From a virus (taxonomy: Duplodnaviria > Caudoviricetes), in IMG/VR virus record IMGVR_UViG_3300001528_000580, positions 288,001-352,000 of that record: a DNA stretch of 64,000 nucleotides; one strand, written 5' to 3'. A program made the translations under genes and the position numbers. The notes beneath the pieces were generated by a model. That model was not told the DNA's origin. It ran no database searches and was given only the letters and a program-made list of their open reading frames with translations. Below, one piece after another: positions 1-64,000 of the stretch (positions are counted from its first letter, which is position 1; every line of letters begins with the position of its first letter).

Positions 1-106
1 CTGTTCCTGAATATCCTGCAATTGCTAGAAAATTCTTTCTATCATATGTTTTCCACCAATCTTGAATAATATTTAATGCATTTGTTTGATCTTTTGTATA
101 TTCCAT
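1..106 (-). CDS. RecD/Dda-like SF1 helicase, N-terminus (runs off window)
   Basis: Manual translation from ATG at 106: MEYTKDQTNALNIIQDWWKTYDRKNFLAIAGYSGT; Q-motif plus start of Walker A (GYSGTG..). Confidence 0.75.
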   Translation of the reverse strand, partial: MEYTKDQTNALNIIQDWWKTYDRKNFLAIAGYSGT

Positions 107-107
107 T

Positions 108-464
108 TTAACCTTCATAACAAATTTTTATTATAATTCCCATACTTCTTGTTCTATTCATATAGATATTTAAAACATATGCATCTTTTATTTTAGAAAC
201 AATTGGTAATATTTCTTTGTTAAAATCCTTTGAAACATAACCAATTATTTCTTCCGTTGTTGGCAACACTACTTTTATTGCATATGGATCGTAAATATTA
301 GCTGGTTCTGGATCTAACCTAACAGGTATTTTAACATGATTTAAATATTCTGGATATATTCTTTTTAAAATATCTTGTCTGTTATCAAATGTAACTCCAA
401 CAACAGCAAAATCAATTTCACTTAATCCATTGCTTTCATTATATCTTAATTTATCACTTGACAT
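108..464 (-). CDS. HIRAN domain protein
   Basis: VVGVTF...EPANIYDPYAIKV...IGYV motif. Confidence 0.85.
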   Translation of the reverse strand: MSSDKLRYNESNGLSEIDFAVVGVTFDNRQDILKRIYPEYLNHVKIPVRLDPEPANIYDPYAIKVVLPTTEEIIGYVSKDFNKEILPIVSKIKDAYVLNIYMNRTRSMGIIIKICYEG

Positions 465-495
465 AATAAACTCCTTTTGTTTATTCTTTATAAAT

Positions 496-523
496 AATAT
501 AACACTATTTTATTATAATTCAA
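496..523 (-). promoter_or_regulatory. representative of conserved promoter TTG(A/C)NN-N16-TATATT (19 copies counted)
   Basis: Other copies: 4298, 5868, 5905(+), 9506, 10362, 13890, 14281, 17683, 23718, 27742, 30420, 33928, 42073, 42238, 45307, 47126, 53873, 54373. Confidence 0.85.
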
Positions 524-528
524 ATTAA

Positions 529-1068
529 TTATATTATAATTTCATCCAAACGTGTTATTTTTAAATCTTTAGCTAGTTTATCGACTAATTCATATGTTGA
601 TAAAGCGTCACCTAACCCTCTATGAGATCCGTATTTAATATTATAATGCTCACATAGAAATTGTAATGAATTAGATTTAAAATCTAACTTTCTTGCAAGA
701 ACAATAGTATCTATTAATCTAACATTTAAACTTAATCCTAATTTTGCACCTTTTGCATTTAAAAACGGAACATCAAATTGTTTTCCATTATGAGTGATTA
801 CAATGTTATTATTTAAAAAATCAAATACTTCTCTTGCTCCTTCTTCAAAATATGGACAATCTTCTCTCATATAATCTTTTATTTTATGAACATTCTTTAC
901 TAAATATGGAGAACAAATTCCACCTTTAAACATCATACTTTTTTCTTCAACAACTCTTCCACCAAATACTTTCACAGCACCAAATTCAATAACTGTATCA
1001 AATAATTGATTTAATCCAGTTGTTTCAATATCAAACACTATAACAGTTGTATTTTCTAAAATTGACAT
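529..1068 (-). CDS. dnaQ: DEDDh 3'-5' exonuclease (DnaQ/PolIII epsilon-like)
   Basis: FDIETTG, HNGKQFD, HRGLGDA exo motifs. Confidence 0.9.
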   Translation of the reverse strand: MSILENTTVIVFDIETTGLNQLFDTVIEFGAVKVFGGRVVEEKSMMFKGGICSPYLVKNVHKIKDYMREDCPYFEEGAREVFDFLNNNIVITHNGKQFDVPFLNAKGAKLGLSLNVRLIDTIVLARKLDFKSNSLQFLCEHYNIKYGSHRGLGDALSTYELVDKLAKDLKITRLDEIII

Positions 1069-1080
1069 ATATAATAATCC

Positions 1081-2280
1081 TTAAATATTTGTGAATAAAT
1101 CAGGTTCTACAATGTTATTATTATTTTTTTCTGTAACTTCTCCATGACATATAGGACATTCATTTAAATTAGATGCCATAAGTTCCTGATTACAAGATTT
1201 ACAGAAATATATTTTTTTAACATTACTCTTATAATATTTTAATATACTTGCTTTTTGTTGATTTGACAATTCGTGATAAACAAGTAGATTTATTTTTGAC
1301 ATAATTGTTTTAAATTGTAATCTTTCAAATTCTCTTTCAACAAGTACAGACTCACTTTCTTTATTAATTAATTCTGGAACTTCTAAGTTATCAAACATTT
1401 CTTTTAATATTCTGGAACATTCGATTCTATCTTTTGCATATAATAATTTTAAGTCTATTTTATTCCATGTTGTTTGTTTTACATTGTTTGAAAAATCTTC
1501 CCAACAATTATATTTTTTAAACTCATTTAATAAATTGTCATCTGCTTTGTTTTTCAATTCTTCAAATAAACACATGGTATTTCCATATTGTTTAATAACT
1601 TTTAAAGCTCCTACTTTACCGACACCATCAACGCCATAAATGGTATCAGAAGAATCTCCCATTATCGCTCCCATGTCAACCCATTGTTTACTAGAACTTA
1701 ATCCATATTCATTTACAAATTTATCTTTTGTAATAAAGATATCATCCCTAGAATTATAAATAGTAACATCATCCAATAATTGATAATAATCTTTGTCATT
1801 AGAAACAATAAATATATTATATATATCCTTATATTTTTTAACATAGGATGCAATAATATCATCTGCTTCTTCACCTTGAATTGTTATTTGATTACATCTT
1901 GTAAATTGCAACAATTCATAAAATTGATTAATTTGAATATAACGTCTAGTTTCTTCTTCACGTTCTTCTTCTGTCATGTGAAGTTTTTCCAATGCTCTTT
2001 TAATTCTTCTTTTAGATTTATAAGTCATTGGTATAATTTTTTTATTAACTGCTTCTTTTGATATTTGCAATCTTTTTGCATATCCTCTATCATCACAGAA
2101 TGCAACTATATCATTATTAATATTAGAATAATTTCTAATATTTTCAATGACTTTTATTAAATTCTTAAAAATAGAGTAAATAACTTCAATAGGTTGACCA
2201 TTTGTAGTCAATTTTGGAGTAAGATATGCTCTAAAAAAGAAGTTATTTGCATCTATTAGAATTAAATTTTTTTCTTTCAT
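1081..2280 (-). CDS. 5'-3' exonuclease / flap endonuclease (PolA N-terminal-like) with C-terminal Zn ribbon
   Basis: LIDANN, EADDIIAS, SNDKDYYQL, GDSSD..GVDGVG; CxxC...CPIC tail; start refined to ATG 2280. Confidence 0.9.
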   Translation of the reverse strand: MKEKNLILIDANNFFFRAYLTPKLTTNGQPIEVIYSIFKNLIKVIENIRNYSNINNDIVAFCDDRGYAKRLQISKEAVNKKIIPMTYKSKRRIKRALEKLHMTEEEREEETRRYIQINQFYELLQFTRCNQITIQGEEADDIIASYVKKYKDIYNIFIVSNDKDYYQLLDDVTIYNSRDDIFITKDKFVNEYGLSSSKQWVDMGAIMGDSSDTIYGVDGVGKVGALKVIKQYGNTMCLFEELKNKADDNLLNEFKKYNCWEDFSNNVKQTTWNKIDLKLLYAKDRIECSRILKEMFDNLEVPELINKESESVLVEREFERLQFKTIMSKINLLVYHELSNQQKASILKYYKSNVKKIYFCKSCNQELMASNLNECPICHGEVTEKNNNNIVEPDLFTNI

Positions 2281-2281
2281 A

Positions 2282-2605
2282 TCAATTATCTTCCGCTTCA
2301 AGTAATTTTTTCTTTTTTATTTTTGCTTCTGCGTCATTATATAATTTAATTTTACTTGCTAGAATAGATTTCTTTAAACTATTTTCACAATCATTTATAT
2401 AAATACCTTTTTTATTGTTATATGGCGTTAATTCATCAAGAGATGCATCCCAACCAAAATTGTTATTGCAAACTATTTGTAATGTTAACCCATCATTATT
2501 ACCACACCTTCCACATGGTTCATTTAACTTTACTATTTCATATATTACAAAACCATATGATTCTTCATACATGGACAATAAATCACCTATTTTAAGATCT
2601 CTCAT
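2282..2605 (-). CDS. hypothetical protein
   Basis: ORF with GGAG RBS, co-oriented with neighbours. Confidence 0.6.
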   Translation of the reverse strand: MRDLKIGDLLSMYEESYGFVIYEIVKLNEPCGRCGNNDGLTLQIVCNNNFGWDASLDELTPYNNKKGIYINDCENSLKKSILASKIKLYNDAEAKIKKKKLLEAEDN

Positions 2606-2618
2606 AGTTCATCTCCTA

Positions 2619-3722
2619 TTATTTTTCTTTTAAATAAAAGCATATATTATTAAGATCTATTAAAAATCTTGCAATACTACCATCTGAATCATAATATGGT
2701 TTTTCTAAAATTGGTATTATTAATTTAAATTTCTCTAATTCTGCATCATTAGTTCCATATCTTACTTTTTTTAAAATTCTGCTAGATGCTAAACTCAAAA
2801 AAACTCTTCTGAAACTTTCTGATGAAAAATTATCCATTTCTGCAATCATATTTAAACATTCATTATATAAATCTTTATATGAAATGTTTTTATATTCTGG
2901 TAAAAATGGTCTATATATACATTTATCAAATATCATTCTAACAATATCAAATTCTTTACACTGATCGTTTACACTTGGCATATCAAGTATATCATTTAAT
3001 ACACCAATGCCACCATTAACTACTTGTTCTATTGTTTTTAGAATTTTTCTATAGGAAAATCCACGTATAGAACTAATTAATGTTATTTTATCTTCTTTTG
3101 ATAACTTATCTCCCCAACCTTCCTGTCTAAAAACGTCTATTAATAATTCTTTTCTTGCTTCTTTATCAGGAGCTTTTAATAAAAATTCCGAACTTCTATC
3201 GTGAATAGTTGGAATAATTTTTTCCGGTTCTGTTGTGCAAATAAAGAAATATGTATGCGGTGGTGGATTTTCTAATGATTTCAACAATAGATTTTGAGCA
3301 CCATCAGACAACTTATGTGCTTCATCTAGTATAAATATATTATTTCTTCCCATCATTGGAAAATCTAAGAATTGTTCTGACAATTTAAATGCTTCTTCTT
3401 TTGTTGTAAATTTACTACAATTTACCTCATTAATAAAAAAACAATTATCCTTTAAACCATTTAAACAACTTTCGCATTCTAAACAAGGTTCTCCGCTATC
3501 TCCATTTTCACAATTCAATGACAATGCCAATACTCTAGCAATAGTTGTTTTACCTGAACCCATATTACCAGCAAATAAATAACAATGTTGTCTTTCTTCT
3601 TCTGGTTTACTTAACATTACAGATAAACTTTTTACAACATTCTGATTACCACAGATTTCACTTAATCTTCTAGGACGATATCTTTCGCAAATTTCTTGCA
3701 TACCTCTTCTTACTACTGGCAT
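2619..3722 (-). CDS. dnaX: DNA polymerase III gamma/tau clamp-loader subunit
   Basis: YRPRRLSEI, Walker A GNMGSGKTT, Zn cysteines, ILDEAH, LLKSLENPP. Confidence 0.92.
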   Translation of the reverse strand: MPVVRRGMQEICERYRPRRLSEICGNQNVVKSLSVMLSKPEEERQHCYLFAGNMGSGKTTIARVLALSLNCENGDSGEPCLECESCLNGLKDNCFFINEVNCSKFTTKEEAFKLSEQFLDFPMMGRNNIFILDEAHKLSDGAQNLLLKSLENPPPHTYFFICTTEPEKIIPTIHDRSSEFLLKAPDKEARKELLIDVFRQEGWGDKLSKEDKITLISSIRGFSYRKILKTIEQVVNGGIGVLNDILDMPSVNDQCKEFDIVRMIFDKCIYRPFLPEYKNISYKDLYNECLNMIAEMDNFSSESFRRVFLSLASSRILKKVRYGTNDAELEKFKLIIPILEKPYYDSDGSIARFLIDLNNICFYLKEK

Positions 3723-3723
3723 A

Positions 3724-4269
3724 TTACTTTACCTCTTCTTTTGCTGATTCTTTTTTTATCGCAGGTTTTTTAGTAGTAGGTTTTTTTCCTACTCTAGTAG
3801 TTCTCTTAGGTTTTGATAATTCAAATAATTTATACTTTTCTAAAACATTTATGATTTTATTTTCAAGCTCTGAATATTCATAATCATCTTCTAAAAATCC
3901 ACCACCATTTGTTGTAAGCATTTCTCCAATAATGTTTCCGGCAACTTCTCTTTTAATATCTGGAAGATCATAGAAATCATAAACTATTGAAATCTTATCA
4001 TCATCACTATTAAAAATTAAATAATTTCCATTTTGATTCTTGATAAGTTTTTCATCTGGATTTGTACCATTACTTTTTACTATTTCAAAAATAAAATTCT
4101 CATCTATAATAGAACATTTAAAAATAATTCCATTATCTGTTAATAAAAATCTTGGTTCAGTTATATTTGATACTGTCCATTCAAAAAAATCACCAGTATC
4201 TTTATTTGTTATAACATAAGCAAATAATTCTTCATTTTCTAAATATATACTTTTTAATTCATATCTCAT
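3724..4269 (-). CDS. hypothetical protein with basic C-terminal tail
   Basis: ORF with AGGAG RBS and its own promoter. Confidence 0.6.
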   Translation of the reverse strand: MRYELKSIYLENEELFAYVITNKDTGDFFEWTVSNITEPRFLLTDNGIIFKCSIIDENFIFEIVKSNGTNPDEKLIKNQNGNYLIFNSDDDKISIVYDFYDLPDIKREVAGNIIGEMLTTNGGGFLEDDYEYSELENKIINVLEKYKLFELSKPKRTTRVGKKPTTKKPAIKKESAKEEVK

Positions 4270-4321
4270 TGTTATTCTCCTTGAATTTATTATAATTAAT
4301 ATAGCACATAAATGTAAAAAA

Positions 4322-5839
4322 TCAAATAATGTTAAATATTTTTTTTATTTGTTCAATTATCTTTATATTATTTAATTCATTATTATCATCTAACATTACA
4401 AAATCATTTTGATAAATATTTTTAGGGTTTTCTGTATTAAAAGCAAAACATAAAAATTTAACATTGTTAGATTTCCAATAATTAATTTTATCTATTAGAA
4501 TATTTTTCATATATTCATCAACATTTTGACCAGTTTTAGGTTCTCCATCTGAAAATATAATTACGACATTATTTTTATGATTATGATGCATCATATTTTT
4601 ACAACAACTATCTATTACTTCATTATCTACAAAATGATATTTTATGTCAAAATTGGATAAACGATATTTAACATTATTAAACTTATCATCAAAATCTTTA
4701 TAAATGTAAGTATTGATAGGAACTGTCCTTATAAAATTATCTTTTAATTTTTCTGGTTTTTCTGTATTACTTCCTATAACTTGAAAGTCTGCGTTTATAT
4801 AGTTTAATAAATTGCACAAATATATAATTTCTTGCAAATTATTAGTAAAATATTTCTTCATGGAATTACTCTGATCTAATATAATAGAAAAACAAAAATC
4901 ATTTTCATTAATATTTTTTTGTTTAAAAAAAACATTTTTATCTAAATTTTTAGCAATACTAACCAATTTATTATAATCAATAAATCCTCTGTCTTTATTA
5001 TATGATTTTGTCTTTTTTTTAATAATATCATTTCTAATTTTATTATATATATTTAATATATTATAATTTACATTTTTAAAATTTTTGTAATACTCATCTC
5101 GATTAATATTTGGTATATAAATTTTATCATTAGTTGAATCAATCAATTGTGAAAAATTATGTTCATTAATAAATGAAGAATATACTACATTATATAATAT
5201 ATCTTCATTTTCTATCTTTTCCATTATATGACATTTATCTTTGTCTGATTTCAAATAATTTTTCAAATATTTATATATCTTTTTACTTATTTTTATTACT
5301 TCACAAAAAGATTTAATTCTACCATTTTCTTTAATATTTTTCCATTCTTCAAATATTGGAAAAATTTTATCTATTAATTCATTATCAATAGAAATGCCTG
5401 AATCAATATTTAATGACAATCCCATTAATGATATTAAAATATTATCAAAATCTCCTAATTTTTTTTCTTTTGACTTATTTATTAAATATTGATTTCCATA
5501 ATAAAACACATCCTTTACATTATAATATTGACATAATTTATATTCAACTCTTAAATCTTCAATACAATTTATAATTTTACATAATTTAGTTGGAAGTTGA
5601 CAATCAACATATGGAGTATATATTGCATGTGCATTTTCATGTAAAGAATAATAATATATTAATTTTTCTGTTTCTTCATTATCCTTATTACTAAATGGTA
5701 ATAAATATAATATTTTATTTTTTAAATCACATCTAGGAATATCATTTTTATTAATAAAACAATGCTTCCATTCAGTGCTATTTAAAATATTATTTATGAT
5801 GTAATTTTTTCTCAAATAAGAACTTATATTATTTTTCAT
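4322..5839 (-). CDS. CobT-like protein: N-terminal HExxH, C-terminal VWA/MIDAS
   Basis: LHENAH, NCIEDLRVE, DQSNSM (DxSxS), FSDGEP. Confidence 0.8.
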   Translation of the reverse strand: MKNNISSYLRKNYIINNILNSTEWKHCFINKNDIPRCDLKNKILYLLPFSNKDNEETEKLIYYYSLHENAHAIYTPYVDCQLPTKLCKIINCIEDLRVEYKLCQYYNVKDVFYYGNQYLINKSKEKKLGDFDNILISLMGLSLNIDSGISIDNELIDKIFPIFEEWKNIKENGRIKSFCEVIKISKKIYKYLKNYLKSDKDKCHIMEKIENEDILYNVVYSSFINEHNFSQLIDSTNDKIYIPNINRDEYYKNFKNVNYNILNIYNKIRNDIIKKKTKSYNKDRGFIDYNKLVSIAKNLDKNVFFKQKNINENDFCFSIILDQSNSMKKYFTNNLQEIIYLCNLLNYINADFQVIGSNTEKPEKLKDNFIRTVPINTYIYKDFDDKFNNVKYRLSNFDIKYHFVDNEVIDSCCKNMMHHNHKNNVVIIFSDGEPKTGQNVDEYMKNILIDKINYWKSNNVKFLCFAFNTENPKNIYQNDFVMLDDNNELNNIKIIEQIKKIFNII

Positions 5840-5967
5840 ATTTTATCTCTATAATAATGTTTAATATAATATAGCTTAAAAACATAAAAAATCAAATTAA
5901 TTATTTGATTTTATTAAAAATAGATGTATATTATATATAAATTAATTAATTTCAGGAAGATATATTT

Positions 5968-7197
5968 ATGCAAAAAGATATTATAGATAAATTTTTAAAT
6001 AGTAATTTATCAGAATACAAATTGGAAGATAATGAAAAAGAATATTTTTCTAATGTAACATCAAAAGAACAAATGAATACTTTAAAAGAATTTGGTGTTT
6101 TAATAAAAAAAGTAGGAAAAGATATCACATTAGAAAATAAGAAAAATAAAATAAACAAAATCAATTATAATAAAAAAACAGGATATATACGACCACCATT
6201 CTTTAATAATATCGTTTTAGATTTAAAACATGCTATTGATTATAAAAAATATAAATCCAAAAACATTTTATTTCATGGACATAAAGGGACAGGAAAGACT
6301 ACATGTGTTTATGAATTATTACAAACCGGAATGTTTGATAAAATATATCAGCAAAATGGTAGTAATGAATTAACATTAAGAGATTTCATTGGTTCAAAAA
6401 CTATTGTTATTGACGAAGATACAAAACAAAATAAAATAATATTTGACAAGGGATTATTATATAAAGCATTCATACATGGAACAGAATTAGATGAACATGG
6501 AAACCAAATATTATATAATGGAGAACCAAAAGTAATAGGTAAACCAGCGATATATTTTCTTGATGAATTTGAACTAGTATTACCAGAAGTATTAACATCT
6601 GTTTTTAACAGAGCGTTAGAAATACCAATACAAGCAGGATTAGGGAGAACATTAGAAATATTCGAGGAAGGTAAAACAATAAAATCACATCCTGGATTTA
6701 CAATTATTTTTGCTAGCAATTTATTAGGAAAAGGGATTGAAACAAGCGGTCAGATAGGATATACTTCACAGAATAATCAACATGATGATAGTACATTAGA
6801 TAGAATAAATATTTCTTATGAGTTTGGATTTAATTTAGATGCAGAAAATAAAATAATAAACAATTATATTAAAGATAAAAAAATTGCTTCTACATTAGTT
6901 AGGTTTATTGAAAAGATGAGATATTCTTGGGAAACTTCTACTGTAAATACATTAATATCTACAAGAAATATTACTAACTTGTGTGAATTATATGAGATAT
7001 ATTATAACGAAAATATTGACAATCCAATAGGTTTAGCATTTATTAACACAATTTACAATAAATTAAATAATAGTGAAAAAGATGCATGGATGATTGCTTT
7101 TGATTTATGTTTTGGTACAAAATTAAAATCTCATTTTATCAATAATATTACTAATAAAATGAGATTTGTCAATAAAAAGAATGAAATAAATATTTAA
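5968..7197 (+). CDS. CobS/MoxR-like AAA+ ATPase
   Basis: Walker A GHKGTGKT, Walker B YFLDEF, HPGFTIIFASN, DSTLDR. Confidence 0.85.
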   Translation: MQKDIIDKFLNSNLSEYKLEDNEKEYFSNVTSKEQMNTLKEFGVLIKKVGKDITLENKKNKINKINYNKKTGYIRPPFFNNIVLDLKHAIDYKKYKSKNILFHGHKGTGKTTCVYELLQTGMFDKIYQQNGSNELTLRDFIGSKTIVIDEDTKQNKIIFDKGLLYKAFIHGTELDEHGNQILYNGEPKVIGKPAIYFLDEFELVLPEVLTSVFNRALEIPIQAGLGRTLEIFEEGKTIKSHPGFTIIFASNLLGKGIETSGQIGYTSQNNQHDDSTLDRINISYEFGFNLDAENKIINNYIKDKKIASTLVRFIEKMRYSWETSTVNTLISTRNITNLCELYEIYYNENIDNPIGLAFINTIYNKLNNSEKDAWMIAFDLCFGTKLKSHFINNITNKMRFVNKKNEINI

Positions 7198-7668
7198 TTA
7201 TTTTGGACTTACTTTACTAATAAATGTTTTTCCATTTTTCTTATTAATAATTTTTCCATCATTCCATATTCCATTGTTCCATGTTCCATCTTTCCATGTT
7301 CCATTATGCCATATTCCATTATGCCATTTACCATCATACCAAAATCCGTTGTGCCAAATTCCGTTATACCAAATTGGAATATTTTTTTCTTCAATATATG
7401 CGCCAAATCTTCCGTTATACCATTCTCCATCTTCCCAAATTCCATCAAAAAAAGTACCGTTATACCATGTACCTGATTCCCATGTTCCGCTTTGCCATGT
7501 TCCATTAAAAAATAATCCGCTATTAAATATTCCACTTGTCCATTTGATAAAACCAGTTTCATTATTTATTGATAAATTTGCATTAGTAACTTTTATTTCA
7601 TATAGCAAATTATCTTTTGCTGTATATAATATTGAACCACTATAATCTACGAATTCTTTTATATCCAT
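7198..7668 (-). CDS. Trp/Gly pentapeptide-repeat (W-x-x-G-x) protein
   Basis: Many tandem WxNGx repeats. Confidence 0.8.
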   Translation of the reverse strand: MDIKEFVDYSGSILYTAKDNLLYEIKVTNANLSINNETGFIKWTSGIFNSGLFFNGTWQSGTWESGTWYNGTFFDGIWEDGEWYNGRFGAYIEEKNIPIWYNGIWHNGFWYDGKWHNGIWHNGTWKDGTWNNGIWNDGKIINKKNGKTFISKVSPK

Positions 7669-7688
7669 AATAAATATACCTTTATATT

Positions 7689-8096
7689 TTATGGATTAGT
7701 ATTTGATGGAGAACCATCTATTGTTCCTTTATACCATGTTCCACTAATCCAATCGCCATCTAACCAATCACCATTACACCATGTTCCATTATGCCAAGTA
7801 CCATCAACCCATGTACCATTTCTAAAGAAACCATCTAACCAATCACCATAATACCATGTAATATATCCATTTATATCAACAGAAAATAAAGCATTCTGTG
7901 CAGTAAAATAATATTCTCTGTTATTATAATAATAATAAAATACACTTGGTGTTTTTCCAACTCTAACACCTTTTATATCTTGTAAATATACTCTATCTTC
8001 TTCTGGTATTTCTTCTCTTTTTGCTTTTAAAATATTATCTACTTTAGCAAAAAATACGTTATAAGAATTATATTTTTTATTAGCTAATTTCATCAT
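7689..8096 (-). CDS. Trp/Gly pentapeptide-repeat protein (paralog)
   Basis: WYYGD-WLDGF-FRNGT-WVDGT-WHNGT... Confidence 0.8.
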   Translation of the reverse strand: MMKLANKKYNSYNVFFAKVDNILKAKREEIPEEDRVYLQDIKGVRVGKTPSVFYYYYNNREYYFTAQNALFSVDINGYITWYYGDWLDGFFRNGTWVDGTWHNGTWCNGDWLDGDWISGTWYKGTIDGSPSNTNP

Positions 8097-8140
8097 TATT
8101 CCTTTAGTCGTTTATCATATATAAAAGATTAAATATAAAA

Positions 8141-9088
8141 TTAACTAAAAATATTATTTTCAATACAAAATATTTTTAAATTATTAAATTCACTTTGTTT
8201 AATACTGTTAAGAAACATCATTTGTATTTCATCTTTTGATAATATATCTTCAAGAGTTATATCTTTTTTAATAAATTCTGATACACAATATACTAATTCA
8301 AGTATTGCAATAAAAGAATTATAATTTAAAGTTCCTTTAAATATTCTAAATTCTATTGTATTTTCATTACATAAATTCACAGCGCAATGCCTATTTACAT
8401 TCAACGGACTTCCATATAAATAATATGGTTTGCATAAGAATGATGAATATTTTGAAGTTCTACGTGCAAATTTTGTAAATAACTCGTAATTTTTATTTAC
8501 AAAACAATCCAATTTTGCAATTTCAATGCTATTAAAATAATTTTTATTTATATGAACGTGAATTCCACAATCATCTATATCATAACTTTTAAATCCAAAT
8601 TTTATAGCACCATCTAGTATTTTTTTCCAACCACTTTTATCTGATTTATGATATTCTAGTGTTGCTGGATATGTTACTATTTCACAACCATACTTGGGTA
8701 TACTTCTGTCTTTTTTAATATAAAAGAAATCATTTTCAAAATTTGCAGCAAATAAATTTACTTTATTTACATCTTTATTACCGCCTATCTCTAGTTCTAT
8801 TCCTAAATACAATTTTTTTTCATCATCTAAATCATAAAAAATAGGATAAGGTTTAAAATAATAATTATGAATATGTATTTTATCATCGTCATCTTCATGT
8901 TTCATTCCTTTGGCACAATATATACAAATTCTTAAATTTACATTATATTCATCTCCTAAATAAAACCCACCACAAGAACTACATCTAAACCCATGAGATG
9001 AAGAAAAACATTTATGACAAACATTCATTCTATTAGTAAGTTCAATAGGATGTTTATCTTTATCCTTTCCACATAAGAAACAATTCAT
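8141..9088 (-). CDS. putative amidoligase (COOH-NH2 ligase) with N-terminal Zn fingers
   Basis: GIELE, CEIVT, CGIHVH, TIEFR; CxxC pairs. Confidence 0.8.
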   Translation of the reverse strand: MNCFLCGKDKDKHPIELTNRMNVCHKCFSSSHGFRCSSCGGFYLGDEYNVNLRICIYCAKGMKHEDDDDKIHIHNYYFKPYPIFYDLDDEKKLYLGIELEIGGNKDVNKVNLFAANFENDFFYIKKDRSIPKYGCEIVTYPATLEYHKSDKSGWKKILDGAIKFGFKSYDIDDCGIHVHINKNYFNSIEIAKLDCFVNKNYELFTKFARRTSKYSSFLCKPYYLYGSPLNVNRHCAVNLCNENTIEFRIFKGTLNYNSFIAILELVYCVSEFIKKDITLEDILSKDEIQMMFLNSIKQSEFNNLKIFCIENNIFS

Positions 9089-9156
9089 ATATAGACCTTT
9101 ATTAATTGCAATAGATGAAGATAATTATATTAACTATCTTCATCTATTTATAATGA

Positions 9157-9411
9157 TTACTTAAAAACGATTGTTAAACGCCACAAATCAGTTATTTCAT
9201 GTTCAATATTTAAGATTGACATTTTATCAATTACTTCTGAACAAACTTCTTGCAACATTTTTTCTGCTGAATCAGCTTCCTTTCTCTGGTAGAAATCGTA
9301 ATACTTACCTTTATTAAATGTTCCGCTATTAACAGCTTTTAATTTATATATCAATTCACTGTCAATTTTAGACCACTTTTCATCGAACTTTGACGATTCT
9401 TTATCAGCCAT
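9157..9411 (-). CDS. hypothetical protein
   Basis: GGGAG RBS, own promoter. Confidence 0.6.
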   Translation of the reverse strand: MADKESSKFDEKWSKIDSELIYKLKAVNSGTFNKGKYYDFYQRKEADSAEKMLQEVCSEVIDKMSILNIEHEITDLWRLTIVFK

Positions 9412-9538
9412 TTTTAAAATCTCCCATGTCTACTTGTCATAAAGTAGAAACCTTATTTGTTGTAAAATATTTAATACACCGTGTATTAAATCATTTTATA
9501 AATATAATATAACACATTTTTAAAAAAAGTCAAATTTT

Positions 9539-10324
9539 TTATTTTACAGTCTTGTTATATAAAGATAGAAAATCAATTAAAATGTTATTCGACTTATCAT
9601 AAATCTCTTTTATATAAATATTTCTTTTTGAACCATCGTGTAATTTAACTAACATTAATGATAAATTACAAAAAATAGAATCTTTTATTTTACAAATACT
9701 ATTATCACTTTCTGGTTTTGCATAAAATATATCTTTTATTTCTTCTAGATATATATTATTATTAGAATGTAAAATTAAATTGACAACTTTACCAAAAAAT
9801 TTTTCTACTTTACTAATATCAGCCATTTTCTCAATACATATTGTATCAAATAGATTTAATAATTTCATTACTTCTTGCGAAAAATTTATTTTATCTTTAC
9901 TTACAAATTCATAAATACAATCAAATTTTAATTCTTTTTTTGATTTTAAACAATCTTCACAATAAAAACTACCATTACCAATATAATCAATAATATTATC
10001 AACAACTTTTTTACAAATATTACATTCTCCTGTTCCACATGTATACTTTAATGATAATTCATCTTTATTGTTATTATAATAATTTTCAAAATCATTACTT
10101 TGAACTAAACTTCCATCATTTTCGGTAACAACAAAAGAATTAGGAATATAATAAATATCATCTAATGACATATTGCCTTTATATGGTTTATATTTTATTC
10201 TTATTCCATTGTCATATACTACTGATGTAATTGTAAACACATCATACGGATATTGTTTGTTACCAATATAACTTCCTTCTTTCAACCAACTATTGTTTTT
10301 TAATCTTGGATATTTAATAATCAT
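9539..10324 (-). CDS. hypothetical protein with Zn-finger-like CxxC pairs
   Basis: CNIC...CEDC; own promoter. Confidence 0.6.
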   Translation of the reverse strand: MIIKYPRLKNNSWLKEGSYIGNKQYPYDVFTITSVVYDNGIRIKYKPYKGNMSLDDIYYIPNSFVVTENDGSLVQSNDFENYYNNNKDELSLKYTCGTGECNICKKVVDNIIDYIGNGSFYCEDCLKSKKELKFDCIYEFVSKDKINFSQEVMKLLNLFDTICIEKMADISKVEKFFGKVVNLILHSNNNIYLEEIKDIFYAKPESDNSICKIKDSIFCNLSLMLVKLHDGSKRNIYIKEIYDKSNNILIDFLSLYNKTVK

Positions 10325-10406
10325 ACAAAGAACCTTTCTTTTTATATTAAAATTATAATATAATATATATCAGTTTTTAATAAAGTCAAATCTTAATAAT
10401 TATTTT

Positions 10407-10583
10407 TTATTTATTAGATGATTTCGCTCTATATTTTTTTGCCGCCTTTACAACATCACTCCAAAAACTTCCATATCTTGTTATGACTTTTTCTCCTTGA
10501 TGATTAAATTCATACCAAGCACTATTTAAATTTTTGAAATTAACATTTTCAGATAACAAATTTTTATTTTCTACTTTTTTCAT
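10407..10583 (-). CDS. small basic hypothetical protein
   Basis: Start refined to ATG 10583 after AAGG RBS. Confidence 0.5.
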   Translation of the reverse strand: MKKVENKNLLSENVNFKNLNSAWYEFNHQGEKVITRYGSFWSDVVKAAKKYRAKSSNK

Positions 10584-10728
10584 AACAGAAACCTTTTTTA
10601 TTATATAAAATATAAAAATTTTTTTATTTTTATCTTTATATAATAACTGTCGAGGTGGTAAAATAAATACATTCAATGATATATATTACAATATAGATAA
10701 AATAAATGACTTAAATTCGCAACTATTA

Positions 10729-11364
10729 ATGCTATGCGACTGTTGTAATAAAGAATATAAAACAACTTATCAAAAATTTTTATTTGGTGATAATTGTGGA
10801 AATTGCATAAAAAAAATAATAAAAGATAAAAATGTTGAAAAAATAAAACAACTATCTTATTATAATCATTTCGATAATATTCAAATATTAAATTTAGAAG
10901 AAATAACTGGCATTCATGCTAGAATATCATTACATTGTAATAATTGTGATAGAATATTTAAACAATCAATTTTTAAACACTTAAAAGGTTATACATGTCC
11001 AATATGTAAAGAATCACATGGAGAAAAAATAATCCGATATTTCTTAATCAGAAATAATTTAAAATTTGAAACAAATAAACAGTTCGATGATTGCAAAAAA
11101 ATAAAGAACTTATCATATGATTTTTTCATTCCAGAATATAACCTGTTAATAGAATATGATGGTAAACAACATTTTTATTCTATAGATAAATGGGGTGGAG
11201 ATAAAAGACTAAAAAAACAAGTTGAAAATGATAATAAAAAAAATGAATATGCCAAAAACAATGGTTATAATATCATAAGAATATCAAAATATAATACTAA
11301 AACACATATTACAATTTATGATTTTTTTAAAAAAATTATAGATAAAAAAATGGCGACTAATTAG
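10729..11364 (+). mobile_element. free-standing homing endonuclease (Zn-finger + PD-(D/E)xK/Vsr-like)
   Basis: CPIC..SHGE, YDFFIP..LIEYDGKQH, D..K..YA..NG..IIRI; opposite strand to neighbours. Confidence 0.8.
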
Positions 11365-11376
11365 TCGCCATTTTTT
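11344..11376. terminator. bidirectional intrinsic terminator
   Basis: aaaaaaaTGGCGACTAATTAGTCGCCAtttttt between convergent genes. Confidence 0.85.
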
Positions 11377-11384
11377 ATTGTTTT

Positions 11385-12839
11385 CTAAATAATTATTTTA
11401 GAATTTTCTCTTACTTCATCAAAGGTATACTCTTTAATCATTTCACCATTTTCAAATACTAATTCTAAATAGTTTTTACGATCACCGAGTTCTTCTTCCC
11501 TAATAGTTACAAACTTATCTCCTTCTTTAATAAGAGCAAGTCTTCCTCTTTTACTCATTTTAGTGATGTCCTTTGGTTTTTTATAAACATCATGCCAAAT
11601 ATCGTCAAACATTTGAGCAGAACATTTAAAAGCAAAACGTTGTACATCTCTATTAACTTTTTGATGAAGACCACCACCCATGCCAAAAATAATATTTTCA
11701 ACACTCCAACCGTGATTTGTCATTGCAAACAATACATCACGGATTCCATAATAATCGATTCCATCTCCCCAAAGGACTCTTACTTTATCATTCAAAACTT
11801 TGAATCCTTTTTCATTAGTTGTATAACCGAAATATTCTCCCAAAAGTTCCAAACATCTCAATGTTACACATACTGGATCTCCACTATCCGGTCTGAAAAC
11901 AGTCCTGCCATTCCTATTTAATACTCTGTCTTTAAAACGTGTCCCCAATACTGTAATATAATTTTCATAATTATAACTATCAATAACAGTAGAAAGCACA
12001 CCAGTATCAAATTCATTATATAAATGTTCAACAACGTCAAATTCACCAGCTTCTCCACGAGCAGTCATGATCGAATGTTCTGTTGCGGCAACAGAAAAAC
12101 CAGGCATTTCTTTTGCAACATTTACTTCATTGAATTCTTCTTGATTTAACAACTGGCAATCTGCACCATAATATTTCATAATTAATGTAAGTGCTGGAAC
12201 AGTGTCAGTACCCATCCAACCAGCCGCCAAGTGCGCAGAACCAGCAAAAGCAGCCGATTCAAGCGTGGTAGAACTTCTTTCACCAAAATCATGCAACATC
12301 CATTTAAGTGCATCAAGATTATCAGTCGTTCTCAACAAATAATCTTTAATCATAATTTTGCATTCTCTTGAAAGAGTTGCAACAGTCATGGAATACCAAA
12401 CATGCAACAATTCTGTTTCGACAAAATTAGTCAACCATTCGCAATTCTCTTTGTCTGTGTTTTCTACGGTCATCATGACGTTATTAACATCAACGGCTGT
12501 ACCCTCTGGAACTGCCATGATACGAAGCGGTAAACGCCCATTATGACGATTTAAAATATATTCCCAACCTTCTCTGTTGAAAACACCTTTACCCAAATGT
12601 GCGTTGATGATCATTTCTGCTTCATCAATTTTTTCTTGAGTTACCACTTGTCCAATAAAATATCTTTTTAAGATATATTGCAATCCATAAAATACAGTTT
12701 TATTAAACTTAGCACCATTTCTTGCTTCTAAATAAGAATATACTTTTTGAGTATCTTTGAGATACATTTTCCAATGTCCCATTTTGTAGCTATCACTCAT
12801 GAGGCAAATATTTTCAAAAAAATCAAATTTAATTTTCAT
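11385..12839 (-). CDS. nadV: nicotinamide phosphoribosyltransferase
   Basis: SDSYKMGH, LHDFG, ATEHS, RPDSGDP, WGDGI, FGMGGGL. Confidence 0.95.
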   Translation of the reverse strand: MKIKFDFFENICLMSDSYKMGHWKMYLKDTQKVYSYLEARNGAKFNKTVFYGLQYILKRYFIGQVVTQEKIDEAEMIINAHLGKGVFNREGWEYILNRHNGRLPLRIMAVPEGTAVDVNNVMMTVENTDKENCEWLTNFVETELLHVWYSMTVATLSRECKIMIKDYLLRTTDNLDALKWMLHDFGERSSTTLESAAFAGSAHLAAGWMGTDTVPALTLIMKYYGADCQLLNQEEFNEVNVAKEMPGFSVAATEHSIMTARGEAGEFDVVEHLYNEFDTGVLSTVIDSYNYENYITVLGTRFKDRVLNRNGRTVFRPDSGDPVCVTLRCLELLGEYFGYTTNEKGFKVLNDKVRVLWGDGIDYYGIRDVLFAMTNHGWSVENIIFGMGGGLHQKVNRDVQRFAFKCSAQMFDDIWHDVYKKPKDITKMSKRGRLALIKEGDKFVTIREEELGDRKNYLELVFENGEMIKEYTFDEVRENSKIII

Positions 12840-12858
12840 TTTATTATTCCTTTATTTA

Positions 12859-13797
12859 TTATTTCTGTTTCTTACTCAAAAAATCAACTAACATCTTTCC
12901 TAACACAATATGTTCATCAACTAACAATTCATTGTATTTTTCAATAAATTCTCCAATTGAAACAACTGATAAAGAATCAATGTCATCATGAGCTTCTGGT
13001 TTGCCATCCAATTTTCTTGCAAGATAAAAATTTGTAATAATTTTATCTTCTTCTGAACGGTATCTCCAATCATTGATTTTAACGCTTCCAATATAATCTT
13101 GTGTTGGGTCAATATCAACTGTCATAGATGTTTCTTCAAGTGCTTCTCTTTTTGCAGCATCTTCAAAAGAATTATCTTTTTTAGGATCAGTAAAACCACC
13201 AACAAAACGAAGTTTATTTTGATTTCTTTTTTGTGCAAGATAAAGATTATTATTTTCGTCTATAATTGCAACGTCAACAGTAGCATATGCTGTTGGATAT
13301 CTATTATTTGTTGCTAAGATAACTCCACGACGAAAATTTGCATCTTTTGCAATATTATTAGAAGCAATTCTTCTTCTAATAACTGTACCAGAAATAATGT
13401 TTTTCGGAACGAATTCTTCTGCCTTATATCTACCACAATAAGACTTGACAAAAGAATCTCTACTACCATACAAAACAATATTTTGATTTTGAGGAATTTG
13501 CTTGGCGATGAGAGAATCCAACATTTTTGACCAAATTTCATCATTACCTACATCTTCAATGTAGTATACAGAAACATTTGGATATTTCTCTTGGATCATT
13601 TGTTTTCTCATCTCAAAATCGAGTGGATTATTTTTGGTATACTTAATTTCACTAAGTCCCAAAAATACTACTACGTTGTTATGTAAACTCATTACATAGT
13701 CAAAGATATCACAATGACCAGCATGTAATTCATCTACTTGGAACCTGCCAACGATAACTCCAGTTCCATTGTCTATTTTTTCTTCTTCATCCAACAT
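12859..13797 (-). CDS. nadM: bifunctional NMN adenylyltransferase / Nudix hydrolase (NadM-Nudix, NatV-like)
   Basis: GRFQ..HAGH, SGT..R, Nudix box GGF...AKREALEET. Confidence 0.92.
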   Translation of the reverse strand: MLDEEEKIDNGTGVIVGRFQVDELHAGHCDIFDYVMSLHNNVVVFLGLSEIKYTKNNPLDFEMRKQMIQEKYPNVSVYYIEDVGNDEIWSKMLDSLIAKQIPQNQNIVLYGSRDSFVKSYCGRYKAEEFVPKNIISGTVIRRRIASNNIAKDANFRRGVILATNNRYPTAYATVDVAIIDENNNLYLAQKRNQNKLRFVGGFTDPKKDNSFEDAAKREALEETSMTVDIDPTQDYIGSVKINDWRYRSEEDKIITNFYLARKLDGKPEAHDDIDSLSVVSIGEFIEKYNELLVDEHIVLGKMLVDFLSKKQK

Positions 13798-13913
13798 TTT
13801 TTCACCTATGTATCTAAATGTTTTTTGATTTTTTTAAAACGAACTAGTTTAACCAATAACAACTATGTCGATTCGTTTTAATTACATATAATATAATATA
13901 AAAAAAATAAAAA

Positions 13914-14243
13914 TCAAGCTGTAAAAGTATATTTTTTTAGAAAATTATAGTATTCTTGTGTTCTATCCCAATCATGAACTCCGAACCATTGATAAACTGG
14001 CTCTAATGTATCAAGATATTTGGTTATACCATCTTGCTTTATATTACAATTTTCATCAGCCTCAAGAAAATCTTCACATAAATCTACTGTTAATTTAATA
14101 TCTTCTTTTGAAAAATTTATTTTAACATTAAATTTATTTTCTATTTCATTTGATAGTTTAATCAAATCTTCATTTTTAATTACCTTAACATCTTCATGTA
14201 GCAAAAAATAATTGATAATTACATTAGAAATAGACAAGTTCAT
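13914..14243 (-). CDS. hypothetical protein
   Basis: ORF with its own promoter. Confidence 0.55.
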   Translation of the reverse strand: MNLSISNVIINYFLLHEDVKVIKNEDLIKLSNEIENKFNVKINFSKEDIKLTVDLCEDFLEADENCNIKQDGITKYLDTLEPVYQWFGVHDWDRTQEYYNFLKKYTFTA

Positions 14244-14310
14244 ACGTATACCTTTACATTTGTTTCTATTACTTTAATATAATATAATTCACTTTTTATA
14301 AAAGTCAAAT

Positions 14311-14346
14311 AAAAAAAGCAAAATATTATAAAATATTTTGCTTTTT
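14311..14346. terminator. intrinsic terminator
   Basis: aaaaaagcaaaatatt-ataa-aatattttgctttttt. Confidence 0.75.
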
Positions 14347-14367
14347 AATATAATTTTTAAAAGTTAA

Positions 14368-15249
14368 TTATACTGATGCTGATGAGCTTGACTCTTCAAC
14401 TACTGCACTTGAACTTGATTCTTGTGCTTCACTAGAAGATGAGCTTGATTCCTCAGAAGATAAACTTGATTCTTCTGATGATTCACTACTTTCTGATTCT
14501 GCTGAACTTGATGATGAACTTGATTCTTCTTCAACAACAGGAACATTTAATACATCATTTGGAACAGTTACAACGATAAGTTTGTTTGGTTCACCTAACT
14601 TATTGTATACCTCAAAATTATCTGTTAATACATACTTTTCTTCGCTATCATCTTCACCTTTTACTAAAATGTAAGATACATTATCTGGCTCTGTAATAAC
14701 TTGAATTGCATTGTTTTCTTTTGCCCATAATTTCATTGGTGCTTTTTCAGCATCTCTTGCATCAGATACAAATTGGACAGGACCATTTTGTAATGCTATT
14801 ACTGGCAATCCAACAACAGGAACATTATCTTTCTTTGTTACAATAATAAGTGAATTTGGTTCACCAAGTTTATTATAAACATCAAAACTATCTGTTAATA
14901 CATATTTTTCCTCACTATCATCACCTTTAACTAATATATATGCTACATCATCTGGTGATGTGACAACTTGAATATCATTTATTCTTGGTGGATATAAATA
15001 GAGTGGTGGCATCTTTCCTGCCTCAACATCTACAACAGGTACATCATGTGCATCTGATACTTGTTGAACAGAACCAACTGTCAATCCAGCAATAATTTTC
15101 AAGTTATTTGGAATATATTTTGCAGAAACATCTTTTTCAATTGTTTCCATTTTTGCTGTAATTCTATCATGACTTGCTGTTTTTCTTACTTCTTGTTTAG
15201 CTCTAAATTCTGCATAGTCATTACGTACTTTTTGTTCACTATCTGGCAT
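14368..15249 (-). CDS. protein with duplicated ~46-aa domain and Ser/Glu-rich tail
   Basis: IQV.T.PD.V.YILVKG.DSEEKYVLTD.F.VYNKLGEPN.LI.VT twice; ESSSSS tail. Confidence 0.75.
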   Translation of the reverse strand: MPDSEQKVRNDYAEFRAKQEVRKTASHDRITAKMETIEKDVSAKYIPNNLKIIAGLTVGSVQQVSDAHDVPVVDVEAGKMPPLYLYPPRINDIQVVTSPDDVAYILVKGDDSEEKYVLTDSFDVYNKLGEPNSLIIVTKKDNVPVVGLPVIALQNGPVQFVSDARDAEKAPMKLWAKENNAIQVITEPDNVSYILVKGEDDSEEKYVLTDNFEVYNKLGEPNKLIVVTVPNDVLNVPVVEEESSSSSSSAESESSESSEESSLSSEESSSSSSEAQESSSSAVVEESSSSASV

Positions 15250-15272
15250 ATCTATTTTCTCCTTATAAAAGT

Positions 15273-15971
15273 TTAATTATAATATCCTAAACCATTTATT
15301 TTTTCTTTATCGCCATAATTATAAAAACCCATTTCTCTATTTACTTCTTTTGTAACACTAGAGTCAATAATATCTCTAACATCTGATTCTTGCAATCCAA
15401 GATGTTTAGGGCCAATTACAGCACTTTCAGCGATTTGAATACATTCTTCAATATCTTCTGATAATTCTTCTTTACTTACATTACCTAAATTAGAAAATTG
15501 AGTAGCATGAATAACAGATGAAACTGAAATATTCAAATAATCAATTTCTTTTTCTGGTAAACTACCATCTTTAATAATATTATCAATGCCATTAATTCTA
15601 TTAGGAAGATTTTGCTCCATATCTTTTAATTGAACAATTATATCGTTAGGAATTTCACTATTTCTATTTAAAAATTTTGAAACTTCTTCTAAAATAGAAT
15701 AATATATTTTTGAAAAATATTGATTTAAAACCAATGGTAATTCATCAATCTTTGCTACTATATTACCTTCATCATTTTTTTCTATTAAGCCATATTTTGT
15801 AAATACTTGTAAAAATTGAACATTGATCAATTCATTAGAATTTAATGAAGTAATCATATTTTTTAAAAATGTTATTTCTTCTTCTGTAAAATTAAAATAT
15901 AACATTTTTAAATTCTTAACAACATTACTAATATATCTTATATATGTTATTGAATTTATTTGTTCATCCAT
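15273..15971 (-). CDS. hypothetical protein
   Basis: ORF with AGGA RBS. Confidence 0.6.
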   Translation of the reverse strand: MDEQINSITYIRYISNVVKNLKMLYFNFTEEEITFLKNMITSLNSNELINVQFLQVFTKYGLIEKNDEGNIVAKIDELPLVLNQYFSKIYYSILEEVSKFLNRNSEIPNDIIVQLKDMEQNLPNRINGIDNIIKDGSLPEKEIDYLNISVSSVIHATQFSNLGNVSKEELSEDIEECIQIAESAVIGPKHLGLQESDVRDIIDSSVTKEVNREMGFYNYGDKEKINGLGYYN

Positions 15972-16016
15972 AGCATTGATCCTTTTTTTATATATAAAAA
16001 AATATAAAAAACTTTA

Positions 16017-16394
16017 TTAAAAGACTATTTCACGAACATTTAATCCTAATTCATTATTCAACCAATTTGCCACTAAATGTCTATGGCAAAATTTATTTGG
16101 TGCTTCCCAACATAACAACACAGCATCATCACCTAGTTTTTCAAATACATCTTTTGCATTTAATTTTGACAAAACTTCTTTATAATATTGCTCTGTATAA
16201 TATTCTTCATCTCCATCTTCTTTATATTTTTTAAAAAACCAATATTTTGGAGCTAAGGTTTTGTATTCATGTTTTTTAATATCATCACCATAAAATTTAA
16301 CAAAATCATCCATTGATTTACCAGCAATACTAATTAAATTAGTATAACCCATTTGTAATAATTGTTTTCTTCTAGCAAAATATGATGTATACAT
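16017..16394 (-). CDS. DUF488 family protein
   Basis: YTSYF, LAP, LLCWE..FCHRHLVA; start refined after AGGAG. Confidence 0.8.
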   Translation of the reverse strand: MYTSYFARRKQLLQMGYTNLISIAGKSMDDFVKFYGDDIKKHEYKTLAPKYWFFKKYKEDGDEEYYTEQYYKEVLSKLNAKDVFEKLGDDAVLLCWEAPNKFCHRHLVANWLNNELGLNVREIVF

Positions 16395-16470
16395 ATTTAC
16401 ATAATCTCCTTTATAATAAAAAAAATAACATATGAAATAATAAATTCCATATGTTATCAATAAAAGTAAA

Positions 16471-16767
16471 TTATTTAGAATTTATTGTATAAGTTCCGTC
16501 TTGTTCTGATACAGGAATCCTAATATACATTCTATAAGGATCAAGCAATGGTGCATTTACATATGATTTACCAGTAGCATACAATCCTTTACTATCTTTT
16601 GCAATAACTACCTTATCAGAAAAATAATCATTACAAATATCCTTCATATTAACATCTTCTAAAACGGATATTACCATATTTTCTTTTGTACCATAATGAC
16701 CATCCCATTCATTATCATACTTAATTTTATCATTATTAGAACTACTGTTATTTTTCGGTTTACCCAT
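16471..16767 (-). CDS. hypothetical protein
   Basis: AGGAG RBS. Confidence 0.6.
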   Translation of the reverse strand: MGKPKNNSSSNNDKIKYDNEWDGHYGTKENMVISVLEDVNMKDICNDYFSDKVVIAKDSKGLYATGKSYVNAPLLDPYRMYIRIPVSEQDGTYTINSK

Positions 16768-16788
16768 TTAAACTTTCTCCTTTATTTT

Positions 16789-17652
16789 TTACAATGCAAT
16801 TAACTGAACATTTGGAAATGTTCTTTCAAAAAAATGATAATATTTCCATTTATTATCACTATAACTAGGTCTTTCACCAAAGTTAACATTTATCAATGCA
16901 ATACCATTAGCAAGTAATACATCTTCAAATGCATTTGGATTTTTTATCATACAACGATAATATAAATCTAAACATATTCCAATCAAATATGGAATAGCGG
17001 AATTTCTGACAGATTCGTAAGTAATATTGTTTTTCTTTAATGTGAAACATCTTTTAGCAATATTAAAATTAAATCCATGAAAATTTAAAATACCAATGGC
17101 TTCATTAACAATTCTCTTAATGTTTTCACAATGAAAATTTACATATTTAAATCTATCATTATTGGTATTTTCACTTGCAATCATTTTTATACGTTCTTTA
17201 AATAATTTTGACATTTCTCCTTGAACAGCATAAAAACCAACATTATCAGAATTATTTTTATATAAATACTCTAAACCAATATTTATTGTGCTATCATCGT
17301 TATAATCATCATGATAAACATCTATGATTCTCCCATTATAATATACAATAATTGGAGATTCATTAATTGCTATATCTTTTTCTTTATTATAATCAATATG
17401 ACCAAAACAATAATTTCTTGTCCATTCAACTTCCTTGTTATCAAAATCGCATACAACTTTGACACTTGCAGAATTACCTGTTCTGTTATTAATGTCAAAA
17501 TCAAATTCTCTTGATATTTTTGAAGATATTAATCCAAGTCCAAATGCAATACAATCAAATTCAAAACTGTCCTCATTTGGTAAAACGTTTATCCCCTTAG
17601 ATAATTCAATCCACCTTGAAAATTCTTCAATATATATTTTTTTTAAAAACAT
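16789..17652 (-). CDS. PtuA/AAA_21-like ABC-ATPase scaffold lacking catalytic motifs (pseudo-ATPase)
   Basis: MFLKKIYIEEF, PIIVYYNGR, DLYYRCMIKNP, GIALI, TFPNVQLI resemble PtuA-type ATPases; no Walker A, LSxG, DE or THS. Confidence 0.65.
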   Translation of the reverse strand: MFLKKIYIEEFSRWIELSKGINVLPNEDSFEFDCIAFGLGLISSKISREFDFDINNRTGNSASVKVVCDFDNKEVEWTRNYCFGHIDYNKEKDIAINESPIIVYYNGRIIDVYHDDYNDDSTINIGLEYLYKNNSDNVGFYAVQGEMSKLFKERIKMIASENTNNDRFKYVNFHCENIKRIVNEAIGILNFHGFNFNIAKRCFTLKKNNITYESVRNSAIPYLIGICLDLYYRCMIKNPNAFEDVLLANGIALINVNFGERPSYSDNKWKYYHFFERTFPNVQLIAL

Positions 17653-17719
17653 TTTTTCAATCCTTATTGTTATCAATGAAGTAATATAGCATAATAAAAT
17701 TAAAAAGCAAACTATTTTT

Positions 17720-20700
17720 TTAATTTTGTTCTATTATTTTCAACTCTCCTTTGTTATTGTTCTTATTGAAAAAGTAAACAGTTCTATCTTGATCGCTTAC
17801 TGATATTGGAATTTGTAATATGTTTCCTTCTTTAAAATAATTTTTATATGTAAATTTTGCATCATCTTCACCAACAAGCATTTTTGCATTATTCAACCCA
17901 TCTGTTAATAAAATCCAACATTTTTTATCACCATTTTTAGTAGTAAAATTAACTATTTTATCAACTTTACTAATAACAAGTCTAAATCTTGCATTTCCTT
18001 CTTCAACTTCATCCATTGTTTTCAATAACATATTATTATTTTTCTTCGCACTAATATTAAATTCTTCTATATACTTTTCAAAACGTTCAGAAACAGTTTT
18101 TTCAAATACATAATTTAACATTGCTTCTTCTCTTTGTTTTTGTTCTTCTTTTGTCAAAACAGGTGTTGAACTAGCAAAATCATCCATCATATCAAAAAAA
18201 TCTAATTGATTAAAATCTTTTTTGTTCTTTATTTGATTCCATCTCTCTAATATAATAGTTACATCTCCAAAAGAATTGAATGACCCTGAACAAATTAAAT
18301 GTTCTAACTTCTTTTCATTAAATTTATTTCCAACTCTTTCAAAAAAATCATCAAAATTTTTATATGGTCTGTTTTCAATAATATTATTTATATCTATTTG
18401 ATTTAACAACATCATATCTCTTAATGGAAATCTTAACCCTTCATAAAAACCATTACTATCAATTATCCATTTATTTTCTGAAATATTAATGTCTGGTTGA
18501 AAAACCCTTATTCCATTTTTTCTAGCATAATTAATCAAAAATTTAATTGCTGAAATATTTTCTATTTCTTCTGTTCTATTATAATGATTTAATAAACAGC
18601 AAGTAAATTCTTTTCTATAATGTGCCTTAAAAAATAAATCAAGAGCACTATACATACTATATGCTACACTGTGAGATTCATTAAAGCCATATCCTGAAAA
18701 CGCAAGTAATTCATTAAATATAGCTTCTGGATATTCTTTTGATATTTCTCCTGATTCTACTTTTGATTGACAACCATCAACAAATAATTTTTTCCAATAA
18801 GGTATAAGATCACCTTTCATTTTTTGTTTATATAATAGTTTCATAAATTTATATGATTTTACATTATCAAATCCTGCTAAGTGATATGCCACATGATATG
18901 CTGCTTCCTGAAATATCGGTAATCCATAGGTACTTCCCAAATATTTTTCTAAACATTTAGGAATAGTATAATCTTCTTCACCATTTCTTCTATCACCAAA
19001 TTTTTTAGGAAATTTATTTTTCAAAGAAGCAGGACGCATTAAAGAGTTAACAGCACTTATATCGGAAAAAGAATGTATTCCATTCATATCTCTAATAACT
19101 CCTTTTGCAACATTACTATCTAACTGCCAAACTCCTATCAAATCACCACGATTAGCAACATCAAATGCTTTTTTATCATTTAAATATCCATCTATCAAAT
19201 AATCATCTCTTGTTCTATCATATCCATTACGTTCATTAACCATCTTGATAATTTCTTCAATAAAAGTCATTGCTTTCACTTCGAGAAAATCCATCTTGAC
19301 AAACCCCATTTGACCAAGCTCTCTACTTTCAATTCCTTCAAGCCAGCAAGTAGAGATACCATCTTTTGACATTCTTACTGGTAACATATCAGTTAGATTT
19401 TTATTTGAAACTAACACACCAGATGCATGAACACCATAAGTAACAGTATTTCCACGTAACTCATTAAATGGCATTTGAAGTTTAGGATATTTTTCCATCA
19501 ATATTTTCAAAGCAGAACATTTTTTCATTAACTCTTCTACTGGCAAATTTCTAATGTCATTATTATCTAAATCTGCCATTGATTTAGTTACAAATAAAAT
19601 TTCATCTTTATCAATATCATATACTCTTCCTAAATCTTGAAGCAAATTAGCACCAGAAAAGTTAGTGTTGGTTCCAATTAAACAAACACTACCTTCTCCA
19701 TATTTATTTCTTAAATAATTAATAACACTAGACTTTGATGATGAGTCAAGGTCAACATCAGGAAGATCACCACCAGAAACTTTACCACCCTGATTAATAA
19801 TTTCATCTAATCTTGAAGCATCAAGAAATCTTTCAAAAAGTAGATTATATTTAACAGGATCAACATCAAAAATATGCAAAGCATAAAGAACTAAAGAGCC
19901 AGCCCCCGACCCTCTTCCAGTCCCGGTTGCTATTTTATTTTTTCTACAAAATGAACAAATATCTTCCAAAAATAAGAAATAATCAGCAAATCCAGCTCTT
20001 ATTACGTTATCTAATTCATATTTCAATCTTTGAACATATATTGGATTATCAAAATGACCTCTATCCTTCAATCCATTCCATGCCTTTTCTTCAAGAACTT
20101 TATTTGCATTATCATATGTAGGCATTTTAATACTTGTATCAAGTTCAAAATTTTCAATAGATTCACAAAAATTATTTAGATTTTGTAAACATTGATTAAA
20201 TACATCTTCTGTAAATATATCATTTTTAAACTTTCTATTAAACAATTCATATATTTGTTCGGTACTTTTATAACTCATATCAGGACACAAGTTTATTTCT
20301 GGTCTTTTGTCACCATGCTTATAAATACTTAGCAATGCTTTAAATGAATCTTCATCTTCTTTATTTATATAATGACTATTAATTCCAATGACCATTGGAA
20401 TATTATGTTTTTTACAAAATTCTATTACTTTATTATTTATTTCAATATAATCATCATCCTCTGCAATTACCAACTCTAAGTATACATCATTGAATAATTT
20501 CTTATAACCTTTATATTTAGCAATTGCAAATTTTTCTCTGCCATTATCTATATCGTTAATAATTTCTCCATTAACACTTGGAACAATACAAGAAATACCT
20601 TCGTTATATTTAGATAATTCAAAATTTGTAGTTCTTGGATATTCATAAATTCCATTAAGTTGTGCATCATTATGAATTTTAATAATATTGTAATAACCTG

Positions 20701-21073
20701 TTATATTTTTGGCATATAACAATAAGTGCCAATTAACTCCAACTGCCACTTTTTCATCAAGTGTCATCTCATCAAGTGTCATCTCTTTCTGTTTATTTGC
20801 GCCATAAAACAATATTTTCTTTATACTTTTTGAATTTTTTTCATATTCTATTCTATAATTTGACACCATCATTTGAACACCAAGAATAGGAGTAATATCA
20901 TTTTTTTTACAAGTAAAATATTGATTCACCCATCCAGATAATTCATTATAATTAGTAATACCAACATATTTTTGTTTAAATTCTTTTGCTTTTTCTATAA
21001 CATCATTTATACTACCTAAACCAGATCTTAAGCTATAATTATCATGATGATGTATATTTTGAAATGTTAACAT
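17720..21073 (-). CDS. dnaE: DNA polymerase III alpha subunit
   Basis: PHP domain HHHDNYSL, GRGSGAGSL, LLFERFL, PDVDLD, HASGV, KMDFL, YGFNESH. Confidence 0.97.
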   Translation of the reverse strand: MLTFQNIHHHDNYSLRSGLGSINDVIEKAKEFKQKYVGITNYNELSGWVNQYFTCKKNDITPILGVQMMVSNYRIEYEKNSKSIKKILFYGANKQKEMTLDEMTLDEKVAVGVNWHLLLYAKNITGYYNIIKIHNDAQLNGIYEYPRTTNFELSKYNEGISCIVPSVNGEIINDIDNGREKFAIAKYKGYKKLFNDVYLELVIAEDDDYIEINNKVIEFCKKHNIPMVIGINSHYINKEDEDSFKALLSIYKHGDKRPEINLCPDMSYKSTEQIYELFNRKFKNDIFTEDVFNQCLQNLNNFCESIENFELDTSIKMPTYDNANKVLEEKAWNGLKDRGHFDNPIYVQRLKYELDNVIRAGFADYFLFLEDICSFCRKNKIATGTGRGSGAGSLVLYALHIFDVDPVKYNLLFERFLDASRLDEIINQGGKVSGGDLPDVDLDSSSKSSVINYLRNKYGEGSVCLIGTNTNFSGANLLQDLGRVYDIDKDEILFVTKSMADLDNNDIRNLPVEELMKKCSALKILMEKYPKLQMPFNELRGNTVTYGVHASGVLVSNKNLTDMLPVRMSKDGISTCWLEGIESRELGQMGFVKMDFLEVKAMTFIEEIIKMVNERNGYDRTRDDYLIDGYLNDKKAFDVANRGDLIGVWQLDSNVAKGVIRDMNGIHSFSDISAVNSLMRPASLKNKFPKKFGDRRNGEEDYTIPKCLEKYLGSTYGLPIFQEAAYHVAYHLAGFDNVKSYKFMKLLYKQKMKGDLIPYWKKLFVDGCQSKVESGEISKEYPEAIFNELLAFSGYGFNESHSVAYSMYSALDLFFKAHYRKEFTCCLLNHYNRTEEIENISAIKFLINYARKNGIRVFQPDINISENKWIIDSNGFYEGLRFPLRDMMLLNQIDINNIIENRPYKNFDDFFERVGNKFNEKKLEHLICSGSFNSFGDVTIILERWNQIKNKKDFNQLDFFDMMDDFASSTPVLTKEEQKQREEAMLNYVFEKTVSERFEKYIEEFNISAKKNNNMLLKTMDEVEEGNARFRLVISKVDKIVNFTTKNGDKKCWILLTDGLNNAKMLVGEDDAKFTYKNYFKEGNILQIPISVSDQDRTVYFFNKNNNKGELKIIEQN

Positions 21074-21113
21074 AAACTTTCTCCTTTATAAAACTATTAA
21101 ATAACATAATATA

Positions 21114-21485
21114 TTATCTATATATGTTAAAATCTCTTTCAAATAAGTTAATCATAATCTTGTTATTTACAATTAACTTATTATCAATCTGAGCAACTTT
21201 CATTGTTAAAAATAAATCTTTTATTGCAAAATGTAATTCTTCAAATTTAATACGAACATATTCTTGTGATACACTAATATTATACGATGTATTATCATAA
21301 TTACGATAAGTATCATTAAGATAATACATTTCATTTGAATCATTGCATACAAATTCTATGTCAAGAATATCATTTTTAAAATAATATTGGTTTATTATTT
21401 GTCTTAATAAATTACAGATATATTTTTCATTTATATCAAATGAAAAATATTTTTGATTTTCAGAACCGCATTTATACAATTTCAT
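21114..21485 (-). CDS. hypothetical protein
   Basis: ATGA overlap with upstream gene. Confidence 0.55.
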   Translation of the reverse strand: MKLYKCGSENQKYFSFDINEKYICNLLRQIINQYYFKNDILDIEFVCNDSNEMYYLNDTYRNYDNTSYNISVSQEYVRIKFEELHFAIKDLFLTMKVAQIDNKLIVNNKIMINLFERDFNIYR

Positions 21486-22399
21486 ATTATGAATTCCTCA
21501 TTAAATCCAAATCTTTTTAAAGTTAAATTTAAATATTTTTCATTAATATCTATACCAATATAATTTCTATTATATTTCATAGCCACAATACCAGTTGTCC
21601 CAACACCATTAAATATATCAATTACAGTATCACCCTCTTTAGTACCTGATAAAATACACGGTTCTACTAATTTTGTTGGAAATGGAGCAACATGTTCACC
21701 TTTATATGGTTCATTAGCTATTTGCCAAACAGAACGTTTGTTTCTTGATTTAATGATTGTTTCTTTTTTAAATCCAAATAAATCTTCTTCACTCTCTATT
21801 GTTTCTATTGGTTCTTGAATTGCATTATGATCAAAATAATAATTTTGATTTTTTGCTAATAAAAATAAATATTCATGTGCTTTTGTACATCTAGATTTAA
21901 CTGATTCTGGCATAGGATTTAATTTTTCCTAAATAATATCTTGTCTTAAAATCCAATTATGATCTTGAAGCCCAAAAGCAATCCTCCACGGAATACCAAT
22001 TAAATTTTTTTCAGGAATTCCAAATCCTGTTTTATCAATTCTATATGAAGCGTTTTTTTGATGTTTATGATCTTTACCAAACCCATATTTTTCACCAGTA
22101 CAATTGCCAAGTGAACCAGTTGGTTTAGATACATAACTATCACCAACATTTAGCCAAAATGTTCCATCTTTTTTCAAAACACGTTTTAATTCTTCAAATA
22201 TCACTAACAATTTATCAATATATTCAAACGGAGTAGTTTCAATACCTAATTGACCATCAACTCCATAATCTCTTAATCCGTAATAAGGTGGTGATGTAAT
22301 ACAACATTGAACCGATTCATTATCTAATGTTTTTAATGTTTCAAGAACATCACCACAATACAAACAAATTTTATTATTTTGATAAAATTTCTTCATCAT
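21482..22399 (-). pseudogene. beta-class N4C/N6A DNA methyltransferase split by in-frame TAG at 21929-21931
   Basis: TSPPY in 5' part, DIFNGVGTT in 3' part; junction LRQDII*EKLNPMPES where family members have W. Confidence 0.85.
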
Positions 22400-22575
22400 T
22401 ATAACTTTGGATCATTTTGTTCATTTTTCTCTGAAAAGTAACACTTACAATTATCCTTATTTTCCTTACAAATAGGACAAATTTCAGGAATTTCTTGAAA
22501 ATTACATTTACATTCAGCAATATTCTTACCACAAATGGGGCAATTTCTTATCTTACCATCACGATATTTTTTCAT
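22399..22575 (-). CDS. 58-aa Cys-rich protein (two CPIC-x6-CKC repeats), not in ORF track
   Basis: MKKYRDGKIRNCPICGKNIAECKCNFQEIPEICPICKENKDNCKCYFSEKNEQNDPKL; AAAGGA RBS; stop overlaps next start. Confidence 0.7.
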   Translation of the reverse strand: MKKYRDGKIRNCPICGKNIAECKCNFQEIPEICPICKENKDNCKCYFSEKNEQNDPKL

Positions 22576-22593
22576 TATTATAATCCTTTTATT

Positions 22594-23064
22594 TTAACTA
22601 ACTTGTTTACCTATATCACAAATCATTGTTCCATTTAAATGATCACATTCATGTTGTATTACTCTGGCGAAAAATCCACTTGCTTCAATATTAATTTCCT
22701 TTCCATTAATATCAATAGCATTAACAAAAATTTTATTATATCTTTTCACTGAAAACTTTTGTCTTGGAACACTAAGACAACCTTCTATTGCTTCATTAGT
22801 ATCAGTTCCAATAGGAGTAAAAATAGGATTTATTAAAACAATGTTTTTTTCGTCATCATTATCAACAACAATTATATTCAAATTTACACCAATTTGAGGA
22901 CATGCAATACCACATCCTATAAAACCTTTTAAATCAATCATTCTGTTTATGATTGATAAAATATCATCATTAATATTTTCAACATATTCAGATTTTTTCC
23001 TTAAACATATTTTTTGATTTTTACTATCCTTTGTAGTAATTATCCTAAGTTTTTTAAAATTCAT
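22594..23064 (-). CDS. def: peptide deformylase
   Basis: GCGIACPQIG, EGCLS, QHECDHLNG. Confidence 0.95.
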   Translation of the reverse strand: MNFKKLRIITTKDSKNQKICLRKKSEYVENINDDILSIINRMIDLKGFIGCGIACPQIGVNLNIIVVDNDDEKNIVLINPIFTPIGTDTNEAIEGCLSVPRQKFSVKRYNKIFVNAIDINGKEINIEASGFFARVIQHECDHLNGTMICDIGKQVS

Positions 23065-23070
23065 ATTCTA

Positions 23071-23676
23071 TTATCCATTATTTTGTTTTTTCATCATATT
23101 GCAGAAAAATTGAACATCATCTTGAAAAAATATTTTTCTTTTACCATTTATCTGTATTCTTCCACAATCAAACATTTGTTTTTTTCTTTTTTCGATCATT
23201 TTTATAACATCAGTAGAATGAAATGGTTCATAATTATTACAATCAATACCCATATCAAAAGATAAATTAAATGTTTTTAATCTTCCATGACTATGACCAA
23301 AAAGATTAATTGAACCATTCACTGATTCACTCCACGTTCTTAAACAATAATGGTTTAATATAAAGTAATACTTTTTTTCAAACCAAAACTCTTTATAATT
23401 TTGTACACTGGTAAAATTTCTTAATATATCTTGTGACATATCATCATGATTGCCAATTATTAAATGTTTTTTCCCATTCAATGCATTAATAAATTTGCCA
23501 TGTTTTGAAAAAGCAAAATCACCAAGAATAAAAACTCTATCTCCTCTTTTTACTTTTTCATTCCATTTTTCAATAATATAATCATTCATATCTTCGATTG
23601 TATTAAAGTTTCTATTTGTATACTTTAAAATATCTTCATGATTAAAATGTGTGTCAGCAGTAAAAAATGTTTCCAT
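23071..23676 (-). CDS. calcineurin-like metallophosphoesterase
   Basis: ADTHFNH, LGDF, GNHD, GHSH. Confidence 0.9.
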   Translation of the reverse strand: METFFTADTHFNHEDILKYTNRNFNTIEDMNDYIIEKWNEKVKRGDRVFILGDFAFSKHGKFINALNGKKHLIIGNHDDMSQDILRNFTSVQNYKEFWFEKKYYFILNHYCLRTWSESVNGSINLFGHSHGRLKTFNLSFDMGIDCNNYEPFHSTDVIKMIEKRKKQMFDCGRIQINGKRKIFFQDDVQFFCNMMKKQNNG

Positions 23677-23746
23677 CAAAAAATATCCCTTAATTATATT
23701 ATGTTCATTCAATATATAATATAACACATTTTTTGAAAAAAGCAAA

Positions 23747-23776
23747 TAAAAAAGCGGTTGAATTTCTCCAACCGCT
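23747..23776 (-). terminator. intrinsic terminator after ferritin gene
   Basis: agcggttg-aatttctc-caaccgct plus U tract on minus strand. Confidence 0.75.
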
Positions 23777-23792
23777 CAAAAAATATTCTTAA

Positions 23793-24311
23793 TTATTGTT
23801 CTTGAAAAATATCTTCAAGTAACATATTTAAATCATAAAGATGCTTTTCTTCATCTTCTAAAATCTGCTTTATCATTCTATTAGTAGTTGGATCAACACC
23901 TTTTGTTAATTTTTCCAATTCTTTATAAAAATTAATAGCATCTTCTTCTGCTTTTATTGTTATTTTTAATAATTCACGTGGTTCTTGACTAGGTGCTCCA
24001 ACATTAGGAACACTACAAAATTTATCAAAATCACTTACAGTTTCAAAAGATCTACCACCAAGTTCTTTAATTCTTACTATAATTTTTTCTGCATGTTCTA
24101 ATTCTTCATTAGCATGTTCTTCAAATTCAGGATCAACATCTACTTTACCTTCACCTCTTGTACAATGTCTTGCAGCCCAATACTGATAATAAGCCAACCA
24201 CTCATCAGCTAATGCTTTATATAACATAGTTATAATAGTTTCTTTGTCAGTAAGAAGTAAATTGTTAAATTGTTTTGCTACGTCTTGTATTTCCAAAGCT
24301 ATTTTGTTCAT
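23793..24311 (-). CDS. ferritin-like DpsL/bacterioferritin-related protein
   Basis: ADEWLAYYQYW, EELEHA..RIKELGG, AEEDAI, DPTT, EDEEKH. Confidence 0.88.
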   Translation of the reverse strand: MNKIALEIQDVAKQFNNLLLTDKETIITMLYKALADEWLAYYQYWAARHCTRGEGKVDVDPEFEEHANEELEHAEKIIVRIKELGGRSFETVSDFDKFCSVPNVGAPSQEPRELLKITIKAEEDAINFYKELEKLTKGVDPTTNRMIKQILEDEEKHLYDLNMLLEDIFQEQ

Positions 24312-24369
24312 TTTTTATAAGACTCCTTTATAATTTTATGTATTTGAATAATAAAAATTATAAAATTAT

Positions 24370-25245
24370 CTATAAAAAATACTTGTAAAACGGATTATTT
24401 CTTATGTAATAATAATTATACAACCTCTTCATCCCATTTTCATTATAATTAAAATTATTACAAATCTGAAAATTTATATTTGTCTTTGAAAATCTATTAA
24501 CTATTTGATAATCATCAAATATATTACACATATCTATATTAGGGCAAATAAAATTAGGATAATAGCCTTTTTCCTTAAAAACACGTAAAAATTTATCAAT
24601 AACATAAATATAATGTGTACAATTTAAACTAATTGCAAAATTATCCCAATTTTTATGTTTTTTTTCTATCATTCTATTAACAAGCCAATCAATATTAGGA
24701 TTTAAATCATAATCCTCATTACAAGAAGTTTCAATATATTTTGACAAACTAGGACACATTTGATTTATAATTCTATAATCCTCAAATCCCAAGTTAACCA
24801 ATTCATTTTTATAATTGTTGTCATTGATTGTTGTTCTTGTTCCTAATATAAATACATTATTATCAGGTTTATTAACTAAATGTTTTGTAATAGCTTTTAT
24901 GCCTGAATCAAAAATATCAATCACTGGTATATTTGTTTTTTTATAAAATTCTGTTTTATTATATAAGATTGATAGCGTATTACAAGCAATAAAAATAATA
25001 TCTGGTTTAAAAATATCGTTTAAAAAATCTAATCTATTAGAAAAAATTTTTATTCGTTCATTTTTATCAGCGATTTCATTATATCTAAAAGATTTTCTTT
25101 CTCTTGCATCACTATAAACAATATCCACGTTACAATAAGATCTATTTTTATATAAAATATCATATAATATAGATGCAACAGAAAATCCACCAATTCCAGA
25201 ATCAGTAATTAAAATTTTTAAATCTTTTTTGTCAAATATATTCAT
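24370..25245 (-). CDS. murI: glutamate racemase-like protein
   Basis: DSGIGG, IACNT, GTRTT, CTHY (both catalytic Cys present). Confidence 0.85.
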   Translation of the reverse strand: MNIFDKKDLKILITDSGIGGFSVASILYDILYKNRSYCNVDIVYSDARERKSFRYNEIADKNERIKIFSNRLDFLNDIFKPDIIFIACNTLSILYNKTEFYKKTNIPVIDIFDSGIKAITKHLVNKPDNNVFILGTRTTINDNNYKNELVNLGFEDYRIINQMCPSLSKYIETSCNEDYDLNPNIDWLVNRMIEKKHKNWDNFAISLNCTHYIYVIDKFLRVFKEKGYYPNFICPNIDMCNIFDDYQIVNRFSKTNINFQICNNFNYNENGMKRLYNYYYIRNNPFYKYFL

Positions 25246-25246
25246 A

Positions 25247-25576
25247 TTATTTTTCTCTAATAAAACATGATATTTTATATTTCGTCCATAAAGAATTTGT
25301 TTTAAGTAATATACCAGTATCTTCACTTGGTTTGAAAATATAATTAAAATCAGGAAATTCATCAGATTCCAATGGTTCAAACAAACTTAAACTATATAAT
25401 TCATCTTGGAATAAAACCATATATACATTATCTGTTTTGCCTAGATATAAATGTTCTTTTGGAAAATTATGTTTTATTTCATCATATAAAATAAAATTAT
25501 ACCAATTGTCATCGACAACAAGTTTAACTTGTGCTTTTTTAATTTTTGACATTCTGTTCATCATTAATACCTGCAA
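25247..25576 (-). CDS. hypothetical protein
   Basis: ORF in operon. Confidence 0.5.
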
Positions 25577-26462
25577 TATTTTTAAATTTATTACTTATTG
25601 GATAATTTTCTTTCTCAATTGAATTAAGAAAATCATCTAATTTTTTCTTTTGATTTTCATTTAGATTATCTGGTATTTCAATTGTAATAAACAATTCTAC
25701 ATCACCATATAATCCGTTTATATTAAAAACTGGCAGTCCTCTTTGTGGAATACGTACTCTTGAACCACTTGTTGTATTTATTTTAGGAATCTTTATTTTA
25801 ACTAATCCATCTTTAGGAGTAGGAACAGATATTGTTTCGTTATGAAATAGTTCTGATAATGTCAAAGGATATTCATAAAATACATTACATCCGTCTCTTT
25901 GAAACAATTTATGTGGCAACACATTTATCATTACAATAAGATTACCAGATCTATTACCAAATTTATTACCCAATCCTCTAAAAATTATATTTGTTCCAGA
26001 TTCAATTCCTTTCTCAATGGTAACTTCTGCTGTTTTATTTTCTGATTTATTTGCCTGTAAATCAGTAATAGAATAACTTATTGTCTTGTTTACTCCTGTA
26101 ACCATTTCTTCAAAAGTTATTGTTAATCTAACCATAACATCTAAAGGAACTCTACTTCCACGCCCAAATATGAAGGATTCTCTACCAAAATCATCAAATG
26201 GATCATTATCCCATTTGAAACTAGAAAATCCATTACCGAAACTGCTTCTCATGCGTCTTGAAGCATCATATTGTTTTCTTTTTACATCATCTCCAATAGT
26301 TTCATATGCTTCTGAAATTTCTTTAAATTTTTCTTCTGCTTCTTTATTACCTTGATTTTTATCAGGGTGATATTTTTTAGCTAAATTTTTATAGATAGTT
26401 TTAATATCAGCTTGTGAAGCATTTTCATCAACTCCTAATATTTTATAAAAATCTTTTTCCAT
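25539..26462 (-). CDS. dnaJ: DnaJ/CbpA class II chaperone (no Zn finger)
   Basis: J domain with HPD, G/F region, C-terminal DnaJ_C. Confidence 0.93.
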
Positions 26463-26463
26463 A

Positions 26464-27687
26464 TTATCTCTCAATTAATTTATATCTATCAGCGCCATAT
26501 GAAACAAATTTTACATGAGTATCAGTAAATTGTTCAATATAATTAACAAATGATTCTAAGTTTTTATCTTTTTCGTCTTTCCATCCATCAAATTCAATAT
26601 ATGTTGGTTTCAAATTTTCATATTCACATGTATAAGGAGTTCTATTAATTATCTTGCCATTTTGCTCATATCCAATACAAACTTTAATTTTCTCAAATCC
26701 ATTAAATACATCTGTTTTAACAAGACATAAATCTGTAACTCCACTAAGAATACATGATCTTTTTAACGCTACCAAGTCCAACCAACCACAAATTCTTTTT
26801 CTTCCAGTAGTAGCACCAAATTCACCACCAATATTTCTAATTAAATCATCTGTTTCATTATCCATTTTGGATATGAATGGTCCAGTTCCTACTCTTGTTG
26901 TATAAACCTTTGCTACTCCGTAAACATTATCTATATTTTTTCTAAATCCTGTACTAACTAGAGCATTTTGAGCCAAACAAGAACTACTTGTTACAAATGG
27001 GTATTCTCCCCACATAATATCAAGTTGTGTTGATTGCGCTCCTTCAAATAATATATTGTCATTTTTATGTTCTACCATAAAATCAGTGACATTACAAACA
27101 TATTGTTTCAATTCCATAAAAGCATCGAAAAAATTTAAGAAATCATTTGTTGACTTATCACCAATTTTATATTCTGAACTTAAAAAATCCAAATTCATAT
27201 TATAACAATTGAAGTATTTTTCATATATTTGTTCATAAGTCAAAAAAGCATCTTCCATCCTTAAAGAAATTCTTCTTGATCTATCAGCATAGGCATGACC
27301 AATCCCTCTTTTTGTAGTTCCTAAATGCAAAGGTGAATTTTCTTCCCAAAAAGCATCTACTTCTTTATGAAAAGGGCAAACAATAGTAACCGATGAACCA
27401 ATTTTTAATTTTTCAACAGAAAAACCTTTTGATTTAATATAGTCAATTTCTTCTTTAAATCCAATAGGATCTAAAACACAATCATTAGCAATTAAACACC
27501 ATTTGTTAGAAAAAATTCCAGATGGCATAAGATGAACAATATATTTATTACCATTAAATTCAATAGTATGACCAGCATTTGCTCCGCCATTAAATCTAAT
27601 AACTGTATCATGTTTATCCATTAGGTAATCAGTAAATCTTCCTTTACCTTCATCGCCATATTGCAATCCTACTACTGCACTAATCAT
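26464..27687 (-). CDS. purA: adenylosuccinate synthetase
   Basis: [43 protein letters not shown]. Confidence 0.97.
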
Positions 27688-27796
27688 AAAAAATTCCTTT
27701 ATTTAATTATGTTAAAAAGAAAACAACTTTTATATGCAAATAATATAACACATTTTTAAATATTGTCAAGTTTTATACATATAAAAGTCATTTAAA

Positions 27797-28132
27797 TTAT
27801 TTTGAGTTTTCTTCTTGTGACTTTTCTTCCTCATATTTTGCATATAATTCATTTATAACATTCATTATTCTATCTTGATTTTCAATTATACTCAAAACAT
27901 CTTCTTTATTAAAGCTCATTAATCTTCCAGGAATATAATCTAGTTGTTCAGCATCATATCTGAATAATCTTTTTTCTAAAACTGGTTGATATTTACCCCA
28001 ACGAGCAATTCTTATTTTATATGGCTGACTTTTTTGAGCAACCGTACTTATTAATCCTTCTTTAATAACTAAAAACTCTTCATCTGTTTTTCTATATGGC
28101 TTTCTACCAATTTTTTCTTTACTTCTAGACAT
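27797..28132 (-). CDS. PC4/YdbC-like ssDNA-binding protein
   Basis: RIARWG..PVLEKR....PG..MSF..ED pattern. Confidence 0.5.
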   Translation of the reverse strand: MSRSKEKIGRKPYRKTDEEFLVIKEGLISTVAQKSQPYKIRIARWGKYQPVLEKRLFRYDAEQLDYIPGRLMSFNKEDVLSIIENQDRIMNVINELYAKYEEEKSQEENSK

Positions 28133-28134
28133 TT

Positions 28135-28614
28135 TTATCCTCTTGTTTTACTATCTGCAACTCCTGATGCACCAAATGCATTAGGCTTTATAACTGGTTT
28201 ATAACCATTACTCATAATAAATCCTATACAGGCTGCGGCAATTCTATTTGATTTATACTTTTTATCTGGATTAATATCAGAGTGTATTTCATCTACACAA
28301 AGATCATAATCAACAACTATATCATCAACTTGTTTTGCTGTTTCTACCGCTCTACAAGTTTCTTCAAATAGTCTGTTTTCTAAAATTGCAAGTTTTCCTT
28401 CTTTACTTTCACATTCCTTTTTATAAAAGAAATTTGCTCCCCTGCCAATATGAACAACTATAACTACTGTAACAAAAACAATTTTATTTTTGACTACTTG
28501 AGAATCACAACCTACAATTATTTTTATTCCAGAAAATCCAAGTTCTTTTTTTACTTCACTCACAAGAGAATCAGAAAAACTATCTATTTTCTTACCAGAA
28601 CCATTTCGCCACAT
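28135..28614 (-). CDS. RNase H-like YkuK (DUF458) protein
   Basis: VGCDSQ, RLFEE, EIHSDIN, KPNAFGAS.VAD. Confidence 0.85.
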   Translation of the reverse strand: MWRNGSGKKIDSFSDSLVSEVKKELGFSGIKIIVGCDSQVVKNKIVFVTVVIVVHIGRGANFFYKKECESKEGKLAILENRLFEETCRAVETAKQVDDIVVDYDLCVDEIHSDINPDKKYKSNRIAAACIGFIMSNGYKPVIKPNAFGASGVADSKTRG

Positions 28615-28617
28615 TTT

Positions 28618-29406
28618 TTACTTAGCCTTTTTTATTTTATTATTTGCATAACAATTCCAATTATTTGTTAAAACTCCGTTTGGATGATAAACTAAAAATT
28701 CGTTATTTTTAATTCTTTTATTTATTGTATCCTCACATATATTTTCACTAAAAACAACAATATCTTTAACATTTCGTATAATTGTTTTATTAGTTTTACC
28801 ATCAATTGTTGCGATTATATCATATTTTGATATTGGTTCATCAAAAGAAAAATCGCAACAATTAATATTTTTTACTATTTTTCTAAAAACAATTGAACTA
28901 AATTCAAGATATTTTACCATATCAATAAAAGTTATAATATTTTCATTAAAATTATTAACAATTGGAACAATCATTCTTATATTAATATTATTTTTTTTAG
29001 CATTTTCACTTATCTTTTCAAGTTCATAAATATTTGGTATATTTATATTTTCAAAACAAGCACTATTATTCCAATCATCAATTTTAAATCTACAAATATC
29101 TACTCTATGAACAAGTCTTTCAAAACTATCTAATTTACCTAATAATCCAATTCCATTAGTTAAAATAGTTTGCTTAATTCCAGAGCAAGAAATAATTTGC
29201 AATACATCATTTAATCTATTATATATTAATGGCTCTCCACCAATAAGATTTATTTCATTAATATTCATAAAACCTAAATTATCTCTTAATTGAAATAAAT
29301 TAGTAAAAAAATGATTTCTATTAATTGGAGCTTGTGATACACAATGACAATGACTATAAGCAGAATTACTTCCAACTGGTAAAGATATATATAAAACTTG
29401 TTCCAT
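28618..29406 (-). CDS. radical-SAM-like protein with degenerate CxxxCxxC
   Basis: NLIGGEPL, LTNG; cluster motif reads SNSAYSHC. Confidence 0.6.
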   Translation of the reverse strand: MEQVLYISLPVGSNSAYSHCHCVSQAPINRNHFFTNLFQLRDNLGFMNINEINLIGGEPLIYNRLNDVLQIISCSGIKQTILTNGIGLLGKLDSFERLVHRVDICRFKIDDWNNSACFENINIPNIYELEKISENAKKNNINIRMIVPIVNNFNENIITFIDMVKYLEFSSIVFRKIVKNINCCDFSFDEPISKYDIIATIDGKTNKTIIRNVKDIVVFSENICEDTINKRIKNNEFLVYHPNGVLTNNWNCYANNKIKKAK

Positions 29407-29414
29407 AATTATCC

Positions 29415-29870
29415 TTATTTACCAGAACTACCAAAACCCTTTGAAGATCTAACTGTATCAGTTAAACTGCTAACAATTTTAAATTTACCAATCTTAGGAA
29501 TCTTAGTTATTACCATTTGAGCAATTCTATCATATTGTTCTATAATAAAATCTTCTGTTCCCAAATTTCTTATTATAATACCAATATTTCCTGTATAAGA
29601 TTGATCTATTGTCCCAGGTGAGTTAGTAATAGTAATTTCTTTTTTTAAAGCTAGTCCACTTCTAGGTCTTATCTGCGCTTCCCAAATATAAAACCAACTA
29701 CTTGGTAGTTTAATATTTATTCCAACATCAACTAATTGTTGTGTATTTGGTTTAATTACATATCTATTCATACTCTTAAGATCATAACCAGCATCATCAT
29801 CATGTGCTTTAGTTGGCATACAATTCTTATCTCTTAAAATCATTTTTATCTTTTTTAAAAATAATCCCAT
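29415..29870 (-). CDS. dut: dUTPase (trimeric)
   Basis: AGYDL, RPRSGLA, GTIDQSYTG, RIAQMV, RSSKGFGSSG. Confidence 0.97.
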   Translation of the reverse strand: MGLFLKKIKMILRDKNCMPTKAHDDDAGYDLKSMNRYVIKPNTQQLVDVGINIKLPSSWFYIWEAQIRPRSGLALKKEITITNSPGTIDQSYTGNIGIIIRNLGTEDFIIEQYDRIAQMVITKIPKIGKFKIVSSLTDTVRSSKGFGSSGK

Positions 29871-29871
29871 T

Positions 29872-30393
29872 TTAATCTCCTATATTACATTTTAAAAATT
29901 TTAATTTTGATAAATCAACATATTTTTTTAAATTTTTATACAAAATTTTATTGTTTTGATTATCATAATCTGTTTCAGTAGGTAATCCAAAATAAATTAA
30001 TTCATATTTATCTTGTATTTTCGATAAATCAATACATGAATTTTGAACAATATATCTGTCAAAAAATAAACTTGCCCATCCCGGAAGAACATCACCAGGA
30101 AAAGTTTTATTTCTGAATGATGGTATTATATTAACTATATCTTGATATACTACAACATATTCAGGTTTTACTGGAAAATTAATAATTGAAAAATTATTTA
30201 TATTTATTTCAGCAACTTTTATTTTTTGTTTATTCAATGAACCTACATGTTTGTCTAATTCAGGAAAATATTTTAAAAATAATTTAGATATCTTATCACC
30301 CATAACTGAACAGCCGTTATTTTTAACATATAAATCTGTCAAAATGCAAACTGCTATATTTTTTGGTTTTGTATCTAAAATGTTTTCAAGCAT
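29872..30393 (-). CDS. divergent Macro-domain-like protein
   Basis: VMG..IS...FPELD, INFPVK, SC..L pattern; Gly-rich loops absent. Confidence 0.4.
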   Translation of the reverse strand: MLENILDTKPKNIAVCILTDLYVKNNGCSVMGDKISKLFLKYFPELDKHVGSLNKQKIKVAEININNFSIINFPVKPEYVVVYQDIVNIIPSFRNKTFPGDVLPGWASLFFDRYIVQNSCIDLSKIQDKYELIYFGLPTETDYDNQNNKILYKNLKKYVDLSKLKFLKCNIGD

Positions 30394-30464
30394 AATAATC
30401 CTTATTAATTGTATATAATAATATACAACAAAAAACATAAATGTCAAGTTGAAAAACAAAATTT

Positions 30465-30833
30465 TTATTGCTTAATAAAACGATCTAATTCAGATAACAT
30501 TGTATTTACATTAAAAATAGCTTCATAGAATTCTTTAGCACCAAATTTCCATAATAATTCATGTGCTAACATTGTTGTTTTATCCTTAAAACAATCTGGA
30601 TGATTTTTTATATGTTGATCTACAAAATTGAAAAAATCTTCCATATTTGGTTTTTCTGCTTGGTAGCTATATTCATTATGTAATGATAACATCCACAACA
30701 TTGCATACCAAAAATGTTTATTAGTAGATTGTTCTTTGACAAAATCAGAATATTCTTGATGTTTATCAATATTTATCTTTATTAAATTTTTTGTATGTAA
30801 ATTCCATACATCAAGTAGATCAATTATTGTCAT
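30465..30833 (-). CDS. hypothetical protein
   Basis: GGAG RBS. Confidence 0.6.
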   Translation of the reverse strand: MTIIDLLDVWNLHTKNLIKINIDKHQEYSDFVKEQSTNKHFWYAMLWMLSLHNEYSYQAEKPNMEDFFNFVDQHIKNHPDCFKDKTTMLAHELLWKFGAKEFYEAIFNVNTMLSELDRFIKQ

Positions 30834-30845
30834 AAAAAACTCCAG

Positions 30846-31469
30846 TTAATAACTTTTTACCCAACTACTTTTCTTTTTAGCAGTCTTTTTCTTTGATTTT
30901 GAATAATAATCTATCTTATTTGGTTTATTAGAAGAAGTTTTTTTCTTTTTATCTTTACCATATTCTTGATAGTAATTACCATAAAATCTTTTGTTCTTTT
31001 TTCTTTTATATAACTGACCATAAGTAGAATCATCATCTTCAACAGATTCTTCATCTTCTTCTAAGTCTTCATCTTCATTGTCGCTATCCATTTCTGGACG
31101 TTCAAATACACCTCTTTCAGTTGGTGTTTTCTTTTCTTCATCGTTTTCTTCTTTCTTTTGACCAACATTTACTTTGTTTACTAAATATTGCTTATAATCA
31201 TCAATAGAACGTATAATATTTCTCGCAATAACAACTTCTTTGCCTTCTATTTCTTCATCGGATAATTCAAACAATTTATGAGTTTTAAGCCAAAATTCAG
31301 GATGAGTATTAACAGTTAAATCATTTTTATAAAAATCATATAAATAATTTAATCTTGGAGTTAATTCATCTCTAAAATTAGGCTGTTCTTTGATAAAATT
31401 AAAAGCCCAATTAACTCTTTTTTTACTATTATTAATTAAATTATCAATTATACTTTTTCTATCATTCAT
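30846..31469 (-). CDS. hypothetical protein with acidic then basic low-complexity tail
   Basis: D/E tract followed by K-rich tract. Confidence 0.6.
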   Translation of the reverse strand: MNDRKSIIDNLINNSKKRVNWAFNFIKEQPNFRDELTPRLNYLYDFYKNDLTVNTHPEFWLKTHKLFELSDEEIEGKEVVIARNIIRSIDDYKQYLVNKVNVGQKKEENDEEKKTPTERGVFERPEMDSDNEDEDLEEDEESVEDDDSTYGQLYKRKKNKRFYGNYYQEYGKDKKKKTSSNKPNKIDYYSKSKKKTAKKKSSWVKSY

Positions 31470-31500
31470 ATTATATACTCTTTTTTCATGAAAAAATATA

Positions 31501-31536
31501 AAAAAATGGGTGCAATCATAATGATTGCACCCATTT
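31501..31536 (-). terminator. intrinsic terminator of groES-groEL-hsp20 operon
   Basis: aaatgggtgcaatcat-a-atgattgcacccattt. Confidence 0.85.
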
Positions 31537-31540
31537 AAAA

Positions 31541-31864
31541 TTATTCATCAATTTTTATAATATTAATAGCTTTTTTAGGTGCTTTAGCTTTAAATGGAAT
31601 CTTAACAGTTAAAATTCCATTTTTAAGATTAGCACTTAATCTATTCATATCAATTTCCTTACCAGTTCCGGCAACAACTTTTATCTTGTTATTATATTTT
31701 CTACCGAAAAATGTTATTTTCTTTGAAGTTACAGATAAAATATTATCATCAAATGATATTTCTATATCTTCCTTATTAACTCCTGGAATTAAAAAATCTA
31801 TACAATATTCATTTTCGGTAGATTTTTCTTTAACAATTTCTAAATAATCTGAAAACATAATCAC
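31541..31864 (-). CDS. small heat-shock protein (Hsp20/alpha-crystallin)
   Basis: IPGVNKEDIEI, ANLKNGILTVKIP. Confidence 0.9.
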   Translation of the reverse strand: MIMFSDYLEIVKEKSTENEYCIDFLIPGVNKEDIEISFDDNILSVTSKKITFFGRKYNNKIKVVAGTGKEIDMNRLSANLKNGILTVKIPFKAKAPKKAINIIKIDE

Positions 31865-31876
31865 TATTCTCCTTTT

Positions 31877-33472
31877 TTATTTTGTTTCTTCATCTGGTTT
31901 ATTTGAAATTACACATTCTGTTGTTAACATTAATCCTGCAACAGAAGCAGCATTTTGTAATGCACTTCTTGTTACTTTTGTAGGATCAATAATACCGATT
32001 TCTATCATATCAACTTTTTCTCCATTTGATACATTAAAACCTATATTAGAATCTGGTGATAACATTTGCAATTCTTTCAATTCTGAATTAGGCTCATATC
32101 CACCATTTTCTAACAATTGTTTAAATGGTTCAACTACTGAATCAACAACAATAGAAAATCCAATTGATTCATCTTTAGTTAAATGTAAATCTTCAAATGG
32201 TTTTCTTAATGTTTTAAGTAATGCAATACCACCGCCAGGAACCATACCCTCTTCAACAGCAGCTCTTGTGGCACTTAAAGCATCATCAACTCTATCTTTT
32301 CTTTCCTTCAATTCAATCTCGGTAGTAGCACCAACATTTATAACAGCAATTCCACCTGTTAATTTTGCAATGCGTTCTTTCATCTTTTCAATATCGTATG
32401 GTGAATTAGATGATTCAATTTGACTTCTAATTGCTTTAACTCTATCCATTATTGCTTCTGGTGTACCTTTTCCATCAACAATTACAGTATCACCTTTAGA
32501 TACAACTACTTTATTCGCTCTGCCTAAATCTGTAATTTCTGCATTTTCTAATTTCTTTCCCAAATCATCTGTAAAGCATGTTGCTCCTGTCAATGTAGCA
32601 ATATCAGCCAACACTTCTTTCCTTCTATCTCCAAAATAAGGAGCTTTTACAGCACATGATCTTAATGAACCTCTCATTTTATTCATTACTAATGTACTCA
32701 AAACTTCTCCTTCACAGCCATCTGATATAATCAATAATGGCTTTGATTCTTTTGAAACTAATTGTAAAATTGGTAAAACTTCTACCAATGAATTTATCTT
32801 TTTATCTACGACTAAAATAAAAGCATCATCAAAATTAACTGTTTGATTCTCTGGATTTGTCACAAAATATGGTGATAAATAACCCTGATCAAATTGCATA
32901 CCCTGTATAATATTTAAAGATGTTTCAGTTGAACCTGATTGATCTACTGTAATAGTACCATCTTTCCCTACCTTATCCATTGCCTCTGAAATAATATGAC
33001 CAATTTCAGTATCGCCATTAGCTGAAATTATTGCAATTTGTTCAATTTGTTCTCTTGTATTAACAGGAATACTAAACTCATATAATCTTGATACAATTTC
33101 TTTTACTGCATAATCTATACCTCTCTTTATTTCCATAGGATTTGAGCCAGCAGTAACATTTTTTAAACCATTTTTTAAAATAGATTCTGATAAAACTGTA
33201 GCAGTCGTTGTTCCATCTCCTGCAATATCAGCGGTTTTACCTGCAACCTCTTTAACCATTTGTGCTCCAATATTTTCATACGGATCATCAAGAAACACTT
33301 CTCTTGCTACTGTAACTCCATCCTTTGTTATAATAGGGAAGCCATATCCTCTTTCAATAACAACATTCCTGCCCTTCGGTCCCAAAGTTGTTTTAACTGC
33401 TTTACTTAGTTTTTCAACTCCTTTTAATAACTTTTTTCTAACTTCATCACTGTATTCAATTTCTCTTTTCAT
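31877..33472 (-). CDS. groEL: chaperonin GroEL (no GGM tail)
   Basis: TLGPKGRNV, TKDGVTVA, GDGTTTAT, IIDPTKVTRSALQNAASVA. Confidence 0.98.
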   Translation of the reverse strand: MKREIEYSDEVRKKLLKGVEKLSKAVKTTLGPKGRNVVIERGYGFPIITKDGVTVAREVFLDDPYENIGAQMVKEVAGKTADIAGDGTTTATVLSESILKNGLKNVTAGSNPMEIKRGIDYAVKEIVSRLYEFSIPVNTREQIEQIAIISANGDTEIGHIISEAMDKVGKDGTITVDQSGSTETSLNIIQGMQFDQGYLSPYFVTNPENQTVNFDDAFILVVDKKINSLVEVLPILQLVSKESKPLLIISDGCEGEVLSTLVMNKMRGSLRSCAVKAPYFGDRRKEVLADIATLTGATCFTDDLGKKLENAEITDLGRANKVVVSKGDTVIVDGKGTPEAIMDRVKAIRSQIESSNSPYDIEKMKERIAKLTGGIAVINVGATTEIELKERKDRVDDALSATRAAVEEGMVPGGGIALLKTLRKPFEDLHLTKDESIGFSIVVDSVVEPFKQLLENGGYEPNSELKELQMLSPDSNIGFNVSNGEKVDMIEIGIIDPTKVTRSALQNAASVAGLMLTTECVISNKPDEETK

Positions 33473-33494
33473 ATATATTTATATCTCCATTTTA

Positions 33495-33782
33495 TTATTT
33501 TATTACAGCTAAAATTTCATTCGCATTAACAATTCTAAATGTTTCATCTGAATCTTTTATTTCATATCCACTGTGTTTACCTATAACAACAACATCTCCA
33601 ATCAATATGTTTTTAATTGGTATTAAGTCTCCATTAGCATTATAACCTCCTTCTCCTAATTCTACAACTTCAAAACTTACTGGTTGAGTTGCTGAATTAT
33701 CTGGAATTATAATTCCACCTACGTTATTTTCTTTTTTAATTTCCTTTAATAAAACTCTGTTGCCTATTGGTTTTACACTCAT
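33495..33782 (-). CDS. groES: co-chaperonin GroES
   Basis: KPIGNRVL, GGIIIPD, EILAVI. Confidence 0.95.
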   Translation of the reverse strand: MSVKPIGNRVLLKEIKKENNVGGIIIPDNSATQPVSFEVVELGEGGYNANGDLIPIKNILIGDVVVIGKHSGYEIKDSDETFRIVNANEILAVIK

Positions 33783-33816
33783 AAAATAATCTCCTTAGTT
33801 TTTGATTTTGATAATA

Positions 33817-33832
33817 AGCATGTTGTATGCCA
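33817..33832 (-). promoter_or_regulatory. sigma54-type -24/-12 promoter upstream of groES
   Basis: TGGCATACAACATGCT vs TGGCACG-N4-TTGCW with exact GG-N10-GC spacing. Confidence 0.6.
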
Positions 33833-33956
33833 ACTTTAATAACGCAAATACAAAATATTATCTTTGTTGTTTTTGAGTCATTATGTCACAACTTTGTCAC
33901 ACTTGTGTCTATATTATCTATTTATATAATATAACACACAAAAATAAAAAATCAAA

Positions 33957-36900
33957 TTAATTTATAAAAAAGTTCCAACCTGAATTTAATAACTTATCAG
34001 TTATATCACTTGATATATCATAATATGGTGGAATAGGCTTGTTTCTACAAATAAATTTCTTGTTATTTTCATTATTTATATCAATCAATTTTGTTAATAT
34101 TTTTATAATATCATCGTATAATAAATAATTATTACTAATATTTAAATATATTAATTTATTACTAAAATTAACATCAAACCTATTAATAAAATTATCTGTA
34201 ACATCAATATAACTCAAGTTTTCATTTTTGTCAAGATATATGGTTCTTAAATTATTATTATTACAAACAACTTTATTTAAATTTGCACAATTATAAATAA
34301 ACATACTATTCAATTGACATTTTTCAATCACTAATTCATTAAGATTACAATTATCTATAGTTAATGAAAAAATATCTATATTATTAATTTCGACACGATT
34401 ATTTAAATGACATGTAGTTAATATCAATTGCTTTGTTTTATTTAAAATATTTTCTGGAAAATATATTATATCATTAATATTTTTTAAATCAATAGTCCTT
34501 GCAAAGTCAATTTTTAATTTTTTGAAAATATCCATAATATTATTACAATTATCAAATGATAATTTAGATAGATTATTATTTAATAAATTAATTTTAATAT
34601 TATTACAATTTTTAAACTGTATTTCATCTAAAAAGTTATTACATAAATTTACATTTAATAAATTATCAAATGATGAAAATGAGATATTATTTAATAAATT
34701 ATTAGATAAGTCAATATCAGAAATTTCTTTATTTAAATAAATAGATGTTAATTTATTATTAGATGCATATAATATCTTTTGCGTTCCATTCATAACATCA
34801 AGATTGGAAATATTATTATAACTACAATCAATTTTTTCTATTTTATCTGAATAAATGATCAATGATATTAAATCGTTATTAGCACAATGTAAATTTACCA
34901 AATTTTTATCATAAGTTACATTTAAAATAGTCAATTTATTATTTGAACAATTTAAATTATTTAATGATGGAATATTATTCCTTGATAAATTATTATTATT
35001 TTTTACTTTTTCATTGTTATTATAAAAATCTAAATATTTTAAATTACAATTATTACAATATAATTCTTTAAGACAATTATTATTGCAAGAAATATATTCT
35101 AAATATTTTAAATTAGATAAATTCAAATTGGTTAAATAATTATTATTGCAACTTAATAATAACAATCCATCATTATTATTAACTATTAAAGTTTCTAATT
35201 TTTTATTATTACATTCTATTTTAATCAATTTATTATTAGATACATCAATATAATTAAGATTAGAAGCATAATTATTTAATCCAATAACTTCATTTTCTAT
35301 TAAATTATTATTTACATCTAATTTAACTAATTGATTTAAATTACTAATATTAAATGATGATAATTTGTTATTGCTGCATATTAACTCTATTAAATTTTTA
35401 TTATCAGATATAATTAACTCATTTAATAAATTATAAGAACAATCTAAATATTTTAATGATGTTATATTCATTATATTTAATGATGGTAAATAATTATTAT
35501 TTAAAAACATGCTTTCAATAATATTTGAATTACTTAAATTAATATAATCTAATCTATTAAAACTAAAATCAATATATTTTAACTTACTTTTATTACTCAA
35601 ATCTATATGTTTAATCAAATTATTTCTACCATCTATATATTCTAAATTTATATTATGATTTAAATCAATAAAAATAACAGAATTATTATAAAATTTAAAT
35701 ATTTTCAATGCAGGAGAAAGAGAATAGTCAAAATTACTAATTTTATTATCATTACAGATAATTTCTTCTAATTTTCCAGCAAAAGGAGTATTCAATTTAA
35801 ACAATTCATTAAATGATATATCAACAGTTAATAATTCCATATTAGTTGACAAATCAATTTTAGCTATTTTATTATAAGATAAATTCAACTGTTTTAATAA
35901 AAAAGAATTTCTAAATTCTGCTATCTTTAATTTATTATTGTTTAAAACTACACTTTCTAATTTAGGACAATCATTTGCATAAAATTCTTCTAATCCTACA
36001 TTCGGTTTAACAATACTTGTTATATCAGTTCCACTTACATTAACAATTTTAAAATCATCAACATTTGTAAATCCTATAATATCTTCGATTAAATTATAGG
36101 ATATATCTAAATTAATTAGTGAATTGATATTTGTTAAATCTAAATCTTTAATATTATTATGACTACAATTTAATGTTACTAATTTTGTTAATCCTGTTAA
36201 ATCTAATTCACTTATATCATTATAACTAATATCCAAAGTTGTTAAGTTTTCATTATTATATATCTTAAAATCTTTTAATGAACCATTTGTTAATATAAAT
36301 TCAGTTATTTTATTATTATCAATATATAATTTTATTATTGATTTACTTAAATTATCTAATGTAATTATATTATTAAAAGATAAATAAACCTCCTCTAAAA
36401 ACACATTATTAACCAAACTCAAATTAGATACATTATTATATATATTTCTGATAATAATAGAATCAACTGATTTATAATTATCATATAAATATATTGATGT
36501 AATATTATTATCTTGAGAATTATATGATGCAATACTTAATTCACTTCCATCAACAAATGTAATATATGGTTCATATTTGTTATAAAAAGCCTTTTCTTTA
36601 ATATTATCTGAAAAATTTACAATTGTTAAATAACTAATAATATTAACATATGTTACTTTTTCTCCACCACCATCCTCGCTAGAAATAAAAGAAACAAGTT
36701 CTATATTATCGTTTTCTACGCCATTATAAACAACACCTATATCAATATAATTACCATTATACTTTACCTGATCTTTTTCAATTCTATTTTGATTATATCT
36801 TAAAAATTCATTATTTGATAATAATACCTTAAAATCTTCTGATGTCATACCTATGTCAGCATAATAACTTATATTATAAACACTAGATTTATTTAGTATT

Positions 36901-37223
36901 TTATTATATTTTAAATTTGAATTTTCTACATTTAAATATATTAACTTTTCACAATTATTTATACCATTTAAATCAGATAATAAATTATAAGAACAATCCA
37001 AGTATTTTAAATTAACACATTTTGATAAATCAATATTAGTCAATAAATTATGATGACAAATCAAAACTTCAACAGAACTTGGTATATTAAATTCAAAAAT
37101 TTGATTATCTGAACAATCAATATATTTTAGATTATCATTCAATAAGGAATCAATATTAACTAATGATTGTCCAGAGCAAATTAATTTCTCTTCATCTGTA
37201 TAATCATTCTCACTTATCATCAT
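33957..37223 (-). CDS. large leucine-rich repeat protein
   Basis: Dozens of LxxLxCxxNxLxxL repeats. Confidence 0.93.
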   Translation of the reverse strand: MMISENDYTDEEKLICSGQSLVNIDSLLNDNLKYIDCSDNQIFEFNIPSSVEVLICHHNLLTNIDLSKCVNLKYLDCSYNLLSDLNGINNCEKLIYLNVENSNLKYNKILNKSSVYNISYYADIGMTSEDFKVLLSNNEFLRYNQNRIEKDQVKYNGNYIDIGVVYNGVENDNIELVSFISSEDGGGEKVTYVNIISYLTIVNFSDNIKEKAFYNKYEPYITFVDGSELSIASYNSQDNNITSIYLYDNYKSVDSIIIRNIYNNVSNLSLVNNVFLEEVYLSFNNIITLDNLSKSIIKLYIDNNKITEFILTNGSLKDFKIYNNENLTTLDISYNDISELDLTGLTKLVTLNCSHNNIKDLDLTNINSLINLDISYNLIEDIIGFTNVDDFKIVNVSGTDITSIVKPNVGLEEFYANDCPKLESVVLNNNKLKIAEFRNSFLLKQLNLSYNKIAKIDLSTNMELLTVDISFNELFKLNTPFAGKLEEIICNDNKISNFDYSLSPALKIFKFYNNSVIFIDLNHNINLEYIDGRNNLIKHIDLSNKSKLKYIDFSFNRLDYINLSNSNIIESMFLNNNYLPSLNIMNITSLKYLDCSYNLLNELIISDNKNLIELICSNNKLSSFNISNLNQLVKLDVNNNLIENEVIGLNNYASNLNYIDVSNNKLIKIECNNKKLETLIVNNNDGLLLLSCNNNYLTNLNLSNLKYLEYISCNNNCLKELYCNNCNLKYLDFYNNNEKVKNNNNLSRNNIPSLNNLNCSNNKLTILNVTYDKNLVNLHCANNDLISLIIYSDKIEKIDCSYNNISNLDVMNGTQKILYASNNKLTSIYLNKEISDIDLSNNLLNNISFSSFDNLLNVNLCNNFLDEIQFKNCNNIKINLLNNNLSKLSFDNCNNIMDIFKKLKIDFARTIDLKNINDIIYFPENILNKTKQLILTTCHLNNRVEINNIDIFSLTIDNCNLNELVIEKCQLNSMFIYNCANLNKVVCNNNNLRTIYLDKNENLSYIDVTDNFINRFDVNFSNKLIYLNISNNYLLYDDIIKILTKLIDINNENNKKFICRNKPIPPYYDISSDITDKLLNSGWNFFIN

Positions 37224-37238
37224 ATTTATATTTCACTT

Positions 37239-38132
37239 TTATGCTAAAAATTTACGCCATGCTCTTAAAAATTGTGTTTTATACATTTCACAATCCTGTA
37301 AAATTGTATCAAGATTTTGTGTAGAATCCATGCCACCCCAAATTTGAATAGGATTAAATAGTTTAAATGAGTTAAAACCTAAATGTTCTCCCCAAAATTT
37401 AGTAGCTAATTCATTTGATAATGTAACATATGGAACAACTACTTTCAATCCAACATCTAACATATTATATTTGGAATATTCTTCAAATGTTATTGGTTTT
37501 TTATCTATTAATGTTCCTGTACATAAAATTAATACATCCATATCTTTAAACTCTATTCCTAATTTAGATTTTAAAGCTGTAACTGTTGTAAGTAATGGTA
37601 TAACTTCAATCAAGCCACCATCAACAATACATTTGTTTTTATATTCAATAGCTTCAAAATAAGTTGGAGCTGCTGATGTCATTAAAGAAAGTAACTCAAG
37701 AGTAACATCATCATCTTCTGATTTTGATATATTATCAAAAACTTTATATTGATCATCTGTTAAATTTAATGTTGGAATAATTAAATTCAAATGTGAATAT
37801 TTTTTTCTAACATCTTCTAAAATCATATTCCCAGTATACATATTAATAAAACTTTTTAATTGATCATTAGAATATGTTGGACAAGCTAATGGATTAACCA
37901 TAGCCATAAATCTTTTTTTGAAAATTTTATCACCGCCTTCGATAAATCCGTCTAATACATCTTGTGGTTTAGCACCAGCAGCATATGAATTTGCTAATAT
38001 ACCACCAATAGAACAACCTGATAATGTATCTATATCATTTATAAAATCACCAATAAAAGATAAAAATGCTGCTGGAATTATACCAAAAATTCCGCCACCA
38101 GCAATTACAAGAACTTTATGCTTTTTACTCAT
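37239..38132 (-). CDS. patatin-like phospholipase
   Basis: GGGIFG, GCSIG nucleophile elbow, SAAPTYF, DGG. Confidence 0.92.
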   Translation of the reverse strand: MSKKHKVLVIAGGGIFGIIPAAFLSFIGDFINDIDTLSGCSIGGILANSYAAGAKPQDVLDGFIEGGDKIFKKRFMAMVNPLACPTYSNDQLKSFINMYTGNMILEDVRKKYSHLNLIIPTLNLTDDQYKVFDNISKSEDDDVTLELLSLMTSAAPTYFEAIEYKNKCIVDGGLIEVIPLLTTVTALKSKLGIEFKDMDVLILCTGTLIDKKPITFEEYSKYNMLDVGLKVVVPYVTLSNELATKFWGEHLGFNSFKLFNPIQIWGGMDSTQNLDTILQDCEMYKTQFLRAWRKFLA

Positions 38133-38145
38133 TTTATGTTACTCC

Positions 38146-38400
38146 TTAATCCATAATTTCTATAAATGATTTCATTTCATCTGTTTTCAAGCATTCTTTA
38201 ATAGTAAAAGAAACAATTTCACTTATTTCTTTATTATCTACTTTTTGATCTAAATAAACATCCATTTTATCAGGTGCATTTTTACAAGCATCTACTATTC
38301 CAACTATTCTTATTTTTTGATCTGTTGGTATATCTGAACTAATACAACCAGAAACAAACAAAACAGATATACTACATAAAAGCAATAAATATTTTTTCAT
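38146..38400 (-). CDS. predicted lipoprotein
   Basis: MKKYLLLLCSISVLFVSG-C lipobox; AGGGAG RBS. Confidence 0.7.
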   Translation of the reverse strand: MKKYLLLLCSISVLFVSGCISSDIPTDQKIRIVGIVDACKNAPDKMDVYLDQKVDNKEISEIVSFTIKECLKTDEMKSFIEIMD

Positions 38401-38438
38401 TTTTCCATACTCCCTATGTTTTGATATATAAAAAATAT

Positions 38439-38469
38439 AAAAAAAAGCCAGATGATAATCATCTGGCTT
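38439..38469 (-). terminator. intrinsic terminator
   Basis: aagccagatgat-a-atcatctggctt plus U tract. Confidence 0.8.
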
Positions 38470-38491
38470 AAATATTTTAATTAACAATTTT

Positions 38492-38887
38492 TTAATCAAG
38501 TAGATCTGTAATAAAACTCTTTTTTGTTAAATCTTCTTTATTTTTATTTGCTCTATTTTCTGCTGAAACAACTATGTTTTTACTAATAAAAACAATTTTT
38601 TCTCCTAAATCTTTATAATATAATTTAGTAATATATCCAATTCTATTTCCCAATTGAAAATCTTCTAATCTTCCAAAAATATAAGTTTTTGTTGTTTTGA
38701 CAGTTGAAAATTTTTCAACTTCCTTTTCAGTAAATAACAAGCAACGTTCATCTTTTCCATTATCTGCTTCAACCCAACAAGAATAATATTCCTTATTTGC
38801 ATTACTAAACTTAGGTATTTCAGTATTTTTTACTCTAATTAAATATCCAGCTTTTATTTTCATATCTTTATCAATTATTTCTGCCAT
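38492..38887 (-). CDS. hypothetical protein
   Basis: AGGAG RBS before ATG 38887. Confidence 0.6.
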   Translation of the reverse strand: MAEIIDKDMKIKAGYLIRVKNTEIPKFSNANKEYYSCWVEADNGKDERCLLFTEKEVEKFSTVKTTKTYIFGRLEDFQLGNRIGYITKLYYKDLGEKIVFISKNIVVSAENRANKNKEDLTKKSFITDLLD

Positions 38888-38960
38888 AATATCATCTCCT
38901 TCTTTTATATATAAAAAAAATAAAAAATTTTTTATTTTTTTCTTTGTAAAAGGTGGTGTT

Positions 38961-39668
38961 ATGTTTTCACAAAAAATAAAAACTTTCTTAAATAACCACA
39001 ATCCAGAATATAAGTGGAAATTATTTATAATATTTTTATCATTTATGGTAGTTATAAATAGTTTATTTTTATATATAATTCCAGGAACCGATAAAGTAGT
39101 AATAGATCTAATACACTACATTGATTATTTTATTTGTTTTAATTTTTTTATTGATTTTATATGGAGATTATTCACAAGCAAAAACAAATTAAAATTCTTT
39201 TTTACTATTGGATGGATTGATTTATTAGCAAGTATTCCGTATTTGTATTTTTTAAGAATGTGTAAATGTTTTTATGTTTTTTCAATAATAAGAGAATTAA
39301 GATCTTTACAAAGAATATTATCATTTTTATTTAAAAGCAGAATTTCAACAACATTATTATTTTCATTGTTAATGTTTATCACTAGTATATTGGTTTCATC
39401 TATATTGGTATTACATTTTGAACATAATGCTCCAAATGCAAATATACATACAATTACTGGTGCAATGTGGTGGTCTATAAATCTGGCAAGCACTTGTGGA
39501 AATACAGAATTATTTCCTGTTACTGTTTATGGAAAAATGGTTGGAGGTTGTTTAATGGTAATAGGCTATGGATTATTTTCTATGAATGCAGGTGTATTAT
39601 CTTCATGGTTTATGAATAATCTAAATGAATTACATAAAGAAGAAAATAAAGAAGATAATAATACATAA
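38961..39668 (+). CDS. 6-TM Kv-like ion channel with non-canonical filter (STCGNTE)
   Basis: WIDLLASIP (S3), residual S4 arginines, AMWWS pore helix, PVT.YGK (S6 entry). Confidence 0.85.
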   Translation: MFSQKIKTFLNNHNPEYKWKLFIIFLSFMVVINSLFLYIIPGTDKVVIDLIHYIDYFICFNFFIDFIWRLFTSKNKLKFFFTIGWIDLLASIPYLYFLRMCKCFYVFSIIRELRSLQRILSFLFKSRISTTLLFSLLMFITSILVSSILVLHFEHNAPNANIHTITGAMWWSINLASTCGNTELFPVTVYGKMVGGCLMVIGYGLFSMNAGVLSSWFMNNLNELHKEENKEDNNT

Positions 39669-39744
39669 TGGTGGCTATGGTTGGGATCGAACCAACGACA
39701 TCTTCCTTATGAGGGAAGCGCAACTTCCTCTGTGCTACACAGCC
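39669..39744 (-). tRNA. tRNA-Met/Ile2 (CAT)
   Basis: Cloverleaf, anticodon arm CTTCC-CTCATAA-GGAAG, encoded CCA. Confidence 0.9.
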
Positions 39745-39749
39745 TTTTT

Positions 39750-39823
39750 TGGAGCACCATACCAGAATCGAACTGGTGCTTTAACATTGGCAATGTCATT
39801 TGCTACCGCTACAACAATGGTGC
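39750..39823 (-). tRNA. tRNA-Gly (GCC)
   Basis: TGACA-TTGCCAA-TGTTA, U73, CCA. Confidence 0.9.
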
Positions 39824-39835
39824 AATTATCTCGGA

Positions 39836-39912
39836 TGGAGCCATCGACAGGACTCGAACCTGCACAAAGCGGTTTTGCAGACCGCCCCCTTATTCCATTC
39901 AGGCACGATGGC
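39836..39912 (-). tRNA. tRNA-Cys (GCA)
   Basis: GCGGT-CTGCAAA-ACCGC, U73, CCA. Confidence 0.92.
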
Positions 39913-39929
39913 ATATAAATAATTTATAT

Positions 39930-40005
39930 TGGTACTCACGATTGGATTTGAACCAATGACCTTTTCCGTGTTAAAGAAACCATCTAACCGCTGATATACG
40001 TGAGC
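39930..40005 (-). tRNA. tRNA-Val (AAC), A34 anticodon
   Basis: TTTCT-TTAACAC-GGAAA, A73, CCA. Confidence 0.8.
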
Positions 40006-40013
40006 ATATTATA

Positions 40014-40172
40014 TTACCATTTTATTAAATTTTTTTCAATATTATTTTCTATAATTTCTATTTCTTTTTTATATTTTTCCTCGTATTTCTTATCAATAGT
40101 TTTACCATATTCCTTCAAAGAAATTCCATGTTCATCTTCAAATCTTTTCAATATTTCTTTATTTAAACTCAT
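40014..40172 (-). CDS. 52-aa charged hypothetical protein inside tRNA array
   Basis: MSLNKKILKRFEDEHGISLKEY...; AAGGAG RBS. Confidence 0.55.
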   Translation of the reverse strand: MSLNKEILKRFEDEHGISLKEYGKTIDKKYEEKYKKEIEIIENNIEKNLIKW

Positions 40173-40200
40173 AATTATATGCTCCTTCAAAATATATAAA

Positions 40201-40276
40201 TGGTTGGCATGGAAAGAGTCGAACTTTCGTTTAGTGTGTATCAGACACTCGTCTTAAACCGTTGGACGACACGCCA
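40201..40276 (-). tRNA. tRNA with GAT (Ile) anticodon, atypical U1-A72 body
   Basis: AGTGT-CTGATAC-ACACT; acceptor TGGCGTG/CATGCCA; CCA. Confidence 0.8.
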
Positions 40277-40286
40277 TCATAATTTA

Positions 40287-40362
40287 TGGTGCTTGTGGTA
40301 GGATTTGAACCTACGACCTTTTGTTTATCAGACAAACTATCTAACCACTGATATACACAAGC
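40287..40362 (-). tRNA. tRNA-Ile (GAT)
   Basis: TTTGT-CTGATAA-ACAAA, CCA. Confidence 0.9.
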
Positions 40363-40442
40363 ATATAAAATAGAAGTACTTGCTTTATCTCTTTCGATTA
40401 GGCTCAGCCTCATCAACATGAGTTTCCTTTCCTTCTATAAAC

Positions 40443-40517
40443 TGGTGCGCTCTGAGAATTTTGAAATCTCGACTCCCACCTTAAAAGGGTAGTGCTCTGC
40501 CTCTGAGCTAAGAGCGC
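40443..40517 (-). tRNA. tRNA-Lys (TTT)
   Basis: CTACC-CTTTTAA-GGTGG, CCA. Confidence 0.9.
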
Positions 40518-40528
40518 AATATTATATT

Positions 40529-41455
40529 TTAATTATTACAATTTTCTTCAATATATTTTTTAAGTTTTTCCATCTCTATAAAAGTATTTTTCATTAAATC
40601 AATCCATTTTATTCTATAAACTTTCCAACCATGTTCAATTGTATATAAATCTCTAACTTTGTCGTGTTCTATTGCTTCTTGTGTTCTATAGTGTTGACTA
40701 CCATCTATTTCTACATCTATTTTTTCATTAACAAAAGCAAAATCAAAAAAATATTTACCAAATGGCATTTTTTCTTTTATTAAATAATTATCAATAATAT
40801 CAAATTCATATAACATTCTAATAAAAAATTTCTCTGGATAACTTCTATGATTAACATCTAAATTTTTAAAACTCCATCCACGATGACGCAATTCTTCATG
40901 TGCCTTTTTTAAAGAAATTGATATTTTTTGTTTTGTTTGTTCACTATGTTTGTGACACGTTGGTTTTAATTCACCACTTTTATATTTTTCTTTCAATTTT
41001 TCACTTTGCACTCTAATACGTTCATCATTGTTTTTATTCAATCCTTTATTCCAAGTATTTTTTTCTCCGATTTTAACTTGTTCATTATATATTATCAAAC
41101 CAGAATTATTATGTTTTCCAATATTAGATAATCTGTTTTTTTCAATATTACTTGGACAACTATTAGGTGATTTGCAACAACACCATTTACCATTTTTAAG
41201 TTTATATTTTGCTGCAGCTCCACAATAAAAACAAACTTCTGATAATCCAATATCCGATTTTTTCCTAATTTCAATAGGAATATCTTTCAACTTATTAATT
41301 CCACATTCTTTTAATTTTTGCCATTTTTTTGATATTTTTAAACGTATTTTTTCTTTAATAGCCTTGCATTTTCTAGCATTATTTTCACAACACCATTTGC
41401 CATTTTTTAATTGATATTTTGCGTTTTCACCACAATAAAAACAAATATTATCCAT
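40529..41455 (-). mobile_element. homing endonuclease (duplicated Zn finger, NUMOD3-like motif, DUF559/Vsr-like nuclease) inside tRNA array
   Basis: CFYCG..AKY.LKNGKWCC twice; HSEQTKQKIS; FDFA...VEIDGSQH...D..RD....GWKVYRI.W. Confidence 0.85.
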
Positions 41456-41550
41456 TTTATATTTCCTTTACATAAATAATTCCTATTTATATAATAGAAA
41501 ATATAAAAAAATAAGTCAAGTATCCTATCCAATTGATCTATGAATATATT

Positions 41551-41626
41551 TGGCATCTCCAACGGGGAACGATCCCGTATTTGTAACTTGAAAGGCTACT
41601 GTCCTAACCAATTAGACGATGGAGAC
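41551..41626 (-). tRNA. tRNA-Glu (TTC)
   Basis: GTAGC-CTTTCAA-GTTAC, CCA. Confidence 0.9.
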
Positions 41627-41663
41627 AAATTAAAACCAATTAACAAAAATACTAATAAAATCT

Positions 41664-41739
41664 TGGCAGGGCGCACAGGACTCGAACCTGCATCTTACGG
41701 TTTTGGAGACCGCTGACTTACCAATTAGACCAACGCCCT
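41664..41739 (-). tRNA. tRNA-Trp (CCA)
   Basis: GCGGT-CTCCAAA-ACCGT, G73, CCA. Confidence 0.92.
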
Positions 41740-41795
41740 ATCACTAATTCTTATTCAATTTTCAAATAACACGATAATATTAAATTTATCTAAAT

Positions 41796-41871
41796 TGGTG
41801 GCGGAGGTCGGTAACGATCCGACTACACATGGATTTTCAGTCCATTGCTCTACCATTTGAGCTACTCCACC
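41796..41871 (-). tRNA. tRNA-Phe (GAA)
   Basis: ATGGA-CTGAAAA-TCCAT, CCA. Confidence 0.92.
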
Positions 41872-41873
41872 AT

Positions 41874-41910
41874 AAAACAAAAGGAGCGGATTTTTTATTA
41901 TCCGCTCCCT
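41874..41910 (-). terminator. attenuator terminator immediately upstream of first tRNA
   Basis: GGAGCGGAT-AATAAAAA-ATCCGCTCC followed by TTTTGTTTT, ending 2 nt before tRNA-Phe. Confidence 0.85.
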
Positions 41911-41940
41911 ACACTTTTATAACTAAATTTATAATATCAG

Positions 41941-42039
41941 TTATGAATATAAATGACGTGCATGAGCAGACAAACGGCGTTTAAACCATTCACCACAAAT
42001 CTCAAATTTTTCACAAATCATTTTACGCATAACTAACAT
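41941..42039 (-). CDS. 32-aa leader peptide of tRNA array (MLVMRKMICEKFEICGEWFKRRLSAHARHLYS)
   Basis: GAGG RBS 7 nt before ATG, promoter at 42073-42100, terminator/antiterminator downstream. Confidence 0.75.
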   Translation of the reverse strand: MLVMRKMICEKFEICGEWFKRRLSAHARHLYS

Positions 42040-42055
42040 TTTAAAACCTCTTATT

Positions 42056-42246
42056 TTTCTTTCAATAACTATAATATAACACTATTTTTTTATAATTCAA
42101 GTCTTTTTTCAAATAAAATTGAGAAAATTTTAATGTAGCCTCAAATTTTCTCTAACGATATTACTACCGAACATTTTGAAGGAATGCCACATCCTTCGAG
42201 GTAATGTTAAGACCCCACAATTTCTTTCAATAACTATAATATAACA
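42056..42246 (-). repeat. 26-bp exact direct repeat (42056-42081 and 42221-42246) covering the -10/start of two tandem promoters
   Basis: tttctttcaataactataatataaca twice. Confidence 0.85.
42117..42225 (-). ncRNA. candidate small structured RNA with its own promoter and 3' hairpin
   Basis: Promoter 42238-42265; GAAGGA/TCCTTC stem, TAACATTAC/GTAATATCGTTA pairing, GAGAAAATTT/AAATTTTCTC hairpin; no RBS-led ORF seen. Confidence 0.4.
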
Positions 42247-42295
42247 TAAAAAAATATTTTTTCAAGTGCTATTTACATAAAAATATAAAAAAATA

Positions 42296-43030
42296 TTAAA
42301 AAAGTTCTTGTTGAATAGATAAATTATCCAAAATATCTTTAGCAAGGCTAAAAAAATCTTTATTTATTTCACAACCAATAAAATTCCTATTATTATTTAA
42401 TGATGCAACACCAGTACTACCACTACCCATGAATGGATCAAAAATAGTATCGTTTTCCTTTGTATGCAATTTAATAAAATCACTTAATAATGCAACAGGT
42501 TTTTGTGTAGGATGAATTCTCTCTTTTTTAGATGGAGAAGAATATCTTTTTGTTTTTAATTTTAAACTATAATCTGCTTCATTATTAAATGTAGAACCAC
42601 TTCCATGAACATAAACAATAAATTCTAGATCTGAAACATATTTACCAAAACAAAATGGAATAGGATTCAATTTACTCCACACCAATAATGTTGTAGGAAT
42701 ATTTAAATTCTCAAAAAAACTCATAGTTTTTGATACTTGATTATTTGAACAAAATATCAAAAAATTTGGAATATCACATAGTTTTAACATATTGGAAAAA
42801 CATTTTTCATAATCAAAACCATCACATATAAAATCAATATGTTTATCTTTAACTAACTTCCTTGTTCCAAAATCATTATTTTTTGTTCCACCATGAATGT
42901 CCATTTCATAAGGTGGATCAGTTATAATACAATCTACTTTTACGCCTCGATAAATCATATCATCCATTATTTTAAAACAATCATCATTATATATTGTATA
43001 ATCTGTCATAATTACTTTATTTATCTCCAT
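42296..43030 (-). CDS. beta-class DNA amino-methyltransferase
   Basis: TDPPY, HPTQKP, DPFMGSGSTG; ends QQELF. Confidence 0.92.
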   Translation of the reverse strand: MEINKVIMTDYTIYNDDCFKIMDDMIYRGVKVDCIITDPPYEMDIHGGTKNNDFGTRKLVKDKHIDFICDGFDYEKCFSNMLKLCDIPNFLIFCSNNQVSKTMSFFENLNIPTTLLVWSKLNPIPFCFGKYVSDLEFIVYVHGSGSTFNNEADYSLKLKTKRYSSPSKKERIHPTQKPVALLSDFIKLHTKENDTIFDPFMGSGSTGVASLNNNRNFIGCEINKDFFSLAKDILDNLSIQQELF

Positions 43031-43341
43031 TTTCTAGAATGTTGTTCAAAACAATTCTTAGTTGATAAAACTCCTTTTAAATCTACTTTTTGAAATACAG
43101 TTTTTCCACAATCGTATTTATATTCAATAGTATAATCATCAATAATTATTGTTTCTATTTTTCCATTTTGACAATGACAACAATTTATCTCTATAAAGCT
43201 ATCAAACTTTTTGCTTTTCCATAATGTTATAAAAAATAATATTTTAACATAAAAAAACTTTATTTTTTCTTTAAAATTCAATTTTTTATAAGAACGACTT
43301 GCATTACTAATATCACATTTATTATTAATGATTACATTCAT
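43021..43341 (-). CDS. hypothetical protein
   Basis: AGGAG RBS; CxxC. Confidence 0.55.
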   Translation of the reverse strand: MNVIINNKCDISNASRSYKKLNFKEKIKFFYVKILFFITLWKSKKFDSFIEINCCHCQNGKIETIIIDDYTIEYKYDCGKTVFQKVDLKGVLSTKNCFEQHSRKWR

Positions 43342-43355
43342 ATATTCTCCTTATG

Positions 43356-43739
43356 TTATGATTCGGAAATGAATAACAAATCAATATTGTTATATTTTAA
43401 TTTCATATTTTTAATATCATTATATAATTCTTTCAATTTATTATAATCAAAATTTATTAAATTGACTTTATATTCATTATATATTTTACCATATAGTTGA
43501 TTCATCTTTGAATATTCAAAAAATTCACAATCAACATCACTATATTTATTTTGATTTTCATATATTATCATCAATACCACACCATATAAAAATTTGGTAA
43601 TATTATATTTATCTGAATCATTTAATTCGTGTTCTTCAACATACATATATGTTGTTTCATTTTCATCATATTCTGGTTGAGCTTTATAATCATCCCAAAT
43701 ATTAACTGTTATTTCATTATAATCATCAATTTTTTTCAT
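43356..43739 (-). CDS. hypothetical acidic protein
   Basis: AGGAG RBS. Confidence 0.6.
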   Translation of the reverse strand: MKKIDDYNEITVNIWDDYKAQPEYDENETTYMYVEEHELNDSDKYNITKFLYGVVLMIIYENQNKYSDVDCEFFEYSKMNQLYGKIYNEYKVNLINFDYNKLKELYNDIKNMKLKYNNIDLLFISES

Positions 43740-43752
43740 TATTAAACTCCTT

Positions 43753-44520
43753 TTAAAATAATTCTCCTTGAACGATATGATTATTTAATCTATTTGCAAT
43801 GATGTCACAATACTTTTCTTCTTTTTCTATTAAGACACATCTTCTATTAGTATTCATACATGCAATTCCAGTTGTACCGCTACCAGCACAAAAATCTAAT
43901 ATTAAATCTCCTTCGTTTGTATAAGTCTTGATTAAATATTCTAATAAAGCAACTGGTTTTTGGGTAGGATGCAATCCTATTTCTGTATTAAATTTTTGCC
44001 ATGATGAAGGGACTCTCAATTCAGTTAGTTTATTATCTTTTCTTTCATCAAATTTTCTATAATTTTCGGTTTCTGTAATAAAATCACACTTATATTTAGA
44101 CCTTAATTTACCATTTTCTGATCTTTCTTGCATTTGTTTATTATATGTCCATTTCCCATTACTAAAAAATAATATTTGCTCGTGTTCTTTCATTGGTTCT
44201 CTAACTGTATTAGCAAAATTACTACCTCTATTTTTTATCCATATCCATTCATGTTTAAACATTTTAGGATTACTCATAACTAATGCAGAAGAAAATGGTT
44301 GAGAACCATGTAATAAAATAGAAGCATTATCTTTCATAATTGGCAATAAAGCACTCCACATTTCATTAAATGGTATTATAGCATCCCATTTACAACTAGT
44401 AGTTCCATACGGTGGATCTGTTATACAAGCATCAAAAGTAACATTAAGTTTAGGCATAATTTCTAAACAATCACCATAATATAATTTAACTAATTTATTT
44501 TCAAAATATTTATTATTCAT
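43753..44520 (-). CDS. beta-class DNA amino-methyltransferase
   Basis: TDPPYG, HPTQKP, DFCAGSGTTG; ends QGELF. Confidence 0.92.
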   Translation of the reverse strand: MNNKYFENKLVKLYYGDCLEIMPKLNVTFDACITDPPYGTTSCKWDAIIPFNEMWSALLPIMKDNASILLHGSQPFSSALVMSNPKMFKHEWIWIKNRGSNFANTVREPMKEHEQILFFSNGKWTYNKQMQERSENGKLRSKYKCDFITETENYRKFDERKDNKLTELRVPSSWQKFNTEIGLHPTQKPVALLEYLIKTYTNEGDLILDFCAGSGTTGIACMNTNRRCVLIEKEEKYCDIIANRLNNHIVQGELF

Positions 44521-44521
44521 T

Positions 44522-45274
44522 TCAAATTATATAGCTTCCTAGTCTATTTTTTATGATTTCACAATATTTTTCTTCCTTTTCTATCAAAACACATTTTCTT
44601 GATGTATTAATACAAGCCATACCAGTACTACCGCTACCTGCAAACGAATCCAAAACCAGATCATTATTATTAGTTGATACATTTATTAAAAACTCTATTA
44701 ATTTAACACTTTTTTCATTGGGATGAATAGCATTAGATGCACGTTTTTCTGTTGCATATGAAACTTCTGTTTTAATAAAATTAGGATATTCATAAGTATA
44801 TTCATTTGGTTTTTTATTTCTTTTGTCATTAAACCATTCTTTAGATGTTTTAAAAAAATCAACATTATTTAACGGCTTTCCTCTTCCTTTTGAAAATACT
44901 AAAATTGGTTGAAATTGGAATCCAAAATTATTTTTTGCCCTTTTTGCTCCATTATTAAACGATCTTGTTGCAATAATGTTTTTATAAGTAAATCCATTTT
45001 CTATACCTGTAAATATCCAATTATGTAATGTCTTTACACCAACAAATAAAAATAAAAAACAATCATCTTTTAAAATATTATACCAACACATAAACCATTT
45101 AGGCATTTCTTCTAGTATATAATCATTTGTATCATTATAAAAATCATTTTTAAATCCTACTCCATATGGAGGATCAGTTATAATACAATCAAATTTTTTA
45201 TCAAAATTATACATTATACTTATACAATCATCGTTATATAATTCTATATTTTTATTACTAAAAACACAATTCAA
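44522..45274 (-). CDS. beta-class DNA amino-methyltransferase
   Basis: TDPPYG, HPNEK, DSFAGSGSTG; TTG start after AGGAG. Confidence 0.92.
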   Translation of the reverse strand: MNCVFSNKNIELYNDDCISIMYNFDKKFDCIITDPPYGVGFKNDFYNDTNDYILEEMPKWFMCWYNILKDDCFLFLFVGVKTLHNWIFTGIENGFTYKNIIATRSFNNGAKRAKNNFGFQFQPILVFSKGRGKPLNNVDFFKTSKEWFNDKRNKKPNEYTYEYPNFIKTEVSYATEKRASNAIHPNEKSVKLIEFLINVSTNNNDLVLDSFAGSGSTGMACINTSRKCVLIEKEEKYCEIIKNRLGSYII

Positions 45275-45339
45275 TTTATAAACTCCTTGTAATTATTTAT
45301 TTTAATAATATAGCATAAAAATACATAAAATCAACATAT

Positions 45340-46368
45340 TTATATTTTTTTTCTAAAGATAAAGATTGGTTCATATTTATATTTATCTTTATGACTTAAA
45401 CTTGACAAACTATATTTCATTATTTTCATTAAATCAAAATTGTTTTTTTGAGCAACATTTAAAAAATCATTTTCTAAGTTATTATAAGAACGTACATTAG
45501 CTATATTAATAGCTAAAATACCTTTAGAATTTAATCCATAATAACAATTTTTTAATGTTTTACTCAAAAATTGTTCTATCCATTCCTCCTTTGAAGAATA
45601 TTTTAAATAAGATTGTGTTAATTCATTGGAATATCTTTCTGTATCAAAATAAGGTGGACTTGTAAAACAAAAATCCAAAGAATTTTTTTCAGGTATAAAA
45701 TCTTCTGAGCCAACTTTATATAATTCTACTTTAGTATGATATAAAGGAAATAAATAATCATCTTGATTATATCTACAATCTTCTGATATTTTTTGTAAAC
45801 CATTGAATGTTTGAGTACATGGTTCTGTTCCAATATATTTTTTTACTTCTGATTTTATTGCACCAAGTAATCTACCACCATATCCACAAGACATATCCCA
45901 AACAACTTTATCTTTAGCAAATAATTTATATATCAATCCGGCGGCAGTTGGTCTAAAATTAGAAACACTCTGTACACCAGAAAATATTTTTAACATTTTT
46001 CTAATACCATTATCAGATATATTATCTCCAAACTTTATTCTTTTATCTATAACCTGTCTAAAGGTATTATCATCAAGAAAAGCCTCTAGTGGTGTTTTAA
46101 AGCCGTTACAGTTGACATTATAAGCATGTGGCATATAAGACCAACACAAAGCTAAACCATGCATGGCTTGCCCTATTTCATCGTTATTCAACAATGTATA
46201 ATCATCAAATGACATGAATTTATCAAATTCATTTTTTCTCCATTGTTCATCTGTTGGGAAATATGGAAATCCATGTTTTCTATAATATTTAAAAACATTT
46301 TCTTTATAATTTTCTAATTCTTCGTCAGAAAATTTATTCCATTGATTTTTATTTAAAAAAATATTCAT
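45340..46368 (-). CDS. DNA amino-methyltransferase (motif I before motif IV, SPPY)
   Basis: NFRP, DMSCGYGGRLLG, FTSPPYF. Confidence 0.88.
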   Translation of the reverse strand: MNIFLNKNQWNKFSDEELENYKENVFKYYRKHGFPYFPTDEQWRKNEFDKFMSFDDYTLLNNDEIGQAMHGLALCWSYMPHAYNVNCNGFKTPLEAFLDDNTFRQVIDKRIKFGDNISDNGIRKMLKIFSGVQSVSNFRPTAAGLIYKLFAKDKVVWDMSCGYGGRLLGAIKSEVKKYIGTEPCTQTFNGLQKISEDCRYNQDDYLFPLYHTKVELYKVGSEDFIPEKNSLDFCFTSPPYFDTERYSNELTQSYLKYSSKEEWIEQFLSKTLKNCYYGLNSKGILAINIANVRSYNNLENDFLNVAQKNNFDLMKIMKYSLSSLSHKDKYKYEPIFIFRKKI

Positions 46369-46372
46369 AAAA

Positions 46373-47095
46373 TTATTTATTTTTATTTAATCTATCAGTA
46401 ATAATATTGCAATATTTTTCTTCTTTTTCGATAAGAATACAATTTCTATTAGTATTCATACAAGCAACACCTGTCGTTCCACTACCTGCGCAACTGTCTA
46501 AAATTAAATCTCCTTCATTAGAACCTAACATAATTATTCTTTCTAATAATCTTACTGGTTTTTGAGTAGAATGATCAACTTTTTCTTTACTATTATGGGG
46601 TAATGCAGGTATATCTGTCCAAACATCAGAAAGTGAAACTCCATTCTTTAAAATTCCACTTTTATACTCTTTTCTATTAGAATTAATTTGAATTTTTATA
46701 TTATTAAATGTTGAATTATTTCCTTTAGAATAAAAACAAATAGGTTCATATCCACTACTAAGTGCCATCCCTCTTGTATTGTTGAATGCTCTTTTTCTAG
46801 CCCAAATAATAATTCTTTTTTCAATAAAATATTTGTCAAGAATACAAGCAATCTTTCTATTATATTGTCTACCTGTAAACAAAAAAATATTTTTATTTGG
46901 CTTTAAGATTCTTTCATATTCAATAACATTACTTTCAATCCATTTTAAATATTCAACTTCATTATCCCAAAAATTGTCCCATTTATCTTTCACAACATTA
47001 CAATATGGTAAATCAACAATTATACAATCAATACATTCATTATCTAATGATTTAAGAACATTGAGACAGTCATCATTATAAATTTCAAAATTCAT
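46373..47095 (-). CDS. beta-class DNA amino-methyltransferase
   Basis: VDLPY, HSTQKP, DSCAGSGTTG. Confidence 0.9.
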   Translation of the reverse strand: MNFEIYNDDCLNVLKSLDNECIDCIIVDLPYCNVVKDKWDNFWDNEVEYLKWIESNVIEYERILKPNKNIFLFTGRQYNRKIACILDKYFIEKRIIIWARKRAFNNTRGMALSSGYEPICFYSKGNNSTFNNIKIQINSNRKEYKSGILKNGVSLSDVWTDIPALPHNSKEKVDHSTQKPVRLLERIIMLGSNEGDLILDSCAGSGTTGVACMNTNRNCILIEKEEKYCNIITDRLNKNK

Positions 47096-47153
47096 TATTA
47101 TATTACTCCATTAATTTTAACTTATAATATAACATATATTTTGAAAAAATCAA

Positions 47154-47861
47154 CTAAATATTAATAAATCTGTTTTTTATTATTTCACAATAATTTTCAT
47201 CTTGTTCAATTAATATGCATTTTCTTCCTAACTTCATACAAGCAATCCCTGTTGTGCCACTTCCTGCAAATAAATCTAAAACAGTATCACCTTCATTTGT
47301 AAAAATATTAATAATTCTTTCTAATAATTGAACAGGTTTTTGGGTAGGGTGTTGAACTCTTTCAGGAGACCACGGAACAATCGGAGATATATCTTGCCAA
47401 ACATTTGTTAATTTTCTGAACTCACAACCATTTTTTCTACCAATAGTTCCACCTGTTTTTTTCTTTATATTAGATAGTATTGGATTAAAAATATAATTAT
47501 CACCTTTGGAAAACCATAAAATATCTTCTCTTGTAGAAACAAAATTCTTTTTTGCTCCTCTTCCTTTTATTCTATCCCATATAATCCAATTATTAAATTT
47601 ATATCCATTATTCTTAAAACATGAAATAGCATAGTTAACATTACTCCAACCTTGAAAAACTAATAAATTACCATTTTCTTTTAATGATTTATCAAAAATA
47701 GGATAGTATTGATTAATATCAAAATTACTATCCCATTTATTATTTTCAAAATTAATTCCATATGGTGGATCAGTTATAATACAATCTACTTCACTACCTA
47801 CATAATCAATACAATTTCCACAATACAATTTTACATTGTCATTTTCATAATATAATTTCAT
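47154..47861 (-). CDS. beta-class DNA amino-methyltransferase
   Basis: TDPPYG, HPTQKP, DLFAGSGTTG. Confidence 0.92.
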   Translation of the reverse strand: MKLYYENDNVKLYCGNCIDYVGSEVDCIITDPPYGINFENNKWDSNFDINQYYPIFDKSLKENGNLLVFQGWSNVNYAISCFKNNGYKFNNWIIWDRIKGRGAKKNFVSTREDILWFSKGDNYIFNPILSNIKKKTGGTIGRKNGCEFRKLTNVWQDISPIVPWSPERVQHPTQKPVQLLERIINIFTNEGDTVLDLFAGSGTTGIACMKLGRKCILIEQDENYCEIIKNRFINI

Positions 47862-47918
47862 ATAAATATTCTCTCTGTTTTAACAAATATGTTTAACAAA
47901 GAAAAATATTAATTTTTA

Positions 47919-48578
47919 TTAAAAATCATATTTTATATTGAGTTTATCACAAATCTTTTTAAATTCATCTATTTTATATTCACTTGATGTTCTCAACATA
48001 TGCATAATAAAATCACCATCTTCATATAAACAATGATCTTTACCTACATGCCTTGCAAAATCACCATGATATGAATTAAACTCTTTACATCTTACTTTAT
48101 TATAATGTTCTTTATATTTTACTTCAAGCATTCTACAAATTGCTTCTTGATCCCAAACACAACTATTTTTACAATCTTCATAAATACTAAAGCAGTCTTT
48201 CAAAAAGTTTCTAGTAATATCATTATTTATAAATAACATCACTCCTGAATTTTCACCTCTTTTTTCATTAAAATCTGCATTTTCGTTTCCAACTGTAATA
48301 CTTTTATTACTAATAAATTTTTCTATTTTAATATCATGATTAGCAAAACATGCATCTGCATCAATGAAGAATATATAGTCATATTCCATATCCAAACATT
48401 TTAATATTAACAATATTTTTGACCATGCTGGATGTTTATCTTTATCTAATGTTTCTGTGCAAACATAAAAATCATATCCATTCTTTTTACAATATTCTTT
48501 ATTTATCAATATGGAATATTTAGCATAATAACTAATATTTTCTGTTGCTAACATTGTAACTAATATTTTACTATTCAT
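47919..48578 (-). CDS. GT34 (GMA12/MNN10-like) glycosyltransferase
   Basis: N..YC..NGY, WSKI, FIDADA, NSGV, WDQ. Confidence 0.8.
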   Translation of the reverse strand: MNSKILVTMLATENISYYAKYSILINKEYCKKNGYDFYVCTETLDKDKHPAWSKILLILKCLDMEYDYIFFIDADACFANHDIKIEKFISNKSITVGNENADFNEKRGENSGVMLFINNDITRNFLKDCFSIYEDCKNSCVWDQEAICRMLEVKYKEHYNKVRCKEFNSYHGDFARHVGKDHCLYEDGDFIMHMLRTSSEYKIDEFKKICDKLNIKYDF

Positions 48579-48593
48579 TTATTACTCCTTTTC

Positions 48594-49154
48594 TTATTCT
48601 ACTTTTTGTAACACAAGCATAATTTGAGCTAAACCACATCCAATTGTTTGATCAAATAAATTGTTTTCATGAAATTTCATTTTTCTTCTATCATAATTTT
48701 CATCTTGAACTTCAATTTTAATCAATTTTGAATTTGGTATTTTATTTGCTAAATCTAATAAATTAATTGATTTTTCACACCAACTTTTTCTTTTAGATAT
48801 TGTAAACGTATGTTTGCTAAGATTACACATCTTACTTGGAAAAAAACCTTGCTCATATAAATCTTCATCAGGAACTATTATTATCATATACCCATCTTTT
48901 TTTAATAATTTCCAAAACTCTAATAAAACAACATATGGGTCATCAAAATGTTGTAAAAAATAAGAAGAATAAACACAATCAAATTTATCTTTAATAAAAT
49001 TTGTTATATTTCTTGCTTTTTTTAAATCATATTCTACTTTAATGAAATTAGGAAATATTTTTTCATCAAAACCACCTATATCTATTCCCTTTCCAAAGAA
49101 CCAAATTAATTCATCATTTCTTAAAATGTTTTTTAACTTTATTCCTTCTTTCAT
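48594..49154 (-). CDS. class I SAM-dependent methyltransferase
   Basis: GIDIGG, FDCVYSS..LQH, LKKDG...VPDEDLYE. Confidence 0.75.
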   Translation of the reverse strand: MKEGIKLKNILRNDELIWFFGKGIDIGGFDEKIFPNFIKVEYDLKKARNITNFIKDKFDCVYSSYFLQHFDDPYVVLLEFWKLLKKDGYMIIIVPDEDLYEQGFFPSKMCNLSKHTFTISKRKSWCEKSINLLDLANKIPNSKLIKIEVQDENYDRRKMKFHENNLFDQTIGCGLAQIMLVLQKVE

Positions 49155-49156
49155 TA

Positions 49157-49951
49157 TTACTTCTCCATATTAGCAATCCATTTATTAAAGATTTCATCAT
49201 TAAATGCATTATTTACATCAAGAGTTAAAACATTATATTTTTTCGTGAAATTATTAAAAGGAGCATAATTTTTTAAAAATAAAACTTTATCTGGATATAA
49301 AGTCATAGCAACATGAATAGGTCCAGAACCTACTCCTACAAATCCTCTACAAGATTTTAGCATTCCTATCAATGTTCCAATATTACCATTAGAATTTCTA
49401 ACATTATTATCTACAAATGAAAATTTCTCATTTCTTCCATTATGATATTTGTGAATAAAATGAGTTTCAATTGGTATCAATCCTTTTTCTTTTATTTTAT
49501 CCCATAATACTTTAGCAAAATTATAATTACAACCAATAGAATCTGGACAACATGTACTATTAAAATGAACTCCAACGAAAGGAGATTTAAACTCTCCTAA
49601 ATTTACATTAAATTCTCTATTAATATCATAATTTATTCCTAATTCTTTAACACAACAAAACTCTGGCTTTGTAAAATGCTTATATCTATCATCAAATTCA
49701 CAACAAGGAAATGATAACTCAAATACATAATCATAATTATTTTCATTACAACTATAATTTCCAAATATATCTTCTTGTCCATTTGTTGTATATAATGTCC
49801 ATTCAATTTTAGGATACATTTCTTTTAATTGTTCAAATATTGGATAAAACATAATAGTATCACCTAATCCATGAATGAATTTTATACAATTATGCTGACC
49901 ATCTTTTAAATATTCTATTAATTTTTTATGTTCAAAATTATTTATTAGCAT
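49157..49951 (-). CDS. GT9-like (heptosyltransferase-like) glycosyltransferase
   Basis: HGLGDTIM, FVGVGSGPIHVA. Confidence 0.7.
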   Translation of the reverse strand: MLINNFEHKKLIEYLKDGQHNCIKFIHGLGDTIMFYPIFEQLKEMYPKIEWTLYTTNGQEDIFGNYSCNENNYDYVFELSFPCCEFDDRYKHFTKPEFCCVKELGINYDINREFNVNLGEFKSPFVGVHFNSTCCPDSIGCNYNFAKVLWDKIKEKGLIPIETHFIHKYHNGRNEKFSFVDNNVRNSNGNIGTLIGMLKSCRGFVGVGSGPIHVAMTLYPDKVLFLKNYAPFNNFTKKYNVLTLDVNNAFNDEIFNKWIANMEK

Positions 49952-50578
49952 TTATTGCTCCAATTATTATTTTTTATAATCATCGTTGTTATATTAATTC
50001 TAGATTCACTTTTTCTTATCAAATCTTCTGGATTTCCACAACCTAATATTTCACAATTATGTTCAGAAAACCATTTTTTCATTCCATATTGATTCAAACA
50101 ATATATATGTTCATTAGGTTTAAAATGCTTCCATGCAGATAATTCTCTTAAGCTATCTGTATCTGGTGTTTCTGGAAAAGATAAAAATAAATATTTAAAT
50201 TTAATTTTAAATAATTCCTCAATATTATAATAATGTTCTAATACATCGGTTAAAAAAATCAAATCCCAATTCGTACTTTCTAACTCTTCTTTTGATATTG
50301 TATCACCACTCAAATCATATTCTGCACCATATCCGAAAATTTTTTTACAAATTTTTCCAAAAATACCATTACCAGAACCAACATCACAAACTTTCCAATT
50401 TTTAAAATCTTTTAATTCTTCTGAATTAATAAAATTTAAAAAATAACCTATTCTTAAATAACTCATTTCTAATGTTGTTGATTGCATTTTTTTTATAATC
50501 AGTATTATAATCAAATGGTTGAGGATCTTGCTGTTTCCAAAAGTTATATTTATTATCCTTAATAAAATTATATTCCAT
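49945..50578 (-). pseudogene. class I SAM-dependent methyltransferase with frameshift in A8 run (50487-50494)
   Basis: RBS-led ATG 50578 (MEYNFIKD...DYNTDYKK) joins MQSTTLEMSYLR...DVGSGNG...DVLEH only if the run is A7. Confidence 0.7.
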
Positions 50579-50632
50579 ATACATCTCCATACTTAATATT
50601 TTTTAATATACAAAAATATTAATTTTTTATAT

Positions 50633-50657
50633 AAAAAACGCACTAAATTAGTGCGTT
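50633..50657 (-). terminator. intrinsic terminator
   Basis: aacgcactaa-a-ttagtgcgtt plus U tract. Confidence 0.75.
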
Positions 50658-50668
50658 AATATCTTATT

Positions 50669-51646
50669 TTATCTATTTTTTAGCAATTTAAATCCTTCTT
50701 CGTAAAACCTTACATATCTAACAACTTCATCAACAGATATCATATCTAAACATTTTGGAATAACTTGTCCTGATTTTGTTTTTATCGGGAAATAACATAA
50801 TGAATTATCTTTAGGATCACCATCTCCAATAGGTATAGTTCTTGATTTCCAACACCCCCCTTTATCGCAACATGGCAACATTCCACATCTTGATATATAT
50901 TGATGAGAAGTAAATGCTTGCCAAGTCATAGGTTCTCTTCCACCTGCGATTACAATACACGGACGACTTTTTAAACATTTATTTGGTTCTGCTTGCATGG
51001 TAGCCAATAACATAGGGAACGATACTGGTGTAATTACACCTGATGAATGATACATCAAATTAATAAATTGTCTTGTTGTTGTTTTACCTATCAAATCAAT
51101 AACATTTTTTAATCTAGGATGTTTATGATCTGGATGATCCTCTCCTATTTGAACAAATACTACTTCACCTAGTAATTGATTTACAACTTGTTGATATCTA
51201 TCATACTCCCAACCCTTAGCAGTAAAGTCTTTTTTAAATCCAGCATCAATAATCCAATATCTTTTATCACCTGCCAATTGATCATCAATCATAGATGGAC
51301 TATTTTTTTCTTTTTCACTTAAATGTAAATCACAGCAAAAATCTCCTTGTTCTATTCTCATATTTAATTTTTGTTCAAAAAATTTTCTAAATCCATGTAT
51401 AAAGTGATATGGTTTAGTATTTGAGCTATGTATCAATGGATATTCTGCTTTAAAAACCATGTCAGCATTTTTTTCATTTATATCTCTATTTAAATATGGA
51501 TTATTTTCCCAAATATCCATAGCTGTTGTTTTTACATTTATTTCAAAAAAATCTTTACATGAATTATAAAGATCCCTTATTCCAGAAGTTAACATTAAAA
51601 TATCGCCAGGAGCTTGACCATTGGTAATAAAAAGTTTTTTCTTCAT
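50669..51646 (-). CDS. GT9 ADP-heptose:LPS heptosyltransferase-like protein
   Basis: APGDILML, AKGW, VQIG, DLIGKT, AGGREP, Cys-rich C-terminus (PCC..GGC...C...CLDMI). Confidence 0.8.
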   Translation of the reverse strand: MKKKLFITNGQAPGDILMLTSGIRDLYNSCKDFFEINVKTTAMDIWENNPYLNRDINEKNADMVFKAEYPLIHSSNTKPYHFIHGFRKFFEQKLNMRIEQGDFCCDLHLSEKEKNSPSMIDDQLAGDKRYWIIDAGFKKDFTAKGWEYDRYQQVVNQLLGEVVFVQIGEDHPDHKHPRLKNVIDLIGKTTTRQFINLMYHSSGVITPVSFPMLLATMQAEPNKCLKSRPCIVIAGGREPMTWQAFTSHQYISRCGMLPCCDKGGCWKSRTIPIGDGDPKDNSLCYFPIKTKSGQVIPKCLDMISVDEVVRYVRFYEEGFKLLKNR

Positions 51647-51697
51647 ATATATATTATCCTACATTTTCATTTTTAATTTTAAAAAATTATAAAAATA

Positions 51698-52213
51698 TTA
51701 TAATGTTTTTATAATTAATTCATATATTTTATCCAACACTGTTACATCACCATCGAATTCATAAAATTCAATATGATTAGTTAATAACATATTTTTTAAT
51801 TCTATGGATAAATTATCAGATTCTAATTCTGATTCTCTCCTTCCATTATTATCAAATTTAAATCTTCTATTCAAGAATATATTAAAATTATCATATGTTA
51901 AAAACATGTCAATAATAAATTGTTTAAAACTATTTGGATAATCATCCGGTTCATATAATACTCCTAACAAGATTGGAGAATCTGTTATTACAAAATCAAC
52001 TTTATTTCTCAATCTATGTATGTAATGATTTTGAACTCCTGTAACATAAAATTGATCTTCTAAACAAATTTTCCTTTCCTCATAAATAAGCCCTTTAGCA
52101 AATTCTGTGACAAGTTCTACTTTATATCCATTTAATTTCATTTTATAAAACAATCCAGAAGCTATTGTACTTTTACCTGCTCCGCTAGATCCAAACAAAT
52201 TAATCACTTTCAT
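51698..52213 (-). CDS. NadR-like/AAA_28 P-loop kinase
   Basis: GSSGAGKST, EFAK, ITDSP, GR.E. Confidence 0.75.
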   Translation of the reverse strand: MKVINLFGSSGAGKSTIASGLFYKMKLNGYKVELVTEFAKGLIYEERKICLEDQFYVTGVQNHYIHRLRNKVDFVITDSPILLGVLYEPDDYPNSFKQFIIDMFLTYDNFNIFLNRRFKFDNNGRRESELESDNLSIELKNMLLTNHIEFYEFDGDVTVLDKIYELIIKTL

Positions 52214-52235
52214 TAAGATAAAATTCCTTTTCTAT

Positions 52236-52265
52236 AAAAAAATCCAGATTTTTAAAATCTGGATT
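52236..52265 (-). terminator. intrinsic terminator after Ro60 gene
   Basis: aatccagatttt-t-aaaatctggatt plus U tract. Confidence 0.75.
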
Positions 52266-52289
52266 AATGTTTTTAGTTAATACAAATAA

Positions 52290-53834
52290 TTAACTATTTT
52301 CAACTATATTTTGAATATAGCTGATAACCGAATCATTCCAACCAAATATCTGATGAATATTATATTCAACACACTGTTCTTCTGACATAGGTCTCTGATC
52401 ATATCCATCACATCTGATAACAAATGCACAAGCATTCGGATATTTCTTCTTATATTTTATCCATGATTCTATCCACGATTCATTACCACCATTATAACTT
52501 CTACGATTATAACTTTCAGTATCAGTAACGAAAACGCAATAATCACGTTCAATATTGTTTTTTAACATATAGTCTAAGGCACAATTCATATTTGTACCAC
52601 CGCCACCCAAAGATTTAATGTAATTCATATGAGAAATTACAGAATCTTTCTTTGGAATTTTATATGGTTTCAATGAAGAAGCCCACGGCAATACAATTGC
52701 ATCATCAACACCTTTAACGAGAAAACCAGTAAACATTGCAGAAATATCCAAATAACTCAATGTACTTCTTGCAGAATATCCACCAAGTCTACCATTCATG
52801 GAACCTGAAACATCAGGACAAATTGCCCATGTTTTTTCGTTAAACTTATTCCAATCATATTGAATAATATAATCATCCAATACATCTGCTAACACATCGC
52901 CAACCTTGTTAGTAGAAGAAATATTTTTCCATGTCATAAACAATCTGAAAGGAAATACTTTTGCCTTCTTCAAATTCTCTACTGTAAATTTTTGTTTTGC
53001 ATAATCATAGGTATTAACACCAACTCTTTCAAATTTGTTAAGATATTTCAAAAATCTCATTACAGGAGAATTTTTAGCAATAGCATCCCAAATATTTTTG
53101 TCAAATTTATCATAATATGCAGTCAAACTATCTACATCAAGACGATAATTTAAAATATTTTCTTTTACTTGTTCATAATTTCCTTCATTCAACAATTTTG
53201 GAATTTCTTCAAATGCAGAAAATTCTTTAAATTCATCATATGCCTTCTGAATATTTACATCAGTAGCACTATCAGTTTTTCCTCTCAAAATATAAGAATA
53301 AATACAATTATTATCTTTTGGTCTTGACAATCTAATTGCATCACCAATAGCTTTACGGTATTTCAACGCATAATATGGATTTACCTTTTTCTTCAACCAA
53401 TCATTAATAGCAGTTTTGATCGAACGCCCAAACCCTCTTGTTTTTCTTGTCAAATCAATAAAATTTTCCAAGTCATCGCCAGTATAAATAACATGTTCAA
53501 AACACTTTTTAAACAAATTGGTATCTTTTTGAGAAAGATAAACAAGACCCAAAATTGGAAATGCCCTTATATAACCAACATTCCTGCCAATAACAATTGC
53601 TTTTGCAAGATCAGATGCTTCGGATCTTTTTATCAAATCAATCGCTTCATCAATAATATCTTTTTGAGATACATAAAATGTTCTTCCCAAAACACCAGTC
53701 ATTGCATATTGAATTAATCTTTCTCTATCACTTATTTTCCATGCTGGTGCTCCTTCAAAAGTAATTGTGTCGGTTGTTTTCAAAACATCATTTTCAACCT
53801 GTTCAACTCTTGAAATTACATTCTTCATTTTCAT
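52290..53834 (-). CDS. Ro60/TROVE domain protein with C-terminal vWA
   Basis: TFY, GFGRSIK, ALKY, RLSRP, VFPF, DVSGSM, GGT, TD.E. Confidence 0.88.
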   Translation of the reverse strand: MKMKNVISRVEQVENDVLKTTDTITFEGAPAWKISDRERLIQYAMTGVLGRTFYVSQKDIIDEAIDLIKRSEASDLAKAIVIGRNVGYIRAFPILGLVYLSQKDTNLFKKCFEHVIYTGDDLENFIDLTRKTRGFGRSIKTAINDWLKKKVNPYYALKYRKAIGDAIRLSRPKDNNCIYSYILRGKTDSATDVNIQKAYDEFKEFSAFEEIPKLLNEGNYEQVKENILNYRLDVDSLTAYYDKFDKNIWDAIAKNSPVMRFLKYLNKFERVGVNTYDYAKQKFTVENLKKAKVFPFRLFMTWKNISSTNKVGDVLADVLDDYIIQYDWNKFNEKTWAICPDVSGSMNGRLGGYSARSTLSYLDISAMFTGFLVKGVDDAIVLPWASSLKPYKIPKKDSVISHMNYIKSLGGGGTNMNCALDYMLKNNIERDYCVFVTDTESYNRRSYNGGNESWIESWIKYKKKYPNACAFVIRCDGYDQRPMSEEQCVEYNIHQIFGWNDSVISYIQNIVENS

Positions 53835-53919
53835 TCTCCATTTTTATTTTAATTTTTCAGCGAATATAACTTAATATAACACATAAAAATAATAAGTCAA
53901 GCTATTTTTTTTAAAAAAA

Positions 53920-54342
53920 TCAAATTTTTAATCCATAATTATTATTATTCGATTTGGAGTCCTTGAAATTTCCACTTTTCCAAGAGCCACCCAACCAAAG
54001 ACTATTTACAAAATCACCATTTTCAAATATCCCATTTTTCCATATAGCATTCTTAAACAATCCAAATTTAAAAGTACCGTTATACCAAGTTCCACCTAAA
54101 AAATTACCATAAAATATTCCGTCTAGCCAATTTCCACTCTTCCAATATATAAACCCATCTTTTGTTATCTCAAAAGAACCATTCTCACATGTAAAATAAT
54201 GAACTTTATTTCTTTTTAAAGAAAAAACATCTTTATTCAACCAATATGAAATATTTCCTGTATAATGTTCAAAAGTATTATTATTTCCAGAACAAAAATT
54301 ATCTATAATTAAATGTTTCAATTCTTCATCTATAACATTCAT
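53920..54342 (-). CDS. Trp/Gly pentapeptide-repeat protein (third paralog)
   Basis: GFIYWKSGNWLDGIFYGNFLGGTWYNGTF... Confidence 0.75.
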   Translation of the reverse strand: MNVIDEELKHLIIDNFCSGNNNTFEHYTGNISYWLNKDVFSLKRNKVHYFTCENGSFEITKDGFIYWKSGNWLDGIFYGNFLGGTWYNGTFKFGLFKNAIWKNGIFENGDFVNSLWLGGSWKSGNFKDSKSNNNNYGLKI

Positions 54343-54406
54343 ATTACAATTCCTTGTTTTACATTTATATATAATATAACACAAGATTTATAAAAGTCAA
54401 ATCTAA

Positions 54407-55231
54407 TCAAATAGATAAGATGATATTATCTTCATTTATTTTTGATTCTTCACTATGTATAATATGATTTCTAATTAATTTTGCTTTATATAAATCGTTA
54501 TCATTATACTCATATAAAACATTATTATCATGATAAAATTTATTATTAACTAATACCTTTAAAGTTAATTGACATGCTGTATTTTTAAATTTATATTTTA
54601 AATTATGTAAGCCTTCTGACAAAAATATATTATTGTTAATAATTTGACCATCTATATTAGATAATATTATACAATTAGTCTTTGTTATTAATGACTCATC
54701 GCTAAACATTGGTGTTTCAGAAAATTTATTTTTATATTTATTTCCTATAAAAAAATTAAAAATATCATCAATAGTAAATTTATAATATTCTATATTAACT
54801 GTGTTGTATATTAAATCATTTACAACAATAAAATTCATATTTGGAAATGTAATGACACCATCAATTACATAATTTGAATCGCACCAATATTCTGTATAAT
54901 ACAAATCATCAGAAAATAAATAATGAGTAGTATAATTACAATAAACAGAATCATTAATATTAATTATATCATTAATTAATATATAACTATCACTATTATA
55001 ATTATTTTCACTAATATTGATTATATCATCAATTATCAACTCTGTATTTTTATAATTTAAATACATGTTAGTTACATTCAAAGTATCGTTTATTGTAATA
55101 AAAATATCATTTATTAATATATCATACTTTATAACACTTAAATCATCAACTATTTCAATGATGGTATTTAAATCATTAGTATTATCAATTATTTTAAAAC
55201 TATCTTTAACATGTATTATTTTATTACTCAT
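54407..55231 (-). CDS. hypothetical protein with I-x-I-x-D repeats (probably virion-associated)
   Basis: Repeating beta-strand pattern; last gene of structural operon. Confidence 0.5.
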   Translation of the reverse strand: MSNKIIHVKDSFKIIDNTNDLNTIIEIVDDLSVIKYDILINDIFITINDTLNVTNMYLNYKNTELIIDDIINISENNYNSDSYILINDIININDSVYCNYTTHYLFSDDLYYTEYWCDSNYVIDGVITFPNMNFIVVNDLIYNTVNIEYYKFTIDDIFNFFIGNKYKNKFSETPMFSDESLITKTNCIILSNIDGQIINNNIFLSEGLHNLKYKFKNTACQLTLKVLVNNKFYHDNNVLYEYNDNDLYKAKLIRNHIIHSEESKINEDNIILSI

Positions 55232-55233
55232 AA

Positions 55234-56145
55234 TTAACTATTTGTCATACTTAACTGATATTGTATTTCTACGGTTTCAAATGCTTCTTGCTGCCACGGA
55301 GTATCAAAATTAGCTAAACTAAATGGTACAAAATTGTCATTGTCGTCTTTATAATCAAGAGTAATTGCATAAACAGTATCACTACTATTTAAATCATCTA
55401 ATTCCAAATTAGTTTTAAAAATAACAGAATAATTCAAAGAAGAATCTGCTAAAACATAGGATATTTCTTTTCTTAATAATGGAGTCAATGTTGTAATATT
55501 TTCACTTGTAGCTTCTTGAGCATATAAACTGATATGGGTTGGTGGATAAACATTGGCTGTTTTTGAATATAATCTCAATCTATATAAATAATATGGTATA
55601 TAACTACTATATGAGCTAGCTAAAAATCCACCAAATACAAATCGTATTGATTTTGCTTTTATATTTGAATTTAAATAATAAATATTTTCATTTTCTAATC
55701 TATCATCAACTTCTATTTGTTCTCTTAAAAACGCTGGTATTAATAAATCATTTATCGGTATATATTGCAATCCACTATCCTTTTTATATTCTATTTTAAT
55801 CAAACTATTAACTGAATTATCATCAATATAATAATCACAATCTATACCAACAGCATATAATTCTGTAATATCATTAAATTCAATTGTATAATACGCTTCT
55901 TTTTGATTTACTTGAATATAATTTGAACTTGATTCTTTTATAGGTTCTAAAAGATCGCCACCAGATGAAATAAAACCAGTAGCTTGAACATTTGAATTAT
56001 TAATTAAATCTATTTTTTTAGAAGAATCGTTTTTATTTGTCAAAAACCATGCTTGCATTAATTCAAAACCATCTTTTTGAATATTGTTATTAGCAATTAT
56101 ATTTTTATTGCTCTTTTTTATATTATATTTTCCACTTAAAATCAT
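55234..56145 (-). CDS. tail fibre/collar-like paralog 1
   Basis: N-term M.I.GKY..N.I...G and C-term F.TPW....E.V.I.Y shared with neighbours. Confidence 0.55.
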   Translation of the reverse strand: MILSGKYNIKKSNKNIIANNNIQKDGFELMQAWFLTNKNDSSKKIDLINNSNVQATGFISSGGDLLEPIKESSSNYIQVNQKEAYYTIEFNDITELYAVGIDCDYYIDDNSVNSLIKIEYKKDSGLQYIPINDLLIPAFLREQIEVDDRLENENIYYLNSNIKAKSIRFVFGGFLASSYSSYIPYYLYRLRLYSKTANVYPPTHISLYAQEATSENITTLTPLLRKEISYVLADSSLNYSVIFKTNLELDDLNSSDTVYAITLDYKDDNDNFVPFSLANFDTPWQQEAFETVEIQYQLSMTNS

Positions 56146-56159
56146 TTTAAAAAATCCTT

Positions 56160-57224
56160 TTATAAAGAACTTGATGAAGTTGATGAATTACTTGATAAAT
56201 TATTATCAGAATAAATGTTAATGCAATAATCAACATCTACAATATCGTTTGATGTTTTTTTCCACGGAGTATCAAAAACACCTCTACTAAATAATCTATC
56301 ACAAATATTTGGTGTATCTGTATATAATATTTGATCATTATAAAAATATAAACCTATCTCATTAAATTCTACATCATTACAATCATTATAATTCAATCTA
56401 CTACTATAAACAATTTTATAAACATTTTCATTAGAATAATCTGATTTATGTTTATTAATAAATATTTTTGATGATAATCCAAATAAATCTGTATCTCCAA
56501 CAGAAGCTACAACACTAGAAGTTCCCAATCCTATTACACATGGTGGATTTGGATATGAATTTTTTTCTAAAATACCCAATCCATACATACCAAAACTATC
56601 TGAACCTTCACTAGTAATTAATTTTATTCTAATTGTTTTAACGTTATCAATACTTCTTTCAATTGAAAAAGGTGTATCAAATCTAACTATTTTACAATTT
56701 TTATATTTAGTACTAGATGAATTAGATGCAGATGGCATAGCAACATACTTTTGTTTAATCCAATAACTTTCATCCTTATCTTTTACATCAGCATAATTTA
56801 AATTAGTTGTTGATATTTCAAAATATGGAATACTATTTCCTCTGCTTTGACCATATAATAATATACCAGAACAATTAATAGTTCTATTAGAAATTTCTAA
56901 AAATATAACATTATTATTGTCATAATTGGCTCTCATTACCATTCCTGTACTAGTATTATCTAAATGTTTACTATAATAATTTTGTAAACAATCATTTGGA
57001 ACTAAATTATTATTTAAAACATATGGAGTTATCTCTTGATAATTTATAAATCTTTCACTTGATAAACTTTTTCCAGAAAAAAGATCATTATCATATCCTG
57101 TATAATTATCATGTGAAAGCCATTCACATATCAAACGTTTGCCAATATTAGTTATGGTATTTGAACCTTTTGATATAATATTTCCATTCAAATCTTTTAC
57201 TTCAAATGTTCCCTTAATTTTCAT
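56160..57224 (-). CDS. tail fibre/collar-like paralog 2
   Basis: NTITNIG; IGLGT; EIGLY; LFSR..F.TPW.KT. Confidence 0.6.
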   Translation of the reverse strand: MKIKGTFEVKDLNGNIISKGSNTITNIGKRLICEWLSHDNYTGYDNDLFSGKSLSSERFINYQEITPYVLNNNLVPNDCLQNYYSKHLDNTSTGMVMRANYDNNNVIFLEISNRTINCSGILLYGQSRGNSIPYFEISTTNLNYADVKDKDESYWIKQKYVAMPSASNSSSTKYKNCKIVRFDTPFSIERSIDNVKTIRIKLITSEGSDSFGMYGLGILEKNSYPNPPCVIGLGTSSVVASVGDTDLFGLSSKIFINKHKSDYSNENVYKIVYSSRLNYNDCNDVEFNEIGLYFYNDQILYTDTPNICDRLFSRGVFDTPWKKTSNDIVDVDYCINIYSDNNLSSNSSTSSSSL

Positions 57225-57237
57225 TTTAAAATATTCC

Positions 57238-58839
57238 TTAATTTATTTTCAATTCATAACTAATAATAACTTGCTCATCTTCTGTCTTAATCCAACTTGT
57301 TTCAAAAGTAGCTTTACTAAAACAATTCTTTTCAATAAGAGTTTGTTCAGAAACAATATCAATATCAGATGGATTTGAACTGTTAAGTGTTCCAGAAAAA
57401 TTACCAAATAATCCTATTGCATTATATTCAGTAGTTCCAATAGTAACCCCATCTAAATAATCTAATGTTTTTGAAAATACAACAGTATCATCTCCCTTTA
57501 TTTCAATATTATCAACAATCCATGAATTAACCTCTGTAAAACCATAAACATTTGTTGATAAAGCAATTTTACAAGGATTATATGGTGTTAAAATTGCTTC
57601 AAAAATATCAATAGAAAAAATATCAAAAATAAGTTTTGAATAACTACTATAAGATACTGGCTTTATTCTTAATCTTATAGCTTTAATATTAGGAGCAAAA
57701 CCGAATATATTTTCTGATTCCCCTCTTGATTCATTAAAATTCTCTCCTGCGCCATACATATCAACCTTTGTTTCTAAAGATTCAAAAGTAAAATTTTGAT
57801 AAATTTTACTACCAGAATAATTTGTACTATTAACATTATAATCATTATAACTTGAATGAGAAAAATCCCAACACATTGGTTTATCTTGCCAATTTCCAGA
57901 TGGATTTGCACTAGTATCATCCATAAATTGTGTTCCAGATTCAGAAGAAACGACTAAATTTTGTCTTACCATTGGATCATATAATCTATAACATGGTTCA
58001 TACCAATTATCAATATATGATGATACTGTTGCTCCACTCCATGTAACAGAATCAGGATAACCATTAGTTGCACTACTACTTAACAATGGAGTAAATGATT
58101 CCCCTTCATTTGGTAATCTATTCAAAACAACCCATTTTTGTTTGTCATGAAATAAATAAAACTTAACATACTCTTTAGAAGATAATGAACTCTTGGTTTT
58201 TCTAATATAATATGGTTTATTATTATATAAAGGTTTGTTAATATCATAACATCTTAAAAAATCACCGCCATAAATATTATAATATTTATCGTTTTCTGCT
58301 CTTCCAGAATCATTAATATGGTATCCTTCTGTTTTCAAATCTATATATACATTTTGCATAATAGTTGATGAATAAGAATTATTATTAGAATCTCCAAAAT
58401 TAAATCTACTTAATAAACCAATTTTTTTTAAATTAATAGATTTTGAAAAATAAATTTCAATACTTACCTCTCCTGATAAATTTTTAGTTATATAAGTAGT
58501 ATAATTTGTAGGATCATTATTAATACTATTCTTAACCTTATTCATTCCACCAAGATAAATTTCATTATCTGTTTTGCCAACAGTTACAAGAGATGAACCA
58601 TTTTTAATAGATATTTTCCTTGTTTCATTATTATATCCAACAGGAGAACCAAAAGTATTTGTCAATTCTTTCTTTGAAAAAATAATATCTTTATCTAAAA
58701 ATCTAGCAAGTTGTAATGCACCAAATTTAGTAATATTATTTTTAGTATTTATTTCACTTGCATTACCATTTTTAGATATTTTTTTACAATTATATTTTCC
58801 TGTTATTTCAATTTCATTTTCCATTTTTATGTTCCCCAA
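57238..58839 (-). CDS. tail fibre/collar-like paralog 3
   Basis: NNITKFG; IGLF; FSK..F..SW.KTEDE. Confidence 0.6.
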   Translation of the reverse strand: MGNIKMENEIEITGKYNCKKISKNGNASEINTKNNITKFGALQLARFLDKDIIFSKKELTNTFGSPVGYNNETRKISIKNGSSLVTVGKTDNEIYLGGMNKVKNSINNDPTNYTTYITKNLSGEVSIEIYFSKSINLKKIGLLSRFNFGDSNNNSYSSTIMQNVYIDLKTEGYHINDSGRAENDKYYNIYGGDFLRCYDINKPLYNNKPYYIRKTKSSLSSKEYVKFYLFHDKQKWVVLNRLPNEGESFTPLLSSSATNGYPDSVTWSGATVSSYIDNWYEPCYRLYDPMVRQNLVVSSESGTQFMDDTSANPSGNWQDKPMCWDFSHSSYNDYNVNSTNYSGSKIYQNFTFESLETKVDMYGAGENFNESRGESENIFGFAPNIKAIRLRIKPVSYSSYSKLIFDIFSIDIFEAILTPYNPCKIALSTNVYGFTEVNSWIVDNIEIKGDDTVVFSKTLDYLDGVTIGTTEYNAIGLFGNFSGTLNSSNPSDIDIVSEQTLIEKNCFSKATFETSWIKTEDEQVIISYELKIN

Positions 58840-60272
58840 TTAACAGATATTTTATAAGCCAAATCAATTCTTTTATCTTCTGTCTTGATAAAACTATTAT
58901 TAAGTGTTGCTTCACTTAGAATATTATCATATAAATCTTTATTTTCAATATTTGATCTATAAAATTTTGTTTCCTTTGTCAAATCATCACTAAATTTTGA
59001 ACTAATTGACTCATCTTCATAATATAAAACATTATTAATAAAATTACACAATCCAATACTATTATATGTATGACCGTTCCCATCTTTATAATCTAATTTT
59101 CCATAAAATGATATTGAACTATTATTAAAATCATTAGTCTTTCTATATATTTTTATTTTATGTAAAAAATCATTATCTTTTAAATATATCCCTAATGGTC
59201 CAAGTTTAGGAATTCTCAATTTAAAAAATTGCACTTTCTCTATATAAACATTTCCTAATCCATTACTTTTATTAGATGACAAAATACATATCTGATTTGG
59301 AATTTTTATATACCACGGAGATAAACTGAAAAAATAACTTGTCATTTTATCATTCAATTTTAAACCAGAATTTTTAGCATATATACATTGATTTGGATTC
59401 CCTGTTACCATTGGAAAAATTGCATTTGTTCTTGTTTTACCTTGATTAAATGATAAACTAATATTAATATATTCGTTATCAACAATTGTTCCGTTATCAC
59501 TTCTCATATCAATACGCATACCTGAAATATATTCATCTTCAAACTCATAATGATAATATGTAATAATAAATGTTTTCCCTAAATAATTTGCTATATCAAC
59601 TGATGTATTAGTAGTAAATGTTAATTTACCTTTTTCTGTTCTAGTTCCACAATCAAATGTGAACAAATCGGTTACATCACTATTATCATCCTTTCTAATA
59701 ACTTTGAATTTATTATATTTCAAATTTGAATTAGACAATAAAACATTTGATTCTGATAATGTAAATTCTTCTTGAACTTCATTCATTCCAATATCAAAAA
59801 TATATCCACTTTGATTTTTTCTATCTTTATAATCATTTATTTGTTTAGTATTTGGACAAAATAAATCTCCTTCATAATAATTTGATGAATAACTATTAAA
59901 CACGGTTGAACTATATGAATTATTTAAAAACATATTTTGCGTATTCTGTACTTGTGAATTATAATTTCCATCAGAAGATATATTTGAATATTGCTTTCCA
60001 TTAACTACTACTGGTGTATAAAATGGTATTTCACCAGAAAGACCAGAAAACATGTTTTCATTTGAAAGTAAAGATGTTTCTTCATCATCACTTGCATAAA
60101 TACTAGGATTGTTACTGTTTAAACCTTGTAATAACATTTCTTTAAAACAATTTAACCCACTACTTGTTATAGTATTCTTTTTAGTTATTTTGTCAATAAG
60201 TTTATTTTTTTTATCATAAATAGAAATTTCTACTTCACCTGTAATATTTATATTATGTGATTTTAAGCTCAT
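58827..60272 (-). CDS. tail fibre/collar-like paralog 4
   Basis: NTITSSG; DGNG..Y..IGL; KTED. Confidence 0.6.
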   Translation of the reverse strand: MSLKSHNINITGEVEISIYDKKNKLIDKITKKNTITSSGLNCFKEMLLQGLNSNNPSIYASDDEETSLLSNENMFSGLSGEIPFYTPVVVNGKQYSNISSDGNYNSQVQNTQNMFLNNSYSSTVFNSYSSNYYEGDLFCPNTKQINDYKDRKNQSGYIFDIGMNEVQEEFTLSESNVLLSNSNLKYNKFKVIRKDDNSDVTDLFTFDCGTRTEKGKLTFTTNTSVDIANYLGKTFIITYYHYEFEDEYISGMRIDMRSDNGTIVDNEYINISLSFNQGKTRTNAIFPMVTGNPNQCIYAKNSGLKLNDKMTSYFFSLSPWYIKIPNQICILSSNKSNGLGNVYIEKVQFFKLRIPKLGPLGIYLKDNDFLHKIKIYRKTNDFNNSSISFYGKLDYKDGNGHTYNSIGLCNFINNVLYYEDESISSKFSDDLTKETKFYRSNIENKDLYDNILSEATLNNSFIKTEDKRIDLAYKISVNWGT

Positions 60273-61878
60273 AAGTCACCTCAATACTTTCATCTTCACT
60301 TTTAGTAAAACTATTATCTCCCAATAATGTTCTACTAAATAAATTAGTACAATCATTTTTATCAATTGGCTTAATATTTGTCCATCCACCTGTACTATCT
60401 TTTATATATGAATCTCCATAAAATAAACCTATTTCAGTAAATTCAGTACCATTACCTATATCAAAATCCATGTATGATTTCCAACTTGCAATTGTATCTT
60501 CATCTGTTGAATGCCACCTCTGTACATCTAAATATACTTCTGGATTTTCTAAATTATCATTATTAATATCAACTACACTTGTTCCAGAGCCTAAAGCGAT
60601 AACTTGTGGTGTTTGTGGTGCAAAATTAGGAACTAAAAAATTAAACTTTTTTATTTGAATAACATTATCAGTTAATAACTTTTTGTAAAAACTAAAATTA
60701 GTAGCATTTTTAAATACATATGGATAAAATATGAAATAATGTTTACTAATGCCATCTGCATAATCATTTATCCAAAATGTATTTTTACCAGAAAAATTAC
60801 TTGAATTATCAGATTCATACTTTTCAACAGGTGAGCCACCCCACGGTAAACAGATATATTTATCCCATGTTTTTCCACCATCAATAGAAAAACTACCATT
60901 TCCAAAAATATTTTGTTCATCGAAATTATTTTTAGAACTATTAACAGAATTTTGAGCATAAGTATAATCAAGATATAATCCACATATGCCATATTTTATA
61001 TCATCAGTAATAATATGAACTTGATATTCAACAATTACATCAGTAGTTCTATTTACAAAATAATTATTTTTAAATATAATTGTTCTACTATCTTTATTAA
61101 AAATATAATCATTAATCGGATCTAATTTTACATATTGTGTCCCATTATAATATTTAACTATGACACTTAAACATTTTTCAGATTTCAATACATTAGAATC
61201 ATCAGGAAGTCTACCAATACCAGAAGATAAAAAATTACTTTCTTCATTGATCGGAAAATATTTAAATATAATATCTTTCTTTTCAACATTACCTGCATTA
61301 TTTAATATATGACCATCCCACAATTCATATGCAATATCAATTCCTTTTACAACAATTTTTTGTTTACAAAAAACTTTATTTATATCAATATTATGCCAAT
61401 TATGCAATTTATTAGAACTAGTAGAACCAGTCTTCCAAATTGTAGAAAATCTACTATTAGAACTTAAAATTTTATCAGTTGATTCAGAATCATATCCATT
61501 TATAGATTCATCATAATTATTAAACCAAATATAGCTATCAGTATAATTATTATATTTAAAAGGGCTTTTCAATACCCCACTATTAAAAAATGATGATGAT
61601 ACTGACCATTCATTAGAAGAATCAAATAATAATTCACAATTTCCAGATGAATTAGTCGTTAAACCATTACTGAAAACAGGCTTAATATTAAAAGGTGATA
61701 AATCTAATGACTTTAATCCATATAAATTATCAAAACTAGTAGTTGATGATGATTCTGACCATAATTCTAATATTCTTTTTCTACCAAGATTTGTAATAGT
61801 ATTAAATTTTTCAAATTTATCTACTATTTCATTATTTTTATTTCTCTTTATAAAAGAATATTTGCCTATTATCTTCAT
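60253..61878 (-). CDS. tail fibre/collar-like paralog 5
   Basis: NTITNLG; IALGSG; GNG.EF.EIGLF; LFSR; KSEDE. Confidence 0.6.
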   Translation of the reverse strand: MKIIGKYSFIKRNKNNEIVDKFEKFNTITNLGRKRILELWSESSSTTSFDNLYGLKSLDLSPFNIKPVFSNGLTTNSSGNCELLFDSSNEWSVSSSFFNSGVLKSPFKYNNYTDSYIWFNNYDESINGYDSESTDKILSSNSRFSTIWKTGSTSSNKLHNWHNIDINKVFCKQKIVVKGIDIAYELWDGHILNNAGNVEKKDIIFKYFPINEESNFLSSGIGRLPDDSNVLKSEKCLSVIVKYYNGTQYVKLDPINDYIFNKDSRTIIFKNNYFVNRTTDVIVEYQVHIITDDIKYGICGLYLDYTYAQNSVNSSKNNFDEQNIFGNGSFSIDGGKTWDKYICLPWGGSPVEKYESDNSSNFSGKNTFWINDYADGISKHYFIFYPYVFKNATNFSFYKKLLTDNVIQIKKFNFLVPNFAPQTPQVIALGSGTSVVDINNDNLENPEVYLDVQRWHSTDEDTIASWKSYMDFDIGNGTEFTEIGLFYGDSYIKDSTGGWTNIKPIDKNDCTNLFSRTLLGDNSFTKSEDESIEVTYELKIT

Positions 61879-62017
61879 TTATTATCCCATCTTCATTTTC
61901 AACTATTTCTTTTTTTATAACATCGTTATTTATAGAAAAATTATTAATTTTTTTATCATCACTTTTTTTGATTTTCTTTATAGTAACTCTATCTTGAATA
62001 CTAAATCCATCTTTCAT
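61838..62017 (-). CDS. 59-aa hypothetical protein
   Basis: MKDGFSIQDRVTIKKIKK...; GAGG RBS; fills the gap between structural genes. Confidence 0.45.
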   Translation of the reverse strand: MKDGFSIQDRVTIKKIKKSDDKKINNFSINNDVIKKEIVENEDGIINEDNRQIFFYKEK

Positions 62018-62019
62018 AA

Positions 62020-64000
62020 TTATACCTCTAATTGATAGAATTTACCAGCTACTTCACAACTAAATACTTTTTTTCCTGCTGTTGTTGCTGGATAACTTTC
62101 ATTATCATATTTTCCAGTAGAAGAATTATAATTTCCACTTGTTCCACCAAGAGCTAATGCAACTCTACCATACATTATTCCTCTTGATTCTAAGTCACCA
62201 GGAAAACTATTTTTACTACGACTATTTAAAATACTTTTTGCTTCTTGTTTAGTACAAATATAACTGTTCCATGTATATTGAGTTTTAATTTCACAAGCTG
62301 TTCTACCATAAGTTTCTTGTTCAGTACCCATTTGAACATCCCACGGACGATTTATATCTAATACTTGTTTGACAGTTCCATCTTGGACAACACCTCTTGG
62401 TAAAAATTTTAATTGTCCTTGTTCAAGTGAAGCATCTCCTTCATTAACAATTTTTATATCTCCAAAAGAATAATCTGGATATTTAGTTGTTGAATCTGCA
62501 ACTAATGTTGTATCTTCAAAAGAGAAATTAGAATATCCATCATTCCCCAATCTAAAATAAGTATGATGTCTATAATCACCAAATATTCTACCTCTTGGTG
62601 TTAAACCAAATTCATAACCAGTAGCATATGTTCCATTGTTAAATTCAACTATTCCTCTATCCTTATCAACTGAAAAATATTTAGATAATCTTCCATCATA
62701 AGCAGTATAAATAACTTCGCCTGTAATTGTAGAAATTGGATATTCTGGAACAACTAAATTTGTTTTTATTCCATCTGGATTAACGCCACTTGAAACTACA
62801 TATAAATTTAAATCTACATAATCTACTAAATCATCATTTGCCAATAAAAATGTTCTTGATGGTGGAGCTTCTGTTTTTGAATATGTATAATATGTATAAT
62901 CGGCATAAACATCATTTTCTGGCTTTACATCAAATATTACTGCACCATCATCATAATCTATTTCAAGACTAGTGCTATAATAATCATAAGTCATCTTTAA
63001 AGCATCAACGGATGCACCAGTTGTTGATTTGTGAACCCAAACCAAGCCATTTTTATTATCAACATTAAAATTATCCCAATATTTAACAATTTTCTTTGAT
63101 GCTTTAATCTTAAATCCACTACCAATCGGATTTTCTGCAGCAGATGTTGAATTTGCTGCATCTGATAAAAACATGACACAAATTCTTGTACTTGGAAATG
63201 TTTCTGTTGTAAAATCACCACTTGAACCTGCATTAACAGTGCCAGTAGATAATGAAAATACACCTGTTTGAGAACCAGTATACTCTTGTAATTTTTTTAA
63301 TTGTGATGAATCTTTTAATGTATAAACACTTTGTCCCAAATTATTAACAGTAGATGTTACACAACCTTCGGCACTTGCATCATAGATTCTTACGCAATCT
63401 GGCTTATCTCCTAACATATTATTATAAGGAGGACCATATGCAGTTTGATCAAGATAAAAATGTTCAAATTCTAACTGAATATCCCCATATCCTTCATTAT
63501 CAATGATCCAATATGTTAATCCAGCATAGTTGTCATCAATATCACCATAAGAAGATACCATTGCCGGATATTTTTTACTATTTGTCCATACAGTAGAAAC
63601 TCTTCCTTCTGTATCATAAACAATTTGATTATTTGAATTCAATACAACAGCATCATATAATTGTCTATTTGCACTATTTGCACTTTCAAGAGAAATAGAT
63701 ATTGCTTTTTCTGCATCAATAGTTCCATCTGCCAATGTTGGATATGAATGTGTTGATGGATAAAATATATCTTCCCATTTTCTTACTGATTCAGCTTGTG
63801 CAGAATCGGTTCTTGATATTAATGAATCTCCATTTGTACTAGATTCATATAATGCATGATCATAACCAGTACTTAACTCTCTTAAATTCCTTTTACTTGT
63901 TTTAAATAACTTTGTATTTAAATATATAGTTTTAATTAATGGCGTTTCTGTTGTATTACCTGCCTCATCATAAAACTCAACTTGAATATTTCTGGAATAA
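62020..64000 (-). CDS. large virion-type protein containing a CUB-like domain (5' end outside window)
   Basis: Frame is open from 62020 to the window end; TYWII..IQLEF..F.L..DCVRIYD..ICVMFLSD..GSGFKI. Confidence 0.65.
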   Translation of the reverse strand, partial: YSRNIQVEFYDEAGNTTETPLIKTIYLNTKLFKTSKRNLRELSTGYDHALYESSTNGDSLISRTDSAQAESVRKWEDIFYPSTHSYPTLADGTIDAEKAISISLESANSANRQLYDAVVLNSNNQIVYDTEGRVSTVWTNSKKYPAMVSSYGDIDDNYAGLTYWIIDNEGYGDIQLEFEHFYLDQTAYGPPYNNMLGDKPDCVRIYDASAEGCVTSTVNNLGQSVYTLKDSSQLKKLQEYTGSQTGVFSLSTGTVNAGSSGDFTTETFPSTRICVMFLSDAANSTSAAENPIGSGFKIKASKKIVKYWDNFNVDNKNGLVWVHKSTTGASVDALKMTYDYYSTSLEIDYDDGAVIFDVKPENDVYADYTYYTYSKTEAPPSRTFLLANDDLVDYVDLNLYVVSSGVNPDGIKTNLVVPEYPISTITGEVIYTAYDGRLSKYFSVDKDRGIVEFNNGTYATGYEFGLTPRGRIFGDYRHHTYFRLGNDGYSNFSFEDTTLVADSTTKYPDYSFGDIKIVNEGDASLEQGQLKFLPRGVVQDGTVKQVLDINRPWDVQMGTEQETYGRTACEIKTQYTWNSYICTKQEAKSILNSRSKNSFPGDLESRGIMYGRVALALGGTSGNYNSSTGKYDNESYPATTAGKKVFSCEVAGKFYQLEV

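Follow-up and report, generated by a model that had tools for sequence, protein, structure and literature searches.

Within the replication genes of a gut phage lies an intact reading frame whose product resembles PtuA, the ATPase of Septu defense systems, but is stripped of every catalytic motif, raising the question of why a phage would keep a dead piece of an antiphage enzyme. The preliminary description of this locus had proposed a dominant-negative decoy, which would either co-assemble with host PtuA oligomers or sequester PtuB. We therefore looked at the origin of the protein, at what it has lost and gained, and at how the proposal compares with its rivals.

The window analyzed (64,000 nucleotides) corresponds to positions 288001-352000 of G000, a complete virus record of 440,868 bp with direct terminal repeats, a GC content of ~25%, and 33 tRNAs detected by ARAGORN. 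Pig, cattle, and other gut sequencing runs carry near-identical DNA, pointing to a livestock-gut phage. We read the genome in code 11; TAG is its rarest stop codon (10 of 215 long ORFs), and a tRNA with a CTA anticodon is encoded at G000 256421-256495 (plus strand; L010:13422-13496), relatives being TAG recoded. The PtuA-like ORF sits in a minus-strand block that also encodes a helicase, exonucleases, a clamp-loader-like ATPase, NAMPT, a NadM-Nudix protein, and a DUF488 protein, further members (with labels taken partly from orthologues) being DnaE, methyltransferases, a deformylase, and a ferritin. Directly upstream is the gene for a DnaE-type DNA polymerase III alpha (17720-21073, minus strand), which here is a single intein-free ORF; in relatives, DnaE is split, with intein domains and inserted genes (L003:264-3610; L009:268-7942). 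Downstream, a 98-aa ORF with no family match and a DUF488-N3a gene (together 16017-16767, minus strand) are kept in close relatives only. The DUF488-N3a gene (16017-16394), which is two genes downstream of the PtuA-like ORF, also matches the PADLOC candidate PDC-M45C. Farther along the block, a NAMPT and NadM-Nudix pair (11385-13797, minus strand), the enzyme types of the NARP2 NAD-rebuilding counterdefense pathway, is likewise conserved in close relatives. A DNA methyltransferase is present as two ORFs of 143 and 156 aa (21482-22399, minus strand) where the relative L001 has one 304-aa gene, a possible frameshift, and ~7 clustered ORFs (42296-47861, minus strand) resemble DNA methyltransferases by their start sequences.

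The PtuA-like ORF itself (P0001) runs on the minus strand from an ATG at 17652 to a TAA at 16789 and encodes 287 aa. It is intact, as first described, and its ribosome-binding site (AAGGA, 17665-17661) lies 8 nt before the ATG. A longer reading from a TTG at 17676 was rejected because the ribosome-binding site and all of the homologues fit the ATG. The site at 17683-17710 (minus strand), which had been called the gene's own consensus promoter, needed a different description: a generic sigma-70 scan gave no excess over shuffled sequences and did not list it, but its elements (a -35 TTGCTT, a TG, and a -10 TATATT) place it in a phage-wide TTG...TG.TATATT class with 68 intergenic copies in the genome versus 2 to 5 in shuffles. 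A similar site, as read by eye, precedes ~9 of 10 orthologues, and independent expression of the gene from its own promoter seems likely. Since the same class also precedes ligase and tRNA genes, however, the promoter gives no sign of a defense-related role. In 64 of the 68 copies the -10 element is TATATT rather than TATAAT, with an extended TG, and an unusual sigma factor, of the host or of the phage, may lie behind this.

The likeness to PtuA goes beyond chance by profile, hhalign, Foldseek, and VIA comparisons. Pfam and NCBIfam returned no match for the ORF, and the single protein matched PADLOC PtuA1|PtuA with an E value of 2.3e-4. The only match of the family profile in the PDB was PtuA 8EE4 (E 0.34), and hhalign of the family against an alignment of intact PtuAs, the sequences of which had been fetched by motif from IMG/VR, gave 98.9%. 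With an AlphaFold2 model of the 287-aa protein (pLDDT 87, pTM 0.90), the top 50 Foldseek matches were all Septu or retron PtuA chains (best E 1.3e-10), and a wide VIA search returned PtuA at Z 22.4 (rmsd 3.1 A, 272 residues aligned, 13% identity), the next families being SMC (Z 12.7) and AriA (Z 12.4). Comparison of the model with Septu and retron PtuA over its whole length gave Z 22-23. The predicted structure thus does match ABC ATPases. A weak match to Csn2 covered residues 222-274 only, in 2 of 14 members; PtuA accounts for the whole chain. Read together, sequence and model confirm the 287-aa protein as a PtuA-derived ATPase head. The top feature match in the ESM Atlas (0.93; TM 0.77/0.70) was an unnamed cluster (319 aa, 144 members, 56% viral) that has no Pfam family in common with it, as expected of a motif-less head; as a lead only, this cluster may represent one more viral family of dead PtuA heads.

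The catalytic losses were as first described. Walker A, the signature, Walker B, the D-loop histidines, and the His switch are gone in 37 of 37 homologues, a set that includes many close strain variants and one 144-aa fragment. Four residues including the GK have been deleted from Walker A, leaving a loop at residues 24-31 (17560-17583, minus strand) that is four residues shorter than in PtuA and has no GK[ST]; the ABC signature has been replaced, with its Ser and Gly positions unconserved; the Walker B Asp is mostly Asn and the Glu is gapped; and a Gly and an invariant Arg stand in place of the D-loop His pair. What had been missed is that the D-loop was not simply lost but rebuilt. A new invariant motif at residues 258-272 (16837-16881, minus strand), placed on the fold by alignment to PtuA, replaces the D-loop and the start of the next helix and has no likeness to the PtuA D-loop except for one Pro. 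Conservation in a 14-residue window here reaches 0.91, versus 0.60 for the best other window and a mean of 0.44. The chain then stops where the His switch would begin (stop codon at 16789-16791, minus strand), exactly 16 residues after the motif match in all 37 sequences. Two residues outside the old active site, His174 and Tyr231, are also invariant, the helical insert of the PtuA head is retained whole in the model, and the protein is neutral to acidic. The strongest conservation, as mapped from the alignment, appears to be on the former dimer face, not on the helical insert or lobe I.

The preliminary description had also overlooked the deletion of a C-terminal part of PtuA of ~100 residues. 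In the alignments, the match ends at residue 350 of 465 in Septu PtuA and at residue 425 in Ec78 PtuA, so that 22 residues follow the D-loop, compared with 118-163 in intact PtuAs (one exception, 68). The missing segment comprises the dimer-stabilizing linker (PMC12673091) and the PtuB-binding domain (PMC12819146).

Thirteen further relatives, at 23-66% identity, all came from metagenome assemblies, several of them TAG recoded; no member of the family turned up in IMG/VR, JGI metagenomes, GTDB genomes, or GenBank phages, nor did searches with DnaE or the clamp loader bring up a close member of the clade. DnaE is directly upstream of the orthologue in 8 of 9 other lineages examined, at loci that were collected via the PtuA-like gene itself. 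The exception, L016, refutes a rule that the gene always adjoins DnaE. The locus in the replication module is fixed across lineages at ~25% identity, including TAG-recoded ones, and the gene appears to be inherited in place beside DnaE. Across lineages, identity of the PtuA-like protein is 66, 55, 49, 30, and 27%, where that of DnaE is ~90, 85, 78, 74, and 55-65%. NG86 estimates of dN/dS, which are rough for these AT-rich genes (dS 0.8-1.8), were 0.24-0.37 overall versus 0.06 for DnaE, falling to 0.06-0.20 over residues 250-287 and rising to as much as 0.6 in the N-terminal half, and of the 6 strain SNPs listed, 5 are silent. The gene is thus not evolving neutrally; to judge from these substitution patterns, it is under long-term purifying selection and is not decaying.

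Two further dead orphan PtuA heads in the same phage genome had likewise gone unnoticed. The second head (paralog 2, 302 aa; G000 250309-251217, plus strand; L010:7310-8218) follows the gene for the NAD-dependent ligase LigA, is PtuA-like by PADLOC (E 1.7e-17), and has five homologues at 50-77%; behind its Walker A helix, a basic stretch of Gly and Arg is conserved. It is homologous end to end to the 287-aa protein (hhalign 98.7%) and ends at nearly the same place; a tree with 45 PtuAs, weakened by long branches (long-branch attraction) and by the motif-selected PtuA set, groups it with the 287-aa family with support of 100/99. Its structure model was too poor for use (pLDDT 51), and a reading of L016:6758-7618 as paralog 2 was found to be wrong. 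The third head (315 aa; G000 271951-272898, plus strand; L013:7952-8899), in a run of amidoligase/amidotransferase-like genes, belongs to another Septu subfamily (E 2.7e-38) whose bacterial members related to it are 416-433 aa long, have all motifs intact, and are followed by a PtuB gene. In the third head Walker A survives, but the catalytic Glu, the D-loop His pair, the His switch, and the tail have gone. By its sequence it is an independent capture, with losses independent of those in the 287-aa family, and it could be a young relic. A 1065-aa protein, P0017, which matched PtuA in six short stretches (E 7e-4), was set aside as a likely chance match. The genome also holds an intact 188-aa minimal ABC ATPase with weak matches to several defense ATPases (G000 136593-137159, minus strand) and two neighboring ORFs that together make up a split SbcC-like ATPase (G000 411621-413452, minus strand).

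As had been noted, no HNH partner adjoins the 287-aa ORF, and a PtuB profile run against the whole phage genome returned nothing below E 0.058; a separate ORF for the C-terminal domain was sought in the genome, and none was found. The phage does encode a tRNA-Tyr(GTA) (G000 254459-254552, plus strand; L010:11460-11553; Rfam tRNA, 38.7 bits), missed by ARAGORN and located 3.3 kb from paralog 2. It is atypical, with almost no D-arm (an 8-nt D region) and a 33-nt variable region, and tRNA-Tyr's variable loop is where Septu cuts (PMC13096335).

Our account of these observations begins with a phage ancestor that took the ATPase head of a Septu-type PtuA, which then lost its nucleotide motifs and PtuB-binding tail. 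In ABC dimers, the D-loop reaches into the ATP site of the partner. The phage head would pair head to head with a host PtuA protomer, with no need of ATP, its rebuilt loop facing the invariant Walker A/B surface of host PtuA, and the host protein would be denied both a dimer with nucleotide sandwiched in it and the two C-terminal domains needed to hold PtuB. Cleavage of tRNA-Tyr or DNA by Septu or retron I-A systems would be blunted, and further PtuA subfamilies would be dealt with by the two remaining orphan heads. We regard capping of host PtuA as the leading, though tentative, candidate function, and the probability of any anti-PtuAB role for the 287-aa protein as only a little short of even. 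Slightly more doubtful is the broader proposal that PtuA heads were captured again and again within a clade of gut jumbo phages and were turned into pseudo-ATPase inhibitors, each PtuA subfamily having its own, with the rebuilt D-loop plugging the host PtuA ATP site.

What favors capping is that the fold is specifically that of PtuA, a family known only from defense, that two more orphan heads occur in the genome with no PtuB found, and that the phage carries a tRNA-Tyr with a long variable region. PtuAB depends on head dimers bridged by nucleotide, on contacts made by the D-loop His, and on C-terminal domains that come in pairs, and the parts lost by the phage protein are those whose mutation (in the ATP site, the D-loop His, or the PtuB interface) abolishes PtuAB function (PMC12673091, PMC13376987). 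Furthermore, the motif stays invariant while the scaffold around it changes fast (66% identity, against 90% for DnaE), which fits an invariant partner surface such as the ATP site of PtuA would offer, and pressure from PtuAB explains two or more independent captures with matching losses more easily than unrelated reuse does. On the other hand, the reported head-dimer contacts (the Walker A Asn, the Walker B Glu, and the D-loop His pair) and the linker domain (PMC12673091) are all missing here, and ATP binding is reported to be essential for PtuA assembly (PMC13376987). Co-assembly with host PtuA, as originally proposed, is plausible and gains some indirect support from the three orphan heads in one genome, but the normal contacts are unusable, and any binding would have to go through the new motif. 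A fixed place in the replication module also suits a core gene better than a typical patchy anti-defense gene, the promoter class is shared with ligase and tRNA genes, and the third head could be a young relic.

A close rival to capping, and one that we hold equally tentatively, is that the head was reused for a phage housekeeping job. In its plainest form, this makes the protein a core phage component whose new motif would bind a small ligand or a conserved factor of the phage or host, in a replication or host-takeover role unrelated to PtuAB. Its stable locus among helicase, exonuclease, clamp-loader, and DnaE genes, divergence that broadly tracks DnaE, a motif unlike the PtuA D-loop apart from one Pro, and a fixed C terminus suggestive of a fitted interface all agree with this, but the gene does not adjoin DnaE in L016, is preceded by a promoter of its own, and evolves more quickly than the enzyme genes nearby, and the independent third capture is left unexplained; we consider this form unlikely. 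Less likely again is that duplication led to a dimeric pseudo-ATPase, the two sister paralogs pairing with each other (or each with itself). In one of them the D-loop is rebuilt, and in the other a region behind the Walker A helix is conserved, surfaces that face each other in ABC dimers; the two are homologous throughout and fall on one side of a branch in the tree, and both are present in this genome and in sample ERR7337727, probably on one 126,738-bp contig (to judge from equal size only). Their genes, however, lie on opposite strands with 54 kb between them, the deep-lineage loci (short stretches only) yielded no paralog 2, and the tree is open to long-branch attraction.

The dead head might instead keep the sensing surface of PtuA and cover the phage protein or nucleic acid that activates PtuAB, leaving PtuAB itself untouched. 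Retention of the whole head and helical insert, with His174 and Tyr231 invariant, would fit such a shield, for which PtuB binding and dimer contacts are dispensable, but the former dimer face, and not the insert or lobe I, is the most strongly conserved part, and the neutral to acidic character of the protein does not favor binding to nucleic acid, so that this too seems improbable, by a hair more than the paralog dimer. Sequestration of PtuB, the other half of the original proposal, has only PtuA ancestry in its favor and is very improbable: PtuB is held between two PtuA C-terminal domains (PMC12819146, PMC12673091), and the short tail here leaves no such domain, nor was a separate ORF for one found in the genome. 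Equally remote is a decaying relic of a captured Septu operon. Although all catalytic motifs are lost and the N-terminal half diverges fast, 37 of 37 homologues keep the motif, the exact end, and open frames (one being the fragment), the promoter is conserved, and the selection data, as they stand, already contradict decay. The probability that is left falls to roles other than these. Of the decoy claim, then, PtuA ancestry, catalytic death, and purifying selection are supported, PtuB sequestration is unlikely because the PtuB-binding C-terminal extension is missing, and a decoy role as such remains plausible.

The conserved phage pseudo-ATPase family is real and, within the scope of our literature searches, previously undescribed. 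Septu triggering is still debated, and a PtuA-shaped inhibitor, if that is what the protein is, would allow the dimer and oligomer states of PtuA to be probed directly; phages would be turning an immune ATPase against itself, in an anti-defense class made from a defense protein. If the head was reused for a phage job instead, it would be a well-bounded case of a defense enzyme domesticated as a pseudoenzyme, with the 15-residue invariant motif marking its functional surface.

Phage mimics of defense components are a known kind, antitoxin mimics and crRNA mimics among them. Our literature searches found neither a PtuA-derived inhibitor or other PtuA-derived phage protein nor any protein of known mechanism that inhibits Septu or retron I-A. 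The known counters to PtuAB include phage tRNA-Tyr, which replaces the cleaved target (PMC11555353, PMC13096335) and shares with the 287-aa protein its proposed target system, this phage itself having an atypical tRNA-Tyr. The same proposed target is shared with Anhur and Svarog, two Vibrio-phage proteins (10.1101/2024.06.14.598830) with no reported direct interaction with Septu proteins (10.1101/2025.06.06.658234). Type I Septu PtuA (PDB 8EE4, 8EEA, 8SUX) has the same fold over residues 1-350 and the same order of scaffold motifs. In contrast to it, the phage protein is without Walker A, the signature, Walker B, the D-loop His, the His switch, and residues 351-465 (linker and PtuB-binding domain); it has a new invariant motif and sits in a phage replication module, with no ptuB and with a 98-aa ORF where Septu systems have the ptuB HNH gene directly downstream. 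Retron type I-A PtuA (Ec78/Eco7, Ec83; PDB 9KJX, 9E8Z, 9N69) also has the same fold (Ec78 residues 64-425, Z 18-23), but its N-terminal RT-binding extension and C-terminal domain, the RT, and the ncRNA have no counterpart in or near the phage protein, the upstream gene of which is DnaE. Because every defining catalytic and partner feature examined was missing, the 287-aa protein is best described as PtuA derived yet as neither a PtuA nor a Septu system.

What the first reader, a model, noticed from the sequence alone, without database searches (positions are those of the whole stretch)
41874..42100. tRNA-depletion-sensing attenuator controlling the phage tRNA array
Seen in sequence, on the minus strand: promoter (42073-42100), GAGG RBS, 32-codon ORF (42039-41941), then an intrinsic terminator (GGAGCGGAT/ATCCGCTCC + U tract) ending 2 nt before tRNA-Phe, the first tRNA. 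The first 20 codons encode M L V M R K M I C E K F E I C G E W F K. Eighteen of them are read by tRNAs in the downstream array, and all nine specificities (Met, Val, Lys, Ile, Cys, Glu, Phe, Gly, Trp) occur, including rare Cys twice and Trp. The Val codon is GTT, the exact partner of the unusual AAC anticodon. Asn, Asp, Ser, Thr and Tyr, abundant elsewhere in this proteome, are absent from these codons. Codons 23-28 (TTGTCTGCTC-A-TGCAC, 41973-41958) can pair with GTGTA-GG-GAGCGGATAA (41914-41898), which includes the terminator's 5' arm (10+5 bp with G-U pairs). An inner hairpin ATAACTGA/TTAGTTAT covers the stop codon. Established: this is the architecture of amino-acid operon attenuators (trp, his, pheST). 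Inference: stalling on the sensor codons when host tRNAs are cleaved or uncharged frees the antiterminator and switches on replacement tRNAs, acting as a multi-input OR gate against anticodon nucleases or starvation. I know of no described phage tRNA operon regulated this way. Caveats: the endonuclease's own promoter (41491-41519) could drive the distal tRNAs independently, and the CAT tRNA could be Ile2 rather than Met.
Basis: partly seen in the sequence, partly recalled or inferred. Interest (0 to 1): 0.95.

Follow-up and report, generated by a model that had tools for sequence, protein, structure and literature searches.

The report
Leader-peptide attenuator gating phage tRNA array
A giant gut phage puts a tiny test gene, written in the codons that its ten downstream tRNAs read, in front of a switchable transcription stop, so it probably makes these tRNAs only when ribosomes stall for lack of them; this control is known for amino-acid genes, but I found no published account of it for tRNA genes.

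Summary
Observation confirmed; interpretation supported as architecture, not by experiment. In a 441-kb jumbo phage, a promoter, GAGG, a 32-codon ORF and an intrinsic terminator lie directly before ten tRNA genes. Of codons 2-20, 17 of 19 belong to the array's nine amino acids (background 46%; P about 2-5e-4 after allowing for the chosen cut); of the last 12, none do. Codons 23-28 pair with the terminator's 5' arm (-20 kcal/mol; 1/2000 shuffles; strongest of 22 terminators in the genome). A ribosome-position model switches at codon 20/21, where the matching codons end. Diverged strains keep codons 1-21 unchanged and carry a compensatory U-A to C-G change. A distant relative has, at the same genomic site, a different array (Gly, Tyr, Asp, Ala, Ser, Pro, Asn) behind an unrelated leader matching that set (18/20). 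The cultured phage phiCbK shows a similar layout. Best reading: a ribosome-mediated transcription attenuator, closed into feedback by its own tRNAs. Translation, read-through and the natural trigger (nuclease, starvation, demand) are untested. No paper found. This scan noted the same design before in many other phage genomes (unchecked AI notes).

The parts
42071..42100 (-). Sigma-70-type promoter (TTGAAT, extended -10 TG.TATATT); start site inferred near 42064
   Evidence: motif recurs before other genes and tRNAs of the genome; retained with a changed -35 region in L048/L138
42047..42050 (-). Shine-Dalgarno GAGG, 7 nt before the start codon
   Evidence: start-site-to-ATG region has 0/28 differences in diverged strain L048
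41941..42039 (-). 32-codon leader ORF
   Evidence: same or near-same peptide on strain contigs; no Pfam family; no relatives beyond its own cluster among 1.84 billion representatives
41980..42039 (-). Sensor codons 1-20 (Met, Val, Lys, Ile, Cys, Glu, Phe, Gly, Trp; also Leu2, and Arg5 CGT, whose tRNA-Arg(ACG) sits in this array in strains L049 and L144)
   Evidence: codons 1-21 differ at 0/63 nt in L048 while tRNA-Phe differs at 20/76
42028..42040 (-). 5' strand of the protector helix (pairs with 41945-41933 when the RNA is not translated; hides the start codon and, with a further helix, the antiterminator strand)
   Evidence: minimum-energy fold, z -5.4 with terminator and -3.3 without; same fold in L138 with changed sequence
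41958..41973 (-). Antiterminator 5' strand (codons 23-28), a near-copy of the terminator's 3' arm
   Evidence: duplex -20.3 kcal/mol, 1/2000 shuffles; best of 22 genome terminators; compensatory and pair-improving changes
41919..41944 (-). Inner hairpin over the stop codon (possible polymerase pause, inferred)
   Evidence: core kept in run X4, sequence rearranged in L048
41898..41914 (-). Switch strand: antiterminator 3' strand and terminator 5' arm plus the start of the loop
41874..41910 (-). Intrinsic terminator, 11-bp stem with 6 G-C pairs, then U tract; ends 2 nt before tRNA-Phe
   Evidence: conserved in all strain loci
41796..41871 (-). tRNA-Phe(GAA)
41664..41739 (-). tRNA-Trp(CCA)
41551..41626 (-). 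tRNA-Glu(TTC)
41491..41519 (-). Promoter-like site of the inserted endonuclease gene; could uncouple the distal tRNAs in this strain
   Evidence: absent together with the gene in L138 and L143
40529..41455 (-). DUF559 / Vsr-like endonuclease (probably a mobile homing type), an optional insertion in the array
   Evidence: Pfam PF04480 E 3e-9; missing in L138 and L143, shorter or split in L139, L142, L148
40443..40517 (-). tRNA-Lys(TTT)
40201..40362 (-). Two tRNA-Ile(GAT) genes (40287-40362, 40201-40276)
39930..40005 (-). tRNA-Val(AAC)
   Evidence: kept in strain loci
39669..39912 (-). tRNA-Cys(GCA) 39836-39912, tRNA-Gly(GCC) 39750-39823, tRNA-Met(CAT, elongator type) 39669-39744

Best explanation
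A multivalent, ribosome-mediated transcription attenuator controls the tRNA operon. RNA polymerase (probably the host's, given the sigma-70-type promoter) starts near 42064 and a ribosome loads on the leader. If the tRNAs for Met, Val, Lys, Ile, Cys, Glu, Phe, Gly and Trp (and Arg-CGN in strains that keep that tRNA) are plentiful and charged, the ribosome passes codon 20 and covers or unwinds codons 23-28. The terminator then folds and transcription stops 2 nt before tRNA-Phe. If any one of those tRNAs is scarce, uncharged or cut, the ribosome stalls within codons 2-20. Codons 23-28 stay free, pair with the terminator's 5' arm as it emerges, and the polymerase reads into the array. The new tRNAs decode those same codons, so the loop turns itself down. 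With no ribosome at all, a protector helix forms and the terminator wins. Shown in sequence or by computation: layout, codon match, the competing helices, their conservation, and covariation of leader with array. Inferred: transcription start, translation of the leader, kinetics of the switch, and the natural trigger.
For: Codon split 17/19 then 0/12, P 2-5e-4 with free cut. Antiterminator duplex -20.3 kcal/mol, 1/2000 shuffles and 2/3000 genome windows; -20.9 against next best -13.9 and median -6.8 among 22 genome terminators. The model gives antiterminator probability about 1 for A-site codons 2-19, 0.85 at 20, under 0.5 from 21 and about 0 from 28. Strain L048/L138: codons 1-21 unchanged, tRNA-Phe 20/76 and post-stop spacer 16/33 changed; all 10 main-helix pairs kept, one U-A to C-G through a change in the terminator loop that also changes an amino acid, one U-G to C-G. 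Independent runs vary inside the ORF only at codons 22-24. Distant relative L041 (patatin 61% identical, same gene order): unrelated 25-codon leader at 7175-7252, own terminator, different array; 18/20 for its own set (P 8.5e-7), 4/20 for ours, and our leader scores 1/19 on its set; its model switch falls at codon 21/22, where its matching codons end. phiCbK gp083: 38/44 for its Pro/Thr/Lys/Leu/Ala/Ser block (P 1.5e-9); a second phiCbK leader has an in-ORF antiterminator (0/500 shuffles) before Tyr/Phe/Val/Ile/Gln. No room for a promoter between terminator and tRNA-Phe.
Against: No RNA, ribosome or reporter data. At equilibrium on the full transcript the terminator always wins in this strain, so read-through must be kinetic. 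If pairing across the ribosome is allowed, the antiterminator can re-form behind a ribosome at codons 32-33, so termination depends on timing or on the protector helix. The compensatory change is one event, does not exceed the shuffle control on four related sequences (87/500), and is broken to a C-A mismatch in the mosaic strains L139, L142 and L148. Invariance of codons 1-21 could partly reflect recombination. For phiCbK gp083 the antiterminator partner lies beyond the ORF and is not significant. Other tRNA clusters of this genome have no such leader, and Lys, Ile, Val, Gly and Met tRNAs also occur there. Weak promoter-like sites lie inside the array (41519-41491; near 40039; L138 7493-7520). 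The host is unknown, so transcription-translation coupling is assumed.
Confidence: 0.86

Rival explanations
1. An attenuator that senses general ribosome speed or coupling, or acts as a fixed timer early in infection, rather than these specific tRNAs. The codon match would be a relic, and any slowing gives read-through.
For: The model gives the antiterminator for a ribosome anywhere in codons 2-20, whatever the codon. The leader did not change when tRNA-Arg(ACG) decayed or was lost, or when tRNA-Phe was lost in L143.
Against: A general sensor needs no match, yet three unrelated leaders each match their own array and not the others. Synonymous sites in codons 1-21 are also unchanged.
Confidence: 0.07
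2. An ordinary small gene (the peptide loosely resembles a Cys/His zinc-finger fragment) or a small RNA with its own terminator; the tRNAs are made by leaky read-through or by a phage antitermination protein.
For: The peptide has two Cys and two His; the untranslated RNA folds into a long hairpin (z -3.3); over the whole ORF the codon match is not significant (17/31).
Against: No Pfam match and no homologues outside the strain cluster. Amino-acid changes (R22L, R22H, L23S) fall only in the pairing region, and L23S tracks an RNA pair. The syntenic ORF in L041 shares no sequence, yet shares the layout and matches its own array. An ordinary terminator has no reason to have the strongest upstream complement in the genome. 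No Rfam family reaches its threshold.
Confidence: 0.05
3. A T-box-like riboswitch that binds uncharged tRNA directly, without translation.
For: Terminator and antiterminator lie upstream of translation-related genes.
Against: No Rfam T-box match even at E up to 10; no UGGNACC bulge in the leader; a T-box reads one codon, not nine, and needs no open frame or ribosome-binding site.
Confidence: 0.01

Closest known systems
Leader-peptide (ribosome-mediated) transcription attenuators of amino-acid operons: trpL, hisL, leuL, pheL; multivalent thrL (Thr/Ile) and ilvGMEDA leader (Ile/Leu/Val)
   Same: Short ORF with regulatory codons, terminator and mutually exclusive antiterminator; outcome set by a race between ribosome and polymerase (mechanism as described in PMC1183508; the multivalent examples are from my own knowledge).
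   Different: The controlled genes are tRNAs, not enzymes; nine or ten inputs instead of one to three, each codon type present one to three times rather than in runs; the products themselves decode the leader; it is in a phage.
pheST leader (pheM) attenuator of E. coli phenylalanyl-tRNA synthetase
   Same: Attenuation controlling part of the translation machinery by the supply of charged tRNA (from my own knowledge, not read here).
   Different: One amino acid; controls a synthetase, not tRNA genes.
Anabaena PCC 7120 trn operon (long tRNA array), repressed by TrcR
   Same: A normally silent tRNA array induced when translation is impaired, with a homing endonuclease beside it (PMC8421152; PMC10272220, title and abstract start only).
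   Different: Control is at the promoter through direct repeats and a repressor protein; PMC8421152 contains no mention of attenuation or a leader.
Phage tRNAs that counter tRNA-cleaving defences (T5-like phages against retron-Eco7, PrrC, PARIS)
   Same: Gives the likely biological purpose: replacing depleted host tRNAs (PMC11555353; PMC11464382 and PMC10264068 by title and abstract).
   Different: In PMC11555353 rescue depends on a strong promoter; the passages read describe no depletion-sensing switch.
T-box riboswitches
   Same: Terminator/antiterminator switch that responds to tRNA charging.
   Different: Direct tRNA binding, single specifier codon, no translated ORF; its motifs are absent here.

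Membership tests
Ribosome-mediated transcription attenuator (trpL/hisL/ilv type) | Short ORF with a ribosome-binding site between promoter and first regulated gene | tested here: met
   conserved in 15 strain loci, not all independent
Ribosome-mediated transcription attenuator (trpL/hisL/ilv type) | Regulatory codons cognate to the downstream function | tested here: met
   17/19, P 2-5e-4; cross-test with L041 and phiCbK
Ribosome-mediated transcription attenuator (trpL/hisL/ilv type) | Intrinsic terminator between leader and first regulated gene | tested here: met
   41910-41874
Ribosome-mediated transcription attenuator (trpL/hisL/ilv type) | Mutually exclusive antiterminator whose 5' strand lies in the ribosome's path | tested here: met
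   computed and comparative only:
Ribosome-mediated transcription attenuator (trpL/hisL/ilv type) | Regulatory codons placed so that a stalled ribosome leaves the antiterminator strand free and a passing one blocks it | tested here: met
   model switch at codon 20/21 (window) and 21/22 (L041), moving by one codon with the assumed footprint; ambiguous at the stop codon if pairing across the ribosome is allowed
Ribosome-mediated transcription attenuator (trpL/hisL/ilv type) | Protector (1:2) structure and polymerase pause that synchronise ribosome and polymerase | tested here: inconclusive
   protector helix predicted in window and L138; a pause cannot be shown
Ribosome-mediated transcription attenuator (trpL/hisL/ilv type) | Leader is translated and read-through depends on supply of cognate aminoacyl-tRNA | not testable with these tools
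   only assembled contigs were available; no raw RNA reads
Amino-acid biosynthesis or synthetase operon attenuators (described members) | Regulated genes encode biosynthetic enzymes or aminoacyl-tRNA synthetases | tested here: not met
   downstream genes are ten tRNAs, an endonuclease and one small ORF
T-box riboswitch | Stem I with specifier loop and antiterminator bulge UGGNACC | tested here: not met
   no Rfam match at E up to 10; motif absent
C2H2 zinc-finger small protein | Profile match or homologues conserving Cys/His spacing | tested here: not met
   no Pfam hit at E up to 1; only the strain cluster among 1.84 billion representatives, plus one 1017-aa hit with no aligned stretch
TrcR-repressed tRNA array | Direct-repeat operator in the promoter and a dedicated repressor | not tested
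   not searched; the two tandem promoters share a 26-nt core, which is the phage's promoter motif

The most novel reading that the evidence does not exclude
Large phages of several unrelated groups monitor the host's tRNA pool with a translated multi-codon sensor and release a matched set of replacement tRNAs when host defences (anticodon nucleases, toxin tRNases) destroy them: an inducible, self-limiting counter-defence. The leader sequence would then list which tRNAs the phage expects to lose.
Probability: 0.5. Interest if true: 0.93.

Novelty: new variant of a known kind. Interest (0 to 1): 0.86.

Why it matters
Why phages carry tRNAs has been argued for 50 years (PMC10264068): codon compensation, replacement of degraded tRNAs, or escape from anticodon nucleases. 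A switch wired to the decoding speed of exactly those tRNAs implies they are an on-demand reserve, and makes the question testable with a 230-bp reporter. It also extends attenuation from enzymes to tRNA genes, from at most three inputs to nine or ten, and closes a direct feedback loop in which the product reads its own sensor. A similar layout in the cultured phage phiCbK gives a laboratory system, and the leader is a candidate compact biosensor for tRNA depletion.

Tried and rejected
Pattern scans for the terminator, the Val anticodon arm, the leader start, the upstream element, tRNA-Trp and both antiterminator/terminator layouts gave nothing or chance hits with no tRNAs behind them. The search for related loci with the patatin and the 169-aa ORF found none in viral contigs. 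Endonuclease-anchored loci L010-L017 carry tRNA arrays, but my simple detector found no leader there. Patatin relatives at about 50-62% (L045, L050-L057, L149-L153) had no array within reach. The two RNA-labelled runs held only 5-8% of the words; the one laid (X19) was contigs, probably DNA, with no cover of the leader, so it says nothing on expression. One search used a mis-registered structure string and is void; one search is the corrected count. The terminator pair list was also out of register and is not used. Weak Rfam hits (SpF39, Termite-leu, L20 leader) rest on the terminator hairpin and are far below threshold. A 6S-like or other stand-alone small RNA was considered because of the long hairpin and dropped for lack of any family match. 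A hammerhead reading of 40437-40365 did not fit. Literature searches found no report of attenuated phage tRNA arrays; the library lacks most subscription journals.

Full report
Setting. The window is positions 288,001-352,000 of a complete 440,868-bp, 25% G+C virus record with direct terminal repeats. It carries 33 tRNA genes in several clusters. Near-identical sequence occurs in pig and cattle gut, wastewater and landfill metagenomes. The host is unknown. The anticodon arm of its tRNA-Lys matches about 70 of 79 genomes labelled Omnitrophota or Planctomycetota, which is only a hint.

1. The observation. Ten tRNAs follow: Phe, Trp, Glu, then a DUF559 endonuclease gene, then Lys, Ile, Ile, Val(AAC), Cys, Gly(GCC), Met. 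There is no room for a promoter between terminator and tRNA-Phe, so at least Phe, Trp and Glu need read-through. Phe, Trp, Glu and Cys tRNAs occur nowhere else in the genome.

2. Is the codon match more than chance? The nine amino acids make up 46% of the proteome, and the codons these tRNAs read make up 40%. Leaving out the start codon, 17 of codons 2-20 are in the set (P 1.1e-4 by residue, 1.3e-5 by codon) and none of codons 21-32. With the cut point left free, P is 3.7e-4 (simulated), 5.5e-4 (real protein windows) and 2.2e-4 (nucleotide shuffles). No real 19-residue window has 17 matches and all nine residues. The whole ORF alone is unremarkable (17/31). The GTT/AAC point is weak because GTT is the commonest Val codon here.

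3. The RNA switch. Before the terminator's 3' arm is made, the 3' half folds into the proposed 10+5-bp antiterminator around the inner hairpin (-22.1 kcal/mol). The ORF-to-arm duplex is -20.3 kcal/mol, reached by 1 of 2000 shuffles. Among 22 terminator-like hairpins in this genome it has by far the best upstream complement: -20.9, next -13.9, median -6.8. Folding only the RNA ahead of a ribosome with a +15 footprint gives antiterminator probability about 1 for A-site codons 2-19, 0.85 at codon 20, below 0.5 from 21 and near 0 from 28. The switch therefore sits where the matching codons end, which explains the 17/19 versus 0/12 split independently of how I chose the cut. With no ribosome, a long protector hairpin pairs the start-codon region (42040-42028) with 41945-41933 and also ties up the antiterminator strand, and the terminator forms. 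Limits: at equilibrium the terminator always wins in this strain, and if RNA may pair across the ribosome the antiterminator re-forms behind a ribosome at codons 32-33. Control must therefore be kinetic, as modelled for trp and his in PMC1183508.

4. Strains. Fifteen loci, not all independent, carry the leader. In the most diverged type (L048, L049, L138, L143) the promoter region differs at 12/43 positions, the post-stop spacer at 16/33 and tRNA-Phe at 20/76, but codons 1-21 at 0/63 and the start-site-to-ATG stretch at 0/28. All ten pairs of the main antiterminator helix survive. One changes U-A to C-G: the 3' base is in the terminator's loop, where the terminator does not need it, and the 5' base changes Leu23 to Ser. 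Another changes U-G to C-G. Contigs from further runs vary inside the ORF only at codons 22-24. Against over-reading: this is one compensatory event, not above the shuffle control, and mosaic strains L139, L142 and L148 have a C-A mismatch at that pair. L138 and L143 lack the endonuclease and its promoter; in L138 the leader stands before 12 tRNA calls with no strong internal promoter and no strong terminator. The endonuclease is thus an optional insertion that may uncouple the distal tRNAs in this strain only. The CAT tRNA begins GGCU with U4-A69 and lacks initiator features; by textbook identity elements this is an elongator Met rather than Ile2.

5. The decisive comparison. A distant relative, L041 (277-kb contig, patatin 61% identical, same patatin to GroES-GroEL-HSP20 gene order, TAG read as Gln), has at the same site a different array: Gly, Tyr (by eye, GTA loop; not called by ARAGORN or Rfam), Asp, Ala, Ser x3, Pro, Asn, tmRNA. 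In front of it lie a promoter, GAGG, an unrelated 25-codon ORF (L041:7175-7252), an inner hairpin and a terminator of different sequence whose 3' arm is echoed at the end of the ORF. That leader scores 18/20 on its own array (P 8.5e-7) and 4/20 on ours; ours scores 1/19 on its set. Its model switch falls at codon 21/22, again where its matching codons end. Following a lead from this scan's earlier notes, I checked the cultured Caulobacter phage phiCbK (JX100813). The annotated 45-aa gp083 precedes an annotated terminator and a Pro/Thr/Lys/Leu/Ala/Ser block and scores 38/44 (P 1.5e-9). A second, unannotated 32-codon ORF precedes a terminator and Tyr/Phe/Val/Ile/Gln tRNAs, with a strong in-ORF antiterminator (0/500 shuffles) but a weaker codon match (P 0.07 for the whole ORF; 0.002 for codons 2-22 if tentative Arg and Gly tRNAs are counted). 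For gp083 I could not show an in-ORF antiterminator.

6. Mechanism. The best reading is a multivalent ribosome-mediated transcription attenuator: a stall at any of codons 2-20 lets the antiterminator form and the tRNAs be transcribed, and those tRNAs then relieve the stall. Shown: layout, match, competing helices, conservation and covariation. Inferred: translation, kinetics and trigger. Cleavage by anticodon nucleases, amino-acid starvation and exhaustion by the phage's AT-rich codon demand would all produce the same stall, and sequence cannot separate them. Other tRNA clusters of this genome sit directly behind promoters with no such leader, so the phage appears to split its tRNAs into a promoter-driven set and a conditional set.

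7. Relation to known systems. It meets every sequence-testable feature of trp/his/ilv-type attenuators but regulates tRNA genes and has nine or ten inputs. It is not a T-box. The nearest functional parallel is the Anabaena trn array, induced under translational stress through promoter repeats and a repressor (PMC8421152, PMC10272220). Phage tRNAs are known to rescue infection from retron-Eco7 and PrrC, there through a strong promoter (PMC11555353). Seven literature searches found no attenuated phage tRNA operon. This scan's index holds 386 notes in at least 228 genomes with these keywords, and the eight shown describe the same design in other phages; they are unchecked AI notes and I count only what I tested.

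8. Verdict. Real feature; new variant of a known kind of regulation; confidence 0.86 in the attenuator, about 0.5 that it evolved as a response to tRNA-destroying defences; interest 0.86.

Noticed in passing
window 42265-42110 (-): A second promoter (42265-42236), sharing a 26-nt core with the leader's promoter, precedes a roughly 110-nt multi-hairpin RNA. AACATT/AATGTT in the window is AGTATT/AATACT in L033, L036, L048 and L138 (two compensatory changes, by eye), and ACCTC could pair with GAGG(C/T) in the loop of the last hairpin. No Rfam match. Unknown ncRNA; read-through from it would enter the leader.
   Followed up: partly
window 40437-40365 (-): A 70-nt element closed by a 7-bp stem between tRNA-Lys and tRNA-Ile; not called as a tRNA, no Rfam hit; absent in L138.
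   Followed up: partly
L049 592-668; L048 1305-1384; L138 6662-6741; L143 near 1983: tRNA-Arg(ACG) is intact in L049 and L144, has a 3-nt duplication in the anticodon loop in L048 and L138, is altered in L143 and absent in the window: decay in progress while the leader keeps its CGT codon.
   Followed up: partly
L049 501-588; L138 6571-6658: In these strains tRNA-Glu(TTC) is an 88-nt form with a long variable arm, reminiscent of a selenocysteine tRNA body, unlike the window's ordinary 76-nt tRNA-Glu.
   Followed up: no
window 39930-40005 (-); L055 22233-22307: tRNAs with A at the wobble position, rare in bacteria: Val(AAC) here, conserved in strains, and Ile(AAT) in phiCbK.
   Followed up: no
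G000:C1:256421-256495 (outside the window): A tRNA with a CTA (amber) anticodon in a genome that still ends about 22 of 424 long ORFs with TAG, while relatives such as L041 and L045 read TAG as Gln: possibly a lineage on either side of a recoding event.
   Followed up: no
G000:C1 near 90050, 204070, 204200, 204330; L041 3325-3450: Repeated scaffold with an AACGTA motif enclosing tRNA-like cargo; also noted by this scan's first-stage readers.
   Followed up: no
window 42296-47861 (-): Run of at least five or six DNA methyltransferase-like genes directly upstream; number and order vary between strains.
   Followed up: no
window 38961-39668 (+): Potassium-channel-like gene (Ion_trans, E 2.5e-12) on the opposite strand, ending 1 nt from tRNA-Met; present in L034, absent in L033 and L138.
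   Followed up: no
window 40443-40517 (-): The tRNA-Lys anticodon arm matches almost only Omnitrophota and Planctomycetota genomes: a weak hint of a PVC-group host.
   Followed up: partly
L041 8376-8772: The relative's attenuated array ends in a tmRNA gene, so ribosome rescue may be induced by the same stall.
   Followed up: no
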